Shown: piece after piece, positions 1 to 64,000 of the stretch
Layout of the letters: every line of letters begins with the position of its first letter
Position numbering within the stretch: the stretch's first letter is position 1
Origin: Octopus sinensis
Lineage: Eukaryota
Length of the DNA: 64,000 bases
Direction: 5' to 3'
NCBI RefSeq assembly: GCF_006345805.1
Contig: NC_043022.1
Span: 25,048,001-25,112,000 of the forward strand
Position numbers and translations under genes: made by a program
The notes under the pieces: generated by a model
Databases searched by the model: none
Told to the model about the DNA's origin: nothing
The model's input: the letters and a program-made list of their open reading frames with translations, nothing else

Positions 1-323
1 TAGGTGGGGAGTATGTATGAATTTGTGTGTGTGTGTGTGTAACTTCCTGTTGAATTCCAGTCCATATAGACACATGGATAATACAGAAAAATCAATTTGC
101 TAATTCAAAAAAAAATAAATAGAAAATTGTTTGGTCTTTTTTGTTGTTGTTGTTGTTGTTCATATCTTTTTTTTTTGTTTGTCGCATATTTTTTTTTGTT
201 TTGTTTTTGCTTCTGTAGTCACTTTGCAGCTTTGGCAATTGAAACTTCACCTCCTCCCCCCAAAAAACCAACAACCTTCTTGTCTGTGATACAAAACACA
301 CAACATGTATGCATTCCATACAT

Positions 324-430
<107 letters not shown>

Positions 431-760
431 GCATACACACATACATATGCAGATAGCTCATAAGTAAATAGACATCCCTCATTGTACTGTTTTGTCTGTG
501 TGAACAATACTACCAGTTGCTTTAAACTCGTTAATGAATTACAGGCAAGGCATGTCTCCTAGATACAAGATTAAGTATTTAAATACATCATATTACATAT
601 TACATCATTTTGTTTTCTAGAAATGAACAAGTCAAAACCAATGGTGTCTATTTACTTTTGAAACGTCTGCATGAGAAAATATACATATATATATATTTAT
701 ATATTATACAGATGCATACATACATATATATATATTATACAAATGTATACATACATACAC

Positions 761-806
<46 letters not shown>

Positions 807-997
807 TATACAGATGCATACATATATACACACACACATACATATATAGGTATTCATATATACAAATATACACACATGTATCTATTATATTGTAGCGATG
901 AGATTTACTCTCTGTTACTCCTCTGCTGTGAACCTCCGAGAATTAACAGAGACTAATTAATGTCAGAACTACAATAAATAATTATGTTCTCTACTTC

Positions 998-1003
998 TTT
1001 ATT
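998..1003 (-). terminator. Possible polyadenylation signal AATAAA for Eph (about 1.8 kb 3' UTR); an alternative hexamer is at 2592-2597
   Basis: TTTATT on the plus strand with U-rich sequence downstream on the minus strand. The hexamer is common in AT-rich DNA, so this is weak. Confidence 0.25.
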
Positions 1004-2000
1004 GGAAACTTCCTCCTCTTGTTTGTAAACTCAAAAACACACACACACACACACGAACATGTAATATGTGTGCTCATGTGAATATAACACCCACTTTTTC
1101 AAAAAAAAAAAAAACCAAAACAAACAAACAAAAAAATATACAAAACACACACAAATACACATTAGTTTATATGTGTGTATGTTTGCACATCTGTAGAAAT
1201 GTGTATACATATCTATACACACGTGTGTGTGTGTGTATGTATGTATATATATATATGTGTGTGTGTGTGTTCATAATGTGACTATGAGTATAAACAGCTG
1301 TTTCGAGTTCCTTTTTTTTTTTTTTCACATCCGTCCCAACCCCGTATAAATTGTCAATCATTTCTGCTTTTTTGATGCAATAATACCAAATTCTTTGTAT
1401 TCCATCAGACAATTTCTTAAGCATTTGAGTAACAGCTGTAGTCCAAGTGGGTTTGATGTTGGAACTGAAAGGCTTACGGGGGAAGAAAAGTGGTGAGGGA
1501 GACTTTGGTAGAAGTTAGGAACCTGTAAGTTAGTTTCATGATATAAGAACAGATTCCGACACACATTGTTTTCTTTTACTGTTATTATTATTATTTTTAT
1601 ATTATATAGATGGGGTGGTGGTAGTGGTGGTGGTGGTGGTAGTGTTTATCGTGTTTAAAAAAAAAGGAGGGGTTCATTTTTAACGATTTTCATGGTGGTG
1701 ATAGTGGTGGTGGAAAGTTTAAGTTTTCATTTGTGACTGGAATATATTCAAAATTTTCAGCCAAACTTTTGCAATTTCTTTTTGAGCCAGGGGGAGTGGT
1801 AGGGCAAGGTTGGAAGGGGATGAGTGCAAGTATTAGTAAATTGGTGTTGGTGGTGGGGAAAAAAAATCATTTTTCGTTTGTTTTCAAATTTATCATTAAA
1901 AAATATTCATTTTTTTTTTTCCAGAATTTCGGGTTTACTTCTTCATGTGTGTATGTTTGTATATATACGTGAGTGTGTGTATACATTACATACATACATA

Positions 2001-2057
<57 letters not shown>

Positions 2058-2814
2058 GTGTATGTAGATTTTCTTCATATTATATTTCTTCTTGTGAATT
2101 CTTTTACAATTTCATTCCCTCCCTCTCCTTCCTTCCCTTATCCTTCCATCCACATTATTTTCCAAGAAATACAAAAAACAAACAAAGAAAAAACAAACAA
2201 ATAAAAAACAAATTGAGTAACAAATAAAAACAAACATACACATAACAAAAAATTAAAAAATAAAAACTCATTCATTTTCCCCACCCACACATTCTATTAT
2301 CATTGTTTTTTTTATATTTGTTGTGGTTTTAAGTATTTGTAGTCGTAGTAGTAGTAGTAGTTGTAGTGATGGTGGTGGTAGTGGTGGCAGCAAGGGTGGT
2401 AGTGGTGGTGGTGCTTCTTTTTTTAAAGTCTTTTGTGAACAGTGGGGGGGGGGGGGTAATCATTGTTTTTTGAAAAGGAAAAAAAATTTGTCTTATTGAT
2501 GTTAACTTTCTTTTTGTATGTATATTTGTTTGTTTTTCATTCTTTTTGTTTCATTCATTCATTCATTCATTCATTCTCTCATTCTCCCATCTTTATTGAC
2601 GTTGCTGTTCCTTGTTTTCATTTATCGTTTATTTTTTTTTTTGTTTTGGTACTTGTTGAAATTTTTTTCTTACTTTTCCTTACATTTCAAATTTTCAAAA
2701 AAAAAATATATATATATATATTTATATATATTCATGTAAAAGAAAAAATGGAAATGCGGGGGGTGGGGGAAGGGAGTGTCTGAAATAAAAAAAAAAAATT
2801 TAACCCCTAGAAAA

Positions 2815-3085
2815 CTATACGAGGAAACCTTCCGACATTTGGGCCCCATAGATTTGTGCTCGTAACATCTGTATGCTGTTCATTATTTTTTTTTGATGTC
2901 CCACCAAGTTCACATTTAAATCCATTAGATCCTTCATTGAAATCCGTGCTACCTGTTCCATATTTATGTAACCGGAATTCACAAAGTTCGCAATGTACCG
3001 TTCCATCTTTATCGACATAAGCCAGTCTTCAATGCTTGTAAAGCTGGTAAGATCAGGAGCGTTTGGATCTATGAAATTGTGAGGC
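2815..3085 (-). CDS. Eph: Eph last coding exon, SAM domain and PDZ-binding tail: (R)PHNFIDPNAPDLTSFTSIEDWLMSIKMERY...GHQKKIMNSIQMLRAQIYGAQMSEGFLV*
   Basis: 271 nt, phase 2 start. Acceptor tctttgcag, stop TAG at 2815-2817. SAM signatures WL..IKM.RY and GHQKKI. Confidence 0.97.
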
Positions 3086-3393
3086 CTGCAAAGACAAGGG
3101 TAAAATAAAAGTAGATATAAATAGCATGAAAGAAATAAGTATGCAAGACAAACAGACAGACAGACAAACAGGGAGGAAGGGTTAATGAGAGGTTACGAAC
3201 AGGTGTGGCTACGTAGTAAGAAGCTTGCTTCTCAAACACATGGTTCCCAGGTTCAGTCCCACTGCATGGCAGCTTGGGAAAGTGTCTTCTACTATAGCCT
3301 CAGGCTGACCAAAGCCTTGTGAATGGATTTGGTAGATGGAAACTGAAAGAAGCCCATCATATATATATATACACATATATGTCTTGCAAACAA

Positions 3394-3661
3394 CTTGCAC
3401 ATGCAAGTGCTACTAGTCAAAAGCTCCGTATACCAGAAGCCAGCAAGTGTATGGGGTCATCAGGAGAGAATGCGCGCCGTTTCAGGGCCTACCTCTCGAC
3501 GGCATCAATTCACACCTGCCCCCCTCACTGATATGAGGCCCCGCTTGCTAGATCATCTGGTTATTAAAATAAGCTCAATATCCTTCTAGCCATTGCTCAT
3601 CGTCTATTTTTAACCAAATCCAGTGGCTAGCCTTCTCCACTGTAGATTGGATAACAGTCAT
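3394..3661 (-). mobile_element. Second, shorter copy of the HERO-type 3' end
   Basis: Alignable by eye to 18480-18760; translates IQSTVEKASHWIWLKIDDEQWLEGY*. Confidence 0.75.
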
Positions 3662-4847
3662 TTACTAGAAAAATATTTTATATTATTCCATGACATTAAT
3701 TCTTTGAATCAAAGAAGCGAACTATTGAATTCATGTAGGCACCCAACCAAATTCAAAATATCGAATATCAATATCCCATATGGATAGCATACATTTTGTT
3801 TTTTTATTTTTTTTTATTCTTGGACTAGTTTTTGATCACACTGTTGGATTTGTTTCGTATTATGCAGGTTTTATTCCGCATCGCAAAGTTTTGTATATAT
3901 TTCGATATATTTCTTAAGAAAAAACTTTTGACTTAGTTTATTTCATTTTATTGTATTGTATAAACCCACTTTGGTCATTTAATTTATGGCTAATCCAATA
4001 TAGGGTGTTATATTTTGCATGTATTTTATCTAAAGTTTTATTATTATGCACTCAGCAATTTTTTAAAAAAATGTTTGTATATACGTCGGATCCTAGACAT
4101 GTTTTTATGTGAATATTTGTATTGGCATGCATGTGTGTGTGTTGTGTGTTTGTGTGTGTTTGTGCGTGTGTGTGTGTGTGTTTGTGTATGTATGTAGGTA
4201 TGTATATATATGTATGTATAAGCTGAAAGAGAGAGTAAGAGCAATGAAAGAGGAGAAAGGGGTTAGACATTAAATATACTAAAAGAAAATTGCTGTCGTT
4301 TAATCCTTGTCATCATGATCTCATTATCTATGTCAAAAAAATCAACCATTCTCAGGCACACACACACATGCACAAATTCATGCTTCCCACTCATAGTTCA
4401 CATACACACACACACATATATTATTCATACAGATGCACAGGCATGTACACACACGTACACATATGTTCAGACTCACTGGCATATTATATGTGTGTATGCA
4501 TTTGTATATGTACGTACACACACACACACACACCAACACAAGCATCCCTATAACAACTTGTTGACAGTCAATCTCAACAGACTGGGTTCTTCCGAACAGG
4601 AAGTTGTATATTTTGTTTGTAGTCGATGCCACTTGGATAGATGGAGGGGGATGAGGAAGAGAAATCTGCTCAGTGCCTTTCTAAGCTGATCCTGACTTTA
4701 GGATAGGGTTTAAATCAGAGCAGTTAATATTGTGTTGATGATGTTCTTGTTGTTTAGCACCCTTGGTGGTCCTGCACTACCATGATCAAAAGAAAGCAAG
4801 CCATGGCCACCCTCTCTGACTTTTAGGAATAGCATGACCCAGCTGTG

Positions 4848-5159
4848 TTGTGGAGGCACATGGCCTAGTGGTTAGAGCAGCTGACTCGCGGTCGAGGGAT
4901 CGCAGGTTCGAATCTCAGACTGGGTGATGTGTGTGTTTATGAGCGAAACACCTAAGCTCCACGCGGTTCCAGCAGAAGGTAATGGCGAACATCTGCTGAC
5001 TCTTTCTCTACAAATTTTTCTCACTCTTTCCTCCTGCATCTTTGCAGCTCACCTGCGACGAACCGGCGTCCCGTTCAGGTGGGGAACCTATACGCCAAGA
5101 AACCGGGAAACCGGCCCTTATGAGCCAGGCATGGCTCGAGAAGGAACAAACAAACAACA
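4848..5159 (+). mobile_element. tRNA-derived SINE (family B) with 14-bp TSD
   Basis: A box TGGCCTAGTGG, B box GGTTCGAATC, (CAA)n tail; TSD ATGACCCAGCTGTG at 4834-4847 and 5160-5173. Confidence 0.85.
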
Positions 5160-5458
5160 ATGACCCAGCTGTGGCATGGCTATTTTAGGGTTTAGTCAAG
5201 CTAACCCTAAAACCAATTTTTTTAAGCCTGATATTCTTTTTTGGTCATCTTCCAATATTGGTCTACAGAGTGTCAGTGTGAGGAGACAATATCAATCACC
5301 CTCTTTTTTTCTGCCACAATGAAGTCCCATTTTTTCTTTAGCATTCCCTTTTGACGAACTGATAATTAACACCAAATAAGCACCAGCTGTCAAGCAATTA
5401 GACACACACACACAAATATATTTGTGTATTTATGTACAAATTTTGTACAAATACTCAC

Positions 5459-5601
5459 CGGGGTTTTGCCATTTTCCGCAATAATTCCGGCGCTCGTATT
5501 AATTTGTCCAGAGTTTTGACAATTGCATTAAATTTTGGTCGATGGTTTCTTTCTCGTTGCCAACAATCAAGCATCAATTGGTGGATTGCTTCAGGACAAT
5601 C
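5459..5601 (-). CDS. Eph: Eph kinase C-lobe exon: [47 protein letters not shown](R)
   Basis: 143 nt, phase 0 to 2. Acceptor ttttcgtag, donor CG|gtgagt. Confidence 0.96.
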
Positions 5602-7450
5602 CTACGAAAACAAAAGAAAACAAAATGTAAATAAAAAGAAATGGTAAAACAGTTTTTAAAAAAATCACTCAATACTCATCATCATCATTGTTTAACATCT
5701 GCCTTCCATGCTAGCATGGGTTGGATGATTTTGACTGAATACTGGCGAACCAGACGGCTGCACCAGGCTCCAATCTTGATTTGGCAGAGTTTCTACAGCT
5801 GGATGCCCTTCCTAATGCCAACCACTCCGAGATTGTAGTGGCTGCTTTTTATGTGCCACCAGCACCGGGCCAGTCAGGCGGTACTGGCAATGACCTCGCT
5901 CGAATCTTTTACACATGCCACCGGCACAGGTGCCAGTAAGGCGGTGTTGGTAATGATCATGCTCGAATGGTGCCCTTTTACGTCCCACCGGCAATGAAAA
6001 TTTCCAATTTCAATTGATTGGAACTCAGCAATTTTTTGGTTAAAGTATATACATTTCTGTAAGTACTATGCTTATGTACTTTTTGTGTATATACGTATGT
6101 GTTTATGCATGTATGTATATTTGTATGTGTATGTGATTGTGTGCATATGTGTATATTTTGTATGCATATATATATATACACATACAGTACTTACACAAAT
6201 ATACATATATGCATACACACAAAAAATACATAAATATAAACAATTCTGCTGAAAAGCGAAGTTAAAGAAATAGAAATTTTATAGAGAAATTGCCAAAGAA
6301 ACAGTTCCATGTTTGTGATGCTTTAACCGAAAGATTGCCAGGAACTCTCATGTATCAGTCTTTTCAAAAAGCTATTTTACAACAGTTTGTCCTTCCTCCA
6401 TGCAGTTGTAGATCTGACTGCCTCCTTAAAATTGTTAGCACATATTTCACTTCTTAAGATTATAGGGTACAATTGAAGGGAAAATTAGCTGCTATTTCTA
6501 GCAGGCTAAGTGACTACAAACAAGCTCACCATTGGCTTCTACTCCCTTGTATTGATAATCTATGTATTATAGGGATAAAGTTATATAATTCCTACATTTT
6601 ATACCTCTTTGGTATCTAAAATGTAATTTTCTGTTTCTTTCCGATCAAAGAAAAAGTAATAAACTAGGATAATTCTTTAAGGATTGTTATCTCTCTCGTC
6701 ATGTAACCATAGGGAATAATCCATAAGGATTTCTTGAAGAGGCTCAACTGGAAACATCAACGGATCTCCAAGGAGCATTTAACTCTTTGTCTGTCCTGTC
6801 TATCACATGTGATATGCAGAACATATTTCCCTGGTGTCCATGTATCAGATATGATACACATTCCCAATTTTATTTCAACTAGAACAACTTGGGACTTATG
6901 AAAGTAAAGCTGGATATTTTGTAAGAAGCTTGCTTCTCAACCACAAGGTCCAGAGTTCAGTCCCACTGTGTAGCACCTTGGGTAAGTGTCTTCTACTCTA
7001 GCCTCAGGGCAGTAAAGACAAAAGTATTTTACAATCAGACATACTTTTTGTCAATTCTTTTAGCCACCATTTATGACAAGTATGGATGGAGGGTATCTAT
7101 CCAAAAACTTCATTAACTATTGTAAATATGACTCAAATTACAGGCTTAATAACTTGAAAAGAAATCATTAAAACAAAATACATATCAATATCTAAACTTT
7201 CCCCTGTGATAAAGGCCACCAGCTCTTCTATACAGCCCTTGGTTTGAACAGCCACCTCAGGCACCAGAACCCATGTCTGTCCTCGTTTGTCCACTCTATG
7301 TTTAGCCCCTTGTGGGTAATAAAGAAATAGGAATCATTAAAAAAAGTACTAATTGACCACTGGGGTTGATGTAATCAACACCCACCTCCTGAAATTGCTG
7401 GCCTTGTGCCAAAATTTGAAACCAATGTATTGTATGTATCTGATACTCAC

Positions 7451-7645
7451 CATAGGTGGAGGAAGACGATATCCTTTTTCAACTGCCTTTATAACGTCCT
7501 GGTTAGACCAGTTCCAGTAGGGTCGCTCACCGTATGACATCACTTCCCACATTACAACACCATAACTCCAGACATCTGAAGCTGACGTGAATTTGCGAAA
7601 TGCAATAGCTTCTGGTGCTGTCCATCTGACAGGGATTTTGCCACC
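7451..7645 (-). CDS. Eph: Eph kinase exon: [65 protein letters not shown]
   Basis: 195 nt, phase 0 to 0. Acceptor caatttag, donor ATG|gtgagt. Confidence 0.97.
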
Positions 7646-7730
7646 CTAAATTGAATTTAGAACATAAGGATATAAATACACACATATAAATACACACATA
7701 TTATATATAAATAAACAGTATATTATTACG

Positions 7731-8110
7731 TTTATACATTTGTTGTGCAAGATTCTTTATGTGAAGTCGTGTGTTGAAACAAATATTGTTGTATTTAGGA
7801 ATGGTCATTTTGCCAGTTTAGCCAATAAAAACACACGCACTATATTATTTATTTTTTACATTAATCTTATATTATTAATCTTTATATTATTAATCTTTAA
7901 ATTAATAATTTATATTTATATTATTAATCTTTATTATTACATTTATATATTTGTTTTGCAAGATTTTTTATGTGAAGTCGTGTGTTGAAACAAATATTGC
8001 TGTATTTCGGAATGGTCATTTTGCCAGTGTAGCCAATAAAAACACACGCACTATATATTTGGTGTTACTTTGCTTCAGTGTTATCTATTTTTTACATTAA
8101 TCTTAATCTT
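7731..8110. repeat. Tandem duplication of an interspersed repeat fragment (period about 211 bp)
   Basis: GTGAAGTCGTGTGTTGAAACAAATATTG...AACACACGCACTATAT at 7761 and 7972. Confidence 0.8.
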
Positions 8111-8944
8111 AATTCGGCCAGAGTTCTTTCATCACACCCCTGTGACCTCATCAGTGGTCCTTTGCTTTCTTCTTTCTTATTTGTGTGTCTCTCCTTACTA
8201 ACCGTCAGCCATTTTGTATTATTGTTTGTGTTGTTGCTGCAGTTAGTGTTGTTCGCGTCTGTGTTGTTATTGTTGTTGTTGTATATTATTATATGTATGA
8301 AATGACACAGAAATACATACAAACTACGATACAATGATGCCACTCACAGCCCCGCAAAATAAATGTGTAGTCGTTTTCAAGTGGAGAACTTTTTCCCCAA
8401 GTCTATTTGCACAGTGAAAGGTCTTATCAGTTTCAAATACACCGAGACATGACAAATATGATTTTACATGAATACACACACACACACAACAAACACACAT
8501 GTGTGGGTGTGAAATATTTTAAAATGTATTAACTGAAGAAGGTCCTTTGTGTAAGGAGATGCATTTCTTATTATATATTATGCTTTTCCTCACAATCTTC
8601 AGACATGAAGAACAGCCATCATGTGCACATAAGAATGCATATTTCTGTGTGTAGATGTGTGTATGAAAGTATGCAAATGCACGTGGTTACTCTTTTACTT
8701 GTTTCAGTCATTTGACTGCGGCCATGCTAGAGCACCGCCTTTAGTCGAGCAAATCGAATTCTAAAAGGTTAAGTTTACAAATTACTTCACATATGGCGGT
8801 GCCCCAGCATGGTCACAGCTCAAGAGCTGAAACTGGAAAACATAAACAATATCAACCACATACAGTGCAATCTACTTATGAAGTGTTTATATATATATGT
8901 ATGTAAAGGAATGAGTGAGTCTGTGCATGTGTAGTGGTACTCAC

Positions 8945-9058
8945 CTTAGTTGTATAGGCCCCATCTGTAGTATCATTTTCCACCTCTCGAGAAAGACCAA
9001 AGTCGGCCACCTTGCACACCAAATGTTCATTCACCAATATATTACGGGCTGCAAGGTC
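8945..9058 (-). CDS. Eph: Eph kinase exon: [38 protein letters not shown]
   Basis: 114 nt, phase 0 to 0. Acceptor ttttgcag, donor AAG|gtgagt. Catalytic loop and DFG. Confidence 0.97.
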
Positions 9059-10453
9059 CTGCAAAATGGAAAACAGAAATGCTTATAATGCTACTATCAA
9101 ATGATGATGATGATGATGATAATAATGTGTTATCATGTACATTGTTTTGTCTTGGTATAAAAGATGGGTTACAGCAAATATTCTGCTCAATACCACAGAT
9201 TTGCTTGTGAGTTGTTTGACCTTAACCAGTTGAGCATAACCCGTGGCCTCTACCTTGGATGTAGCCAGCCCACTTATGTATGCATACCTTTCCTTTTTGG
9301 GACACAAAACTCTGCTTGCGAAGACCTGTTGAGGCAAGTGAAATCGAAATCGAAATCGCTCAAAAATCAATGGAAATTGTAGTTGTGATACCAGTGCCGG
9401 TGGCATGTAAAATAACCATCCAAACGAGGCCTTTGCCAGTGCCGCCCCGACTGGCCTCCATGCCAGTGGCACGTAAAAAGCACCAACCGATCATGGCCGT
9501 TGCCAGCCTCGCCTGGCACCTGTGCCGGTGGCACGTAAAAAGCGCCCACTACACTCACGGAGTATGAAAAGTGGATTTAAGCTCAGAATGTGAAAGAGCA
9601 AGAACAACTACCACAAGGCATTTTATTCAAAACTAAATACTGTACCAATCTGGTGACTTAATTAATAATAATTAATCATAATAATAATAATGATCCATAA
9701 TGATACTTTTTAGGCACAGGGCTTAAAATTTTGGTGGAGGTTCTTGATTGGTAAAAACCCCAAGGGAATGAAAGGCTGACTTTTACCATCAGTGGGATTT
9801 GAACTCAGAACATAGAGAGCAGTAACTAAATACCACGCATATTTTGTCTGACATTCAACTGATTCTGCCATTCTGATGCCCATAGCAACAACAACAACAA
9901 TAACGATGACAACAATAATACTAATAATAAATAACAATGATGATGATGATGATGACAATAATAATAATAATAATACTAATGATGATGACGACAATGATAA
10001 TAATAATGATAATAATGATGATGACGACAATGATAATAATAATGATAATAATGATGATGACGACAATGATAATAATAATGATAATAATAATGATGATGAC
10101 GACAATGATAATAATAATGATGATGATGATAACAATAATAATAATGAAAATTTTCCAAAAAAAGATAAATTTTACAGACAATGTTGCAGTTTAATATTAA
10201 AACTCATCAATACTTAATTAGAAGATGTGTAATTAACGAGACAAGACAAAGCAGTCGTTAATGCATATACCTGCATAAACACAATGTACACATGTACACC
10301 AGAACACACAAACACATATACACTGTCACATATGCTTGCATACATACATATATACATACATACATACGCACATACTGAAACATAAGCAAAGACCACGTAC
10401 ATACATACGCAAAGTAAGGCACACACATTCAAAGTCAACAGAGCCATACAGGC

Positions 10454-10486
<33 letters not shown>

Positions 10487-10740
10487 GGGTGTGTGTGTGT
10501 ATACAAATGCACACTATGAAAACAAACACACATACAAACATATATGCAAGCAAGGACATACGCAGTTGAAATAGAACATCAATCAGAAACAACATTTAAT
10601 CAGATGAGTGACAGGGATAAAGGACAAATGTTGAAATAACAAATAAGGAGAGATTGGGTGATAGACAAATGAATAGACAGACAGAGAGAGAGAGAGGGAG
10701 GGAGAGGAAGGGAGACAGAAGAATGGCAACATATTATATA

Positions 10741-10771
<31 letters not shown>

Positions 10772-10795
10772 GCATGCACATAAATATATATGTAC

Positions 10796-10835
<40 letters not shown>

Positions 10836-10842
10836 ATATATA

Positions 10843-10875
<33 letters not shown>

Positions 10876-11412
10876 GTTCATATATATATATATATATACA
10901 TATAGACACAAGTATATATATACATATAGACACAAGTATATATATATATACATATAGACAAGCATATATATATATATATATATATACATACATATAGACA
11001 CAAGCATGATGATATATACATACAATGATATATACATACACAAACACACATGTATATACAAACATGCACTGCACACACACACACCAAATATACAAACAAA
11101 AACAAACACATATACACATATACAACTACACACACACACACACGCGTGAGTTTGTGTGTGTGTGTGTATAATGAGAAGGAAAAATATAAAATAGACAGAT
11201 AGACCATAAAGAGAGAGAGAGAGAGATAGATAGATAGATACATACATACAGACACAGATAGGCAGATAGACAGAGAAAAATATAAAGAGAGAGAGAGAGA
11301 GACCTAGATAAGCAGACATATAGAGATAGAGATCAGGGATTTGTCAGTAATCTCCCTAAGGTGTAAGCAAGAGCGGAATGTGCAGTGAATGGATATTATA
11401 AATGATTCTTAC

Positions 11413-11511
11413 CCTGTGTACATAACTCATTTCTGACAAATATTTCATTCCAGACGAAATGCCCCTCATCATACCAATTAATTGAAGATAGGAAAATGTT
11501 CCGTCATTGTT
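11413..11511 (-). CDS. Eph: Eph kinase exon: [33 protein letters not shown]
   Basis: 99 nt, phase 0 to 0. Acceptor ttgttccag, donor AGG|gtaaga. Not visible in the ORF track. Confidence 0.96.
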
Positions 11512-11972
11512 CTGGAACAACAGGAAGAATATGACAGAAAAATTTAGAGTTTAGAGACTGGCGTTATTGGAATAACAAACATTATTATACAAGTGTATAT
11601 TATACGATATATATATATGTGTGTGTGTATATATATATATATGTGTATATATATATATGTGTGTGTATATATGTGTGTGTATATATGTGTGTGTATATAT
11701 GTGTGTGTATATATGTGTGTGTTATATATATATATATGTGTATATATATATATGTGTGTGTATATATATGTGTGTGTATATATGTGTGTGTGTATATATG
11801 TGTATATATGTGTGTGTATATATATATATATGTATAGAGAGAAAGAGAGATGATATTTGATGTAGAGATATAAAGTGATATATCTGTATTTATAAAGGAA
11901 TGTCAATTAACTAATCATAGTGCTTTATAAACAGACACTCTAAGCATGTGTATATATATATATATATATATA

Positions 11973-12020
<48 letters not shown>

Positions 12021-12903
12021 ATATATATATGTATGTTTATACATACATGTATATGTGTAAAACCATATACCTTCATGCATATAATATACATAAACACACA
12101 CTTGTGTGTAGGTGTATGTTTAAATACATATATATATATATATACCTACACTCATATACATACACACTGATATGTGTGTGAAAGTTAAACCCTTTATCAT
12201 TGTCATGTCAAATGTACCTAAAAAGCACCATCCATACGTGGTCGATGTCAGCGCCTCCTTGACTGGCTACCGTGCACGGTGGCATGTAAAAAGCACCAGC
12301 CGATTGTGGCCGTTGCCAGCCTCCCCTGGCACCTGTGCCGGTGGCATGTAAAAAGCACGCATTACACTCATGGAGTGGTTGGCGTTAGGAAGGGCATCCA
12401 GCTGTAGAAACACTGCCAGATCAGACAGGAGCCGGGGGCAGCCTCCTGGCTTCCCAGACCCTGGTTGAACCATCCAACCCATGCTAGCATGGAAAACGGA
12501 CATTAAACGATGATGATGATGATGATGATTGTTTTGAATTAATCATATATTATCTTGTAGCTTTGAAATTTTGATAATGCGATTGTATATTTTTAGAATG
12601 ACATTGTAGGGTAGGTGCAAGAGTTTTGGCTGCTCTTTCTTGCAGCCAAATTCCTGTTGATTACCAGGAAAGAAGTCCACCCTTTTAATAGGTATGTAAA
12701 TTCAAACTGTATTGTACATAAAACAGCAGTGTGTGATTTGATGGAGATTTGGCTGCTCTTTCTTGCATTCCAATCGGTTACATGGAGAAAAGCTCACCTG
12801 TTTTATGGCTGTATGCATTCAAACATTAATGATTAGAAAATTCCAAAAATGAATAATAAATTATATAAATGGCCAGAAAAGCAATTCAAGAAATTCTACT
12901 CAC

Positions 12904-12965
12904 TCTTAAGAAAGTATCCAAGGAGCCATTTGCCATGTATTCTGTTACTATCATAATGGGATGAC
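12904..12965 (-). CDS. Eph: Eph kinase exon: SHPIMIVTEYMANGSLDTFLR
   Basis: 62 nt, phase 1 to 0. Acceptor ttttgcag, donor AGA|gtgagt. Gatekeeper Thr and hinge. Not visible in the ORF track. Confidence 0.96.
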
Positions 12966-13014
12966 CTGCAAAAGAAAAATATAAAAATCAATATTAATAA
13001 TAATAATAATAATA

Positions 13015-13473
13015 ATAATAAACCTATCTACTAAAGGCACAAAGCATGAAATTTTAGGGGAGGGAACCAGTTGATTACATTGACCTCAGTGTTCAACTGG
13101 TACTTAATTTATCAACCCTGAAAGGATGAAAGACAAAGTCAACCCCTGGCGGCATTTGGACTCAGAACATGAAGACAGATGAAATGCCATTAAGCATTTT
13201 GCCTGGCAATGCTAATGATTCTGCTAGCTTGCTGCCTCAATAATAATAATAATAATAATCTTTTCTACTAAGGGCAGAAGGCCCGAAACTTTGTGGGAGG
13301 GGACTAGCTGATTCCATCGACTCCAGTGTTTGACAGGTACTTAATTTATTGACCCCGAAAGGATGAAAAGCAAAATCAACCTTGATAGAATTTGAACTCA
13401 GAATGTAGCAGTGGGCGAAATACTGCTAAGCATTCTGTCCAGCATGCTAACGATTCTGCCAGCTAATTGCCCT
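13015..13473 (-). mobile_element. Two adjacent copies of SINE family E (others at about 9712-9872, 45920-46030, 46100-46230, 61640-61760)
   Basis: Shared motifs CTGGTACTTAATTTAT.GACCCCGAAAGGATGAAAG and ATTTGAACTCAGAA; (AAT)n tails. Confidence 0.7.
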
Positions 13474-13497
13474 AATAATAATAATAATAGTAATAAT

Positions 13498-13809
13498 CAC
13501 TGTGATTACCGTGACCGACCAGGCTATCAGATGTTGCTACACATCGCTGGTCACAATGCGCTTTGCATTGTTTTAGCCTTTAAATGACGCCACACCTGCT
13601 GGCTAAGTAGGCAGGCCAACAGAAGAAAGAGTGAGAGAAAGTTGTGGTGAAAGAGTACAGCAGGGATCACCACCACCCCTTGCTGGAGCCTCGTGGAGCT
13701 TTAGGTGTTTTCACTGAATAAACACACACAACGCCCAGTCTTGGAATCAAAACCACGATCCTACGACTGCGAGTCCGCTGCCCTAACCACTGAGCCATTG
13801 CGCCTCCAC
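13498..13809 (-). mobile_element. tRNA-derived SINE (family C head, different 3' part) with 12-bp TSD
   Basis: Same head as 24786-25179; TSD AATAGTAATAAT at 13486-13497 and 13810-13821. Confidence 0.8.
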
Positions 13810-13889
13810 AATAGTAATAATAATACCATAAAACAGATGTGTAAGATACAAATACATATGCTGAGAAAGTTTTTTTTTAATATTTAGAG

Positions 13890-14078
13890 CAGTGGTTTTC
13901 AACCAGGGTTCCGCCAGTACAGTCCAGGGGTTACAAAACTGCTAAAATTGGCAGTAATTTTTAATTCTCCTGTGCAGATATGTGTGCATAAAACTATTAA
14001 ATTATTGCACAGGGGTTCCTCGAGCCAGTGGAATGTTTCCTTGGGGTTCTGCTCCAGCAAAAAGTTTGAAAAGCACTG
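13890..14078. mobile_element. hAT-type MITE, 189 bp, with perfect 8-bp TSD
   Basis: TIRs CAGTGGTTTTCAA / TTGAAAAGCACTG; TSD ATTTAGAG at 13882-13889 and 14079-14086. Confidence 0.9.
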
Positions 14079-17034
14079 ATTTAGAGGATAGCTAAATTGT
14101 ATAGTTTAACAATTTATTTCACTAGCTGGCTTCAAGAGGCTCACATCACACGCAAATACTACAAACAGTGACCAAAAGAGCAAAACAACCATACACGAAT
14201 CTGTCGCTCTAACTAGAAAAATAAAAAAGAAAGCAAGAAAAAACATAAACAAAACACAGTCGAAAACACACATAAACTGACATGAGCATCTATCTATACA
14301 CTGTCCTGGATGGGAGAGCCGAGTTACATAATGATGTGTAACAATTACTTAAATGAGCTGTGACAGCTAAATTGAGAATAACCCGCGCCACCAACTGACG
14401 GAAACAAAACAAAAAGCAAAATTGTTACCAGCCCTACTACATCTCCCAAGTGTCCCAATGTCCAATATCCAGGCAATCTGTCGACCCACCCTGGGTAGAT
14501 AGGATACACGGAAAGACAAACTTGAGGACAGAGAAACAAATATTAAAACTGCCGGGAGAATGTAGGAAAGGACGCAAGCATTGAAAACTAGGTTGATAAT
14601 AATATAATAATAATAATATAATGATATAATAATAATAATAATAATAAAAATAAAAGAATAATAATAATAAAAGAATAATAATAATAATATAATGATATAA
14701 TAATAATAATAATAAAATAATAAAAATAAAAGAATAATAATAATAAAATAATAATAATATTAATATAATAAAATAATATAATAATATAGAATGTAATGAG
14801 GGTGAGTGGGACAGGATTAGATAGTTTATAAGAGAGAGAGAGAGAGACTGAATGTAAGAGAGAGAGGTGAGAGTACGATAAAGAATTATGTAAGATGTTG
14901 GTGAAGTGAGGAGAGTAGAGAGATAGAAAGTGTGGGAGAGTGAGTGAGTGTGTATGTACATCTGTTTCTGTGTGTGGTGTGTGTGTATGTACATCTGTTT
15001 CTGTGTGTGGTGTGTGTGTATGTACATCTGTTTCTGTGTGTGGTGTGTGTGTGTGTGTGGTATTGATTGGTGACAAGAGTAGGTGGATGGAATTGGCAAC
15101 AGAACTCAGACAATACAACCGAAATTAAGACAATTCTGTTGCTCTCCTACGCAACTCACCGTCACCTCTCTCTCTCTCCCTGTCTGTCTCTCTCTCTCTC
15201 ACACACAAACACATACACGGAGCTTGTATTCCTTTTCTGGTTTATATTTCTGTCAACAGCTTTACATTTCTACTTTTTTTCCTTTTAGCAGATTCTGTTG
15301 TGCTTTTCTTCATCTCATCCTCTCCATCTTTCTCTCATACATACACTACATGACATCTATGTCTGTCTCTCTCACACTTTCACACACTACACCTCTCTCT
15401 CTCTCTATCTATCATACCATGTATGTCTCTATCTCTCTGTATCCCACGTGTTATCCTTTTCTCTCTATCACATACTTCATTTCTCTCTCTCTCTCTCCCC
15501 CCTACTTATTTATTTCTCCTTGTCACACAGTGTCTCTCTATTTTATTTACCCCTTCTAGTCTCTTTCCCTCCTTTTCCTTTCCTACTTCATCTCTGCTTG
15601 TCTCTCTGACCCCTTCTGCCAGTCTCTTTCTCCCACATACATCCTTGTGTCCATCACTTCCCGTCTTTTTTTCCAATCTCTCTCTCGCTCTCCTTCCTAC
15701 CCGCATTTGCTTTCTTATTTTATCTGTCTCTCTCTCTCTACCACTTTCTGTCTTTCTCTCTCTCTACCCCACTATCCACCTCGCTCTCTCTCACTCTCAC
15801 AAACCCTTAAGTTCTCTACCCAACATATCCATCTCTGCCTCACACATGTACATACAGTCTCTCCCTCCCTTTCTCTCACCACTCTCTCTCTCCCTCAAAT
15901 TCTCACTTTATGCTAATATCACTGTTTCATTTTGACCCCTGTCCATTTCGCCCCCCCTCTTTTCTCCACACCCTAAATTCTAACATAAACAACTCTTCAC
16001 CCACTCTTTATTTAACACCTCATATTTAATACCCCTTCAGTAGGCCCTCTCCCCACTTTTTCTCCCCCTCCCCCCCCCGGTCTTACCCTGAAACATTTAC
16101 ACAGTCTCTACCCTCTCGCCACCCTTTTCACTCCGACCCCTACCCCGAAACTCAACCATCCTAAATCTCTTACTCCAAGTCTCGATGGACCTCACATCCA
16201 TTCCTCACCTTCATCTTGTACAAATCGCCCCCACCCCCACCCCACCCCGCCATCAATGGTTCTTCTATCTCTCTGCAATATCTCTGACAACTGCCTTACA
16301 CCGACCCCCCCCTAACTCTTCTACCATTCGTTCAACCTTTTCTCTCTCCCCCCCCCCCGCATTCCCCACCACCACCAACAGCCCTTGCCACTCCATCATC
16401 ATCCGCCAATTCCATCCACAGTCTCCCAGACTACCAGACAATGGTACAAGATAACATGCCAGGAGCAAACTGAAGACAATTCCTCGTTTATTTAATTTCA
16501 AAAAAATCATTCACATCATTGAATTACGTTAGTTCATTGATGGCAGCCTGTATGTATGTATGTATGTATATATATGTGTGTGTGTATGTATGTATATATA
16601 TATGTATGTGTGTGTGTATGTATGTGTGTATGTATGTGTGTATGTATGTGTGTATGTATGTGTGTATGTATGTGTGTATGTATGTATGTATGTATGTATG
16701 TATGTATGTATGTATGTATATATGTGTGTGTGTGTGTGCATATATATGCCAGTGTCTCTTATATACACACATGTATGCATGTAGGTCTCTCTCTCTCTCT
16801 ACACACACACATTTACACTCAGCTACACACAAGTGTGTGTATGAATATATACATGTATATGTGCTTATGTATAAAAGTGTGTATATATGCCAGTCTGTCT
16901 CTTTTTGTCATACTCTTGTGTGTATATATGAATTCGTCAATTTCTCATTGTGTGGATGGGGATATACATACATACATATATATATACATATATAAATACA
17001 CATGTGCGTATATGTGAGTCCTTCTCTTTGTGTG

Positions 17035-17075
<41 letters not shown>

Positions 17076-18012
17076 ATATATACGTGTGTGTGTGGATGTA
17101 TGTAGCTTTGCACATTCTTTACTGCAGCATTAAATTTGTTCCTGAATTTGCCAGTTTGTTTTGTGTCAATAACACCACACACACCACACACACACACACA
17201 GAAAACATGTAAATAGAAGAACCAAAAGATTTTTCCAATTTTCCAACAGCTATTCCAACCTCACCACCAATCGTACACACACACAGACCTGCACGGCCGG
17301 CAAACACATACATGACACTAATTACACGAACATAATACACATACATACGCACACACACACACACACACATCTGCAATTATACACATGCAAAGAAACATAC
17401 CTGAGCAACCATACACACTCACACATACATACATGTTCACATACAATGACATTTGTGTCTGTGTGTGTATATATATATATAGGTAGAGACAGACACACTG
17501 ACACACACAATGTGACAAACACATACAGATAAACATTTAAGTATAAACATTTTTTTTCAATTTTCCAAATGCCTTCCTTCTCTCTAGCTCTTGTCATCTC
17601 TCGCGGTTTCCCTGCCTCCTTCTTCCATATATATATATATATATTATATACACACATAAGTGCCACCATTTCCCAGGTTATCTACTTCACTAATTTAACT
17701 AAATACTCGTATTTCACATAAAATATATTTATTTATTCATATTTTTCTTTCATTTATTTTACCATTTTTCCAGATTTTCTTCCATTTGCCCCAATTTTTT
17801 TCTTCTCAGTTACACATGCATATCTATTGTACATGTATATATGTAAGTATATATGTGTATGTTCATACATACACATTTATGTATATATCTATGCGTATGT
17901 ATATGTGCATATTTGTATATGCATGTATGTGTGTGTGTATATATATATATAGATAGATAGATAGAAAGACACACACATACACATAATTTGTAATAGTAAT
18001 ATTTTGAAATAA

Positions 18013-18088
18013 TTTAGTACATACGTTTCGGGTCTGTGTAGAATATAAAATGAAATGCATCTGTTATGTAATATCTTCCTCAGTTAAA
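18013..18088 (-). ncRNA. Degenerate hammerhead ribozyme
   Basis: CTGAGGA ... GAAA-CGTATG-TA. Stems I and II are imperfect. Confidence 0.3.
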
Positions 18089-18479
18089 ACATTTCAAATT
18101 GTCACAAATTCTGTGACTCAATGCCAATACAAACTGGCCAGTTCAGACTTCATTTATGCAAATATTCCAACAATGATTTAGAGTAATTTGCTATATTTGG
18201 CTTAAATCAAAAATTCTGGTATCATACACTGCTGCTTAGCATAACACGAAATATATATATATATCATCATCATCATTGTTTAACGTCCGCTTTCCATGCT
18301 AGCATGGCTTGGTCGAATGACTGAGGGGTGGCGAACCAGATGGCTGCACCAGGCCTCAATCTTGATCCGGCAGAGTTTCTACAGCTGGATGCCCTTCCTA
18401 ATGCCAACCACTCCAAGAGTGTAGTGGGTGCTTTTACGTGCCACCAGCACGGGGCCAGTCAGGCGACACTGGCAACGAC

Positions 18480-18838
18480 CTTGCACATGCAAGTGCTACC
18501 AGTCAAAATCTCCACATACCGGAAGCCAGCAAGTGTATGGGGTCATCAGGAGAGAATGTGTGCTGTTTTGGGGCCTTCCTCTCAATGGCATCAATGCGCA
18601 CCGGCCCCCCTCACTGATATGAGGCCCCACTTGCTAGATCAGCTGGTTATCAAATGGTTATTAAAATAAGCTCAATATCCTTCTAGTTATCGCTCATCGT
18701 CTCTTTTTAACCAAATCCAGTGGCTAGCCTTCTCCACTGTAGTTTGGATATCGGTCATGGTGGTATTGACTTTACGATGAGTTAGGCCTAGCGATAACAA
18801 CAGTCGTCTCACACTGTGTCCAACGAACCCTCTACATA
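18480..18838 (-). mobile_element. 5'-truncated HERO-type (restriction-like endonuclease) non-LTR retrotransposon 3' end
   Basis: The minus strand from 18836 translates CRGFVGHSVRRLLLSLGLTHRKVNTTMTDIQTTVEKASHWIWLKRDDER*, the C-terminal CRGF...E.AS.W.W.KR signature, followed by a 3' UTR. Confidence 0.75.
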
Positions 18839-21148
18839 ACTAAGACTGAATTATGAATTAATTGTTTGCCTAAACCATCCAAATGTGAGAAAGCATGAAT
18901 AGCTATGGCTACACTAAGACATGGGTGAATGTACAGCCCCAGGCTTAAGAAATTCCCCATGGTGCCAGTTTGGCAGTCACTGGAGCAGAGGCACAATTAC
19001 CTTGCATTATTTGTCTCAGTGCACTGAAGTATACTTTGCTGTTCAGAAAAATGACATACAGATTTACTATGTTTATTTATAGTTTCATAGTTCAGATGAG
19101 GCTCTGTTATTTTATATGAAGTTTCAGCATAAAAAACCATCCAACTACTTAGCCCTTGGTAGATGAGAAGCAGTACTGATCATATCGAAGCACTGTGTGT
19201 TGAGCAACTCTATGTCTCACTCTGTGTGGCACTGTGTTTTCATAGGGATCACACTGGGAAGAAACTGAAAATACACTGTTACCATGTAAAAAGCACCATT
19301 CGATCGTGGCCGTTTGCCAGCCTCGCTTGGCCTCCGTGCTGGTGGCATGTAAAAAGCACGATCTGATCGTGGCCGTTTGCCAGCCTCATCTGGCACCTGT
19401 GCCGGTGGCACGTAAAAAGCACCATCCGATCGTGGCCGTTTGCCAGCCTCGTCTGGCACCTGTGCCAGTGGCATGTAAAAAGCACCCACTACACTCATGG
19501 AGTGGTTGGCATTAGGAAGGGCATCCAGCCATAGAAACATTGCCAGATCAGACTGGGCCTGGTGCAGCCTTCTGGCTTCCCAGACCTCAGTTGCACCGTC
19601 CAACCCATGCCAGCATGGAAAGGATGAAAAATGATGTAGTTACTGAATGGTCTAATACTGGCACACAGCACAGACTGTCGTTACTAAACCAGTCTGCAAG
19701 GGGTTAACATGGTTCGAAGTTGTAAGCAAGTATTGTATTTTGTGAACCCTGCTGTGATGAGAAATTCTGAGAGACAGACAGACAGACAGTGAGTGAATGC
19801 ATGTGATGGTGTTTTGTTTTTAAGAATGGTGGGCACACCTACTAAAAAAAGCACCGTGGGGACAGAGTGAGAGAGACAGAGAAGGAGAGAGATGGGACAG
19901 AATGAGGTGGAGGTAGTGTTTTCCTATTCGGGCAGGTGGTGGAGGAGAAAGACAATAAAATACCCTTACCTTCCTCCTAAAACAATACTAAAATTAAGAT
20001 AGTTTGATGATAAGATACTGTGTTTAAGATGCAATAGCAATGACACACAAATTACAATACCAACAAAAAACAACACTAATAGTGGCACCAGTTCCTATTA
20101 TATCTGTGTGTGTATATGTGTGTATATGTGTATTTGTGAGTGTGGATAGATAGATAGATAGAGAGATAGATGTAAAATGGTGCAAGAGATCTTGTATTTC
20201 AAGAATGGAAAAGGGTTAAAAAAAAAAAAAAGCAGGGTGGGTGATGAAGATAAAAATTTACAAAAAGCAAAGCATAAAAAAAAAACAAATGCTCCAGAGA
20301 AAAGCATAAAAAAACCCAAAAATCCACCTTGACAGTTAAACATCCGACCTTAACAAATGAATGTTGTATGAAATTAAATGATAAATGCTTGATAAAATTA
20401 ATAGATAATTAGCTGATAAATAGAGCATGTTTGACAATGAAGTGGTGGGGAGGCCATTTCACTCTGACGTTGAGGGTAGGGGTAAAGTGATTACCAAGAA
20501 TGACAATGTGCATAAATATATATACATAAATATATATACATAAATATATATACATAAATATATATACATAAATATATATATATAAATATATATGTGCGTG
20601 TGTATATATAGGCTTGTTCATTCATCATCCCAGTTAAAGATTAACATCGTTATCCAGTTTCCATCAATTTTTCATATAATTGCTTCTTTTCCAGTCTTAT
20701 TTTTTTCTTTTTTTTCTATATTCAAATATATATATTTTTTTTTTTTAATTTCTTCTGTTTTCTTATTTCTTCAATTTCTTGAAAAAATTCTTCTTTGTTT
20801 GCCTGCAATTGTACTCCAATCACGACATTTCTTTCCTCTCTGCTTTCTGAGTGTCCTTTTAGCTATAGCTATCCATCTTCCTTGGAGTCAATTTTAAACT
20901 TCACTTCGCTCCGCTTGTCACCGGCAAATAACATCTTGTTTCCCTTGGGCAGTTGGAGGCATCATGTCCAGCTAAATTCCCCCATCAAATCACATTATTA
21001 TTATTAGGCAGACCATAAAATGGGATTTATGATAATGTAAGCAGCATTCTGGATTAACTTATCCTATACACACACACATACATACAAGCCAGTGTGTACA
21101 TACATACGTACATGTATCTAAATACATATGCAAGTATGTATGTGTGTC

Positions 21149-21189
<41 letters not shown>

Positions 21190-21192
21190 TAT

Positions 21193-21427
21193 GGTACACA
21201 CGCAGTCACATTTTGAATGTATATATAAATCATCATCATCATCATTTAACGTCCGTTTTCCATGCTAGCATGGGTTGGACGGTTCAACTGGGGTCTGGTG
21301 CAGCCTTCTGGCTTCCCAGACCCCAGTTGAACCGTCCAACCCATGCTAGAATGGAAAACGGACGTTAAATGATGATGAAGATGATATATATATATACATA
21401 CATTCAAAATGTGACCACGTGCGTACC
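21193..21427. repeat. Composite foldback palindrome of about 235 bp
   Basis: Family D tail arms at 21229-21298 and 21316-21385 (17-nt loop), plus outer arms GTCACATTTTGAATG / CATTCAAAATGTGAC. Confidence 0.9.
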
Positions 21428-21492
21428 GTTGGCGATTTTTTTTTTTTTTTTTTCCCTCCGTCTTCCCTTCTCTGGATCTTTCCTTTTCCTAT

Positions 21493-21527
21493 GTTTCTGA
21501 CGAAGAGCTTCGCTTGAAATGTAAAAC
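21493..21527 (+). ncRNA. Minimal type I hammerhead ribozyme, same family as 53908 (element about 21401-21630)
   Basis: GTTT-CTGACGA-A-GAGC-ttc-GCTT-GAAA-TG-TA-AAAC. Confidence 0.65.
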
Positions 21528-21968
21528 CCTCCTTCTTCCCTTCTTTCCTGAGCGTCCAATAATACTATATTTGTTCCATGTCCTCGCGTTGTTGTGTTTT
21601 CTCTGGGTGTTTTCATGTTTGGATTAACTATATATATATATATATATATGTCTGTGTGAGTGTGTTGTGTGGGTGTGGGTGTGTTTCCGTATCACCATTT
21701 GACAATCGAGGTCGGTGTGCTTAAATCCCTATAACCTAGCAGCTCAGCAAAAGAGACTGATAGAATAAGTACTTGGCTTAACAAATAAGTTCTGGGATCA
21801 ATTTGTTTAACTTTAAAAAAGAATTTTTTTAAAGCGGTGCTCCAGCATGGCCACAGTCAAATGACTGAAACAAGTAAAAGAATGACAGAACAGATTCGAT
21901 GCACAAATAACAAACTTGTTTAATAAATATTGCTTTTAAAAAGCATAAACCCCAAAATTGGTCGCGGC

Positions 21969-22056
21969 GGTGGGGTGGGGAGTTGATGGTGGTGGGGTGG
22001 GGAGTCGATGGTGGTGGGGTGGGGAGTCGATGGTGGTGGGGTGGGGAGTTGATGGT
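21969..22056 (+). repeat. 22-bp G-rich minisatellite, 4 copies
   Basis: Unit GGTGGGGTGGGGAGTYGATGGT. Confidence 0.85.
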
Positions 22057-22452
22057 GGTGGTATGGTTATGGTGATAATACTAGTCTCTGTTGTTAACGA
22101 TGATGAGGAAACTGCTGATATTAAGTAGGATTAGAATGTGGTGTGCCATATATGGTGGCACAGTGCAGTGGCTACATCAAACACCTTACTTACATTCCGA
22201 CTGATATGGCCATATGGAGAAATACTTCACTAGAAATAAACAGTAACGGAATAAAAAAAATGGAATAAATAAACAAAATTACATTTTTAAAAAAAATATC
22301 TTTCCAAACATAAATATATTAAACCACATTTTTATCTATCTATCTATCTATCTATCTAACTATCTATATATATACCGGAGTAAACACATAAATGTGAAAC
22401 AAGGTGGTAAAAAAGAGTACTCAAATACCAGTGGTAGAGTAATATGCAAAAA

Positions 22453-22490
22453 CTGTCTGACGAACGGGAACATGAAACTGAGAGTAACAG
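22453..22490 (+). ncRNA. Type I hammerhead ribozyme, separate family
   Basis: CTGT-CTGACGA-ACG-GGAA-CAT-GAAA-CT-GAG-AG-TA-ACAG. Stem II has one C.A mismatch consistent with CpG decay of ACG-GGAA-CGT. Confidence 0.6.
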
Positions 22491-22568
22491 GTTTTGTTGA
22501 ATTTTCTGCTGCTTTAAATAAAGTATCTATCTATCTATACATACATATAAATATATACATACATATAC

Positions 22569-22599
<31 letters not shown>

Positions 22600-22697
22600 C
22601 ATACACATATATATACACAGATCGCCATGTTGATTCGTTAGCTACTGCACGCATTTTTTTTCTCTCCTTCTTTCTGTGTTTTTTTTCTCTCTGTGTA

Positions 22698-22735
22698 TCT
22701 TTCTGTTGAAGAGTGTAGGCTCGAAACGTTAAAGA
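22698..22735 (+). ncRNA. Hammerhead-like motif with variant core CUGUUGA (element about 22621-22845; second copy of the 27801 family)
   Basis: TCTTT-CTGTTGA-A-GAGT-gtag-GCTC-GAAA-CG-TT-AAAGA. Confidence 0.5.
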
Positions 22736-23099
22736 CTTGTTTTATTTATATTTCCTGAGCGCCATACTAATACAATTGTTCGTTTGTTTTCCACCTGCCT
22801 TCGTCTTTTGTCTATTTTCATAAAGCTTCCCGTTATATATATGCATACATACATACATATATACATATACATATATATACATACATACATGCATACATAT
22901 ATATATATATAAAATGGGCTTTTACATGGCTTCCTTTTCCAAAATTTTACTGATAAGATACTAATTGCTAGTTGGGACATTATTTCGTTTTGAAGCCATT
23001 ATATACTGCAAAGTATATCAAAGGTTTATTAGTCATATTATAGCAGCAAAATTAAATGTAGCGTTTCTACCAGCAATTAATATGTATCATTTGCGAGGA

Positions 23100-23568
23100 C
23101 TGGTTTCTGTGCCAGTGGCACTTAAAGGGTACCGTTCGAGCGTGATCGTTACCAGCATCGCCTTACTGGCACTCATGCCCATGCTAGTAGGGTGCCAAGA
23201 CCACCATCCGAGTGTGATCATTGCCAGAGCAGCCAACTGGCTTCCATGCCAGTGGCACATAAAAGGGCACTATTCGAGCGTGATCATTACCAATGTTGCC
23301 TTACTGGCACCTGTGCTGGTGGCATGTGTAAAAAGATTCGAGCGAGATCGTTGCCAGTACCGCCTGACTGGCCCCCGTGCCGGTGGCACATAAAAGCACC
23401 CACTACACTCTCGGAGTGGTTGGCGTTAGGAAGGGCATCCAGCTGTGGAAACTCTGCCACATCAAGATTGGAGCCTGGTGCAGCCACCTGGTTCGCCAGC
23501 CCTCAGTCAAAATCGTCCAACCCATGCTAGCATGGAAAGTGGACGTTAAACGATGATGATGATGATGA
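23100..23568 (+). mobile_element. Abundant (GAT)n-tailed retroposon family D (copies also at about 5675-5995, 9376-9562, 12200-12528, 18262-18480, 19282-19622, 28165-28345, 34370-34550, 38061-38220, 60165-60500, 61486-61632)
   Basis: Shared 3' segment GAGTGGTTGGCGTTAGGAAGGGCATCCAGC...CCAACCCATGCTAGCATGGAAA.CGGACGTTAAACGATGATGAT and internal GTGCC.GTGGCA.GTAAAAAGCAC subrepeats. Confidence 0.75.
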
Positions 23569-23910
23569 ATAGCCTTATACTGCTAAACTTAGTGACTATT
23601 TAAGCCATGCGTTCATGGATAGTTAATGGACTGGACATGATACTGAAGAATAAGCAATAACTTCTGAAATATGCATATACACCTTTACATATTTTTCTAT
23701 CTTTGATCTCATTGTTTATGTAGATGTATTTGTATATGAAACGTCTTAACTTTCACTGCCTGCTCTAAATTCCATAGAATATCTGTAGATATAACATAAG
23801 AGCTACAAGACAGTGGTTAGTTAACCTGAGGCTATTACATAAGTTACCGGTCTAAGGTGTAATGGTATGGAATTATATTTAAAACCAAGTAGCTGTAAAT
23901 TAACCAATTA

Positions 23911-24306
23911 GGCGCAGGAGTGGCTGTGTGGTAAGTAGCTTGCTAACCAACCACATGGTTCCGGGTTCAGTCCCACTGCGTGGCATCTTGGGCAAGTGTC
24001 TCTGCTATAGCCCCGGGCCGACCAATGCCTTGTGAGTGGATTTGGTAGATGGAAACTGAAAGAAGCCTGTCGTATATATGTATATATATATGTGTATGTG
24101 TGTGTGTTTGTACCCCTAGCATTGCTTGACAACCGATGCTGGTGTGTTTATGTCCCCGTACCACTTAGCGGTTCGGCAAAAGAGACCGATAGAATAAGTA
24201 CTGGGCTTACAAAGAATAAGTCCCGGGGTCGATTTGCTCGACTAAAGGCGGTGCTCCAGCATGGCCGCAGTCAAATGACTGAAACAAGCAAAAGAGCAAA
24301 AGAGAG
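23911..24306 (+). mobile_element. tRNA-derived SINE (family A), full length
   Basis: GGAGTGGCTGTGTGGTAAG head, GGTTCAGTCC B box, internal TA/TG microsatellite, GAGTAAAA-type tail. Confidence 0.85.
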
Positions 24307-24486
24307 TTAACCCTGTCTGCACTGATACCCTCAAAACCAAATGTTTCTCATATACACAAAAACCAACATCCAATAAAGAAAAAAGAAACAATGACAATAA
24401 ACAACAATATAAATACAATAATGAAAGAACTTTCTTCCATTTGAACCCTTTTCTACGAAGTGAAAAATAATTAAACAGAAACTTAC

Positions 24487-24672
24487 TTTTAGTTACTACT
24501 CCTTCTAAGAAGATCACATTAGCATCTTCGAACTGACCCATAATACTAGCTTCTGTGAGGAAATCTAACCGATTCTTTTCTGTTGCTCCTGGTTTTAACG
24601 TTTTTATAGCGACCGTCATATCTTGACGACCAGGCACACGAAGTTTCCCTTTGCAAACGTCGCCGAATTCAC
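24487..24672 (-). CDS. Eph: Eph kinase exon: [62 protein letters not shown]
   Basis: 186 nt, phase 1 to 1. Acceptor ttccag, donor A|gtaagt. Contains the catalytic Lys and the alphaC Glu. Confidence 0.97.
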
Positions 24673-24785
24673 CTGGAAATGAAGAGTGAAAAAAGTAAAG
24701 TTATTAAATTATCCATTTTCTTCATTCTTTTGTTTAATTTGTTTCACAGTAACCTGTCTGTGACTGCCCTTGGTTCTAAAATACA

Positions 24786-25179
24786 TGATGGATGGAAGCA
24801 CTCCATCGGTTACGACGACGAGGGTTCCGGTTGATCCGAATCAACAGAACAGCCTGCTCGTGAAATTAACGTGTAAGTGGCTGAGCACTCCACAGACACG
24901 TGTACCCTTAACGTAGTTCTCGGGGATATTCAGCGTGACACAGAGAGTGACAAGGCCGGCCCTTTGAAATACAGGTACAACAGAAACAGGAAGTAAGAGT
25001 GAGAGAAAGTTGTGGTGAAAGAGTACAGCAGGGATCACCACCATCCCCTGCCGGAACCTCGTGGAGTTTTTTAGGTGTTTTCGCTCAATAAACACTCACA
25101 ACGCCCGGTCTGGGAATCGAAACCGCGATCCTATGATCGTGAGTCCGCTGCCCTAACCACTGGGCCATTGCGCCTCCAC
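24786..25179 (-). mobile_element. tRNA-derived SINE (family C) flanked by a 48-bp direct repeat
   Basis: Head TGGAGGCGCAATGGCCCAGTGGTTAGG with B box GGTTTCGATTCC; direct repeats at 24738-24785 and 25180-25228. Confidence 0.85.
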
Positions 25180-25324
25180 TTTGTTTCACAGTAACCTGTC
25201 TGTGACTGCACCTTGGTTCTAAAATACAAACTTCTTGTTCTAAAGTGATTTAACTTTCAAACTTCCATCAAAATTCCTAGTTCATTTATATTCTAAACTG
25301 AGATCTGATCTGAGACCCCCTTCG

Positions 25325-25650
25325 GTCATGACACTGACCATGGGATTGCACCTAGAAAGTTACCCTCTGAGGCACAAATCTGGGCAAGGTTGTTTTTTTA
25401 TGGAAGACCAGCAGTCGCCCATGCATACTGGCCTCCCTTCTCCACACCACCAGTGTTATCCAAGGGAAAGGCAAAGAGGCCGATATAACTTGGCACCTGT
25501 GACATCGCAACTCATTTCTACAGCTGAGTGAACTGGAGCAACGTGAAATAAAGTGTCTTGCTCAAGAACACAACACGCAGCCCGGTCCGGGATTCGAGCT
25601 CACAACCTCACGATCGTAAGCTCGACACTCTAACCACTGAGCCGTGCGCC
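25325..25650 (-). mobile_element. SINE with tRNA-Arg(ACG)-like head
   Basis: Minus strand GGCGCACGGCTCAGTGGTTAGAGTGTCGAGCTTACGATCGTGAGGTTGTGAGCTCGAATCCC, followed by a CORE-like GTGTTCTTGAGCAAGACAC segment. Confidence 0.75.
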
Positions 25651-26414
25651 TTTACATATTCCAAACACCAGCTTAATAATAAGATTCTTTTACTAAATTT
25701 TCTTCATTATCTTCAAAATTAATTTGAACAAAGGCAGTATAATTCAATTGAGACATAATGATAAAAAGTGAGAAGAAATATGCCTTCATGTATGTATGTG
25801 TGTATATTATATCAGAGCTATTGAAAATTGGATTTCTGAACATCAAACTAGATATAATTAAGTTATTTGTGTTTAATTGTGCAGTATATTTTCTTTATTT
25901 TATATTCATTATTTAATTTTTAATAATTATAATAGATCCAATGTAATCCAATCCTTTAAATTATAATCTGTATCAGTGTGGTAATCCAATGAAAAAATCA
26001 GAAACATACAAAAAAAAGAAAACAGTATGATGTGTGATGTTTCAGACAGTGGTCTTTTGTCATAAGATGAAAATTAAGAAAAAAAAACAAAAGGAACATT
26101 TTGCATTATATACAACCACCTTCAGCAGTACTATTGCTACTACTATTGCAAATCAATTATTTCCTAGCTCAGAGGTAAGAAATTTGGGTAGAAGTTCATT
26201 CAACAGACCCCAGTATTTGACTGGTATTTATTTGATCAGCTTCAAAAGCATTAAGTTTGACAGAATAGTCTGAATGCTAAATGGTTAAACATTTAATGGT
26301 TATGGCAGCGGATGGGACACTGGAATAAAATAGCAAACCAAAAGGGTGCATAGGTACAAAATGGTCAAGAATCAATGGCTGGTACCTATTGTGTTATTTC
26401 AGAGTAATATAATA

Positions 26415-27034
26415 GGTGTAGGAGTGGCTGTGTGGTAAGTAGCTAGTTTATGAACCACATGGTTCCAGGTTCAGTCCCACTGCATGGCACCTTGGGCAAG
26501 TGTCTTCTACTATAGTCTCGGGTCGACCAAAGCCTTGTGAGTGGATTTGGTAGACAGAAACTGAAAGCAGTCCGTCGTATATATGTATATATATATATAT
26601 ATATGAGTGGCTGTGTGGTATATATATATATATATATGAGTGGCTGTGTGGTAAGTAGCTTGTTTACCAAACACATGGTTCTGGGTTCAGTCCCACTGCG
26701 TGGCACCTTGGGCGAGTGTCTTCTACTAGAGCCTCGGGTTGACCAAAGCCTTGTGAGTGGATTTGGTTGACAGAAACTGAAAGAAGCCTGTCGTATATAT
26801 GTATATGTATGTGTGTGTGTATATGTTTGTGTGTCTGTGTTTGTCCCCCCCAACATCGCTTGACAACCAATGCTGGTGTGTTTACGTAACCGTAACTTAG
26901 CGGTTCGGCAAAAACGACCAATAGAATAAGTACTAGGTTTACAAAGAATAAGTCCTGGGGTAGATTTGCTCGACTAAAGGCGGTGCTCCAGCATGGCCAC
27001 AGTCAAATGACTGAAACAAGTAAAAGAGTAAAAG
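26415..27034 (+). mobile_element. Family A SINE, a partial copy followed by a full copy, ending about 50 bp from the juxtamembrane exon donor
   Basis: Heads at about 26420, 26605 (stub) and 26638. Confidence 0.85.
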
Positions 27035-27087
27035 TGCAATGGATCAAAACACAAATGGAAAATTAAAAGTTTGTATTTTGTCCTTAC

Positions 27088-27231
27088 CTCCTCCAAGAAC
27101 TGACTCAATAGTAATATGTGAGGAGTCAATTTCTCTGGTGAACTCCCTGACAGCTTGGTTAGGGTCTTCATAAGTATGTGGGTCTATGTACGACTTGATA
27201 GAGCCTGGGGGTTGAAATAGAGGCACGGTCA
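27088..27231 (-). CDS. Eph: Eph exon, juxtamembrane to kinase start: (x)[47 protein letters not shown]
   Basis: 144 nt, phase 1 to 1. Acceptor ttttcag at 27232-27234, donor G|gtaagg. Contains both Eph juxtamembrane tyrosines. Confidence 0.97.
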
Positions 27232-27269
27232 CTGAAAAAGTAAGTAATGAAAAAAATGGAAGAACAAAT

Positions 27270-27276
27270 GTTAGTA
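27270..27276 (-). promoter_or_regulatory. Consensus branch point TACTAAC for the juxtamembrane exon acceptor
   Basis: Plus-strand GTTAGTA reads TACTAAC on the minus strand, about 36 nt upstream of the AG at 27232-27233, followed by a pyrimidine tract. Confidence 0.7.
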
Positions 27277-27800
27277 ACAAACAAAACTGGGAGCCAGATG
27301 TAGAAAACAAAGCAGTTAGGATATCTAATTATTAATTATTTTAACGACCAAAGGTAAGCATTGTGAGTTTGTGCAATGTGTGTACGATTCTTTACGCATC
27401 GTTCGTTTTGTGCATGTATCTGTAAGTGATTATCCTCTCCACTGCAATGAAAAAGTGTAAGCACCGAAACCAGAATGGCAAAAGAGGGAAGCTTTAGATC
27501 TGAATAAATAAATATACATACTTTCATGAGTGAGTGGATAAATAAAAGACAGTTGTACTCAACACATGTTATAAGTTACAGATATTATTTAGTAAGAGTT
27601 TGATTCAGCTCCGGTCTCAACTTGAAGTGCTGTGAAATCGTAAAACGAATCTAGTTCTTCAGAGCAAGATGTGCTATAGAAGCCCATGAAACTTTAAGCC
27701 AAACCAAACTGTTTGTAAATAATATCGCCATGTTGATTCGCTAGCTTCTGCACGCATTTTTTTTCTCTCCTTGTTTCTCTCCTTGTTTCTTTTCTGTGTA

Positions 27801-27838
27801 TCTTTCTGTTGAAGAGCGTAGGTTCGAAACGTAAAAGA
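27801..27838 (+). ncRNA. Hammerhead-like motif with variant core CUGUUGA (element about 27724-27945)
   Basis: TCTTT-CTGTTGA-A-GAGC-gtag-GTTC-GAAA-CG-TA-AAAGA. Stem III is the palindrome ACGT; A6 is replaced by U. Confidence 0.5.
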
Positions 27839-28119
27839 CTTGTTCTATTTCTATTCCTGAGCACCATACTAATACAATTGTTTGTTTGTACTCCACCTGC
27901 CTTCGTCTTTTGTTTATTTTCATAAAGCTTCCCGTTATATATATATATACATGTGGTGTAATCAGTGGAATTAGGTGTGGCATGGGTATCCCTTACCCCA
28001 TGTTAAAACATCAAAATGCTTGATATGTCATCACAGAGTCTTTAATGGATGCTTTTGTTTACATCTCCAATTACTATGAAGTCCAGGGAAGGCCAGTATG
28101 TCCACATCCTAGGATACTA

Positions 28120-28160
<41 letters not shown>

Positions 28161-29137
28161 AACGTGGCCGATGCCAGGGCCACCTTGACTGGCTTCTGTG
28201 CCGGTGGCACGTAAAAAGCACCCACTACACTCATGGAGTGGTTGGCGTTAGGAAGGGCATCCAGAAGTAGAAACGCTGCCAGATCAGACTGGAGCCTGGT
28301 GCAGCCTTCTGGCTTTCCAGACCCCTGTCGAACCGTCCAACCCATATATACATTATGATGTATATATCTCAAAATGTATGGGTGTAGTTAGGGTAAATCC
28401 CAGCTGTTTCCTCTTGAAGGACATCTGCTTATTCCATTATTCCAATCCACTATGTAGTCTCAGTTACTGCTGTGTGTTAGTTCAAAATACTTATTAAAAT
28501 TGAGAATTATGTAAATATCATTTACAGAGTTATATATGTATGTAGAATATATGTGGTATTGCATATTAAAGCTGATTGTATTTCCAATATTTTGAGACGA
28601 ACCAATGGTACATAAAAAAAATCTGTTTTGAATATGTCGTGTTTTTCAAACAAACAAGAACTACAACAAAAATTAACAAACAAACAAATGAAACAAACTG
28701 TATATATATATACAATATACACATTCGTGCAAATATAAACACTTACTACTTTTATGATTCAGGAGTTACAATAGGAATGAGAAACGAAATATATATATAT
28801 ACATATACATTATATATGTATATTTATTTCCATGCATACCCACAATGGTAATAACAAAAAGTACTCAATTCATAATGTAGACTAAAACTGCAATTTGTCC
28901 AGGTGAGGTACTTGGTGCAAGGCTTTTGTATATTTTTATGTGTGTATATATACATATATACATATACATACATACATATACACATACATACATATACATA
29001 CGTATATACATATATATATATATATACATATATACATATATATATATACATATACATACATATATATATATACATATATATACATATACATATACATACA
29101 TATATACATATACATACATACACACACACATATATAG

Positions 29138-29172
<35 letters not shown>

Positions 29173-29271
29173 CACATATATACATACACACCCACATACA
29201 TATATATATAAATTAATTGAAAAAAGGACAGTGTATTTCAAAATGAATTTGATAATAAAGAGTTTAAAAAA

Positions 29272-29468
29272 CATCCTTGTAACACTGTGAATGAATTGAA
29301 ATGCAAAGTACCAATGATGTGTTTTAGTAACACTGTGAATGAATTGAAATGCAAAGTACCAATGATGTGTTTTAATATCTACAGGAAATTTTGCTGAAGC
29401 GTAAACTTGCAGATTAGACGCTTGTAGCTTGTATTGCAACCAATGGTGGCCATATTGAAAATAAGTAG
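29272..29468 (+). pseudogene. Decayed Tc1/mariner transposase C-terminus with a 48-bp tandem duplication
   Basis: Fragments HPCNTVNELK and (RL)ACIATNGGHIENK* match the C-terminal motif pattern of Tc1/mariner transposases. Frameshifted. The 48-bp unit is at 29279-29326 and 29327-29374. Confidence 0.6.
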
Positions 29469-30678
29469 TAATCCAATAAGTAAACATTTATCTGAGAAGA
29501 TATTATGTTATAAAGCAATTAAATACATACTATAAGCGTATGTGTGTGTGTGTGTGTGTGTGGTGTGTGTGTGTAGACTAAGGTGTGGAAACAAATTTGG
29601 GTATTTGAAGATTTTGAAGAAAAGGAAAGAAAACAGCCTTAAAAAATATTATATGAAAATTATCAGTAGTAACATTCAAGACAGTTAAAAAAATAAAAAG
29701 AAAAAATATATATGTGTGTGTGTGTGTGTGAGTGTTTATATATATATATATATATATACATACATACATATATGAAGAGATTTAAAATAGTATAAACTAT
29801 TATATATATATATATGTGTGTATGTATATATATATATATATATATTCATGTAAATATATGTGTATATATATGTGTGTGTGTATATATATATATATGTGTG
29901 TGTGTGTGTATGTATGTGTATATGTGTGTGTGTATGTATATGTATATGTGTGTGCGTATGTATGTATATATATATATTTATGTAAATATGTGTGTATATA
30001 TATGTGTGTGTGTGTATGTATATATATGTATATGTGTGTGTGTGTGTATGTATATATATGTATATGTGTGTGTGTGTGTATGTATATATATGTATATGTG
30101 TGTGTGTATGTATATATATGTATATGTGTGTGTGTATGTATATATATATGTATATGTGTGTGTGTATGTATATATATATGTATATGTGTGTGTGTATGTA
30201 TATATATATGTATATGTGTGTGCGTTTGTATGTATGTATATATATATATGTATGTATCTATATATATCCTTGAATAGAAGTGTATATGTGTATATATATA
30301 TATATATAGTGTGGGATATATATTTGGATTTAGTACAACAAATAAATGGTGATGTAATTATTATTACTATTATCATTATCATTATTTTGTTCCAGCATTA
30401 GTAGTCATAGTCGCAAAAACAGCAGTAGTAGTAGTAGTAGTGACAAACACTGATAACTACTGACGCTGTTGGTGTGATTAATTACCGAATTAGATAAATA
30501 ACTTATACAATTTGATTATAGTTCTTTGAAAGGGAGGAAGAGTAAGTGTTATGAGAGAGTGACTTTGAGACATTCTCAAAGGAATTGGTGAAGTAAAATG
30601 AAATTAAATGATTCCAAAAGAAATAGGATTTATTAGTACACCTCACCTTCAAATGTTATTGAGTCTTTACACTCAATT

Positions 30679-30709
<31 letters not shown>

Positions 30710-31153
30710 ATATACACACACACATATATAGACACGGTATGAATTAATGGTCATTATATATGTTTCCTTTATTGGAGTTAATATGGCTTACAGCTGCTTC
30801 CAGTAATCACTATAGCTTCGTTACTGATAGGTTTCTCAATTGAACCTTGGACCCTGTCATAAGAATACTTGGGGTTCTTTACTAATTTCAACAATACTGT
30901 TAGCCTGGTGTTCCAACAGAGAGCTTATTTTCCTACATTGATAATCCCTTACCAATAACTCTCTTATATATTTATATACATACAAATATGTATATTTTTC
31001 ACAATCACAAAGTGTATATACACACACACACATATATATATATAATTATTTGAGGGAATATAAATCCTAACTTACAGGGAAAAATTCAATTTAAAAATAC
31101 TAAATCAAATTTCCCACAATATAATATATACATATATATATATATATATATTA

Positions 31154-31440
31154 AATTAGAAAAACCACCTTTTATCAATTCAAAATGAACAATTAAATTA
31201 CACCATCTAGAAAATTACATATAATAGAAATATTAAAATTGAAAAACAATAAAATACCAATGATTAAGTAAATTGCAAAAAAATAATAAAAACGTATATA
31301 ATTGGTATATATTTTTTTGCAAAATACTTAATCGTTGGTATTTTATTATTAATTTAATATTAATATTTCTATTATATGTAATTTTCTAGATGGTGTAATT
31401 TAATTGTTCATTTTTAATTGATAAAAGGTAGTTCTTTCTA

Positions 31441-31443
<3 letters not shown>
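31154..31443. repeat. AT-rich foldback palindrome of about 290 bp between (TA)n tracts
   Basis: AATTAGAAAAACCACCTTTTATCAATT...CCATCTAGAAAATTACAT mirrors ATGTAATTTTCTAGATGG...AATTGATAAAAGGTAGTTCTTTCTAATT; pairing continues to a short central loop. Confidence 0.85.
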
Positions 31444-31479
<36 letters not shown>

Positions 31480-32963
31480 TGACACACACGTATTAGGCAA
31501 GTCCTTTATGGCCCATGCCAGATCAGTGTAAGCACTCATTGTTGCACCTCAAAAAAGCACTTGTGCCACTGCCATGGGAAAAGTGATTGTGCCACTGCTT
31601 TGTGGAAAGCACTCCCGCTGGTGCCACTTCTCAGTATAAATGATACTTTCATATCTTATACAGATTTTCTTTAACTTTTAAAGAGAAAAGAACATGTAGC
31701 TTCAGCTATTTGCAATGGCTAATGGATGGATAAGCTGCTGCTAATGATAATGATAATAACAATGATAATAATAATAATGATGATAATGATGATGATTATA
31801 ATAATAATAATAATAATGATGATGATTATAATAATAATAATGATAATAATAAAAATGATAATAATAATAGATTTATTATTTATCTCAAGGACAAAGAATA
31901 ATGGGACATTACCAAAATGTTTAACAAATGATATATTTAAACAATAACACCAACACAATAAATATGATTCATAGGAAAACAACAACAACAACAATATATT
32001 AGTGAAATTACTAATAACAACAACAATAATAATAATAATAATAAAATAGAAATGAAAACTAAATCATCCAGGATTTATAGTACTTGTATAATTAAAGGTG
32101 TAGACATTATTAATGATGATGGTGTTGATAGTGATGGTAATGATGGTGATGACAACCAGTTTTTGTCATTATTCTGATAGTACTTCTGCCCTGATCCAGG
32201 AGACACACAATCAAAAATGTTCCATCCATGACCATCCAGTCTTTCCTTATGAGTATTTCGTTTGTTTTTTTTTCTATTTTTGTTTAAAGACGATGTGTCC
32301 TGAGGTTAATTTGATTAGCTATTATTTCTAGCAAAGTTGAATGGTGGAGGATGGCAGTCGTTATGATGTTGCCGGTGAAAACGATGGAGGTGAATATGAT
32401 GATGATGACGATGATGATGATGATTGCTATTGATTCTGAAGGTCATGATGGTGAATTATTATGATAATAGAAAGAAATATATCAACAAAAGTTTTTAAAA
32501 CAAAGGACAGTAGTAAAAGAATTCAGTCTCCAACCACCTAGAAAAAAAAAACTAAAATGAATTTAAAAGAAAAAAAACCCCACATATGAGGAAAAGGGAA
32601 CGTAGGGGGGTGAGCAGGAGGAGATAATACTGAGATCTGTAAAAGAGGAATTGTAAAATATCGCATTTAATATAAAAAGAATAATATTAATACTTAAATC
32701 AATAGTGATGTGGTTTGGCTCTTTATAGAAGGAAGGGGATATTCTCTTCATAAAAGAGGCAGGTACCATGATTGCATTTTTGATGTGTAATATGTACATA
32801 GCAGGCACTTCGTGAACCGCAAAACCCTGCATCTTGGACTGTTTGAAAAGAAAACATTGTCAAAATCTCTATGGAGAAACCTATGAGATGCTTCATTCCG
32901 GAGATTGTGGTTTTGGGTTTGGCCTCACAGAGAAGCAACTATATATGTGTGCATGTATGTATG

Positions 32964-33024
<61 letters not shown>

Positions 33025-33329
33025 GATAATGTTTAAGTTTATCTCTTGAGACCTTCAATAAAATTCAAAAACATCACTGAAAGTTATATTTTCTACAGAA
33101 TTCTTCAGTCACATTGTTTACATAGATGTATTCATACACAAGGCATAACTTTCAGTGGTGGCTTTGAATTCTATAGAAAATCTATAGAATTAAGCTTAAA
33201 AACAAGATAATACTGCTAATACTACAGTAAGGCATGATATTGGCTTGTAAGCATTTAATATATTTGGTATATTGCAAAATGAAATGCTATATCCTTGCCA
33301 GTCATTAGTGTGTATGTGTATATATATAT

Positions 33330-33365
<36 letters not shown>

Positions 33366-33378
33366 ATCATATCCATAT

Positions 33379-33410
<32 letters not shown>

Positions 33411-35741
33411 TATATAATAGTAGTAGTAGCAGTAGTAATAAAATATTGAAAACATATGTCATTTCATGTTTTTATAAAACATACACATGTTTTGGCAAAT
33501 TACTGCCAAGATTACATAATTGCTTGTTGAAACATTATATTATCTTGTTAATTCACCTTTTCAGTGCTTTTGCTAAACACTATATGTTTGCTGTGTTCCA
33601 CTGATACTATTACATGGCTCGTATTCTGCACACTGCCCTATCCCATGGTTTGATGTCTCATGCTGTACAGCACTGGGTATAGGGGTGGATGGAGTGTAGG
33701 ACTTATTACTGAGCCCAAACTTCCATTACGTGTCATGCTTTGCAGCTTACACACACACACACACATACACACACATATATATATATAAATACACAAATAC
33801 ACATACAGGAGTGCACATAAATTTGTGTAACATATATGTTTGTGTGTGTGTCTGTGCATGAGTGAGTATTACTATTTAAACATACACACATAAGCGTTCA
33901 AGTGTGGAAATAATGAAAAAAAAAAACAAATTAAGAAATTAATAAATAAATATAACGAAGCAGCAGACCGACAATTTTCACAGAACATGAAGCATTGGAA
34001 AGGAACATAACAAAAGCTGAATCTAGATTTTCACTCTCCTCTAATTAATTTAACGAACATTTACTCATTATTTTCTCTGTGTATGTGTGTGTGTATTTAT
34101 TTGCCCACATACATATTGTGGGCAAATAGAGTGCAGGAGTGGCTGTGTGGTAAGTAGCTTGCTAACCAACCACATGGCTCCGGGTTCAGTCCCACTGCAT
34201 GGCATCTTGGGCAAGTGTCTTCTGCTATAGCCCCAGGCCGACCAATGCCTTGTGAGTGGATTTGGTAGACGGAAACTGAAAGAAGCCTGTCGTATATATA
34301 TATATATATATATATATAATGTGTGTGTGTATGTTTGTGTGTCTGTGTTTGTCCCCCTAGTAAATGGTACCTGTGCCAGTGGCATGCAAAAAGCACCCGT
34401 TACACTCTTAGAGTAGTTGGCATTAGGAAGGGCATCTAGCCATAGAAACCCTGCCAAATCAGACTGGAACCATGCTTCCCTGTTCCAGTCACTCCATTTA
34501 ACCCATGCCAACATGGAAAACAGACATTAAATGATGATGATGATGATGATTTCTGTTAGCACTGACAGACTAAAACCTTGGGTTTCATTCAAGTAGATTA
34601 AATCAACTGCATTATTCAGATTTGCAAGGGCAAGTATCTATCACACAGAATACTATACAGCCGACAAAATACTAAATCGTATCCAAGGATGGATTGTAAA
34701 ATCTTATTCTATAGATACAGCCATACCTGAACAAACACAGGTGCGAATTCAGAGCAACAGCAGCAGAGAGCAGTGCTAACTGTATATGATAAATAACCTT
34801 TTCTATCATAGACATGATGCATCTACAGTGTGCTAAAGGTTAATACTGAGTGCTTTATAAATATCTACCTGGATTTTTTAATCCCTTTTATTCAATATGC
34901 ACACACACAGACACACACACATATCTTGCAGTCATACTGCTTTTTTTGTTGTATATTTTATTTTGTTGTGTTTGTTTTTGTCATTGTCCTGTACATTCAT
35001 CAGCTGTTCCTAGCAGCTTCTCATCACTGTCACCACTAAGAGTGAACAATATCAATGTTAAAGGTTCGAAATTGTAATGATCTTTTAGGCGTTGACTGAT
35101 GATGAATTAGCTACGACTTATCTGTTTGTTACGTTTTTTGTAAAATTTTCTGTTTGTTGTGTTTTTGTTAAAATTTTGAAATATCTATCTATATAGCTAT
35201 ATGTTTGTCCTATCTCAGTGTGGAACAGGTAGATGTCTGCCTCAGCGTAAGGTCAGGGCTGAAAGATGTCTGCCTCAGCGTAAGCTGAAGGCTGAAAGAT
35301 AACCTATCACTTTGGTCAAGTATTGAACTCAGAAATATCAGTCAGGAAAAATCTAGTCCTAAAGAACTTATCCACTCACCCAACTTACTACTAAACAACC
35401 TTTCTTGCTTTGCATATTAACATTAAACCTCCATTCACATCAAAAGGCAGGGTGAAAGGATATTAGGGTATTGGGCACCAGCAAAAAAAAAAAAAAAAAA
35501 GACAAAAATGTTCTAGTGGGGTGGGATTATGATAAAGCAAAATTAAAGGCACAATTCAAAAAAGCAAAACATATCATGGCATTAAAGGGTACACACTGCT
35601 TCTTGCAGACATTTTACATCTTTTAATAGCAATTTCATCACCAGCATTACCATCAATTATTGTGTGTAAAGGCATGTGTGTGTCTGTCTGTGTGTGTGTG
35701 TGTGTTGGAAATACTAATCATGAGCTAGAGACATTTCTCAT

Positions 35742-36308
35742 TTAAAGGCTTCAAGCCAGGACTAGGTGTCAAGAATAATAAGATATATTAAATTAAAATG
35801 ATTCATTACAGTTGGCCTCCTGTTTCAGTCTGTAAAGTAATTTTCAAGAGACTGAAGCACTCCTACAGTGAGAAACATTTGGCCAACTGTAATGAGTCAC
35901 TTAAATTATATTTAACCCTTTAGTGTTCAGATTATTCTATCAAACATAATGCTTATTGATTCCCATTAATTTGAATTAATCATGCATTATCTCATATCTT
36001 CAAGATCTTGATGGTGTAATTACCTAATGTAGAATAACATTGTAGGGTAGGTGTGAGAGCCTGGATCTGGTCAGTTTGAACATAAAACAGATTAGCTATT
36101 TTGGCCGGATATGGCCGGTTTAAATACTAAAGGGTTAAAGGCTTCAAGCCAGGACTAGATGTCAAGAATAATAAGATATATTAAATTAAAATGATTCATT
36201 ACAGTTGGCCTCCTGTTTCAGTCTGTAAAGTAATTTTCAAGTGACTGAAGCACTCCTACAGTGAGAAACATTTGGCCAACTGTAATGAGTCACTTAAATT
36301 ATATTTAA
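35742..36308. repeat. 174-bp direct repeat (35742-35915 and 36135-36308) flanking the piggyBac-like MITE
   Basis: I counted two mismatches; both copies begin and end with TTAA. Confidence 0.9.
35916..36134. mobile_element. piggyBac-like MITE, 219 bp
   Basis: TTAA|CCCTTTAGT...ACTAAAGGG|TTAA. Confidence 0.85.
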
Positions 36309-37210
36309 TATATGTAATATATAATTGAACAGTATTACCATTAATTCTTTTGTGTACTTACATGTATGTTCTATATATGGAATATATCTTATACAAAGAT
36401 GTCTGTGATGTATGTGTATGGAGATGGAGATGGAGCATGTGAAGGTGTTCATTTGCATGTTTATATATAAGGGTATATATTTATGCCCTCCCATTCCTGC
36501 ACGTGCATGTGGGCCTGAGTGTATGTGTATTTTTATGAATGTGTGTGTTGTGTGTGTGTGTATTTTTATGAATGCGTGTGTGTGTGTGTGTATGTGTATT
36601 TTTATGAATGCATGTGTGCGTGTGTGTGTGTATTTTTATGAATGCGTGTGTGTGTGTATGTGTGTATTTTTATGAATATGTGTGTGTGTGTGTGTGTGTG
36701 TGTATTTTTATGAATGTGTGTGTGTGTGTGTGTATGTGTGTGTGTGTGTGTGTATGTGTGTGTGTGTGTGTGTATGTGTATTTTTATGAATGTGTGTGTG
36801 TGTGTGGGTATGCAATAAATCAAAAGAGCAGTACCAAAAAATGGTTGATGACATACACATTAAAAACAAATGAATACAAATAGGCGAGGCAGCAATATAA
36901 AGCAAATCATAAATTGAACAACCAAAGAAATTAAAAAAAAAAAAAAAGACACACAGACAAACAGAGCAGACAACATCGAAGTGGAAGGGAAAATGAGTTT
37001 ATAGAAGTTTTGGTTATATTAATAGTGATGATTGATAGAGAGAGAGAGAGTGATAGTTGGAGTAGCAATTGTAGTAGCAGGAGTAGATTCAGGAGTCATA
37101 AAGTGAAATCAGATTGACAGAACCTTTGTGATATCCCAACTGGACTGATTGCACTTGTAAGTCAAATGTCCAGTTTAATCACATGCAGATCAAATGTGAA
37201 GATCATATGT

Positions 37211-38490
37211 TCCTTTAGCATTTAAGCCAGTCATAACCAGCGGCCCAAATATTCTACCTTGTTCCATGTTAAAATTGGGATCTTTTCGGTTTGAACGGCA
37301 GTTTTTAACATAATTTCTAGGTAACTAAAAAATTTTAAACTTCGTATACTGGTAGAATGTGTTTATAAAATATCTTTTTCTCTTGGGTTCATTGAGAAAA
37401 TTCTATAGTTTGTAAGATATTTGTTGCTTTTTTCTTCAATTTCTGCAATTTCAATCAATCAATGATGTGTATTGAGGTAAATAACATTCTGTGCCATATG
37501 AATATGTCCCTCGTTTAAGAAACAGATTGGGTTTATTTACATTTGTGGAGAAAATAGATGCCCTCTCCCCACCCCTAACCCTAACTAACCCCAACCCTAA
37601 AACATATTGAAATGCAATAGATTGATACTAGGGTCATAATTATGGGTGACAATTTCATATGACACCGCTAGAAAAAACTGCCATTCAAACCGAAAAGATC
37701 CTAAAATTGGCTAGATCCAGCCTCTCACATCAACCCTACAAAGTCATTTTAAAAGTAAGCAATCACATCATTGACAACTCAAAGCTATGAAATAATGCAT
37801 GGTTAATTCAAATCAATGTGAATAAATAGCCAATACATTTGACAGAGTAATCTGAATGTTAAGGGTTAAACTGTTCGTATCCAACCCAAATATTTAACCT
37901 ATTTTATCTTCAAACCAGCAGGATCTGGCTTCTCACACCTATCCTACAATGCTGTTTTAAAAATAAGTGATCACATCATTGAAATCTCAAAACTACAAGA
38001 TAATGCTTGATTAATTCAAAACATTGTGAATACATAAGCATTACATTTGACAGAGTAATCATCATCATCATCGTTTAGCGTCCGCTTTCCATGCTGGCAT
38101 GGGTTGGACGGTGCAACTGGGGTCTGGGAAGCCAGAAGGCTGCACCAGGCCCAGTCTGATCTGGCAATGTTTCTACGGCTGGATGCCCTTCCTAACGCCA
38201 AGGATGCCCTTCCTAACACCAATCTGAATGCTAAAGGGCTAAGACCATTATTTCCTTTCAGTTTTTTCTTTAATCCTTTAGTATTCAAATTGGCCATATC
38301 CAGTCTCTCGCACCTTCCCTAAATTGCCATTCGTAAAATAAACAAACCACATCATCAAAATCTCAAAGCTACCAGATAATGCAGGATTAATTTAAAACAA
38401 TGTAAATAAATAAGCATTAATGTTTGACAGAATAATCTCAATGCTAAGGGATTAAACTGGCCATATCTGGCCCCTCACACCTATCCTAAA
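37211..38490. mobile_element. Cluster of 3-4 head-to-tail piggyBac-like MITE copies (about 37211-37865, 37870-38238, 38274-38451, fragment to 38490), two of them interrupted by younger elements
   Basis: Same internal sequence as 35916-36134 in reverse orientation; ends CCTTTAG / AAGGG with TTAA. Confidence 0.75.
37278..37701. mobile_element. Non-autonomous DNA transposon, 424 bp, Merlin-like (GG-starting TIRs, 8-bp TSD)
   Basis: TIRs GGATCTTTTCGGTTTGAACGGCAGTTTT / AAAACTGCCATTCAAACCGAAAAGATCC; TSD TAAAATTG at 37270-37277 and 37702-37709. The superfamily call is inferred from the TIR and TSD only. Confidence 0.75.
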
Positions 38491-39149
38491 ATATGAAACT
38501 ACTTTATCTAATATGCTCTTTCTCTATCTGAATCAATAACATGAGGTTTGAAAGAAGTTTGGCTGCTGTCTCTAGCTGAGCGTGCAACGAGCAAAGGGGA
38601 GAGTTAAGAAAGAAAAACAGAATAAGCAAAGCACTATAGAAAGAGTGAGAGAGAGAGAGAGAGAGAGACCAACAAAGCAATGGCTGAGAATACAGAGAGA
38701 GAGAGAGAGAGCAAGGGAGAGAGATGTAGAAAAATAGTCAATCAAACTAGCAGTGTTGATGTTGTTCATGCCATAAGTGAATCTAAAGATCTAGGATCAA
38801 ATGAGCTCTACAGCTGTCATCACCAATTTTCCATTTTTTGTTTTTCATGTAATAGCTAATCTAAAACTTGTTGTGGTCTCTGTATGACCATTTATCGATT
38901 TTCTCTTTCTTTCCGTTTATGATGAAGATTTGGTTACTATTTCTAGCATGCCAAGTGGTCCCATGAGCTCTTTCTTGTTGACTTTAGAATATAATGCAGT
39001 AGAAAAGTACGAGAGCGAGAAAGGGAATGATGACGAAACATCTAAGGGACAAAGAATGAAATATAAGACTAAAGAATGAGTAGAGTAATGAAGGAGAGTA
39101 ATGAATGAAGGAGCAAAAAACTATGAGTGGAAGGAATGAGGAAAATATG

Positions 39150-39640
39150 AAAGTGGAGATGATGCTTGTGATGATGATGATGATGATGATGATGGTGGTA
39201 ATGGTGATAGTTGTGATGATGATGATGGTTGTGATGAAGATGATGACGGTGGTAATGATGATAGTTGTGATGATGATAATGATGGTGGTGATGAAGATGG
39301 TGATGGTGGTAATGATGATAGTTGTGATGATGATGATGATGATGGTTGTGATGAAGATGATGGTGGTAATGATGATAGTTGTGATGATGATGATGGTGGT
39401 GATGAAGATGGTGATGGTGGTAATGATGATAGTTGTGATGATGATGATGATGGTGGTGATGAAGATGGTGATGGTGGTAATGATGATAGTTGTGATGATG
39501 ATGGTGGTGATGATGATAGTTGTGATGATGATGATGGTGGTGATGTCTGATTCTGTTGACAGTGATGGTGATGATCATGCTGATGCTGCTCTTGCTGATA
39601 CAACTGATGAGGACGATGATGATAATGATGATGTCTTATC
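39150..39640. repeat. (GAT/GGT)n trinucleotide array with higher-order subunits; similar arrays at about 9890-10145, 31740-31870, 40980-41100 and 56370-56730
   Basis: Simple-sequence composition; produces poly-M, poly-H and poly-S pseudo-ORFs. Confidence 0.9.
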
Positions 39641-40422
39641 CCTGGCCTAAACTCGACTGAGCATTGCTTCAGCCAAAAGCACTCAAACTATGGCCAACCC
39701 ATCCCATCCCATCCTATCCCGTCCCTTATTCCATCTATTTTTCTTACTTCCATTTCAGGGCATAGCATACCTTGTACTACATTATCTAAATAACGACCTT
39801 CTATATTTTCTTCCTTAGCACGAGAGATTTGGCTGTGATTTCAAGCAGCCGGAACAATCAGGTAGAGGTTCCTCTCATGGCCTTAGTGATGATGAGGATG
39901 GTGGTGGCAGCGGTGGTTGAAGGTAAGGAGTATGTTGGTGAAGAATGGAAAGTGAGGGGAGGTAAGAAGGTGAATCAAAGCAAGCAAAATGTAAACAACA
40001 ACAAGAACAACAACAACAGCAAATAAAACAACAAAATACAACAATGCTATAAAAGCCAAAAGAAGCAATGAAACTATCTAATTCTACTATATATATATAT
40101 ATATATACATACACATACACACACATATACATTTGCATATATATATATTTTATATATATATGCATGTATACACATCTATGTATATCTATGTGTGTGTGTG
40201 TATATATATATATATCTAAATATATATTCATGATATGAATCTAATACTAAAACACCAAACAAAAGCATGAAAGGAAAGAGGGAAATACGAAGAGAGAGAG
40301 AGAGAGAAAGAATGAGAGAGAGTAAAAGGGATTAAAAGAAAGAGAGAGCGAGAGAGAGAGTGTGAGAGCGAGGAAGAGATACAGGTAAACAAAATAATAG
40401 TTTCCAACACATGGAAAACTAA

Positions 40423-40475
<53 letters not shown>

Positions 40476-40671
40476 CAAAGGGATGGCAGTAGCAGAGATA
40501 GTAATAGTTGTAGTGGTGGTGGTGGTAGTAGTAGTGAAAAAGGAGAGGGTGCAGACAAGTGACTGTTTTTTTTTTTTAGATTTTTGAATTTTTTTCTTTT
40601 TCAAAGAATCGAAATATTTTAATATTCAGAGTAGAGAACATATGGTTGGAGGATTATATGTGAAAACTCAC

Positions 40672-40713
40672 TTTTCTCACCCATCCTGTCGGCCCATATT
40701 AAACGGCTTAAGC
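40672..40713 (-). CDS. Candidate 42-nt Eph juxtamembrane micro-exon: (x)LSRLIWADRMGEK(x)
   Basis: Acceptor tttcccctctcttacatttatag and donor AA|gtgagt. 42 nt, open in phase 1-1. No transcript evidence. Confidence 0.42.
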
Positions 40714-41742
40714 CTATAAATGTAAGAGAGGGGAAATAAATAATACAAAAAAAAAATAAAAAAAATAAAATTACAACAACAATGAAATTGAACACACACA
40801 TAAAAAAAAAATTAAGCCACAAATTAAAATATTTCAAATAAAATGATAAAAATTAAAATTTTTTAATTTTCCACAAATATGTTATGAAATTTTTTTTTTT
40901 AATTTAAAAAAAAAATATATTTTAATTTTTAAATTGAGGAAGTCAAATATATTGATAATAAAAACAATGAAAGTGGGTGATGAAAATGATGATGACGACG
41001 ATGATGATGATAAAGATGAGGTTGATGATGAGTAGGATGAAGTTAATGATGATAGCGATGATGATGAAGAGGTTCTTTATGGCGATGATGATGGTGATGT
41101 TGTTGATAGTTTCCTTAAATAGAGCAGAAAAGCATTAAGGCAATTAGAGTCAAGTGTCTTAACCAAAAACGCTGTAATAACTGACGAATTGATGACGAAA
41201 TATCGATGGATGATTGATTTTGCTGAAATTAAAAATATTGATTTTTTTTTTTCTGACATTATACAATATTAATAATATATAAACACACATACATACACAC
41301 ATACACTGATGAATACAATATTATGAGCATATGTGCTTCGAATATCTAAAATAAATACATGGTACCCTTGTGTGTCATAAGAGGTAACAATGAGGGTTAG
41401 CAAAAAATAAGGGTTAACATCTGGTCATCAATGACTGCCCCAAAAGATCCTATCCAACCATGCCAGTATGTATATGTGACATAAAAACAAAAATACTGTT
41501 CATGATGTGATGTTAAATATATATGATGAAGATAATGATGATGATGATGAGTATATAGGGATAAATTATCCAGGTGGGTACCATACCAGCTCTGAAGTAC
41601 AGTCTAAGTTCCAGCTCACTGCATCAAGTAGTAAGATGCTTGAGGGATCGTTCAGGGTGAGCGATCTCACTGTAATTATTTACATGGGTGAATATGGGCT
41701 TGCTTTGCTGTCTCCATATTCAATGTAATTGTTTTGAATTCT

Positions 41743-41799
<57 letters not shown>

Positions 41800-41814
41800 A
41801 TGTGTTAAATAAAA

Positions 41815-41865
41815 TGAGTACAGCTGTTTCTGGGATATTAGCGATATCTCTTCATCAGAGATGAT
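41815..41865 (-). ncRNA. Degenerate hammerhead ribozyme (core, stem II and palindromic stem III present; stem I lost)
   Basis: CTGATGA-A-GAGATAT-cgcta-ATATCCC-A-GAAA-CAGCTG-TA. The flanks do not pair. Confidence 0.4.
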
Positions 41866-41968
41866 ATGAAAGAGTTAACTAGAAGAAAATAGTAAAGTTC
41901 ATCTTGGGTCTTCTGGATACCAATACATCTCATATATAAATACATACATATATATATATATATATATA

Positions 41969-42280
41969 TGGAGGCACATGGCCTAGTGGTTAGAGCAGTG
42001 GACTCGCAGTCGAGGGATCACAGGTTCGAATCTCAGACCAAGCGATGTGTGTGTCTATGAGCGAAACACCTAAGCTCCACGCGACTCCGGCAGAAGGTAA
42101 TGGCAAACTTTTGCTGACTCTTTCGCCACAACTTTCTCTCACTCTTTCCTCCTGCATCTTGCAGCTCACCTGCGACGGACTGGCATACCATCCAGGTGGG
42201 GAACCTATATGCTAAGAAACCAGGAAACCGGCCCTTATGAGCCAGGTGTGGCTCGAGAAGGAACAAACAACAACAACAAC
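41969..42280 (+). mobile_element. tRNA-derived SINE (family B) inserted in a (TA)n tract
   Basis: Same family as 4848 and 50151. Confidence 0.85.
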
Positions 42281-43505
42281 ATATATATATATGTATGTAT
42301 GTATGTATAAATGTAAATATATATATAAAACTATTGACCAGACAATAAGATGTTGTTTTCATGTACTTCTTTTGCATAGCTGTAGCTTTCAAATGGTGTC
42401 AACCCACTGGCTAGATGGGCAAGCCTACGTCATTTAAGGGGCCAAGATCATGACATTCATCTCTGCACAGGATACAAGTCCATCACAAGATTACTCGTTA
42501 TTGCCATCTGGATGGACATAAAAGGAGGTTTTTTGCTAAAGAACACAACTTAGCAACCTCACAATTACCAGTGGTACAAAAAAGGCACTCAGTTCATACT
42601 CTAACGTGGTTGGCATTTGGAAGGGCATCCAAGCCATAGAAGCCATGTCAAAGACAACGACGAAGCACGGCGCAGCTCAGTGGCATGCCAGATCCTGTCA
42701 AACTGGTTCTTTTTTTCAAGCTAGCAGAGTAAAGCTCCGTGGGTGATTTGGCTGCTATTTCTAGCAACAATACCATAAGTTTGAATACATACAACCTACC
42801 ACAGAATTCCATACATGCACTTATTATTACACCAGATGTATGTATGAATGTAGATATGTATGTAAGTATGTACATGTATATTTATATATTTATACACAGA
42901 GATCTGTAAATACACATACACACATGGACACAGTCAGGCAGATAGATGTGTATTGTGTGGTCACATGTCCTTAAAGGGAGATCACTGGCTTAAATCGGAA
43001 GGCAAAAAACCCCTCTGGGATCAAATCTTAGGTCTGGACTAAGAAATACCTATAATATATTTAGCTCCAGCCTGACTACATGCTTACCAATACAAAAGTA
43101 ACATACACAAATATATATATATACATACATACATACATATACATACATATATATATACATACATATATATATATACATACATACATACATATATATATAT
43201 AAAACACACAAACATGTACACTAAAACACATATATACACACACAGTTATATATAAACATGAACATAGGTATGCATAGATATGTTTAAATACACAAACATA
43301 AATATACGCAGACGCATGACAATATATATATAAATATACATACAGAGATACACTTATATACACACAAACATACATATGCACACAAATACATATATATATA
43401 TATAAATATACATACATAGATACACTTATATACACACAAACATATGCACACAAATACATACATATATATAAATATACATACATAGATACACTAATATACA
43501 CACAA

Positions 43506-43558
<53 letters not shown>

Positions 43559-44742
43559 TATTACTACACATACAAACATATATATATATATATATATATA
43601 TACAGGCATAAACGTTACATAAATACACACATATATTTATAGACATACACATAGACACAAATATGCTAGCTTCGATGTACAATAAGAACATTTGTGTGTG
43701 TGTGTTTGTGTATATATGTAATATATATATACACACACGCATACACAAACACATACATATGTATGTACACACAAACACTGAAGGAAAGAAACTATAAAAG
43801 AACAGACAAAAAAAAAAAATTTCCCTGTATCTGATAAGGAGATTATGCACAAAAAATAAAATATATATTTTTGTTGAATCAAAAACAAAAATAAATACCC
43901 CCTTTAAAAACACTGTAAAAAAAAAAAAATGAATCAAGAAAAAATCATGAAAATAAAAAAAAGCTTAAAATGGAATATCATTAGATGATTATCTCCTCTT
44001 TGCAACATCTTTCCTTCTATCGCAAACACAACATATCTTCTTCGTATACTGAATTATTTCGTCTTCATGGTAGTGATCTTGGTTTCACTGAATCTTACCA
44101 GTGGTAGTACATCTATCACTTTATATTTATCTAACCATCGCTTTCTATCTATGTAGCTACACAAATATTGTTTTCTGTACGTCTTTTGTTTTTTAATTAT
44201 TTTACCTATCTGTCTGTCTGTCAGTCAGTTTATCGATCTATCTATCTATTTCTCTCTCTCTATATATATATATCTATCTATTTCTCTTTCTGTCTATATA
44301 TCTATCTCTTTCTCTCTCTGTCTATACATCTATCTCTTTCTCTCTCTGTCTATACATCTATCTGTTTATCTCTATCTGTCTGTCGCTCTATCTATCGCTC
44401 TATCTATCGCTCTATCTATCGATCTATCTATTTATTTATCTATCTATCTATCTATCGCTCTATATATCTATCGCTCTATCTATCTATCTCCTGCTCTATC
44501 TATCTATTTCACTACCCACCTGTTTTTTTTTCTCTTGCTTATGTACCTGTTTCTGTTTGCCAACCACATTAACTATGTAACATATCTATCTACCCGCCCC
44601 ACCCTGAGTACCTACCCTACCATCCGTTTACCTGCTATCCTGCAATCTTAATAACTCGCTTATCATTTTGCCTTGTTCTCACACACGGATTCCCATTCTC
44701 TCTCTCTCTCTCCCAAGCATTCCCCCACAACACACGAACACA

Positions 44743-44795
<53 letters not shown>

Positions 44796-45325
44796 GCAGA
44801 TTTAAGTAACAATCAAAAAGGACAGAGAAGAAGATGAGAGAGATAATCCATCTGTGATCCGAGAAGAAATTCATCGGTGCCAAGTGTCTTGGAAATCTGT
44901 TGTGACACTTGGAACCAAATCAGATCTCGGTTGCTTTACTTCACGAGATATAACAATAAACGGATTGCAGCTTCCAGCATCGGTTCTTTGAAAATTAGGA
45001 AATAAATCCAAGCATCTTTTGAAATTCATTTCCTTAATGAAAGAAAGTTTTACTGGGATTCACAGGATAAAGAAGGGGGTCATACAAAGGTTAGATGCAT
45101 TTGACCAAATTCCTTCTTCTAATTTCTTACAGTGGCAATTTGACGGATAAATTCAATTACACCACCGCCAACAACAACAACAACAGTACAAACAACCATT
45201 GAGGTAATTTCTCTTCTAAGACAACAACAAAGTTAATCTTAGCCAAGTTCATTTCAGCAAAGTCAATTTTAGCAAAGGTGGCATGAATGGCTTGTAGAAA
45301 TTTTAATTTCCAACACTGGCACAGT

Positions 45326-45920
45326 GTGGCAATGTGGAGTGAAGGTGTAGTTGATTAGGCCAACCCCAGTATGAAACCGGTACAGACACAGCATTGATTT
45401 TTCCAGATAAAAATAAGGATTTTTTTTCTATTATAGGCATAAGGGCTGAAATTTTGGGTGAGAGGCTAGTTGATTATATTGACCCCAGAAATTAACTGTT
45501 ACATATTTTATCAACCCTGAAAGGAGTGGCAATGTGGAGTGATGGTGTAGTTGATTAGGCCATCCCCAGTAAGAAACCGGTACAGACACAGCATTGATTT
45601 TTCCAGATAAAAATGATTTTTTTCTATTATAGGCATAAGGGCTGAAATTTTTGGGTGAGAGGCTAGTTGATTACATTGACCCCAGAAATTAACTGTTACA
45701 TATTTTATCAACCCTGAAAGGAGTGGCAATGTGGAGTGAAGGTGTAGTTGATTAGGCCAACCCCAGTGAGAAACCGGTACAGACACAGCATTGATTTTTC
45801 CAGATAAAAATAAGGAGTTTTTTTATATTATAGGCATGAGGGCTGAAATTTTGGGTGAGAGGCTAGTTGATTATATTGACCCCAGAAATTAACTGTTACA
45901 TATTTTATCAACCCTGAAAG
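45326..45920. repeat. Tandem array of three near-identical units of about 198 bp
   Basis: Unit starts GTGGCAATGTGGAG at 45326, 45526 and 45723. Confidence 0.9.
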
Positions 45921-46305
45921 GACGAAAGGCAAAGTTAACCTTGGTGGAATTTGAACTCAGAATGTGACGAATTAGGAGAAATACTGCAAAGCATTTTCCC
46001 AATGTGCTAATAATTCTTCCAAGTTGCCGCCTTTGGTTTCAAATTCTAGTGAAAGGCCAGAAAACTTGAGAGGAGTGGCCAAGTTGCAGAACTAGTCTGG
46101 TAATTAATTATATTAATCCCCAGGAGGATGCGAGGTGCTGCTGACATCTGCAGGCTTTGGAACTCAGAATGTAAGAAGCCCGAACTAATATCGCGAAGCA
46201 TATTGTGCAATGCTGTAAGGATTCTGCTACTTGTAATAACAACAACAACAATAGTTGCTGGTGTTTCTTCTTAGCTTTTAAGTAAATAGTGAAGAATTCA
46301 AACAA

Positions 46306-46616
46306 GGCCGACCAAAGCCTTGTGAGTGAATTTGGTAGACGGAAACTGAAAAGAAGCCCGTCGTAGATATGTATATATATATGTATGTATGTGTGCGTGT
46401 ATGTTTGTGTGTCTGTGTTTGTCCCCCCAACATCGCTTGACAACCGATGCTGGTGTGTTTATGTCCCCGTCACTTAGCGGTTTGGCAAAAGAGACCAATA
46501 GAATAAGTACTGGGCTTACAAAGAATAAGTCCCGGGGTCGAGTTGCTCGACTAAAGGCGGTGCTCCAGCATGGCCACAGTCAAATGACAGAAACAAGTAA
46601 AAGAGAAAAAGAGAAA
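46306..46616 (+). mobile_element. Family A SINE, 5'-truncated
   Basis: Matches the 3' three quarters of 23911-24306. Confidence 0.85.
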
Positions 46617-47681
46617 TAATAATGATGATGATGATAATAATATTAATAATAATAATAATCTTATAGGGGAGTACAGTATGTAGTTCTGCATTTCAATTTA
46701 TAGCATCTTGCCAAATAGAACTCCTGAGAATATACTTAAGCCATCCCAGATTTCAAAAATCTAGACACGATGGTGATGATGATGATGAGGAGGCTGGTGA
46801 TGTGTTAAACTATTTGGAAAAGTGAAACCTTTCAAAGTTGAGAAAAATATGCCTTGTGATTGAAGAGGAACTTATGTTAATGAACTTACATTTCGAAATA
46901 TTTTAATTTGATATGGTAAGTGTATATTAATGGAATCACCACCACTACTATTACTACGGCTACTACTACTACTACTGCTACCACTACTGCTGCTACTAGA
47001 CCTACTTAAAAACTTGGTCCTCGCTATAACAAGTTTGGTAGAAGGCTGTGTAACATTAGAAAAGTATATGAGTGAGAGTGTATGTGTGCATACGAAAATT
47101 TGGATGTATGCATAAAATATTTTCAACCTAACTAGTTGTCTAACTATCTATCTATCTATCTGTCCCCCTCTCTATCTATCTATCTATCTATCTATCTAGT
47201 TGCCTCTATCTATTTGTCTGTCTCTCTCTCTATCTATCTGTCTGTCTCTGTATCTATCTATTTATTTATGGTCCTCATACAATTCAAATGGATCTATTAG
47301 TTAAGATATGTAAATAAATACTGTTTTGTTTCTTTATTTTATGGTCAAAAACGCCCAAAATTGTCAAATGTATAAATAAGAGCAAAATGCAGCAAAGCTA
47401 TTTAGCGACTCGCAAGGAATAAAAATTATTTAAGCTTTTGATTCAACGCCACCTTAAACACTTGGTTGTAACCATACTAAATCATGTTGCTACATTATTT
47501 AAAGACATTGGTTTATGATATAGGGTGTGGGTCACACACACACACACACATATAATTTAACACACTCACTGGTGAGTGTGTTAAATTATAAGGCACCAAA
47601 AGAGAATGACTCACCTCAGACACAACAGAATATGCTTCAACACACAAACTCATAAAGAATCTTGATATATATATATATATA

Positions 47682-48085
47682 CTCTTACTCTCTTTACTCT
47701 TTTACTCTTTCAGTCATTTGACTGTGGCCATGCTGGAGCACCGCCTTTAGTCGAGCAAATCGACCCCAGGACTTATTCTTTGTAAGCCCAGTACTTATTC
47801 TATCGGTCTCTTTTGCCGAACCGCTAAGTGACGGGGACGTAAACACACCAGCATCGGTTGTCGAGGAATGCTAGGGGGAAAAACACACACACACAAACAC
47901 ACACACATATATATATATACATATATACGACAGGCTTCTTTCAGTTTCTGTCTACCAAATTCACTCACAAGGCATTGGTCGGCCCGGGGCTATAGCAGAA
48001 AACACTTGCCCGAGATGCCACGCAGTGGGACTGAACCCGGAACCATGTGGTTGGTTAGCAAGCTACTTACCACACAGCCACTCCT
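47682..48085 (-). mobile_element. Family A SINE, full length, inverted relative to 46306
   Basis: The reverse complement matches family A. Confidence 0.85.
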
Positions 48086-48146
48086 ATATATATATATATA
48101 AAGTAAATAAATGGAGTTGAATGCAGGTGTTATTCAAATTCTTTTA

Positions 48147-48236
48147 CTTTCGACATATGTTTCGAAGACAACATTGGTTTTATTCCAAAGGAAGGAATAA
48201 ATGGTGTAAAATAATGTAATCTTCTCATCAGGAAAG
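48147..48236 (-). ncRNA. Type I hammerhead ribozyme with full consensus core and GUC cleavage site (between 48152 and 48151)
   Basis: Minus strand: CTTTC-CTGATGA-GAAGA...TCTTC-GAAA-CATATG-TC-GAAAG. Stem I 5 bp, stem II 5 bp plus extension, stem III is the palindrome ACATATGT. Confidence 0.8.
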
Positions 48237-48619
48237 AAAGAGAACCTGTCTCAACAACAAGACATTATAACAATTTATTTATTTACTTATACTATACAAA
48301 TTAATGCACATTAACCCGAGTTTCTACCTTTGACTAGGCCATTACATCCTTGTTACTTGCGTGAATATGTATATAGGTAACTTATGCAATGGTAGTTTCA
48401 TGTAGCTACAGTGTGTCTCATGAAGTTATGTAATAGTTGCATAATGTATTTATTCATGCTACTTATTTCCATGTGTCATGCATATCCTCCATATCCTCCA
48501 TGAAAACAGGTGGCCTGAATGAATGTATAACGCAGATATTTACAGGATTTCACGAAACAGACTGCAACCCGAGACCACAACACACTGATTCATATGTAAA
48601 TTACTTCATTATTTATAAA

Positions 48620-49005
48620 TGTGTGTGTATGTATATATACATATATATATATGTGTGCGTGTGTGTGTACATGTGTGTAAATATACATATGTGTGTATGT
48701 GTCTGTGTAAATATACATATGTATGTATGTATATATATATATATGTATGTATATATGTGTGTGTGTAAATATATGAGTGTATGTGTGCATATATATTTGT
48801 GTATATATATGCATATATATATACATATGTGTATATGCATATATGTGTGTGTATATATATACATGTATGTATATGCATATATGTGTGTATATATATATGT
48901 ATGTATATGCATATATGTGTGTATATATGTATATGCATATATATGTATATGTATATGCATATATATGTATATGTATATGCATATATGTGTGTATATGTAT
49001 ATGCA

Positions 49006-49050
<45 letters not shown>

Positions 49051-49145
49051 GCATATATGTGTGTATATATATATATATATGTGTATATATACATATATGT
49101 GTATATATACATATATGTGTATATATATATATATATGTGTATATA

Positions 49146-49189
<44 letters not shown>

Positions 49190-49190
49190 A
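48620..49190. repeat. Compound (TA)n/(TG)n microsatellite block; comparable blocks at about 330-430, 680-870, 10730-11000, 11600-11840, 16550-16740, 28940-29210, 29800-30310, 36530-36810, 43100-43610, 54340-55160 and 62680-63460
   Basis: Dinucleotide-derived low-complexity sequence. Confidence 0.95.
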
Positions 49191-49352
49191 GGTACTGTAA
49201 ATTTAAAGTGAATACTTGATAAGTGTGTATATATATATATATATAGTAGGTACTGTAAATTTAAAGTGAATACTTGATAAGTGTGTATATATATATATAT
49301 ATATATATGTATAGTAGGTACTGTAAATTTAAAGTGAATACTTGATAAGTGT
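49189..49352. repeat. Three copies of GTAGTAGGTACTGTAAATTTAAAGTGAATACTTGATAAGTG separated by variable (TA)n
   Basis: Directly visible triplication. Confidence 0.85.
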
Positions 49353-49712
49353 ATATATATGCATATATGTGTATGTGTATGTATATATATATATATATAC
49401 ACACACACACTGAAGTTTTGGAGAGGACGAAAACATAATACATAACAGTAATACAAGGTACAAATACAAGAGGGTTAAAAAACAAACAGGCAAACAAGCA
49501 AATATAAAATATAAAGAGAAGCGGAAATAAAAAGTGAAAGGTGAGTGTGAGTGTGTGTGTGTGGCGAAGGTAAAAAAAAAGGTACAACAAAGTACACAAA
49601 TTGCATGAATAAGGAAACAAGCAAATAATTACAGGTAGGGTTCAGGTAAAAATATGCTGAACAAATAAGACAGATAAAAGGTGGAGGAAAATAAGAGGGT
49701 CATGCTACTTAC

Positions 49713-49754
49713 TGCCCCCGTTTGTTTGTGTTTCCATCTGCGGACACTGAATAA
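49713..49754 (-). CDS. Candidate 42-nt Eph juxtamembrane micro-exon: (x)IQCPQMETQTNGG(x)
   Basis: Long polypyrimidine tract tgttttgttttccttcttttttccccccag and consensus donor CA|gtaagt. Length is divisible by 3 and the exon is open in phase 1-1, matching the acceptor of exon 27231. No transcript evidence. Confidence 0.6.
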
Positions 49755-50150
49755 CTGGGGGGAAAAAAGAAGGAAAACAAAACATTGAAGGGGGGAGGAA
49801 AAGGAAGAAAAAAAATGAAACGGTGTGTGAGGGTGGATGGATAGAGAAGGTGAGTGTGAGTGAGAGTGAGAGAGAGGAGAGGAGAGAAAGCGAGAGAGGT
49901 AAGCTTAGGAAAGACAAAGGAAGGAATTGGAGTGAAAGGATAAGAAAATAAGTTAAAAAACAAGGCAAAGTGTAACACAAAGGTTTCAACTGGGAATGGT
50001 GAAAATCAAAGAGGGAGGCGTAAATGGATGCTAGTGCGTGCGTGCGTGTGTGTGTGTGTTTATTTGTGTATATATTTATTTGCATGTATGTGTGGACTCG
50101 TGATTGCAAGATTGTGGTTTCAATTCCTGAACTGACACATTATGTTCTTG

Positions 50151-50466
50151 TGGAGGCACATGACCTGGTGGTTAGAGCAGCGGACTCATGATCGAGGTAT
50201 CGCAGGTTCGAATCTCAGACCGGGTGATGTGTGTGTTTATGAGCGAAAAAACCTAAGCTCCACACGGCTCCGGCAGAAGGTAATGGCGAAACTTCTGCTG
50301 ACTCTTTCGCTGCAACTTTCTCTCATTCTTTCCTCCTGCATCTTGCAGCTCACCTGTGACGGATCGGCGTCCCGTCCAGGTGGGGAACCTATACGCCAAG
50401 GAAACTGGGAAACCGGTCCTAATGAACCAGGTGTGGCTCGAGAAGGAACAAACAAACAAACAACAA
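50151..50466 (+). mobile_element. tRNA-derived SINE (family B) with 14-bp TSD
   Basis: Same family as 4848; TSD ACATTATGTTCTTG at 50137-50150 and 50467-50480. Confidence 0.85.
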
Positions 50467-51840
50467 ACATTATGTTCTTGAGCAAAACACTTCATTTCCT
50501 GTTGTTGCAGTTCAATCAGCAGGTAAAAATGAGTAATCCTGTGAGGGACTGGTGTCCCCTCCAGGTGGGCATTATATACGCCATGGAAACCAGGAAACCG
50601 ATCCTATCAGTCTACACTAGGTGGGAAGGAACTTTACTTTCATTTTTTATGTGTGTGTATTTGTGTATCTACTTACTACATGTTTGCATGCAGCAGGTGT
50701 ATCACGTAGCAGAGCAGAATCAAAACGGTATCAAATTAAGATACCAAAGTGTGTTTGCATCTCTTCAGGGTGGAGAGAAAATGGAAGGAAGATCCACCCT
50801 TCCATTACTGGGTGCATATTTTTGTGAACTACACCTACCAGCATTATGAAGTAACTCTGAACCCCCAGAAACAGCTGTCGGACTTCTCCTCTTTGATTTT
50901 CTGTATCTTTGTACTTTGTGTAAGTTTGCTCTTTTAATATATAAATATTTATATATCTATACTTTTCAATCTTTCCTTTCTCTCTCTCGATTTACACATA
51001 TTAAACCTAAGCAGTTTTCTCTGTTTATTTGCATCATTGTCTCTATATCTGCTCACCTAGATTTCTTTTATAGGCATTCTTTACTCTGCCGAATTGGTCC
51101 TTGGTAAAGATTTTGGAGTATATGTTCAAATCATCTGAGCATTACTGAGTGGTTTCTATAGTATATTGAGCATCTCTGGATCTCATCCCTTGACCCTACA
51201 CACACATATATATATATATCTATGTATGTGTGACTTTGAGTCTTTTGTTTGTCCCCCACCACTGCTTGACAACATGTGTTAGTTTGTTTACATCCCCGTA
51301 ACTTAGCAGTCGTAAATGACCGACAGAATAAATGCCAGACTTAAATAAACAGTGGGGTTGAGTCATTCAACTTCAAGGCGGTGCCCCAGCATGGCCAAAA
51401 TCTAATGACTGAAACAGGTAAAAGATGAAAATATAAAAGATATATGCCATCGTTTAGGCAGCCCAAATAACACCTGTATATCGAACTAGTGTTTCATAGA
51501 GAACTCTTCCTCAGGTAAGTAAATTGGCTTGCATCCTATGATGAGAGTAAATTTTTTAGTTACTTTTTGTTTTGTTTTGTTTTTTATGTTTTTGTGAAGA
51601 GGGTGGGGTAAAATTTAAGTGATGCAGTCAGATATTTCAATCCAAGCAGCTGAAACTACATGTTATATGTAAGTGCTTTTAATCTTCTTTTCTTTTTTTT
51701 AAATCAAAACAATGTAAATTATAAGAAATATTACAAGACAATGATTTCTAATTTTGCCTTTGTTTTTTTCAGCATTTTAGAATCAAGATCCCCTCTTTAG
51801 TAAATCTTCGGAGATGTCAGCTCAAAACATCATATCTTAG

Positions 51841-51880
51841 ATTTCCTGAAGAAGAGCTCCTAACCTCGAAATATTGAAAT
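51841..51880 (+). ncRNA. Minimal type I hammerhead ribozyme, separate family
   Basis: ATTTC-CTGAAGA-A-GAG-ctcctaac-CTC-GAAA-TA-TT-GAAAT. Stem III is the palindrome ATAT; cleavage triplet AUU. Confidence 0.6.
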
Positions 51881-52695
51881 ACAAAGTGAAAGAACAAACC
51901 ATCAGCCTGTGTTATTTCTTATAACTTGAAATTGAAAGCATTTATTTATAACAGACAATGCTTCATGCAAATTATACTACTCCAAGATGTATGATGTGTC
52001 TAGTGATATTATTTATGAGTGGATAAAGGTATTTGTGCAAAAAAGTGCTTTGTGAAGGAAATGAGGTAGGAATATAAATCAACATGTATATAAAAAAACA
52101 ATAAGACAATGCAACAAAAACACAAAACATTTTGGGTGGTTTAAGGATAAAGTGGACACTTTTACATTTCTTTCTGTGTGTTTTGCTTTTTTTTTTCTTT
52201 AAAAAAAATTCCAAAAACAAGAAATAAAAACCAAACCAGCCCACTATTTATAACCTGTAGGTAATAAAAATGTAATAAAAAGTATATATGTCAAAAGTTT
52301 AGAAAATGATAGATCTGTAGTATTTAAAAGTAACATATTATGTATGTTGTTACTTATATAAAATTTACATAATGACTACAATGAAAAAAACAAATATATA
52401 CATATGTAATTTTTTCTTTTTATTAACAGCATCTTTTACATATATAACACATTTAATTATGCAATAAAGCTTTTCAAAAATATTATCACACACACACACA
52501 CACACACACATACATATATGTATATAGTACAAAGTAAGATAGTGTTTATGAGGGTAACCCACTATGGGATATCAGTTATCCAATATACTGCTGGTGAAGC
52601 ACCCAAATGCCAAATACATAAATGCTTATAATTGCAATGCAATTAATTCATTTATTGTATCGGATGGGCGAAGGTAAAATATTTTACCGTAAATT

Positions 52696-52856
52696 CATAA
52701 TACAAATAAGAAAATGGAGGAACAGATTCATTTCAATCATCGACTTACAGATAATACCAATTCATATTATATAGTTAATAAATAATATGAAATGGTAATA
52801 TCTGTAAGTTGATGATTGAAATGAATTTGCTCCTCCATTTTCTTATCTCTATTATA
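52696..52856. repeat. Foldback palindrome of about 160 bp abutting the Helitron 3' end
   Basis: ATAAGAAAATGGAGGAACAGATTCATTTCAATCATCGACTTACAGATA mirrors TATCTGTAAGTTGATGATTGAAATGAATTTGCTCCTCCATTTTCTTAT. Confidence 0.85.
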
Positions 52857-52864
52857 TGTATATA

Positions 52865-53260
52865 CTAGCAGTATCGCCCGGCGTTGCTCGGGTTTGTAAG
52901 GGAAATAACTATATAAGCATTTTTAGAGAGTTATAGCCAAAAAATAGCAAAAAAAGGCATTAAAAATGGAAAAAAAATGATGGTAAATTTTTTTTAAATC
53001 GTTGACTCATCGTAGACATTTTTAGAGAGTTACTTCCCTTATATAATAGCGAAAAAAATGCATTAAAATGGGAAAAAATGATGGTAAATTTTTTTTAAAT
53101 CGTAGACTCATCGTAGACGCACGCTAATACCCAGAGGGCTCAATGTGAATCACGACTATAAGATACCCGCTTTTGGTTAAACTGCACCGCAAAATGTGGG
53201 AGTAGTTAGGAATCTAAATCATAGGAGACAGACACACAACTTGACTTTTATATATAAAGA
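52865..53260 (-). mobile_element. Non-autonomous Helitron, 396 bp
   Basis: The minus strand starts with TC at 53260 and ends with CTAG at 52865. GC-rich subterminal hairpin CCCGAGCAACGCCGGG at 52877-52892. Inserted between A and T with no TSD. Contains an internal duplication of about 100 bp. Confidence 0.85.
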
Positions 53261-53528
53261 TATACGATTGATAGATATAGATATCATTGTTTTAACATTG
53301 ACTTTTCCATGTGTGCATACTTAACAGATGCTAATCGAACAGATTTTCGTCTATAAATGGAGGCCCTTTCTGCAGTTTCCAAGCAAGGTAGCATTTTCCC
53401 CATGGCCAGACATGTTTGCGCAGAATATTGAAGTAAAGGACACTGCTTGTATGGAAGAGACACTCACAACAATCACACAATACCAAAACAATTGAAACAG
53501 CTGTAGGGAAACTCAACCCATTTGTGTT

Positions 53529-53561
<33 letters not shown>

Positions 53562-53907
53562 CCATCTTTTACTTGTTTTAGTCACTAGATGGTAGCCATG
53601 CTGGGGCACCGCTTTGAAGAGTTTTAATCAAGTGAATTGACCGCAGTACTTTTCTTAAGCCTTGTACTTATTCTAAGGTACAGGGATGTAAACACACCAA
53701 CACCTCTTATCAAGTGGTGATGGGAGACACACAAAGACACACATACACACACACATTCAAATATATATAAATGACAGGCTTCTTTCAGTTTCCATCTACC
53801 AAATCCATTTATATATATAGTTAATCCAAACATGAAAACACAACAACGCGAGGACATGGAATAAATATAGTATTATTGGACACTCAGGGAGGAAGGGAAG
53901 AAGGAGG

Positions 53908-53942
53908 GTTTTACATTTCGAGCGGAGCTCTTCATCAGAAAC
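53908..53942 (-). ncRNA. Minimal type I hammerhead ribozyme within a Penelope-like repeat (about 53815-54015)
   Basis: GTTT-CTGATGA-A-GAGC-tcc-GCTC-GAAA-TG-TA-AAAC. Extra A after A9; cleavage triplet GUA. Confidence 0.7.
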
Positions 53943-54429
53943 AAGGAAAAGGAAAGATCCAGAGAAAGGAAGACGGAGGAAAAAAAAATCGCCAACGGTA
54001 CTCACGCGGTCACATTTAGGCAAAATTGACCACAGCAAGATTTGAAATCAGAGTGAACAGAACAAGAAGGAATTCCATGAGGCAATTTTTTTAACCCCAC
54101 CCTCTTACAACTCGACCACCTTATTTAGGAATCTCCAGTCGGACAACTAGTTATCCCAAGCCAAATTGACAGTGAAGTTTTGAGTGTAACAATAGCTGAT
54201 AGATAAGGATGGGTTGGGGGTGTTTGGATGGGGTGGGCGGGGATGGATCGGAAATGGTGGACGTTTTGGGTTCCAGTTGTGCCTGGAATATCATGTTCCA
54301 TTATTATACTGTCATGTAACCAATACTTACACTAAATTCTCTCTCCATTTATACATACATACATACATACACACATAAATACATACATACATACATACAT
54401 GTGTGCGTATGTCTGTATATGTGCATGTG

Positions 54430-54521
<92 letters not shown>

Positions 54522-54534
54522 CATGTGTGTTATA

Positions 54535-54565
<31 letters not shown>

Positions 54566-55232
54566 CATGTGTATATATATATGGTGTGTGTGTGCATGGT
54601 ATATATATATGTGTTGTGTGTGTGTGTGCATGTGTAATATAATATATGTGTGTGCATGTGTATATAATATATATATATGTGTGTGTGCATGTGTATATAT
54701 ATATTATATGTGTGGTGCAGTGTATATATATATATATATATATATAGTGTGTGCATGTTGTATGTATATATATATATATATGTGTGTGTGCATGTGTATA
54801 TATATATATAGGGTGTGTGCATGTGTATATATATATAATATGTTGTGCATGTGTATATATATATATATATATGTGTGTGTGTGCATGTGTATTATATATA
54901 TTATATATATATAATGTGGTGTGTGCATGTGTATATAATATATACACATGCACACACACATATATGTATACACATGAAAACATACACATTTATAATGAAC
55001 ACATATGTATACATACATACATGTAGAGATGTGTATATAAACACACATCCATATACGTGTAATTGTACACACACACACACAAATCATAAGTATATATGTA
55101 TATATATGCATGTATGTATATTGATATACACATACATTAATACAGACATACATACGTGCATATATACACGCACATGCACACAGTCTGTTTTCGGTATGAG
55201 TCATTCACAATATGTCTTATGTTATTTTCATG

Positions 55233-55276
<44 letters not shown>

Positions 55277-55869
55277 AGACAAACAGACAGACAAGACCAG
55301 TCAAATTGACAGATTTAGTTGACCTACTCACTGAAGGGTCAGTCAGTTAGCTGGCTGGTTGGCTGACTGGCTAGCTGGTTGGTCAGTAGTTTTATATCAT
55401 CTACTACCACTACCATTACCAAATCAGCCCATACTACAACTTGTTTACTAACCAAGTCTCAGTGGGTAATTACAAGCCCCTTAGGGTTCAAGGAATGGAG
55501 CGGGGTGGGTTATTACTAAAGGCACTGAGGACAGACCCTGTCAGTACAAAATTTGAAGAATGATTTATATTGCTCAGTGTTTCTCACCATTTTTTACCCA
55601 TGGATCCCTTTAATACCTATTTTACTAAGGAGAGGAACCCTCATAGCTATTCGATGTCTAAAAAAAACCCTACTATATTTTCGTGATTAAATATTATTAG
55701 AAACTGCATTAAAAAAAATTGTTAGAATATTTTACATATTGCAGAAATATAACAACAAAATCTTTTATGGACCCTCAGGGGCAATATGGATCCCCTACTT
55801 ATATATAGCTTGTACAGGGACCTTCAAGAAGGCAACAGGAAGCAATATCAACTAGAAAAGCGTTTAAGT

Positions 55870-56307
55870 CAGTGGTTCTCAACAGTGGCCCCTGAGGGTC
55901 CACATAAGATTCGGGAGTAGGGTCCACATAAGATTCGGGGGCAGAGTCCGCATAAGATTCGGGGGCAGGGTCCGCATAAGATTTGGGGTCAGTCCACATA
56001 AGATTCGGGAGCAGGGTCCACATAATAAAATACTAAACTGGGGGTCCACAATAATATTTAAAGGGCCCCTAAAAAATATTTATTTTAGATGTAGGTATTG
56101 GGTTGCACTGCAAGAAACAGCTAGGTTTTTTTTTAAACATTTTTCATAGTTCAACGTACATAAGTTAAGGGTTGAGAAACGAAGCAGAAATATTGAAAGA
56201 AGTTTCTATAAAACTGTTTTTAAGCATGGAATGGCTTTGGGGGTTCACCAGAATAAAATAGTAATCGAAGGGGTCCATAGATAAAAATTTAAAAAATGGT
56301 TGAGAAA
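55870..56307. mobile_element. hAT-type MITE with internal 24-bp tandem array; right TIR lacks its terminal bases
   Basis: Left TIR CAGTGGTTCTCAAC, right remnant GTTGAGAAA. Flanks GTTTAAGT (55862-55869) and GTTTAAAT (56308-56315) match at 7 of 8 positions. A further hAT-like left end lies near 55575. Confidence 0.65.
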
Positions 56308-59300
56308 GTTTAAATGGAAGACCAAAGGGTTGGGGATACAAAGATATTGACTGTTTCATAATAATCCTGATGATGATGATAATGATGATGGTGAAGATAA
56401 TGATGATGAGGATGATGATGAGAAGGAGGAGGAGGAGGAGGAGAATGAAGATGATGACAATGATGATGGTGAAGATTATAACGATGATGATGAGGAGGAG
56501 GAATAGAATGAAGATGATGACAATGATGGTCATCATGCTGATGATGATGACAATGAAGATGATGATGATGAAGATGGTGATAAGGGCAACACTGATGAAT
56601 GATGACAATGGTGATGATTGTAAAGAAGTTGACAGAGAAGATGGCCGTGATTATGATGATGATAACGACTACGATAACGATGATGATGATGAAAATGGCA
56701 ATGATTATGGTGACAATGATGATAGCTGATGTCTAGCCTCAAGTCTGATCAGAAACATTTTACTCATATCCTATCCATCTTAAATCTTTTGATTTTGCCA
56801 GGAAGGCATATCTACGGATACGTTATCAGCAATACCATCTCCCATTTTTTTAAGACAATGGAGTATGACTTGAGGGAGATGCAGGCTATTATTTTTAGCA
56901 GATTAAATTGCCCTGTAGAGGCTCCCTCGTCTGTTCTGTCAATGATGTCAGTGGTATTGGCGGAGATGTGCAAGAAAAAGAGATTTGTGGATCAGGATTT
57001 TATGGTTAGAATAGGAACAAAAAAATGAGGTTTAAGAGGCATAAATGCAGCAAAAGCAACCCCCTGGGGAATAGAACAAAATGGTGGAAGACGAGGGAGA
57101 AAATAAGAAAAAAGGGACTCCGGGGTGAAGGGGCCGAGGAACGTACAACAACAAAATTATCTCTACTTATATTGTAAATGGCTGCTAATGGCATGAAGAA
57201 TTTCCAAGGAAGAAGAATCTGTACCTTCACAGCAGAGGAACGAATCGAATCGAAGACATGATCCTAGTAGGGTAATGTAGGAATGGATTGGAAGAATGGC
57301 AAGATAGGGAAGAGAAAAAAAATGATATAGCGAGACGGAAGCAAGGGTTGGGGGAAGAATGTGTGTGTGTGTGTGTGAAGGGACAGGAAACAGTAAGGGG
57401 ATGACTGCTTTACGAAGGGGAGTGTGGAGGGCTACATTCTTATATGTATCAGTTTTAGACACACACACACATAAAATAAAAAAAAAAAGAAACCTATACA
57501 AATGGAGAACAGTTTATAAAGATTGATTATAAGGATGATGACGATGATGATCGTGATGATGATGATGATAGTCTTGAAGTCCCACAAGATTTATGTCAAA
57601 TGTAGAGAATCATAAAATGATAAAATGAATTTGTTCCTTTCTGTCTTCCAATCATCCGCAAAACGCACACAAACACTTTATATTGCACACCCACTCCACA
57701 CACACACACACACACACACACAAAAACACTTTATAACCACACACACACAAGCACACACACATTTTGAACCCACATACATACATACATAAACTAATTCTTT
57801 TTAGCTCTGTCTTCTTATTAAAGTATCCTGTAAGTCTGTGAGGATTCACTGGAAAAACTGGTCCACTTGGGAATGAAATCTCAAAAAAAATAACAATCAC
57901 ATCATTTATACTACTACTACTACTACTACTAGTAATAATAATAATAATGATGATGATGATGATAGTAATAATAATAATGATAATAATAAGGATAATGATG
58001 ATGATGATGATAGTAATAATAATAATAACATTGAAGCAGGGGAGGAAAAAAAGAGAATAAACGGAACATACCTATTTGCCTCCCTTCTGCCCCTACCCCC
58101 CCCCACCCCCGCCACTTCCATCCCCTCCACGACTCTCCAGAAAAAGAATCTGAACTGACTTCAAAATAACTCAATATAGCATTAGATTGACATTTGAATT
58201 ATAACCTGCTTTACACAGATGACATTAGTTAACTAGTGTGTGTGTGTGTGGTGTGTGTGTTTGTGTGTGTATTTATACACAGATGACAGCTAACTAGTCT
58301 GTACATGCCTGTGTGTTTGCGCATATATGTGTATATGTTTAGGGGACATGTGTATGTATGCTTGCGTGTGTGTGTGCATGTTTGCACACAGATTTATATA
58401 TGCATGTGTGTCTATACATACATGCATACATATACATATATAAAACTGTCATCTTTGTATGTATGTATATGTATTTCCATATAACTGTCATCTGGATGTG
58501 TGTGTGTGTATATATATCAATATATATATACACACACATGCAGAGAATACATATATACACAGATAGCAGTTAATGGGCATGTGTTACATGGGTGTATATG
58601 AGTGAGTATATGTATGTAAACACACAGATTTATATATGCATGTGTGAGTATACATATATATATATATAATCTTTGTATGCATGTATATGTATGCATCTAT
58701 AACTGTCATCAGTATATGACAATATATATGTGTGTGATACACACATATATGATACGTACATACAGATAGTAGTTAACTAGTCATATATATATATATATAT
58801 ATATATATACGTGTGGGTGTGTATGTGTGTGTAAATATACATACACAGCATTGATTCCTTATTGTTCTTCTCTTTTCCCTCCCACCGCTCTTAAAATGTG
58901 GGAGTGTATGTGAATCAGTGAATGTGTGTGTGTGTGTGTATGTGGAAGGGAGGGGGGTTAGTAAAAAAGGTCAAAGGAATTACAGTGCTTTCCATCCAAG
59001 ATTGTCAAAAAATCTGTACCCAAAAACACATACACATACACACAGACACACACTCACACACACTTGCACACCCAGAGACAAAAATCAAATGTCAATCAAG
59101 AGATATGACTAAAGAACTAAAAAGCAATAATAATAATAATAATAATGGTAATAATAATAATAATAATGGTAATAATAATAGAAATAATAGAAATAATAAC
59201 CATTTATATGACATTGGCATAATGCCAGAAATCATCTGTAAATGGGAGGATATCGAAATTCCATACCTACCCCACCTGTGTCCCCAAATACCCAAGGGTG

Positions 59301-59667
59301 TAACTGTCCTGGTACTTATTTCATCAAACCAAGAGAGAAGAGAGAGAGAAAAAAAAGGCAAAGTTTATCTGGGGACCTTTTTTTTTTTTTTCGTTTGTTT
59401 TGCATTTGAAATGCTTAACCAGAGAAGGTTCAAAGCAGTAACTGTAAAAGGGTTCTTCTTTCCAAGGGTGCATCTGGTGGAAGGGAGGGAGGGAGAAAAA
59501 TAGCCACTAGAAGGGCGGAGGAAAAAAACCAGGCCAGAATGCTTGCAACACCATTGTCTTCATCACTAAAAGCAGAACAGAAATCATAGGTGGTGGTGGT
59601 GGTGGTGTGGTGATAATGCTGTTAAATTAGTCGATGGATTAACCCCTAAGTATTTAAACCAGCCATA

Positions 59668-60063
59668 GGCACAGGAGTGGCTGTGTGGTAAGTAGCTTGT
59701 TTACCAACCACATGGTTCCGGGTTCAGTCCCATTACGTGGTACCTTGGGCAAGTGTCTTCCACTATAGCCTCAGGCCGACAAAAGCCTTGTGAGTGGATT
59801 TGGTAGACGGAAACTGAAAGAAGCCCGTCGTATATATGTATATATATATGCGTGTGTGTGTTTGTGTGTCTGTGTTTGTCCCCCTAGCATTGCTTGATAA
59901 CCGATGCTGGTGTGTTTACGTCCCCGTTACTTAGCAGTTCGGCAAAAGCGACCGATAGAATAAGTACTGGGCTTACAAAAGAATAAGTCCCGGGGTCGAG
60001 TTGCTCAATTAAAGGCGGTGCTCCAGCATGGCCGCAGTCAAATGACTGAAAAGAGTAAAAGAG
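59668..60063 (+). mobile_element. Family A SINE, full length (partial copies also at about 3203-3380, 6921-7010, 21690-21880, 34133-34358, 51236-51425, 53560-53810)
   Basis: Matches 23911-24306. Confidence 0.85.
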
Positions 60064-62095
60064 TATTATCGTCATCATGGTTGGACCACATTACTCTGTT
60101 AGGCAGAGTTTCTCAACCTTTTTACTTTTGTCTAACCCTTAAAATAAATTAGGGGACCTGTTGAGTCAAGTACGTCAACATCAAAATAAAAATTCAAATG
60201 GAAATTGTAGTTAAGACACCCGTGCCGGTGACACGTAAAAAGCATTGTCCGAACGTGGCAGATACTAGCGTTGCCTGACTGGCGTCCGTGTCGGTGACAT
60301 GTAAATGCACCAACCAATCGTGGCCGTTTGCCAGACTGCTCTTGCCCCTGTGGCGGTGGCACATAAAAAACACCCACTACACTCACGGAGTGGTTGGCGT
60401 TAGGAAGGTCATCCAGCTGTGGAAACACTGCCAAATCAGACTAGATCCTGGTGCAGCCCTCCATGGCTTACCAGACCCTAGTCGAACCGTCCAACCCATG
60501 CTACTGCCCAACTACTGTCAAATTATCCAACTTGTGCTAGCAGTTAAAGAAACAATGGTGACAATAACGATGATAATAATAATAATGATAATTGTGTACA
60601 GTGCTCAGGTGCACTACAACTCATCTAAAGTGTATATATAATCAGGTGTAGTTTTGGCGGATTTCGGAAAGCATGAGGGCCTTAAAGGATGCAGCGTCCT
60701 GGCAGTCAACAACTGACGCAGGGCCACTGCGTGACACCTTGGGAAGGTGTCTTCTACTATAATAATACTAATAATAATAATAATATTATGATGATGATGA
60801 TCGTTGTTATAACTATCTTCCTTATTGTTGTCATCACTATCGTCGACACTGGCAGCATTTTATGTCTGGTTTTCCATTCTGTCATGGCTAACACAGGAGT
60901 TTCTCCAGTCAGTGTTTGTTTAAGGTGGGAAGTCTTTCCTGTTGACAACTCAAAAAGTCACTTTTAATGACATACAGGGTTTCAGTGCATGTACTTAAAA
61001 CTGATCTCAACCTCATGATAGATTGATATGTATTGATCCTTGATAGAAAAAAACACAAAGATCAAGGTTATAGATTGACTCTAAACCACCAATATTGATT
61101 GGTATGTATTGGTCTTTCTTTGATAGAAGAAAAACAAAGATCAAGGCTGCAGATTAAGACTCAACTCTAGTATTGATTGTTACGCATTGATCCTTGATAA
61201 ATTAAAGACAAAGATCAATTAATTCAACCTCCAATACTTGATTCATATATATTGATCTTTGATAGATGAAAGCCAAAAATCACTAATAGAAAGGGTATTA
61301 ATCACAGAAATTGAATGATATTCTACTAATTTTGGACAGAAAATAAAAGAAAAAAATAAAGGTGAAAATGACACTAGCAGGGTTTTTAATTCAGAGTATT
61401 TAGGGAGATAACTAAGCCTTCTAGATCACAGATTGTTGCTGCTAAGACCCTATGGAGCCATCATCTGCTTGGTGCCTCAAATCCTCATCATCATCGTTTA
61501 ACATCAGCCTTCCATGCTAGCATGGGTTGGACAATTTTGACTGAGGGCTGGCGAACCAGATGGCTGCACCAGGCTCCAATCTTGATTTGGCAGAGCTTCT
61601 ACTACTGGATGCCCTTCCTAACGCCAACTACTCCGAGAGTGTAGTGGGTGCTAAAAACCCCATTGGAGTTTCTGAATGCCGTGCACTTGAACTCAAAACA
61701 CAGTTACAAGCAAAATACTAAGCATTTCAACCAGCATGCTAACGCTTCGGTCAGCTTTTCACCTTACTTAATAATAACAATAATTATAATAATAATGGAC
61801 CAATAAATCAAATTTAAATGAAATTAACACTTTCATCCATAAAAATACTTGTGGGTATATAAACACACAAATGCATAGACTATACATTTCTGTCGCCATG
61901 CATACACACCTAAGTAACTTTCTATGCATGTACATATACACATACATTTATAGTTATTGTCACACATGCACACACATATATGCAGACATACAAACATACC
62001 TACACATACTTTCATGTGTGTACGTGTGTAATATATATATAGATATTATATATATATATATAAATATATATATATATATGTGGGCAGGTGTACAT

Positions 62096-62134
<39 letters not shown>

Positions 62135-62673
62135 TGCAGGTGTACATATTATATATATATATACATATTATATATTATACTTTTATGCATGCAAGTATGT
62201 CTGTGCAAGCAGTAAATGGCCAAAATATGGTAACACTTGTTTCTTTGGTTTCAGCTGCCCCTTGGCTCTTTCTGAAAGCTTTGGATTTTGGAAATGGTTC
62301 TCATTCCCCACAGAATTCTTGCAGAACAATCAAAGTCTCAATTACAACAGTTTATGCTAATTCTGACATCCTGAAAATCTGGCAGCAGATTCTTGGCAGC
62401 GGATTCTATCAAGAATGATCCAAGACCACGGGCTGCTGTCAGTGGAAGAATGAGGGAAGAGCAAGAGAGAGAGAGAGAGAGAGAGGGAGGGAAAGAGTCT
62501 GCATATTCAGTAGAGAGAGTATGTGAGAGAGAGAGAAAGGGGTGGGGCTTCTAGAATGAAAAATTTTCAAGAAGTCATGGAAAATATAATGTGTTAGAGT
62601 GGAAAGGTTGTTGAGTGAATGAAGAAAAAGGAGGTAGTTTCAATCCGTGACTGTGCTTGCATGTGTATGTCTG

Positions 62674-62712
<39 letters not shown>

Positions 62713-63195
62713 TCCATATATAGATATATATACATACACATACATACATAGATATATATATACATATATATATACACATACATAGATATTTATATACACA
62801 CACACATGCATACATATATATACATACATACATACATACATGTATATACATACATACATATATATACATACACACATACATATATATACACACTCACACA
62901 TACATACATAGATATATATACACACTCACACATACATACATAGATATATATACACACACACATGCATACATAGATATATATACACACTCACACATACATA
63001 CATAGATATATATACACACACACATGCATACATAGATATATATACACACACACACATACACACACATATATATACACACATAGATATATACGCACATACA
63101 CATACTTATATATATATGCACACACACACACACACACGTGTATCCATACATGTACGTATTTGTTTGTATGGATGTATGGGAGTATACATACATGG

Positions 63196-63231
<36 letters not shown>

Positions 63232-63242
63232 ATTTATTTATA

Positions 63243-63294
<52 letters not shown>

Positions 63295-63422
63295 ATTTAT
63301 ATTATATATAACTGGTGTGTATTTATATGTATATATATATGGTGTGTTTTATATTTATATATATATATAATATATATGTGTGGTGTATTTATATATATCT
63401 ATATGTGTGTGGTATTTATATA

Positions 63423-63454
<32 letters not shown>

Positions 63455-64000
63455 CCTACATTGAGTAATGCATGAAAAGGACACGGTAAATAATATTCCT
63501 AAAAAATAGCAGAGAGAGCGAGAGAGAGGACAGGAGAGAGGGAGCAGGGGAGAGAATCACAGTTGATATATTACCGAACGGATTGCTCCAAACCTCCAAA
63601 GACAGCGGCTAGGGTCGGTCGGTTGGTCGGTCGGTCATATATAATTTTTTTATTTTATTTCATCTTGTTTTTATTTTGTTCTATTTATTTATTTCATTTT
63701 TTTTTTAGTTCTGGTTGCAAAGATGAATGGATGGATATGCAGAGGAGGAGAAGGAAGTTGAGTGGGGTAGAAGCAATTATATTTAAAATTCCTTCTTCCT
63801 CCACAAAACTCCTGCCAAAATATCCTTCCTCCTCCTCCTCCTCACCACCACCACTGTTCAGCCACCAATAAAGTATAATTCAAACAACAACAATAATGTT
63901 GGTTCTGATTGACATGAAATTCTGGTATACCATTTTTTTGTTTATTTTTTTAAAATAAAATCTGTGTCACAAAATTTTTCTTTTTTTTACATTTTCTTCT

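What the first reader, a model, noticed from the sequence alone, without database searches (positions are those of the whole stretch)
48147..48236. Full-consensus GUC hammerhead ribozyme in sense with the Eph pre-mRNA, 1.5 kb downstream of a candidate micro-exon
Every core nucleotide is canonical (CUGAUGA, GAAA, GUC). Stem I is 5 perfect pairs, stem II is 5 perfect pairs extended by ACAUU/AAUGU and an internal UAUUCC/GGAAUA hairpin, and stem III is the 8-nt palindrome ACAUAUGU. It would cut the intron between 48152 and 48151. Intronic hammerheads have been retained in some vertebrate genes. A co-transcriptional cut here could influence micro-exon choice or transcript output (inference). It may instead be a recent passive Penelope-like insertion that needs a dimer partner.
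Basis: partly seen in the sequence, partly recalled or inferred. Interest (0 to 1): 0.7.

Follow-up and report, generated by a model that had tools for sequence, protein, structure and literature searches.

The report
Solo hammerhead ribozyme motif in Eph intron
A complete type I hammerhead ribozyme motif sits on the sense strand inside an Eph receptor gene, but it looks like a single leftover copy from a ribozyme-carrying retroelement, which is common in animal genomes, and nothing shows it regulates the gene.

Summary
The motif is real and sits at the stated coordinates (minus strand, 48236-48147). It has the CUGAUGA and GAAA core boxes, a GUC cleavage triplet, a G10.1-C11.1 pair, and 5-bp Watson-Crick helices I and II. 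The predicted cut lies between 48152 and 48151. It is the only such motif in the window. A loose descriptor hits about 1 in 1,000 control windows. With Watson-Crick-only stems and G10.1-C11.1 the rate falls to about 2 per million, so chance is unlikely. Rfam Hammerhead_1 aligns over its full length but scores only 18.1 bits (gathering 34), because helix II carries a 57-nt insert. Helix III is 2 bp plus an AUAU tetraloop. There is no second copy, tandem partner, or RT/GIY-YIG ORF in the window. The motif lies about 50 nt from the 3' end of a 508-bp, 33% GC, strongly self-paired block bounded by TA-rich microsatellites. Eph exons lie downstream on the same strand, and an exon-like 42-nt segment lies 1,477 nt upstream. 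Best reading: a solo type I hammerhead left by a Penelope-like element or retrozyme, weakly active at most. A regulatory role is unsupported. I could not test copy number or orthologous conservation, because no cephalopod genome was reachable.

The parts
48237..48248 (-). Outer extension of helix I, 5' strand. It pairs with 48146-48135, with two 1x1 mismatches.
   Evidence: MFE and centroid folds of 48252-48130.
48232..48236 (-). Helix I 5' strand, CUUUC.
   Evidence: Sequence, descriptor scan, Rfam alignment.
48225..48231 (-). Catalytic core box C3-U4-G5-A6-U7-G8-A9 (CUGAUGA).
48220..48224 (-). Helix II 5' strand GAAGA, with G10.1 at 48224.
48169..48219 (-). Distal helix II insert: a U-G pair, a 1x1 mismatch, ACAUU/AAUGU, an internal loop, and an 8-bp hairpin (UUUAUUCC/GGAAUAAA) with loop UUCCUUU.
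   Evidence: Fold. Rfam alignment shows a 57-nt insert where the model expects 10.
48164..48168 (-). Helix II 3' strand UCUUC, with C11.1 at 48164.
48161..48163 (-). Core G12-A13-A14.
48153..48160 (-). Helix III, A15.1 to U16.1: the palindrome ACAUAUGU. It forms 2 bp plus an AUAU loop in one molecule, or 8 bp between two copies.
   Evidence: Dimer cofold: -41.0 kcal/mol versus 2 x -17.1 kcal/mol.
48151..48152 (-). Predicted scissile bond: C17 (48152) then G1.1 (48151).
   Evidence: Follows from hammerhead numbering applied.
48147..48151 (-). Helix I 3' strand, GAAAG.
48135..48146 (-). Outer extension of helix I, 3' strand.
48102..48609 (-). 508-bp non-repetitive block that carries the hammerhead about 50 nt from its 3' end. 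It is bounded by (TA)8 at 48086-48101 and a TA/TG microsatellite at 48610-49184. This is the putative retroelement remnant.
   Evidence: GC 0.333. Fold z = -2.5, with 0 of 100 shuffles folding as well. No other copy in the window.

Best explanation
This is a genuine type I hammerhead ribozyme motif that survives as a single ('solo') copy. It was most likely left by a hammerhead-carrying retroelement: either the 3' end or pseudo-LTR of a 5'-truncated Penelope-like element, or one monomer of a non-LTR retrozyme. The element inserted into a TA-rich microsatellite inside a large intron of an Eph receptor gene, in the sense orientation.

When the intron is transcribed, the RNA can fold into a three-way junction:
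- helix I is 5 bp, extendable to about 15 bp;
- helix II is 6 bp, continued by a long imperfect hairpin;
- helix III is 2 bp plus an AUAU tetraloop.

Transesterification 3' of C17 (48152) would leave a 2',3'-cyclic phosphate and a 5'-OH at 48151.

I infer that cleavage is slow or negligible in vivo, for three reasons. Helix III is minimal. No canonical loop1-loop2 contact is recognisable. No second copy is nearby to form the 8-bp intermolecular helix III. I therefore read the motif as a neutral passenger of the intron, not a regulator of Eph splicing.

Shown here: the motif, its fold, its uniqueness in the window, its improbability by chance, and its gene context. Inferred: the retroelement origin, the low activity, and the lack of function.
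For: Motif and chance:
- The core and all three helices are verified.
- Rfam Hammerhead_1 aligns over model positions 1-45 of 45 and is the top family for the region.
- Control rates fall from 7.8e-4 per window (loose descriptor) to 2.4e-6 with Watson-Crick-only stems and G10.1-C11.1.
- G10.1-C11.1 and a palindromic helix III are the features listed as arguing against random origin of animal hammerheads (PMC4209133).

Retroelement origin:
- Most PLE-type hammerheads occur as single motifs attributed to truncated elements (PMC4209133).
- PLE hammerheads lie near the elements' 3' ends, and N-terminal-EN PLEs (Naiad, Chlamys) show an insertion bias for microsatellites, with Neptune hypothesised to share it (PMC8557442).
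- Here the motif is about 50 nt from the 3' end of a 508-bp block flanked by TA-rich microsatellites.
- The block has 33% GC and is strongly self-paired, z = -2.5. Low GC and strong self-pairing are described for animal retrozymes (PMC7229834).
- Penelope-like elements are a recognised TE order in octopus genomes (PMC13282606 and PMC8967140).
- About 43% of Xenopus retrozymes overlap introns, so intronic copies are common (bioRxiv 10.64898/2026.07.22.740005).

Low activity:
- The dimer gain is only -6.8 kcal/mol, and no partner copy exists in the window.
Against: - No RT or GIY-YIG domain appears on the same strand anywhere from 27.3 to 64 kb.
- There is no second copy, tandem repeat or pseudo-LTR partner in the window.
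- The motif does not reach the Rfam gathering score (18.1 versus 34 bits) and is missed entirely with standard filters.
- A 57-nt helix II insert is atypical of described animal type I hammerheads.
- The unpaired nucleotide between A9 and G10.1 that is typical of PLE min-HHRs is absent.
- Multi-copy family membership could not be tested. Two metagenome pattern scans found nothing. Three window ORFs are not on record in the assembly index.
- TA microsatellites are everywhere in this window, and a SINE-like repeat sits beside the (TA)8, so the flank argument is weak.
- Mussel retrozyme hammerheads that lack canonical loop contacts still cleave as monomers at about 0.1 per min (PMC7229834), so 'inactive' is not secure.
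Confidence: 0.6

Rival explanations
1. Chance look-alike. An AT-rich imperfect hairpin in a microsatellite-rich intron happens to carry CUGAUGA and GAAA...UC in its internal loop. It has no ribozyme ancestry or activity.
For: - The loose descriptor hits about 1e-3 of 64-kb control windows. That implies tens of chance hits in a genome of a few gigabases.
- The Rfam score is sub-threshold (18.1 bits). Its E-value of 0.042 applies to only 136 nt, and I calculate that it scales to hundreds of equal-scoring sites genome-wide.
- ACATATGT occurs 10 times in the window, several-fold above my estimate from base composition, because of TA/CA repeats.
- No homologous copy was found.
- The long helix II is unusual for natural hammerheads.
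Against: - With Watson-Crick-only 5-bp stems and G10.1-C11.1, the control rate falls to 2.4e-6 per window, and to 0 of 415,800 with the palindromic helix III.
- Helix I extends to about 15 bp and helix II to about 19 bp.
- These extra features match those published as hallmarks of real animal hammerheads (PMC4209133).
- Caveat: some of these features were chosen after I had seen the motif.
Confidence: 0.1
2. Exapted regulatory ribozyme. The hammerhead is kept by selection in the Eph intron and cleaves the nascent pre-mRNA 1.5 kb after an alternative 42-nt exon. This would modulate exon choice or transcript output, by analogy with the conserved amniote intronic hammerheads HH9 and HH10.
For: - It is in the sense orientation inside the transcription unit.
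- The core is intact and the helices have no wobble pairs.
- Long closing helices could stabilise the junction.
- An exon-like segment at 49754-49713 has strong splice signals, and its phase is compatible with the juxtamembrane exon.
- About 21 kb of intron remains to be transcribed, which gives even a slow ribozyme time to act (inference).
- Invertebrate retrozyme hammerheads, whose helix III is described as 2 bp plus a tetraloop, can cleave as monomers (PMC7229834).
Against: - There are no conservation data.
- Neither the HH9 nor the HH10 Rfam model matches.
- Helix III is minimal, unlike the stable helix III I recall for HH9 and HH10 (from memory).
- No recognisable tertiary loop contacts are present.
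- Retrozyme-type hammerheads are statistically depleted from introns, consistent with selection against such insertions and not for them.
- Slow intronic ribozymes are tolerated without effect on splicing because exons stay tethered to Pol II (my recollection of the literature, not checked here).
Confidence: 0.07
3. A retroelement-derived hammerhead that is still catalytically competent as a monomer. It cuts a fraction of Eph pre-mRNAs, with no selected function: a mildly deleterious or neutral cost.
For: - The anatomy is the same as in the best explanation.
- The mussel retrozyme hammerhead, which lacks canonical loop nucleotides, cleaves co-transcriptionally at about 0.1 per min, and the coral one at about 0.8 per min (PMC7229834).
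- The extended helix I has two 1x1 mismatches and helix II has a 1x1 mismatch, all 6-9 bp from the core, roughly where I recall tertiary contacts forming (the link to contacts is inference).
Against: - A 2-bp helix III with an A/U-rich tetraloop is weak.
- The MFE fold does not form helix III and partly mispairs the core.
- The PLE min-HHRs tested showed only low activity even as dimers (PMC4209133).
- The long helix II may mis-position any loop contact.
Confidence: 0.18

Closest known systems
Animal type I hammerhead ribozymes (Rfam RF00163 Hammerhead_1; newt satellite 2, Schistosoma Sm-alpha, retrozyme hammerheads)
   Same: Identical core and type I topology (helix I open). G10.1-C11.1 pair, GUC cleavage site, and a short palindromic helix III. 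The Rfam consensus itself draws helix III as ACGCGCGU. The alignment covers the full model.
   Different: Helix II carries a 57-nt insert where the model expects about 10 nt. The score is 18.1 bits against a gathering score of 34. No canonical loop1/loop2 nucleotides are recognisable. It is a single copy, not a tandem array.
Penelope-like element pseudo-LTR hammerheads (min-HHRs; Cervera and de la Pena 2014, PMC4209133)
   Same: Short helix I (4-5 bp). It occurs as a solo motif, as most PLE hammerheads do. Helix III is palindromic. It lies near the 3' end of a short block flanked by microsatellite. PLEs are present in octopus genomes.
   Different: No unpaired nucleotide between A9 and G10.1. 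No RT/GIY-YIG ORF or second pseudo-LTR in the window. Helix III is present, not absent.
Non-LTR retrozymes of invertebrates (mussel, coral; PMC7229834)
   Same: Type I hammerhead inside a low-GC (33%), highly self-paired unit of a few hundred nucleotides. Helix III is 2 bp plus a tetraloop, as described for invertebrate hammerheads. The mussel, a mollusc, has about 5,000 copies.
   Different: It is not in a tandem repeat. The 508-bp block is longer than the reported 170-400 nt units. No circular RNA evidence is available.
Amniote intronic hammerheads HH9 and HH10 (Rfam RF02275 and RF02277)
   Same: A type I hammerhead on the sense strand of an intron of a protein-coding gene.
   Different: Neither Rfam model matches. 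From my recollection of the literature, those motifs have a stable helix III and are ultraconserved at orthologous positions. Here helix III is minimal and conservation is untested.

Membership tests
Hammerhead ribozyme, type I | Conserved core: C3 U4 G5 A6 N7 G8 A9, G12 A13 A14, A15.1-U16.1, and H17 (not G) | tested here: met
   CUGAUGA 48231-48225, GAA 48163-48161, A15.1 48160, U16.1 48153, C17 48152.
Hammerhead ribozyme, type I | Three helices around the core, with helix I open-ended | tested here: met
   Helix I is 5 bp (extendable to about 15 bp), helix II is 6 bp plus a distal hairpin, and helix III is 2 bp plus a tetraloop. The MFE fold recovers helices I and II.
Hammerhead ribozyme, type I | G10.1-C11.1 closing pair of helix II | tested here: met
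   G at 48224 pairs with C at 48164.
Hammerhead ribozyme, type I | Rfam RF00163 gathering score (34 bits) | tested here: not met
   18.1 bits, E = 0.042 in a 136-nt search. No hit at gathering over the whole window, nor at E <= 10 in 1.2 kb.
Hammerhead ribozyme, type I | Loop1-loop2 tertiary contacts that allow activity at physiological Mg2+ | tested here: inconclusive
   There are no canonical loops. Only 1x1 mismatches lie 6-9 bp from the core in helices I and II.
Hammerhead ribozyme, type I | Site-specific self-cleavage that yields a 2',3'-cyclic phosphate and a 5'-OH | not testable with these tools
   This needs in vitro transcription and end mapping.
Penelope-like element hammerhead (pseudo-LTR) | Lies in a repeat that flanks an RT plus GIY-YIG ORF | tested here: not met
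   No Pfam domain in minus-strand ORF fragments of 35 aa or more from 27.3 to 64 kb. Most published PLE hammerheads are solo, however (PMC4209133).
Penelope-like element hammerhead (pseudo-LTR) | min-HHR architecture: an unpaired nucleotide between A9 and G10.1, helix II of 7-8 bp, and little or no helix III | tested here: not met
   There is no extra nucleotide after A9, and a palindromic helix III is present.
Penelope-like element hammerhead (pseudo-LTR) | Belongs to a multi-copy consensus family with covarying stems in the same genome | not testable with these tools
   No cephalopod genome was reachable. Metagenome scans were empty and assembly look-ups were empty.
Non-LTR retrozyme | Head-to-tail tandem repeats of about 170-400 bp, each with a type I hammerhead | tested here: not met
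   There is a single copy. No similar sequence occurs elsewhere in the window, and no tandem repeat covers the motif.
Non-LTR retrozyme | Low GC and a highly self-paired unit | tested here: met
   GC 0.333. The 508-nt fold gives -122.2 kcal/mol, z = -2.5, with 0 of 100 shuffles as good.
Amniote-type conserved intronic hammerhead (HH9/HH10) | Match to the RF02275 or RF02277 model | tested here: not met
   Only Hammerhead_1 is listed for the region at E <= 10.
Amniote-type conserved intronic hammerhead (HH9/HH10) | Conserved at the orthologous intron position across species | not testable with these tools
   No orthologous loci could be fetched.

The most novel reading that the evidence does not exclude
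The hammerhead is a domesticated, catalytically active intronic ribozyme of a cephalopod Eph receptor gene, conserved among octopods. It cleaves the nascent transcript just downstream of an alternative 42-nt exon and so tunes isoform choice or receptor dosage. This would be an invertebrate counterpart of the amniote HH9/HH10 intronic ribozymes, with an unusually long helix II.
Probability: 0.06. Interest if true: 0.7.

Novelty: new member of a known kind. Interest (0 to 1): 0.25.

Why it matters
If it is only a retroelement fossil, it adds one more example to the thousands of solo type I hammerheads in animal genomes. It also shows that hammerheads with long helix II inserts escape standard Rfam screening. 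That matters only for ribozyme censuses in cephalopods, for which my literature search found no paper describing hammerheads. It would matter more if the motif proved conserved and active. A self-cleaving RNA inside a neural guidance-receptor gene, next to an alternative micro-exon, would give a testable invertebrate case of ribozyme-mediated control of pre-mRNA processing.

Tried and rejected
- Rfam at gathering threshold over the whole window, and at E <= 10 over 1.2 kb, gave no hammerhead. Only a 136-nt search with lax filters showed Hammerhead_1.
- Other core look-alikes at 8121-8154, 41816-41858 and 53904-53938 fail the helix rules.
- Self-BLAST of 48086-48440 against the window found only TA-repeat matches, so there is no partner copy.
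- All six reading frames of 48100-48640 show no coding potential.
- Pfam on all minus-strand ORF fragments from 27.3 to 64 kb found nothing: no RT, no GIY-YIG, and no further Eph exons.
- Exact-product look-ups of three window ORFs, meant to reach other assemblies of the locus, found nothing on record.
- The protein search with Eph exons returned only short Eph fragments (357 aa or less) at no more than 64% identity over the full query. The few higher-identity hits covered half the query or less. No cephalopod locus came back, so orthologous introns could not be fetched.
- Two metagenome pattern scans, one with both halves and a variable helix II and one with the 3' half alone, returned 0 hits.
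- ARAGORN found no tRNA in the adjacent SINE-like repeat.
- I ran no further search on the 32-44 aa ORF across the motif. Window ORFs are evidently not in that collection.

Full report
**1. Observation**

On the minus strand, the window reads 5'-CUUUC CUGAUGA GAAGA ... UCUUC GAA ACAUAUGU C GAAAG-3' from 48236 to 48147. In standard hammerhead numbering:
- C3-A9 is 48231-48225.
- G10.1 is 48224 and C11.1 is 48164.
- G12-A14 is 48163-48161.
- A15.1 is 48160, U16.1 is 48153 and C17 is 48152.
- G1.1 is 48151.

Helix I (CUUUC/GAAAG) and the base of helix II (GAAGA/UCUUC) are each five Watson-Crick pairs. A U-G pair, ACAUU/AAUGU and an 8-bp terminal hairpin extend helix II. The minimum-free-energy fold of the 98-nt segment recovers helices I and II (-17.1 kcal/mol, z = -2.35).

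With more flank, helix I extends to about 15 pairs with two 1x1 mismatches (48248-48237 with 48146-48135; -24.8 kcal/mol, z = -2.0). The plus strand folds less well (z = -1.3).

The 8-nt palindrome ACAUAUGU cannot form four intramolecular pairs without a loop. In one molecule helix III is A-U and C-G capped by AUAU. The 8-bp helix forms only between two copies. Cofolding gives -41.0 kcal/mol against 2 x -17.1 kcal/mol, a gain of 6.8 kcal/mol. That is too little for two separate pre-mRNAs to pair at cellular concentrations (my estimate).

**2. Is it more than chance?**

My structural descriptor uses CUGANGA, GAA(A), helices I and II of at least 5 bp including G-U, helix III of at least 2 bp, H17 not G, and helix II up to 90 nt. 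It finds only this site in the 64 kb on both strands. Controls:
- 1 hit in 400 dinucleotide-preserving shuffles.
- 2 hits among 1,889 decoy cores (permutations of the core boxes) on the real sequence.
- 7.8e-4 hits per window over 415,800 shuffle-by-decoy window equivalents.

A loose look-alike is thus rare in one window but expected tens of times in a genome of a few gigabases. Requiring the observed quality lowers the rate sharply:
- Watson-Crick-only stems: 2.6e-5.
- Adding G10.1-C11.1: 2.4e-6.
- Adding the 8-nt palindrome: 0 of 415,800.

ACATATGT occurs 10 times in the window. That is several-fold above my estimate from base composition, because of TA/CA repeats, so the last step is somewhat optimistic. 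Some of these features were chosen after I had seen the motif. However, G10.1-C11.1 and a palindromic helix III are exactly the features published as arguing against random origin of animal hammerheads (PMC4209133). I put the chance explanation at about 10%.

**3. Database recognition**

Rfam finds nothing at gathering threshold over the window, and nothing at E <= 10 over 1.2 kb. When only 136 nt are searched, so that the filters are lax, RF00163 Hammerhead_1 is the top family. It covers 48146-48237 on the minus strand, model positions 1-45 of 45, with 18.1 bits (gathering 34) and E = 0.042. Every core position matches, and a 57-nt insertion sits where the model expects 10 nt in helix II. The Rfam consensus itself writes helix III as a loop-less 8-nt palindrome (ACGCGCGU), which is the same architecture. 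The HH9 and HH10 models do not match. Topologically this is a type I hammerhead, but it fails the curated score because of the long helix II.

**4. Surroundings**

Eph gene context:
- Eph receptor exons lie on the minus strand: the juxtamembrane exon from 27231, kinase exons at about 24673-24482, 12972-12898, 11598-11392, 9061-8945, 7645-7388 and 5601-5413, and the SAM exon at 3078-2818.
- The best protein hits carry the PK_Tyr and EphA2_TM Pfam domains.
- The hammerhead lies 20.9 kb upstream of the juxtamembrane exon on the same strand.
- No further Eph exon, and no other Pfam domain, is detectable in minus-strand ORF fragments between 27.3 and 64 kb. The extracellular-domain exons must therefore lie beyond the window. 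That the motif is intronic is a strong inference, not a demonstration.
A long polypyrimidine tract and AG precede it, and GTAAGT follows it. It lies 1,477 nt upstream of the motif.
- This segment's open frame ends with one nucleotide (A). Joined to the juxtamembrane exon, that gives ...GG-M-T-V-P-L-F..., which resembles the EMTTPLF of an unnamed metagenomic (JGI) Eph homologue. Its actual use is unverified.

Local block:
- The motif sits about 50 nt from the 3' end of a 508-bp non-repetitive block (48102-48609).
- The block is bounded by (TA)8 (48086-48101) and a 575-bp TA/TG microsatellite (48610-49184).
- A 156-bp SINE-like repeat abuts the (TA)8, and nine more copies of it occur in the window.
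- The block has 33% GC and no coding potential.
- It folds into two long self-paired domains (-122.2 kcal/mol, z = -2.5, 0 of 100 shuffles as good).
- Nothing similar to the block occurs elsewhere in the window, and no tandem repeat covers it.

**5. Interpretation**

The literature describes type I hammerheads as abundant in animal genomes:
- Type I hammerheads are abundant in many animal genomes, with about 5,000 copies in the mussel and about 126,000 motifs in the axolotl (PMC7229834).
- They reside in the pseudo-LTRs and 3' regions of Penelope-like elements and in short non-LTR retrozyme repeats (PMC4209133, PMC7229834, PMC8557442).
- Most occur as single motifs attributed to truncated elements (PMC4209133).
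- PLE hammerheads lie near the elements' 3' ends. An insertion bias for microsatellites is reported for Naiad and Chlamys PLEs and hypothesised for Neptune (PMC8557442).
- About 43% of Xenopus retrozymes overlap introns, although they are statistically depleted there (bioRxiv 10.64898/2026.07.22.740005).
- Penelope-like elements are a recognised TE order in octopus genomes (PMC13282606 and PMC8967140).

The anatomy here fits a solo retroelement-derived hammerhead. It is a solo type I motif near the 3' end of a short, AT-rich, self-paired block embedded in TA microsatellite.

The motif is closer to the 'canonical' animal type I form than to PLE min-HHRs. Helix III is present, and no nucleotide separates A9 and G10.1. 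A retrozyme monomer is therefore as likely a source as a PLE tail.

Activity cannot be computed. The weak helix III, the lack of recognisable loop-loop contacts and the absence of a partner all argue for slow cleavage. Against that, mussel and coral retrozyme hammerheads do cleave as single copies, at about 0.1 and 0.8 per min (PMC7229834), so some cleavage of the nascent intron is not excluded. Nothing indicates a selected role in Eph splicing.

**6. What could not be done**

No cephalopod genome, Dfam or Repbase was reachable. Metagenome scans, assembly look-ups and the protein search gave no related locus. Copy number, family covariation and orthologous conservation are the decisive tests, and they remain open.

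**7. Verdict**

The hammerhead identity is supported, although below the Rfam threshold. The regulatory interpretation is unsupported. The most likely reading is a passive, solo, retroelement-derived type I hammerhead with an unusually long helix II: a new member of a known kind, of modest interest.

Noticed in passing
window 49754-49713 (minus strand): An exon-like 42-nt segment with a long polypyrimidine tract plus AG (49756-49755) and a GTAAGT donor (49712-49707). Its open frame ends in phase 1. Joined to the juxtamembrane exon (from 27231), it reads ...GG-MTVPLF..., which resembles the EMTTPLF of an unnamed metagenomic (JGI) Eph homologue.
   Followed up: partly
window 47930-48085; also 3201-3354, 6921-7003, 23916-24070, 26420-26570, 26638-26791, 34135-34290, 46306-46361, 53774-53807, 59673-59828: A 156-bp SINE-like interspersed repeat with ten full or partial copies in the window at 81-96% identity. 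One copy abuts the (TA)8 next to the hammerhead tail. ARAGORN calls no tRNA in that copy.
   Followed up: partly
window 48603-48766: Sub-threshold Rfam hits to mir-297, mir-466, mir-3149 and mir-1277. I read them as artefacts of the (TA/TG)n microsatellite, not microRNA genes.
   Followed up: yes
window about 45300-45830 (minus strand): Several consecutive, near-identical ORF pieces (for example ...SGKINAVSVPVSYWGWPNQLHLHSTLPLLSGLIKYVTVNFWGQ...). They suggest a tandem repeat with a unit of roughly 130-260 bp. Its nature is unknown.
   Followed up: no
window 49160-49370: A 58/68-bp tandem repeat of about 3.2 copies at the edge of the large TA microsatellite.
   Followed up: no
window about 4875-5185, 42033-42392, 50240-50603: Three copies of another interspersed repeat that share the translated motif GELQDAGGK(S/N)ERKL.RKSQQKF. 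It is not classified.
   Followed up: no
window 8121-8154, 41816-41858, 53904-53938 (minus strand): Three sites match CTGATGA...GAAA...TC (3 observed against 0.61 expected by shuffling) but lack proper helices I to III. The site at 41816 has a palindromic CAGCUG after GAAA, but an A-A where G10.1-C11.1 should be.
   Followed up: yes
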